Source of the DNA: an uncultured Myxococcales bacterium | Lineage (GTDB): Bacteria > Myxococcota > UBA4151 | DNA: 11,660 bases | Direction: 5' to 3' | Assembly: GCA_964013405.1 (NCBI GenBank) | Contig: CAXGWI010000110.1 | Coordinates: 1-11,660 of the forward strand | Part shown: one piece after another, positions 1 through 11,660 of the stretch | Numbering within the stretch: position 1 is the stretch's first letter | Layout of the letters: each line of letters starts with the position of its first letter | Translations under genes and position numbers: made by a program | The notes under the pieces: model-generated | What the model was told of the DNA's origin: nothing | What the model saw: only the letters and a program-made list of their open reading frames with translations | The model's database searches: none

Positions 1-1526
1 ATGTCCATCTGGATGGCGGTGATGCCGTCCCGAGTACCGCAGATCTTAAAGTCCATGTCACCGAGATGATCCTCGTCACCGAGAATATCAGACAGGATGG
101 CGTAATCGTCGCCTTCCTTAATCATGCCCATGGCAATACCGGCCACGGGCTTGGCCATCGGCACACCGGCAGCCATCATGGCCATGGAACCACCACAGAC
201 GCTGGCCATGGAGGAGGAGCCGTTGGACTCGGTGATCTCACTGACCACGCGGACGACGTAGGGAAATTCTTCCTGGCTGGGAACCAAGGGTGCAAGGGCC
301 CGACGGGCCAAGGCACCGTGGCCATGCTGACGACGGTTCGGACCAATCCGACCGGTCTCACCCACACAGAAGGGGGGGAAGTTGTAGTGCAACATGAAGG
401 TTCGATCCTCCATGCCATTCAGGGATTCAACCCGCTGAGCATCCCGGCCCGTGCCGAGGGTCACCGCCACCAGGGCTTGGGTCTCGCCGCGCTGGAACAT
501 GCTCGAACCATGGGTGCGGCCCAGCACGTCGACCTCGGTGTCGATGGCACGGATCTCGTCATAGGCACGCCCACCGATCCGCTTCTTCGTCTCAAGGACG
601 GAGCCACGCATCATGTGGTGCTTCACCTCGCCGAAGCAGGTGCTCACCTCATCGCTGCGGGCTGCCAAGGCTTCATCGGCAAACAACTCGTCCTTCACCG
701 CCTTCTTCACCACAGCAATCTGGGCGTAGCGGTCCAACTTCACAGGCACTTGCAGCGCGTCTGCTAGACCATGGTTCATGGCCGTCTTCTCGACCAATGC
801 GAGAAGATCTTGGTCCAAATCCTTGTCCACAAATTCAATCTTGGCGGATCCTACTTCAGCGGCCATCTCTCGAATGGCCGTGATCATCGGCTGGGCTGCG
901 TCGAAAGCCAAGTACAGGGCTTCGATCACATCCGCTTCGGCGGCTTCGTTGGCACCGCCTTCGACCATCACGATGGCCGAATCGGAACAGCCGACCATCA
1001 TGTCGATGTCGGCAATACCGCGTTGGGTAAACGTGGGGTTGATGACGTACTCGCCATTCACCCGGGCCACGCGCACGCCAGCCACAGGGCTCTCGTCACC
1101 CCAGGGGATATCGGAGATGGCAAGAGCTGCAGAGGCAGCGGTCAGAGATGCAGCGTCGGCCTCGTACTCACCATCGTAGCCGATGACCGTCGAGATCACC
1201 TGAACCTCGTAACGCCAGTCTTTGGGGAACAGCGGCCGGCAGGTGCGGTCGATGATCCGGGCGATGAGAATCTCATCGGGGCGAGGGCGCGCTTCACGGC
1301 GGAAGTAACCCCCGGGGATCTTACCAGCAGCGTACTGCTTCTCTTGGTACTCAACGCTCAGCGGAAGGAAGTCCCGATCGATGGGCTTGCCACTTCGAGC
1401 TGCGGTCACCAGGAACTGGGACTCACCATTGCTGGCCATAATGGAATAGGCCTGCTTGGCAATTTTGCCGGTCTCTAGGACCAACGTGGAGTTCCCGTAG
1501 GGAATCTCCTTACGACAGATGGACAT
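1..1526 (-). CDS. pnp: Polyribonucleotide nucleotidyltransferase (PNPase), 3'-truncated by the window edge (first ~508 codons)
   Basis: Manual translation of the minus strand from ATG at 1526: MSICRKEIPYGNSTLVLETGKIAKQA...DFLPLSVEYQEKQYAAGKIPGGYFRREARP...RIIDRTCRPLFPK...HYNFPPF...ESNGSSSMAS...VAGIAMG...GDEDHLGDMDFKICGTRDGITAIQMD. The catalytic Asp residues fall at codons 486 and 492, as in E. coli. SD-like AAGGGG lies 6 nt upstream, and the gene sits downstream of rpsO as usual. Confidence 0.98.
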   Translation of the reverse strand, partial: MSICRKEIPYGNSTLVLETGKIAKQAYSIMASNGESQFLVTAARSGKPIDRDFLPLSVEYQEKQYAAGKIPGGYFRREARPRPDEILIARIIDRTCRPLFPKDWRYEVQVISTVIGYDGEYEADAASLTAASAALAISDIPWGDESPVAGVRVARVNGEYVINPTFTQRGIADIDMMVGCSDSAIVMVEGGANEAAEADVIEALYLAFDAAQPMITAIREMAAEVGSAKIEFVDKDLDQDLLALVEKTAMNHGLADALQVPVKLDRYAQIAVVKKAVKDELFADEALAARSDEVSTCFGEVKHHMMRGSVLETKKRIGGRAYDEIRAIDTEVDVLGRTHGSSMFQRGETQALVAVTLGTGRDAQRVESLNGMEDRTFMLHYNFPPFCVGETGRIGPNRRQHGHGALARRALAPLVPSQEEFPYVVRVVSEITESNGSSSMASVCGGSMAMMAAGVPMAKPVAGIAMGMIKEGDDYAILSDILGDEDHLGDMDFKICGTRDGITAIQMD

Positions 1527-1532
1527 AATCGT

Positions 1533-1679
1533 CCCCTTCTGACCCTGAATCAGGGTCTATGTAAGGGGTGTGCACCTGCGGGGAGAGCGAAAAGAATGTT
1601 GGACGGGTCGCAGCCTGACGGCCCACACAACATCCTTCTCATCCCGGTCAGGTGGACACCCATAGGCCCCCGCAGGGGC
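1533..1679 (-). promoter_or_regulatory. Structured pnp 5' leader: long imperfect stem (1566-1661) plus SD-occluding hairpin (1533-1568)
   Basis: Complementary arms read directly from the sequence: gggtgt-g-cacctg (1566-1578) / caggtg-g-acaccc (1649-1661); cggg/cccg; atgttg (1596-1601) / caacat (1628-1633); gaccctg-aat-cagggtc (1541-1557) flanked by cccctt (1533-1538) / aagggg (1563-1568). The position matches the RNase III-processed pnp leader known in E. coli. Confidence 0.6.
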
Positions 1680-1711
1680 GAAAGAGCAGCTTTCAAACCC
1701 TGAAAGCTGCT
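1679..1711 (-). terminator. Hairpin downstream of rpsO; weak intrinsic terminator/attenuator or stabilising stem
   Basis: Perfect 11-bp stem agcagctttca (1685-1695) / tgaaagctgct (1701-1711) with a 5-nt loop, 12 nt after the rpsO stop. It is followed on the minus strand only by CUUUCG, a short U-tract compatible with read-through into pnp. Confidence 0.6.
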
Positions 1712-1723
1712 GATGTCTTGGGC

Positions 1724-1993
1724 TTAGCGCCGGATGCCGAGATCGGCGATCAGGGACTTGTAGCCCTCCAAGTTCGTCTTCTTCAGGTAGTCGAGGAGAC
1801 GACGGCGCTTGGACACGATCCGCAGCAGGCCTCGCCGGCTGTGATGGTCCTTGTGATTCTTCTGAAAGTGGGGCTGCAGATCGAGGATGCGAGCCGTCAT
1901 CAGCGCGATCTGCGCTTCTGGGCTGCCCGTGTCACCGGGGTGACGTTGGTACTTCTCGAGGATCGCCTCACGTTGAACCTTGGTAATCGCCAT
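1724..1993 (-). CDS. rpsO: 30S ribosomal protein S15 (89 aa)
   Basis: [36 protein letters not shown]...[24 protein letters not shown]...LGIRR carries the S15 signatures DTGSPE and DHHSRRGL. Start reassigned to ATG 1993 (SD AGGAG at 2002-2006), giving the canonical 89 aa. Confidence 0.98.
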
Positions 1994-2008
1994 TTTTCTT
2001 ACTCCTAG

Positions 2009-2041
2009 CCATGCCATCTTGGCGCCCCGACCGCGGCATGG
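2009..2041 (-). promoter_or_regulatory. Hairpin in the rpsO 5' UTR abutting the SD; candidate S15 autoregulatory leader
   Basis: mRNA CCAUGCCG ... UGGCAUGG forms 7 Watson-Crick pairs plus one G.U, ending 2 nt before AGGAG. Confidence 0.4.
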
Positions 2042-2059
2042 TGCAGCCGAGGGCGGTGC

Positions 2060-2088
2060 CCTCTACGGGACTCCGTCGGACTCAGCAA
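2060..2088 (-). promoter_or_regulatory. Candidate sigma70 promoter for rpsO-pnp
   Basis: Minus strand TTGCTG (2088-2083) - 17 nt - TAGAGG (2065-2060), followed by a GC-rich discriminator-like stretch. The match to consensus is imperfect. Confidence 0.35.
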
Positions 2089-2090
2089 CG

Positions 2091-2112
2091 AAAAACAGCC
2101 ATCGGGCGGCCG
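2091..2112 (-). terminator. Possible weak intrinsic terminator downstream of the Cys-rich lipoprotein gene
   Basis: Minus strand CGGCCG-CCCGA-UGGCUG (6 bp including two G.U) followed by UUUUUCG. Confidence 0.3.
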
Positions 2113-2220
2113 AGGACTCCCCTCCGGTTTCGGGACGGACCACACCGTCTTCCTCTAGGCCCGCGAAGACGAGAGCCTTTGGTGTGCGGCGAACCGCCGC
2201 TCGACTCGAGCCCCCTGCGA

Positions 2221-4713
2221 TCAGGGCGCGTGATAGATCACATCAAAGCCGGTGATCCTCGGATCGAGTTGTGCGTTGTTGTTCCGGGTCAAGACCAGTT
2301 GGGTCTTAAAGTCAGTGATGTTCTGGTAGCGGTTGCCTTCCAGTGGAATCACGGTGGTCCCGTTGGTGATGGGCAGCCCATCGAACCAATTGTTGCCCCC
2401 ATTACTAAAGCTCGTCGACGTCGTGACACCGTCGACGATGCCGGTTGCATGGACGCGCACGCCGGCCATATCGACCGACTCAACACCGACCGGGAGGTCG
2501 ATCAACAGATTCTTCGTTCGCAGGCTGCCACTTGCCGATGGGGCCGGATTGGGCCCAGCTCGCAGCGCCAGTGCCTCGACACCACGGATCGCGCGGCGGT
2601 GACTTCCCACCATCACAGGCCGGTCCCAGAAACCATCGTTCACCGCGATGCCAGGCTGGCAAACCATGGCCCCGTCCATCCACAAGGCCGGCCGGTTTTG
2701 GGTATCGAAACGAATCTCCATGAAGTGCCAGCGGACAGCTTCGAAGTTGTCCCCCCAAATCCCACTAAGTTCATCGGTGACATCACAAGCGGCCTGGCCG
2801 TTCACGATAAACTGCAGTTCATGGCTATTGTTGAAAGCATTATGACGAACGTAGAGCCCCGTATGTAGGCTTGGCCAGCAACTGTTTACCAACTGTCCGA
2901 AGCCGGCGTAAGCATACTCATTGTTGCTTCGTCCAGTCTCTAGGTTCATCTCCAACTGGAAGGGTGTGTTCTGGTTCCGCTGCTGGGCGAGCGTATTCAC
3001 ATTCCACCAAATTTGGTTGGTGCAACTGCCGGCTCCCTGAAGTCGCCAGCTTTCCCCTTCGCCCCGTTCGTCCACATCCTCTAGTCGGGGCTGATTCAGA
3101 TTGCTGTACCACTGGGGTGTAGGGTTGTCCTGACCCGAGTTCCAGATGGGAAAGACCGTATTGATGGACATCCCCTCAGCCTGGGTAATGCGTATGGCCG
3201 AGCGATAGCCAAAGCGATCGGGGTCCGTCATGTCGTAGCTCAGCGTCACGAGATTCTCGACCGCGCACTGTGCTGAGCAGCCATCAAGGGCCTCATCATT
3301 GCCGTCGTCGCAGGCCTCACCCTCAGCATCATCCAAAGTACCGTCGCCACAGTAATGGGTTTCTCCTGCGGCTTGCGCGCATTCCGGTGTGCACACTTCG
3401 CAACTCTGCTGCCCGTAGTCGCAGTCCCGACGATTGTTATCGCCCTCATCGCAGGCCTCGCCGTCGTCCCCCTGCACAACCCCATCACCACAATAGGTGA
3501 CCGTCCCGTCGACCTGCTGACATTCGGGGCTGCACACAACACAGGCCTGCTGACCATAAGCACAAGCCTCCGTATTGGCCTCACCGTCATCGCAGGCCTC
3601 GCCGTCATCAGCCTGGAGTGCTCCGTCACCACAGTAGGTCGTTGTTCCGGCCACCAGGGCGCAAGTCAGGTTGCAGACTTCACAGGATTCCAAGCCGTAG
3701 GTGCAGGCTTCGGTGTTGTCGTCGCCCTCATCACAGGCCTCGCCAGCCGGCTCATTCAAGACACCATCGCCACATTGAGGCAGGCTGCAGTCACCGTCGC
3801 AGGTCTCGCTGACATCCCCGGTATCGCAAGCCTCATAGCCCGCAGCGCCGGCTCCTAGATCGCTCCTCGTGATCCCGTCACCACAGACGGCCAGGCTACA
3901 CGCGTTCGTGCAGGCATCCCGATCCTCGATGTTGCCGTCATCACAGGGCTCGACCCCATCCTGAACATGGCCATCGCCGCAGGCCGCCTGGGCACAGGTC
4001 GTTGTGCAGGCATCGGTTTCTACCACGTTGCCGTCATCGCAGGCCTCGAAGTCTGGATCCCCGGCCGGCAGGTCAACCCGCACAAAACCATCACCGCAAC
4101 CCGCGAGCGCGCAGTTGTCGAGGCATGAATCCGTATTGTCCGTATTGCCATCATCACAGGCTTCGAAGCCTTCCGCGCCCGCCGCGAGGTCGGTGCGGAT
4201 GAGCCCATCACCGCAGGCCGCCGCTGTACAGTCATTTCGGCAGGCATCTGTCTCGACTGAATTGCCATCGTCGCAGGCTTCTCCGTCGTCGGCGACCCCA
4301 TCACCACATCCAGCGAGTCGGCAGTCGCTTCGACAGGCTCCGTCAGGGGCGTCGGTGTTCCCATCTCCCTGATCACACTCCTCGTAATCTAGATCACCCT
4401 CGGCGAGATCGGTACGGCGCACGCCATCACCGCACGAAGCCAAACTGCAATCCAAGCGGCAGGCGTCATTGTCGGCTTCGTTGCCATCGTCACAACCTTC
4501 AACACCGACATGGACGAAGCCATCGCCACAACTGGCGAGCTTACAGTCTTCGGTACATTCATCCCGGTTGGAGGTGTTACCATCATCGCAGGCTTCCCCG
4601 ACACCGACGATGCCGTCACCGCAGACCACTGGGTCTTCACCTTCCGGTAGGTCCATGGCGGTACAGCCGACCCACCCCAAACAAAGACAGAGTCCAATCG
4701 TTCTCAATGCCAT
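2221..4713 (-). CDS. Predicted lipoprotein with 12 myxococcal-type cysteine-rich (CGDG...EACDDGN; DUF4215-like) repeats and a C-terminal beta-rich region, possibly ConA/LamG-like (~830 aa)
   Basis: Within ORF 2221..4830. The likely start is ATG 4713 (GGAGG at 4724-4728), giving signal peptide MALRTIGLCLCLGWVGC with a lipobox-like WVGC. There are 12 CGDG motifs. The C-terminal third contains WHFMEIRFD...ALWMDG, reminiscent of ConA-like lectin strands. Confidence 0.85.
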   Translation of the reverse strand: MALRTIGLCLCLGWVGCTAMDLPEGEDPVVCGDGIVGVGEACDDGNTSNRDECTEDCKLASCGDGFVHVGVEGCDDGNEADNDACRLDCSLASCGDGVRRTDLAEGDLDYEECDQGDGNTDAPDGACRSDCRLAGCGDGVADDGEACDDGNSVETDACRNDCTAAACGDGLIRTDLAAGAEGFEACDDGNTDNTDSCLDNCALAGCGDGFVRVDLPAGDPDFEACDDGNVVETDACTTTCAQAACGDGHVQDGVEPCDDGNIEDRDACTNACSLAVCGDGITRSDLGAGAAGYEACDTGDVSETCDGDCSLPQCGDGVLNEPAGEACDEGDDNTEACTYGLESCEVCNLTCALVAGTTTYCGDGALQADDGEACDDGEANTEACAYGQQACVVCSPECQQVDGTVTYCGDGVVQGDDGEACDEGDNNRRDCDYGQQSCEVCTPECAQAAGETHYCGDGTLDDAEGEACDDGNDEALDGCSAQCAVENLVTLSYDMTDPDRFGYRSAIRITQAEGMSINTVFPIWNSGQDNPTPQWYSNLNQPRLEDVDERGEGESWRLQGAGSCTNQIWWNVNTLAQQRNQNTPFQLEMNLETGRSNNEYAYAGFGQLVNSCWPSLHTGLYVRHNAFNNSHELQFIVNGQAACDVTDELSGIWGDNFEAVRWHFMEIRFDTQNRPALWMDGAMVCQPGIAVNDGFWDRPVMVGSHRRAIRGVEALALRAGPNPAPSASGSLRTKNLLIDLPVGVESVDMAGVRVHATGIVDGVTTSTSFSNGGNNWFDGLPITNGTTVIPLEGNRYQNITDFKTQLVLTRNNNAQLDPRITGFDVIYHAP
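3256..4623 (-). repeat. Intragenic tandem array of 12 degenerate Cys/Asp-rich repeats (31-47 aa)
   Basis: CGDG occurs at ORF residues 70, 101, 133, 175, 206, 245, 284, 316, 353, 400, 447 and 494. At DNA level tcgcaggc/tcacaggc and ccatcaccgca-like words recur. Confidence 0.9.
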
Positions 4714-4824
4714 CAAATCACGACCTCCACCCCTCAGCGTAAGAGGCGAGCAGGAATTGAACAAGGGACCTGGCCGACGATATTGCTCAGCTGGTCCAGC
4801 CCTCGGGCTGGTCGCCCCTGAAGC

Positions 4825-4840
4825 CGGCACGGAAAACGCA
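4825..4840 (+). promoter_or_regulatory. Candidate sigma54 (-24/-12) promoter for the lipoprotein gene at 4885
   Basis: CGGCACGGAAAACGCA has GG (4826-4827) - N10 - GC (4838-4839) with GGCACG matching the consensus TGGCACG-N4-TTGC. It lies 44 nt upstream of the ATG. Confidence 0.5.
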
Positions 4841-4884
4841 ACACACTACCCAACTCGCCGATCAATCGTCTAAGGAGGGCTGAC

Positions 4885-5937
4885 ATGCGATCGGCGGCAC
4901 TTATTCTTGGCTTCATCATAAGCGCCTGTGGCAGCGATGATCCCATCAATATCGTAGCGACCGACGCGGGAACTGCCCGGGATCACCAGCGCCCGAATGG
5001 CAACGTGGATGCTGGCCCAGACGACCGGCCGAGCCGGCGAGATGTCGGCCTAACCATTCCCGACGGCGGCTTTGGCGATGAGATCGACGCGGGGAACGAC
5101 AGCCTAGACGGCGGTGTCTTCCCGGTCGACGAGGACGCCGGGGCCGAGCCCGCTGGCGACGCGGGGATTCGGCCGGGGCAGGATGCAGGTCAGGGAGGAG
5201 AAGCGAATGACCCGGAGCGGAGAAGCCGACGACTTCAACAACGCCAGTTCATCTGTGACGGTGAGCGCCTGTCGACGGCGACATTCACTTGGACCGATCG
5301 CCGCCTGACAGGGATTCAACTCGATGAAATGGGCTTCCCGGTCTTCAATTGGCGGATCGAGCATGAAGCGGGGCGCCCGACCCGGGCCCGAAGCAACGTC
5401 GAAGGGTGGAACCTGGAGGCTCGTTGGACGTATGCTGGTGAGCAACTCATCTCAGCCTTCATGGGTGAGCCCGAAGACTCCATCGAATGGCGCTTCGAAT
5501 ACGATGGCTCAGAACGTCCGGTCGTCATGACCCTCACCGAAGACTTCGACGGTCAACGCAGTGAACAGCGGGCGGAGGCCAGTTGGGGTGTCGATGGGCC
5601 TGAGGACTTCTTCGGCACGACCCTGAGCTACGCCGACGGTCGCCCGAGCGAGGTGAATGACCTGCTGCCAGTCCTGTATGACAACGATATCTTTCGGGGC
5701 GTTGGCGCCGGCACATTCGCCCTCCGCTATGGTCCTGATGGGGCGCTGTCTGAATTGGATCTTCTCGACGGCTGTCTCTACCGCTTTACCTGGGCTCCGG
5801 GCGAGCCTGAACACTATCGAGGCAGCTTGGGCCTAGGCGACTTTGCCATGCTCTACGATGTGGAAGGTCGCTACGCCGGGGACTTCGATCCGGCCCGCGA
5901 ACTCTACCTCGTGATCCTGCTGCTCCTGGGGGAGTAG
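4885..5937 (+). CDS. Hypothetical lipoprotein (350 aa): acidic DAG-repeat linker followed by YD-like beta-hairpin domain
   Basis: Strong SD AAGGAGG. Signal peptide MRSAALILGFIISAC with lipobox Cys15. Eight D[A/G]G motifs in residues 27-102, then repeated [FWY]-x-[YW]-x-x-x-R/L hairpins (FTWTDRRL, WTYAGEQL, FEYDGSERP, LSYADGRP, LRYGPDGAL). Confidence 0.8.
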   Translation: MRSAALILGFIISACGSDDPINIVATDAGTARDHQRPNGNVDAGPDDRPSRRDVGLTIPDGGFGDEIDAGNDSLDGGVFPVDEDAGAEPAGDAGIRPGQDAGQGGEANDPERRSRRLQQRQFICDGERLSTATFTWTDRRLTGIQLDEMGFPVFNWRIEHEAGRPTRARSNVEGWNLEARWTYAGEQLISAFMGEPEDSIEWRFEYDGSERPVVMTLTEDFDGQRSEQRAEASWGVDGPEDFFGTTLSYADGRPSEVNDLLPVLYDNDIFRGVGAGTFALRYGPDGALSELDLLDGCLYRFTWAPGEPEHYRGSLGLGDFAMLYDVEGRYAGDFDPARELYLVILLLLGE

Positions 5938-5954
5938 GTCCTCTAGAAAAGGGA

Positions 5955-6911
5955 TCAGGCTTGTTCCGTGACACCCAGAGCCCGGAAACGGCGGATCCTC
6001 TGATCCACCAAGGCTGCAGGTTCCAAGTCCGATAACTCGTCCAAAGCGGCAGCCACTGTCGCAGCCAACGCATCAGCCGCGGCCCGATGGTCCCGATGAG
6101 CGCCCCCGCGCGGCTCATCGATGATCCCGTCAATGACGCCGAGCTTGTGGAGATCCTTCGCGGTCAAACGCAGCGCCTCTGCAGCATCTTGGCCCCGGCC
6201 CTGCTCGCGAAAGAGGATCGCACTGGCAGCCTCTGGGCTGATGACCGAGTAGACGGAGTTGCTCAGCATGAAGACCTTATTGCCTACACCGATGGCCAGC
6301 GCCCCACCAGAGCCGCCTTCACCGGTCACAACACAGATGACCGGGACCTCAAGACTCATCATCGCCTCAAGGTTGTAGGCGATGGCCTCGGCCTGACCCC
6401 GCTCTTCGGCATCGAGCCCCGGATAGGCTCCGGGCGTGTCGATCAGGCACACGATCGGCAATTTGAAGCGTTCAGCCACCCGCATAATCCGCAAGGCCTT
6501 ACGATAGCCTTCCGGTCGCGGCATGCCGAAATTCCGGCGCATATTTTCGTGGGTATTGCGACCTTTTTGGGTGCCGACCAGCATCACGTTGCGGCCCCCC
6601 AAACGAGCCAAACCACCGATGATGGCTGCATCATCGGCAAAATGACGATCGCCATGGAGTTCCAAAAATCCCTCGAAGGCCAAGTCCGCGTAATCAAGGG
6701 TGTAGGGGCGCTGGGGGTGTCGGCTCAACTGGACCCGCTGCCACCGGCCTAAGTCGGCGTTGAGACGATCCTCAAGATGCTCTTGGACCTCTTCGAGCCG
6801 AGGGATCACAGCGGCAACATCTTCGTCCTGCGCCGCGATCGGACCTAAGTCAGCGATACGGTCAGCCAACTCGACCGCGGGTTTTTCGAACGGCAGAACA
6901 TGGCGTTTCAT
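5955..6911 (-). CDS. accA: Acetyl-CoA carboxylase carboxyltransferase subunit alpha (318 aa)
   Basis: Motifs LPFEKP, WQRVQLSRHPQRP, ELHGDRHFADD, RNFGMPRPEGYRKALR, IDTPGAYPG, AEERGQAEAIA, GEGGSGGALAIG, YSVISPE and EPRGGAHRD. Start ATG 6911 overlaps the cmk stop (ATGA) and has GGAGG upstream. Confidence 0.97.
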   Translation of the reverse strand: MKRHVLPFEKPAVELADRIADLGPIAAQDEDVAAVIPRLEEVQEHLEDRLNADLGRWQRVQLSRHPQRPYTLDYADLAFEGFLELHGDRHFADDAAIIGGLARLGGRNVMLVGTQKGRNTHENMRRNFGMPRPEGYRKALRIMRVAERFKLPIVCLIDTPGAYPGLDAEERGQAEAIAYNLEAMMSLEVPVICVVTGEGGSGGALAIGVGNKVFMLSNSVYSVISPEAASAILFREQGRGQDAAEALRLTAKDLHKLGVIDGIIDEPRGGAHRDHRAAADALAATVAAALDELSDLEPAALVDQRIRRFRALGVTEQA

Positions 6912-7576
6912 CGGCTTTGTTCCTCCCGGGCCCACCTGACGATACGATGGACAACCTGGTCAATGGTCAATCCATCCGTGACCAGCTCCCGAGCATCCGA
7001 AGCCCGGACCAGCGGCGCCTCAGCCCGGCTGCTGTCTCGGGTATCTCGGGCGATAATTTGTTCCAGTAATTCAGCGACAGGGTGGTGTTCACCCTGGGCC
7101 TTGAGCTGCTCATGGCGCCGCCGGGCCCGCTCTTCCGGGCTGGCCGTTAAAAAGACTTTGAGGTCCGCATCCGGAAAGACAACGGTACCGATATCCCGCC
7201 CCTCAAGAACGGCTCCCGGCGCCTGGCGCCCCAGTCGGCGCTGCTCCTCAAGGATGGCCGCACGCACGCTCGGAAGCGCACTGGAGATGGATGCAAATGC
7301 ACTGATCTCCGGCGCCCGGATGGCCTGACTCACGTCCTCATCACCGAGATGAACTCGGTCGCCTTCGAGATGGATGTCGACGCGACGAGCCACCGCCCCC
7401 ATCCCCGCCTCATCGTCGGGCGCGAGGCCGGCCCGCTGTCCAGCCAGCGCAATACAGCGGTACAGAGCGCCGGTGTTGACCTTCACGAAGCCGAGGGCTT
7501 CGGCCACCTGATCACTGACCGTCGATTTACCGCTGCCGGCGGGACCATCGACGGCAACGACGAAGCCCGTACTCAC
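6908..7576 (-). CDS. cmk: Cytidylate kinase (222 aa)
   Basis: P-loop VAVDGPAGSGKST, TGALYR, VLEGRDIGTVVFPDADLKVFLTASPEERARRR and RDTRDSSRAEAPL. The GTG start overlaps the hisC stop (GTGA). Confidence 0.97.
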   Translation of the reverse strand: MSTGFVVAVDGPAGSGKSTVSDQVAEALGFVKVNTGALYRCIALAGQRAGLAPDDEAGMGAVARRVDIHLEGDRVHLGDEDVSQAIRAPEISAFASISSALPSVRAAILEEQRRLGRQAPGAVLEGRDIGTVVFPDADLKVFLTASPEERARRRHEQLKAQGEHHPVAELLEQIIARDTRDSSRAEAPLVRASDARELVTDGLTIDQVVHRIVRWAREEQSR

Positions 7577-8691
7577 CCCAGAATGTTGTCACAGGCAGCC
7601 CATAGCCGCTTGTGATTATCCTCGGTTCCGATGTTGATTCTCGCACAGTTCGGCAAACCATAACCCGTCATGGGCCGGAGGATGACCCCTGCCTCGAGAA
7701 AGCGGGGAAACAGGGGATCAAAAGGCTGCCCAAAATCACCCAAGACGAAGTTTGTCTGGGAGTCCCAGGTCTTGACACCGTAACCCTGTAATCCGGCTCT
7801 GAGCTCCGGTAGCTGGGCTTCGACCAGCCCGCGAGACTGAATCAAGAACGCCTCATCTTCGAGGGCGCCAACGGCCGCTGCCTGAGCCAGTGCATTGCAA
7901 TTGAAGGGGGCTCGAGCCTTGTTGAGCAAACCCACCATGTCCCGATCACCAATGCCGTAACCCACCCTAATCCCCGCCAGACCATAGGCCTTGGAAAAGG
8001 TTCGCATGGTCATGGTCCGAGGTCGACCGAGCGCCAAGGAAATTCCATCGGCCTGATCCCCGGCCCGCACGAACTCTTTGTAGGCCTCATCGAGAATAAA
8101 GACGACGTCCTCGGGAATCCGCTGAATGAATTCAGCCATCCAATCAGCGCCAACCCAACTCCCGGTGGGATTGTTGGGGTTGGCAAGAAACACCATCTTG
8201 ATCTTGGGATCCGACTCCAGGGCCTCAATCATGGCGTCGACGCCATAGGAGAAGTCTGGGTCCATCGGCACATGGACGACCTCTCGGCCATTGGAGCGGC
8301 AGCAGAGCTCGTAAATGATGAATGTCGGGGTCCAAACCGCGATCTTCTCGTCGGGCTGAAGCATCGACTTCATCAGTAACTCGATGACCTCGTTGGTGCC
8401 ATTGGCCGGCAACAGGTTGTCAAAGGTCACGCCGTAGGCCGAGTACCGACGGCAGAGGGCCTCTTTAAGATAATAGGCAGAACCGTCTGGGTATAGATTC
8501 AGTTTGGGCAGGGCCGCTTGGATCGCAGCGACAGCCTTCGGGGATGGCCCAAGGACGTTCTCATTGCTCGCTAGTTTCGCGATTTGCTGCTCGGCCAGCC
8601 CGAACTCGCGGGCGGTCTCCTCAATGGGCTTCCCCGGCGGATAGATCGGTAGACTTTCATACCATGGGGGTCCGAGACGACGTCCGTTCAT
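7573..8691 (-). CDS. hisC: Histidinol-phosphate aminotransferase (class I/II PLP aminotransferase, 372 aa)
   Basis: Motifs YPPGKP, KLASNEN, YPDG, NGTNEVI, FLANPNNPTG, LDEAY and RTFSKAYGLAGIRVGY (PLP lysine). SD GGAGG upstream. hisC near cmk is a common proteobacterial arrangement. Confidence 0.92.
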   Translation of the reverse strand: MNGRRLGPPWYESLPIYPPGKPIEETAREFGLAEQQIAKLASNENVLGPSPKAVAAIQAALPKLNLYPDGSAYYLKEALCRRYSAYGVTFDNLLPANGTNEVIELLMKSMLQPDEKIAVWTPTFIIYELCCRSNGREVVHVPMDPDFSYGVDAMIEALESDPKIKMVFLANPNNPTGSWVGADWMAEFIQRIPEDVVFILDEAYKEFVRAGDQADGISLALGRPRTMTMRTFSKAYGLAGIRVGYGIGDRDMVGLLNKARAPFNCNALAQAAAVGALEDEAFLIQSRGLVEAQLPELRAGLQGYGVKTWDSQTNFVLGDFGQPFDPLFPRFLEAGVILRPMTGYGLPNCARINIGTEDNHKRLWAACDNILG

Positions 8692-8743
8692 CTGTCCTCC
8701 CTTTCAGCAGCGGGCGCCCCCTAACAGAGTTTGTCCCCGGCCT

Positions 8744-9499
8744 CTACCTCGAGCCGCTGTTTGATTGGCGAAGCTTCTTGAGTCGTTGTTCAAATCGCTT
8801 GATCAGCGCCGGGCTATTGCTCTGTTTAAAGCTCTTTTGCTGCTCCGAAGCGATCAATTGAGCCAATGGCTTTGCGGCCATCCCGTCCCCCGCAGCCGCC
8901 AAGGTCTCCACGGCCACTTCTCGTACCTTCGCATAGGGCGACCGCAGCCACGGAATCACCGTACTCGCGACCTCTGCTCGGCGTGGGTCCTCAGGTCCGG
9001 CCTGGTGGAGCGCCGCACCCAAGCCGTAAGCCAGCCAGACGCAGACCTCCTGGTCGGGGGCTGCGATCCCCTCAGCTAAACACAGCTGCTGCAGCGCTCG
9101 AAACCGAGCGAGGAGCGTCGGCACCACGACCACATCTCCTGTGGTCGCTAGGGTCTCGATGGTGCGGGCTCTGAGTTTCAGGTCACCATCGTTTAACAAA
9201 GGCTTCAGCAAGGTCACGAGCTTGGCGGGGCTGAAACAGCGCTGGGTCTGCAGCAAGGCCAGCAGCACTTCGTGGCGGGCCGGATCACTGCTCCCTCGCA
9301 TGACCTTATGCCGAAGCCGCCCGAGGGCCTTCAGCAGTCGGGGGTCATCATAAAAGTCATGGCGTAGGCCCCCACGGCAGGCCCCAGCCAGTTGCTCTAG
9401 ACCGGCTTTCTGCTGACTTGCGTCCGGCCGCAAGAACCCCCGAATCGCCTCTTGGGGCGTGGTGGGTCCCGCCAACAGGAGTAGCAGCAGTCCCGGCAT
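8744..9499 (-). CDS. HEAT-repeat-like hypothetical protein (251 aa) with short hydrophobic N-terminus
   Basis: HEAT/PBS-lyase-like units LLKPLLNDGDLKLRARTIETLATTG and VIPWLRSPYAKVREVAVETLAAAGD. N-terminus MPGLLLLLLAG. The start overlaps the upstream stop (TAATG at 9497-9501). Confidence 0.7.
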   Translation of the reverse strand: MPGLLLLLLAGPTTPQEAIRGFLRPDASQQKAGLEQLAGACRGGLRHDFYDDPRLLKALGRLRHKVMRGSSDPARHEVLLALLQTQRCFSPAKLVTLLKPLLNDGDLKLRARTIETLATTGDVVVVPTLLARFRALQQLCLAEGIAAPDQEVCVWLAYGLGAALHQAGPEDPRRAEVASTVIPWLRSPYAKVREVAVETLAAAGDGMAAKPLAQLIASEQQKSFKQSNSPALIKRFEQRLKKLRQSNSGSR

Positions 9500-10560
9500 T
9501 AGATCTCGTCGAACATGAAGGGGGCGACCGCGTCGATTCGGTCCTGGAAGCCGTCAGGGTAAAGGAACCACAGGGTCGCGGCCAACGAACTCAGAAGGCT
9601 GTTGCCATCTTGGGGGGTGAAGCAGAATCCGGCCAACTCTTGATCGTTCCTCAGGTGCAGTGTGGACTCCGCAACCACCGTCTGATTCAAAATGCGACCG
9701 AAGAAACCGTGATCCCGGCCAAAGCTAAACACCGAGTTGGCGCTTTTACGCTCGGTCATGGCGACCCATTGGTTCTGCCGCAGTCGATCTTTGATCTCGT
9801 CGAGGCTGAAGGGACGAGCGAGTTGTAGGTTGAAGTGCATGGCGTGCATGTACTGGGTGTTCAACTTCATGGCCGAGCTAAAGAGCTTGGCGTCGTGTCC
9901 CAGGGTATTGAGGAGGTGCCAGGCATCTCGGGCATGGTGGGTACCGAAGGCTCCGTCTTTGTGACTCCCAACCTCGGGGCTGGGCAGAAAACTGCCGTCC
10001 TGACTGATGTCATTCGCCCGGCGCAAGAGAAGGAAACGACCATCAACGAGATCAATCCCCCCTTTTTTGTTCTCGGTAATCGTCGTCACGATCCGGCTCA
10101 GGTTGTGGGTGTTGCAACTCACCACATGGATGTAGCGGTCCTTCCCTGGCACCAGGGATTCATCATTAATGCCCCGAGCGTACATCTTGCCAAAACCAAA
10201 CTCACTGCCCTGGGCGACAAAGCCTTTCGGGCCATCGAGATGCTTGTAGTACCGCTCTTTGTTGGCATTGCCCGCCGGGGTGCAGTCGATAACGACATTG
10301 GCCCGTTCCAGAGCCTCGGCGTGGGTCATGCTGACATGATGACCAAGGGCCTCAAAATCAGAACGGACATCGGGATCGGTCGACAGGAGGGCTCCCCGAC
10401 GAATACAGGCTTCAACCTTGGCCCGCTCCCGCCGGATCGGGGTCCGCTTATGAAAGGTGACTTCATCGATACCGAAAGCCTCCTTGAAGTGACAGAGGAG
10501 CCCGAGCAGGGGCTCTCCGATGGTTCCGGTGCCGACGACGTGAACGATCTTCTTGGTCAT
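9499..10560 (-). CDS. Divergent archaeal-type (class II) glyceraldehyde-3-phosphate dehydrogenase-like NAD(P)-dependent oxidoreductase (353 aa); substrate unproven
   Basis: Colinear motifs GTGTIG, HKRTP, VIDCTP, QGSE, VVSCNTH (Cys149), RRAND, GTHHARD and TQYMHA (His239) match the archaeal GAPDH order GYGTIG, KTxP, DCTP/DATP, QGGE, VVSCNTT, RRAAD, PSHHGPD and TTLMH. It lacks the class I hallmarks GFGRIGR and ASCTTNCL. Confidence 0.75.
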   Translation of the reverse strand: MTKKIVHVVGTGTIGEPLLGLLCHFKEAFGIDEVTFHKRTPIRRERAKVEACIRRGALLSTDPDVRSDFEALGHHVSMTHAEALERANVVIDCTPAGNANKERYYKHLDGPKGFVAQGSEFGFGKMYARGINDESLVPGKDRYIHVVSCNTHNLSRIVTTITENKKGGIDLVDGRFLLLRRANDISQDGSFLPSPEVGSHKDGAFGTHHARDAWHLLNTLGHDAKLFSSAMKLNTQYMHAMHFNLQLARPFSLDEIKDRLRQNQWVAMTERKSANSVFSFGRDHGFFGRILNQTVVAESTLHLRNDQELAGFCFTPQDGNSLLSSLAATLWFLYPDGFQDRIDAVAPFMFDEI

Positions 10561-10631
10561 TGGATCCCATCCCTTTTACGCCCTTTGGGCGGGCGCTCCA
10601 TGCTCACGGTGGACCCGTAGGGTCAAGGCCA

Positions 10632-10647
10632 ACAGAAAGCTTTCTGT
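10632..10647. promoter_or_regulatory. Perfect 16-bp palindrome ACAGAAAGCTTTCTGT in a divergent promoter region; candidate operator
   Basis: The sequence equals its own reverse complement and has no loop. It is AT-rich in a GC-rich context and lies near the middle of the 165-bp spacer, 5 nt upstream of a minus-strand TTGACC (10626-10621). Confidence 0.5.
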
Positions 10648-10725
10648 CGCAAACAAGAGCTCTGCACCGGGAATTTGCCCTCGGCGCTGGCTCACGCGAG
10701 CATAACGCGGACGCGAGGTAGCCCT

Positions 10726-11660
10726 GTGAACGACCGACTTTTCGCCGGCAAATACCATCTGAAGCGCCGGCTTGGTCTTGGCGGCATGGCAGAGGTGTGG
10801 CTGGCCGATCTCCAGGGCCCCCAGGGCTTTCAGAGAGAATTGGTCATCAAGCGGATCCTTCCTCACCTCGCCGATGACGAGAACTTTCTGACGATGTTCG
10901 AGGACGAGGCCCGCCTGGCAGCCCAACTCAACCACCCCCATGCAGTGCGGGTCGAGGAACTCGGCAAGGAAGACGGCACCTGGTACCTCGCCATGGAGTA
11001 TCTCGATGGGGCCGACCTCAGGGACTTAGCCCGACGGGCCCGTGGCCTGCGTCAACCCATCCCCCTTGAAGTCATCCTACAAATCGGCGCCGACGTTGCC
11101 TCCGCACTCCATTACGCCCATACGCTCTCAGATCAACAGGGCCGGCCCCTCAACCTGATCCACCGGGATGTGAGCCCCCACAATGTGATCGTGACGCGTA
11201 ATGGCCATGCCAAGCTGGTCGACTTCGGGATCGCTCGGGCCGAATCCAATCAGGTCAAGACCCGAACCGGAATGGTCAAAGGCAAGAGTGGTTATATGAG
11301 CCCAGAACAGGCCTTAGGACGAGACCTTGATGGGCGCAGCGATCAGTTCGCATTGGGGATCGTCCTCTACGAACTCCTCCTGAGAGCGAGGCTCTTTCGT
11401 GGCGATTCGGACATGGCGGTGATGCGTAAGGTCGTAGCCTGCAATATCCCGCCTCTTTTGAGCATCGCTCCAGACATTCCAGAGTCGGTCCAAAAGGTCA
11501 TTAACAAGACGCTGCAAAGGGCCCCTGAGGATCGCTATCCTGATGGGAACGCCTTATCCGAAGCCTTGCTTTCCTGCCTCCACGATCTCGGGCTCCGCGG
11601 AGGGCACGGCAAAGTGGGCACATGGGTGCAAGACATGCTCAAGTCCTCCGTTGTCCTGCC
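10726..11660 (+). CDS. Hanks-type serine/threonine protein kinase, 3'-truncated by the window edge
   Basis: Manual translation from GTG 10726 (GAGGT upstream): MNDRLFAGKYHLKRRLGLGGMAEVW...LVIKRILPHL...FEDEARLAAQLNHP...LAMEYLDG...IHRDVSPHNVIV...KLVDFGIARA...GMVKGKSGYMSPEQ...SDQFALGIVLYELL...PEDRYP. The frame is open to the end of the window. Confidence 0.97.
   Translation, partial: MNDRLFAGKYHLKRRLGLGGMAEVWLADLQGPQGFQRELVIKRILPHLADDENFLTMFEDEARLAAQLNHPHAVRVEELGKEDGTWYLAMEYLDGADLRDLARRARGLRQPIPLEVILQIGADVASALHYAHTLSDQQGRPLNLIHRDVSPHNVIVTRNGHAKLVDFGIARAESNQVKTRTGMVKGKSGYMSPEQALGRDLDGRSDQFALGIVLYELLLRARLFRGDSDMAVMRKVVACNIPPLLSIAPDIPESVQKVINKTLQRAPEDRYPDGNALSEALLSCLHDLGLRGGHGKVGTWVQDMLKSSVVL

Follow-up and report, generated by a model that had tools for sequence, protein, structure and literature searches.

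Does a bacterial gene that resembles the archaeal-type (class II) glyceraldehyde-3-phosphate dehydrogenase (GAPDH) encode a true GAPDH, or an enzyme whose active site has been reshaped for another substrate? The question is raised by a 353-amino-acid open reading frame (P0001) on the minus strand at 9499..10560 of the window, i.e. the whole 11,660-nucleotide stretch of DNA analyzed here. A preliminary description of this DNA leaned towards the second alternative. The motifs on which it relied were all recovered from the window translation in the order claimed: GTGTIG (residues 10-15), HKRTP (37-41), DCTP (92-95), QGSE (117-120), VVSCNTH (146-152), RRAND (180-184), GTHHARD (206-212), MH (238-239) and PQDGN (316-320). 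The plus-strand translation of 9499-10560 was tried as well and is not the gene.

The gene likely heads an operon on the minus strand. Its stop codon overlaps the start of a HEAT-repeat gene (8744..9499, TAATG; context only), followed downstream by hisC (7573-8691), cmk (6908-7576) and accA (5955-6935), and a Ser/Thr kinase gene that runs off the end of the window diverges from it on the plus strand (10675..11658). This gene order is shared by L002 and L005, two close relatives within Myxococcota, and is not that of L008, L018 or L134; the head-to-head kinase gene is also found in close relatives. The earlier proposal that the gene is a resident and not a recent insertion is borne out: its GC3 is 0.71 against 0.67-0.73 in five neighbors, the family occurs in four of the five other genomes of the source genome's taxonomic family, the protein groups with Myxococcota relatives in the tree, and the neighborhood is conserved in relatives. 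Across the phylum the family was found in 16 of 251 genomes, a count that leaves out G171, whose copy has an internal stop. Neither pgk nor tpi lies in the window, as noted before; both sit with the only class I gap gene of the source genome in a gap-pgk-tpi cluster on contig C55. Elsewhere in the window we observed an 869-aa myxobacterial Cys-rich repeat protein (DUF4215; 2221-4830, minus strand) with an unannotated C-terminal region, a 350-aa lipoprotein-like reading frame (4885-5937, plus strand) that matches nothing in Pfam or NCBIfam and is also present in L002 and L005, and what we take from the translations to be an ordinary rpsO-pnp pair (3-2017, minus strand).

Profile and fold comparisons both place the protein closest to class II GAPDH, as the preliminary description had proposed. 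In the NCBIfam scan the window protein scored 81.6 bits with NF003251 (cut-off 185, E 5e-23) and 60.1 bits with TIGR01546 (cut-off 232.9, E 2e-16), matches too strong to be due to chance; the best match is to class II and yet falls far below its cut-offs; two other family members reach 106 on the class II profile. Among the class I GAPDH and erythrose-4-phosphate dehydrogenase profiles (TIGR01534, TIGR01532), TIGR01534 gave 17.7 bits against a cut-off of 367.2, the class I motifs GFGRIG and SCTTNCL are absent from the window protein, and class I enzymes are described as having a different catalytic His and different phosphate sites. Asd profiles gave 12-13 bits. The four best PDB sequence matches are archaeal class II GAPDHs, with which the family profile aligns end-to-end (E 5e-36 to 9e-30, the lowest for 1b7g). 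The AlphaFold model (pLDDT 96.9) superposes on archaeal 2czc with Z 37.8 and rmsd 2.0 Å over 321 residues, clearly ahead of the next entry (Z 27.5); values were 27.5 for class I, 25.9 for Asd, 24.9 for malonyl-CoA reductase, 22.8 for ArgC and 20.4 for acylating aldehyde dehydrogenase. The top six Foldseek matches are all class II (TM 0.77-0.81, class I at most 0.69), at about 20% identity to the solved structures, and ESM Atlas ranks unnamed bacterial clusters first and type II GAPDH after them. Asd, ArgC, archaeal malonyl-CoA reductase and acylating aldehyde dehydrogenase were in no case the best profile or predicted-fold match.

The catalytic residues of class II GAPDH are Cys140, Ser139, Thr142, His219 and Asn141; one phosphate site is formed by Ser139, Asn141, Arg167, His193 and His194, Arg167 and Arg168 hold the phosphate of glyceraldehyde-3-phosphate (G3P), and a Lys at position 32 is associated with NADP use (PMC12041015). 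By alignment, the catalytic set is present in the window protein as C149, S148, T151, H239 (9844..9846) and N150, the first three and N150 lying in the stretch S148-H152 (10105..10119). The putative phosphate sites align as R180-R181 (10018..10023) and H208-H209 (9934..9939), and K38 (10447..10449) aligns with the corresponding Lys of 1b7g and 2yyy. Among 270 locus rows, which overlap and include three sets gathered with motif patterns, these residues are invariant except for H209 (Q in three) and T151 (A in one); K38, the arginine pair, Cys149 and His239 show no exception in 270/270, phage copies included. In 40 family rows gathered without motif patterns, every listed residue is present in all 40. 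The earlier statement that Cys149 and His239 are kept is thus borne out, both being conserved and aligned with the class II pair.

What has changed lies beside these residues. After the Rossmann motif GTGTIG (10516..10533) the sequence continues with E16-P17 in place of the K-R of class II, SCNTH stands in 270/270 family rows where SCNTT stands in 6/6 canonical rows, and PQDGN (9601..9615) replaces archaeal HQESI with the Gln retained and D-G-N specific to the family. E16-P17, H152, A210 and D318-G319-N320 are family signatures adjoining the catalytic residues, and of the residues near the site E16, P17, H152, D318 and N320 are both invariant and family-specific. The description of the active site as remodelled therefore goes too far, since all class II catalytic and anion-binding residues are retained; judged from the aligned sequences, the active site is unaltered where it matters. 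The hint of NADP use drawn from the HKRTP loop fares better in one part than in the other: the invariant K38, aligned with the archaeal Lys, is consistent with it, and R39 and T40 of the same motif vary.

The family to which the window protein belongs is large, extending over uncultured bacteria, some archaea and giant phages. Of 8000 scored candidates 7159 pass E 0.001, and in species genomes at least 573 of 598 stretches were confirmed as family. The best 119 relatives are 61-73% identical to the window protein, and representatives down to 26% identity mostly retain SCNTH. The best 80 genome loci belong to Myxococcota, Acidimicrobiia, Acidobacteriota, Entotheonella, Krumholzibacteriota, Eisenbacteria and others; some members are named from Thermoplasmata archaea. 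NCBI records call the copies "hypothetical protein", and JGI often names them GAPDH. Alignment A2 excludes seven apparently frameshifted representatives and all sequences shorter than 320 aa. A quick maximum likelihood tree placed 99 of 100 family rows in one clade (SH-aLRT 97), P0200 being unplaced. This clade stands apart from both sets of comparators, six bacterial canonical class II rows from plasmids and eight class I rows; long branches meet in the tree, and canonical archaeal class II was absent from it. The motif counts and the tree agree with the proposal of a distinct subfamily marked by SCNTH.

With archaeal class II GAPDH (NF003251/PRK04207, TIGR01546; 1CF2, 1B7G, 2CZC, 2YYY) the family shares fold, domain order, the catalytic Cys/His, both phosphate sites and the cofactor-loop Lys, and its gene is sometimes found downstream of pgk. 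It differs in its low identity and sub-threshold scores, in SCNTH for SCNTT, GTIGEP for GTIGKR, HHA for HHG and PQDGN for HQESI, and in a range that is mostly bacterial, with Thermoplasmata and phage, unlike that of canonical class II. The mobile "type II GAPDHs" of bacterial plasmids (e.g. WP_027888532.1, Meiothermus) are of the same fold class and have SCNT, RR and the catalytic His in common with the family; however, they are only 25-30% identical, their motifs read SCNTT and SHQGPD, their cofactor loop has an Asp, and they form their own clade (support 100). The SCNTH family hence works like class II GAPDH and falls outside its cut-offs and its SCNTT motif. In terms of sequence it is a separate, conserved SCNTH/PQDGN family, distant from archaeal class II GAPDH. 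We found no description of it in the literature searched, a search outside which most subscription papers lie. The family also has Cys-less offshoots (P0149, P0158, P0169, P0219, P0244, P0268 and P0124); P0149 is named from a Myxococcota genome, and four offshoots cluster near the clade of the window protein.

We consider it probable that the window protein is a phosphorylating, NADP-preferring GAPDH of class II fold that acts mainly in gluconeogenesis, beside the class I GAPDH of the source genome. By analogy with class II enzymes, Cys149, activated by His239, would attack 1,3-bisphosphoglycerate, forming a thioester and releasing phosphate, with the two phosphates held by R180/R181 and by S148/N150/R180/H208/H209. 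Hydride transfer from NADPH, whose 2'-phosphate likely rests on K38, would then give G3P. In a pair of the gapI/gapII type the enzyme would be the anabolic member; in genomes that lack class I, as most Tectimicrobiota do, it would carry the GAPDH step alone, and large phages would use the gene as an auxiliary metabolic gene. The chemistry of the family is probably ordinary.

Two lines of evidence point to G3P as the substrate. First, the family was the sole GAPDH found in 12 of 17 genomes of Tectimicrobiota, the phylum of the Entotheonella genome G008. The 17 are kin and not all of them complete, though G020 and G027 are single-chromosome records; the family is present in 13 and a class I match in five, i.e. 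12 have the family only, four class I only, one both and none neither. Canonical class II was above cut-off in none of the 17, and pgk was present in all nine tested of the 12 family-only genomes. In G008 and G005 a pgk-tpi-secG cluster (the tpi and secG labels are presumed) lacks the usual gap in front. Secondly, in 4 of 80 metagenome loci the gene immediately follows a pgk in the same orientation; we infer these four loci to be archaeal as the tree groups them with Thermoplasmata-named proteins. At a further metagenome locus, L203, a class I gap-pgk pair stands head-to-head with the gene, and pgk was near the gene in none of the 80 best genome loci. A general replacement of class I was rejected: it holds only in Tectimicrobiota, and class I is kept in 46 of 50 carriers examined among the best 80 genome loci. 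The same was seen in 76 of 80 Acidimicrobiia carriers; the four small genomes lacking class I may simply be incomplete. In three genomes in which the family is the only GAPDH found (G020, G027, G055) we observed a lone divergent PGK (235 bits vs about 515; L102:6221-7564, L103:5510-6940). Contig C3 of G008 carries a duplicated block of about 6 kb that adds two further copies of the gene (L096:7003-8073 and 13050-14171), one with GTGTRG as its Rossmann motif.

An enzyme for another substrate, be it erythrose-4-phosphate, a semialdehyde, an acyl-CoA or a C2-C4 compound linked to the glyoxylate shunt, with His152 and PQDGN changing the specificity, seems to us unlikely. The invariance of the signature residues speaks for it, as do its retention in genomes, even ones of about 1 Mb, that also have a class I gap in intact form, and its tight linkage to aceBA in Acidimicrobiia. 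Nevertheless, both phosphate sites appear intact by alignment, the family is complementary to class I in Tectimicrobiota and adjoins pgk in some loci, Asd, ArgC and acyl-CoA reductases fit the model 13-17 Z units less well, and the glyoxylate link is absent in Myxococcota. Residues, distribution and gene context thus point to the GAPDH step and lend no support to the different substrate proposed earlier. Erythrose-4-phosphate, which had been suggested by name, is unlikely as a family-wide role in vitamin B6 synthesis, and this version was rejected since four of the five carriers tested have PdxS and no PdxJ. The source genome is the one with PdxJ, and no separate epd was found in it, so that erythrose-4-phosphate oxidation there must fall to a GAPDH-family protein; a side role on this substrate is possible in that genome.

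The direction of the reaction is suggested by the neighbors: aceBA operons, head-to-head ppdK and pntAB argue for gluconeogenesis. Among the 80 best genome loci the gene lies downstream of aceA in 17 and of aceB in 16. A divergent regulator often beside the aceBA-linked loci, which we take to be RamB-like, had no NCBIfam match at 1e-25. In 201 Acidimicrobiia genomes an isocitrate-lyase match was present in 69 of 80 carriers vs 13 of 121 non-carriers, numbers to be read with some caution since kin are non-independent, genomes are incomplete and the weaker matches may not be AceA. Forty-five of the Acidimicrobiia carriers are genomes of about 1 Mb, presumably Actinomarina-like. In all seven of these that were examined, ppdK stands head-to-head with the gene and pntAB (pntB) is close by; aceA-aceB follow the gene in two of the seven, both chosen for an adjacent aceA. 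Partial ppdK matches in three of 80 genome and four of 80 metagenome loci lie in HprK/PTS operons and were taken as PtsI and left uncounted.

The source genome itself has neither aceA nor ppdK; it does have PEP carboxykinase, PFK and pntAB. Isocitrate lyase is present in none of the six genomes of its taxonomic family, and in 8 of 16 Myxococcota carriers vs 163 of 251 genomes of the phylum. An obligate part in the glyoxylate cycle was consequently rejected, given the absence of isocitrate lyase from the source genome and its family and the lack of enrichment in the phylum. For the window copy the direction is thus assigned from the family, from K38 and from the class I gap of the source genome, which has an Asp in its NAD loop. 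In haloarchaea gapI is glycolytic and gapII gluconeogenic (PMC10817205), a two-isoenzyme arrangement like that of the source genome and likely with the same reaction.

It could be argued that the enzyme is a true GAPDH that runs in both directions, or in the glycolytic direction to supply NADPH, and that the gluconeogenic neighbors are lineage-specific. This would fit the 12 of 17 genomes of Tectimicrobiota in which no other GAPDH was found, the presence of PFK and the absence of an aceA/ppdK link in the window's lineage, and the phage copies near nucleotide-synthesis genes (ribonucleotide reductase), where NADPH would be useful. We regard it as improbable, since two groups of actinobacteria have the gene in one operon or head-to-head with aceBA and ppdK, and since class II serves gluconeogenesis in organisms that have both classes (PMC10817205). 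Rather doubtful, in our judgment, is a second chemistry conferred by the invariant His152/Glu16/Asp318/Asn320 shell, whereby GAPDH activity would suffice to replace class I in Tectimicrobiota and the main task would be a hitherto undescribed NADPH-linked reaction, connected with PPDK and the glyoxylate shunt, of a small aldehyde or acyl-phosphate; it would explain retention beside class I in genomes of about 1 Mb as well as carriage by large phages. That the protein is a non-catalytic or mainly moonlighting homologue (scaffold, regulator) is very improbable given Cys149, His239 and the arginine pair throughout the locus rows, even though the family has Cys-less offshoots (those listed above, P0124 aside) and a class I paralogue without the Cys is frequent among carriers.

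In IMG/VR, 85 of 96 pattern matches encode relatives of the window protein, of which 79 loci, 45-54% identical, were kept. Their neighbors include PhoH, exonuclease, DnaB, ribonucleotide reductase and DNA polymerase. Misfiled cellular DNA was rejected for the four viral records searched (186-284 kb, CheckV 100%), all of which carry a Gp23 capsid gene. In the tree, 12 of 17 viral rows fall in one clade. GenBank phages and plasmids yielded no member of the family, only matches of 25-30% identity, and the single phage copy scanned falls in no PHROGs family. In 2 of the 79 viral loci (L269 and L270:10412-13065) aceB-aceA lie about 3.3 kb downstream of the gene. A recurring phage block (L233-L309, e.g. 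L244, L258, L299 and L300) comprises PhoH, a protease, an exonuclease and a glycosyltransferase; some blocks add a peptide deformylase, and some a gene that by eye we take to be tubulin-like. Huge phages are known to carry aceA and aceB (bioRxiv 10.1101/2025.02.27.640493; PMC5332604), these glyoxylate-shunt auxiliary genes being likewise carbon-assimilation genes in large phages; the main texts of both reports contain neither "GAPDH" nor "glyceraldehyde", and their supplements might list the gene.

If our reading is true, a large third GAPDH lineage, and with it a deep branch for GAPDH evolution, is missed by the NCBIfam cut-offs and kept as "hypothetical" in NCBI records, and metabolic models would err in leaving most Entotheonella-type genomes without a GAPDH. 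The family would moreover mark gluconeogenic capacity in streamlined actinobacteria and add a central-carbon auxiliary gene for large phages.

Some further contexts of the gene were observed. It lies downstream of metK-sahH in 5 of 80 genome loci (L010, L011, L016, L029, L035) and diverges from an HprK/PTS operon in 4 of 80 (L023, L060, L063, L067); the metK and HprK/PTS labels, as opposed to that of sahH, are presumed from recognition. Two unrelated groups repeatedly have a YbdK-type carboxylate-amine ligase in the vicinity of the gene (L211, L218, L219, L230, L320), and the source genome has such a ligase on another contig. Many carriers have a tandem class I pair (L322-L332), i.e. a canonical gap and an upstream paralogue, as at L322:4909-5922, L325:5730-7043 and L330:4217-5416; at least two class I matches were present in 71 of 80 Acidimicrobiia carriers vs 13 of 121 non-carriers. 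Of the 11 pairs examined, 8 have an upstream paralogue that lacks the catalytic Cys; it is kept even in genomes of about 1 Mb and may be a regulatory pseudo-enzyme subunit.
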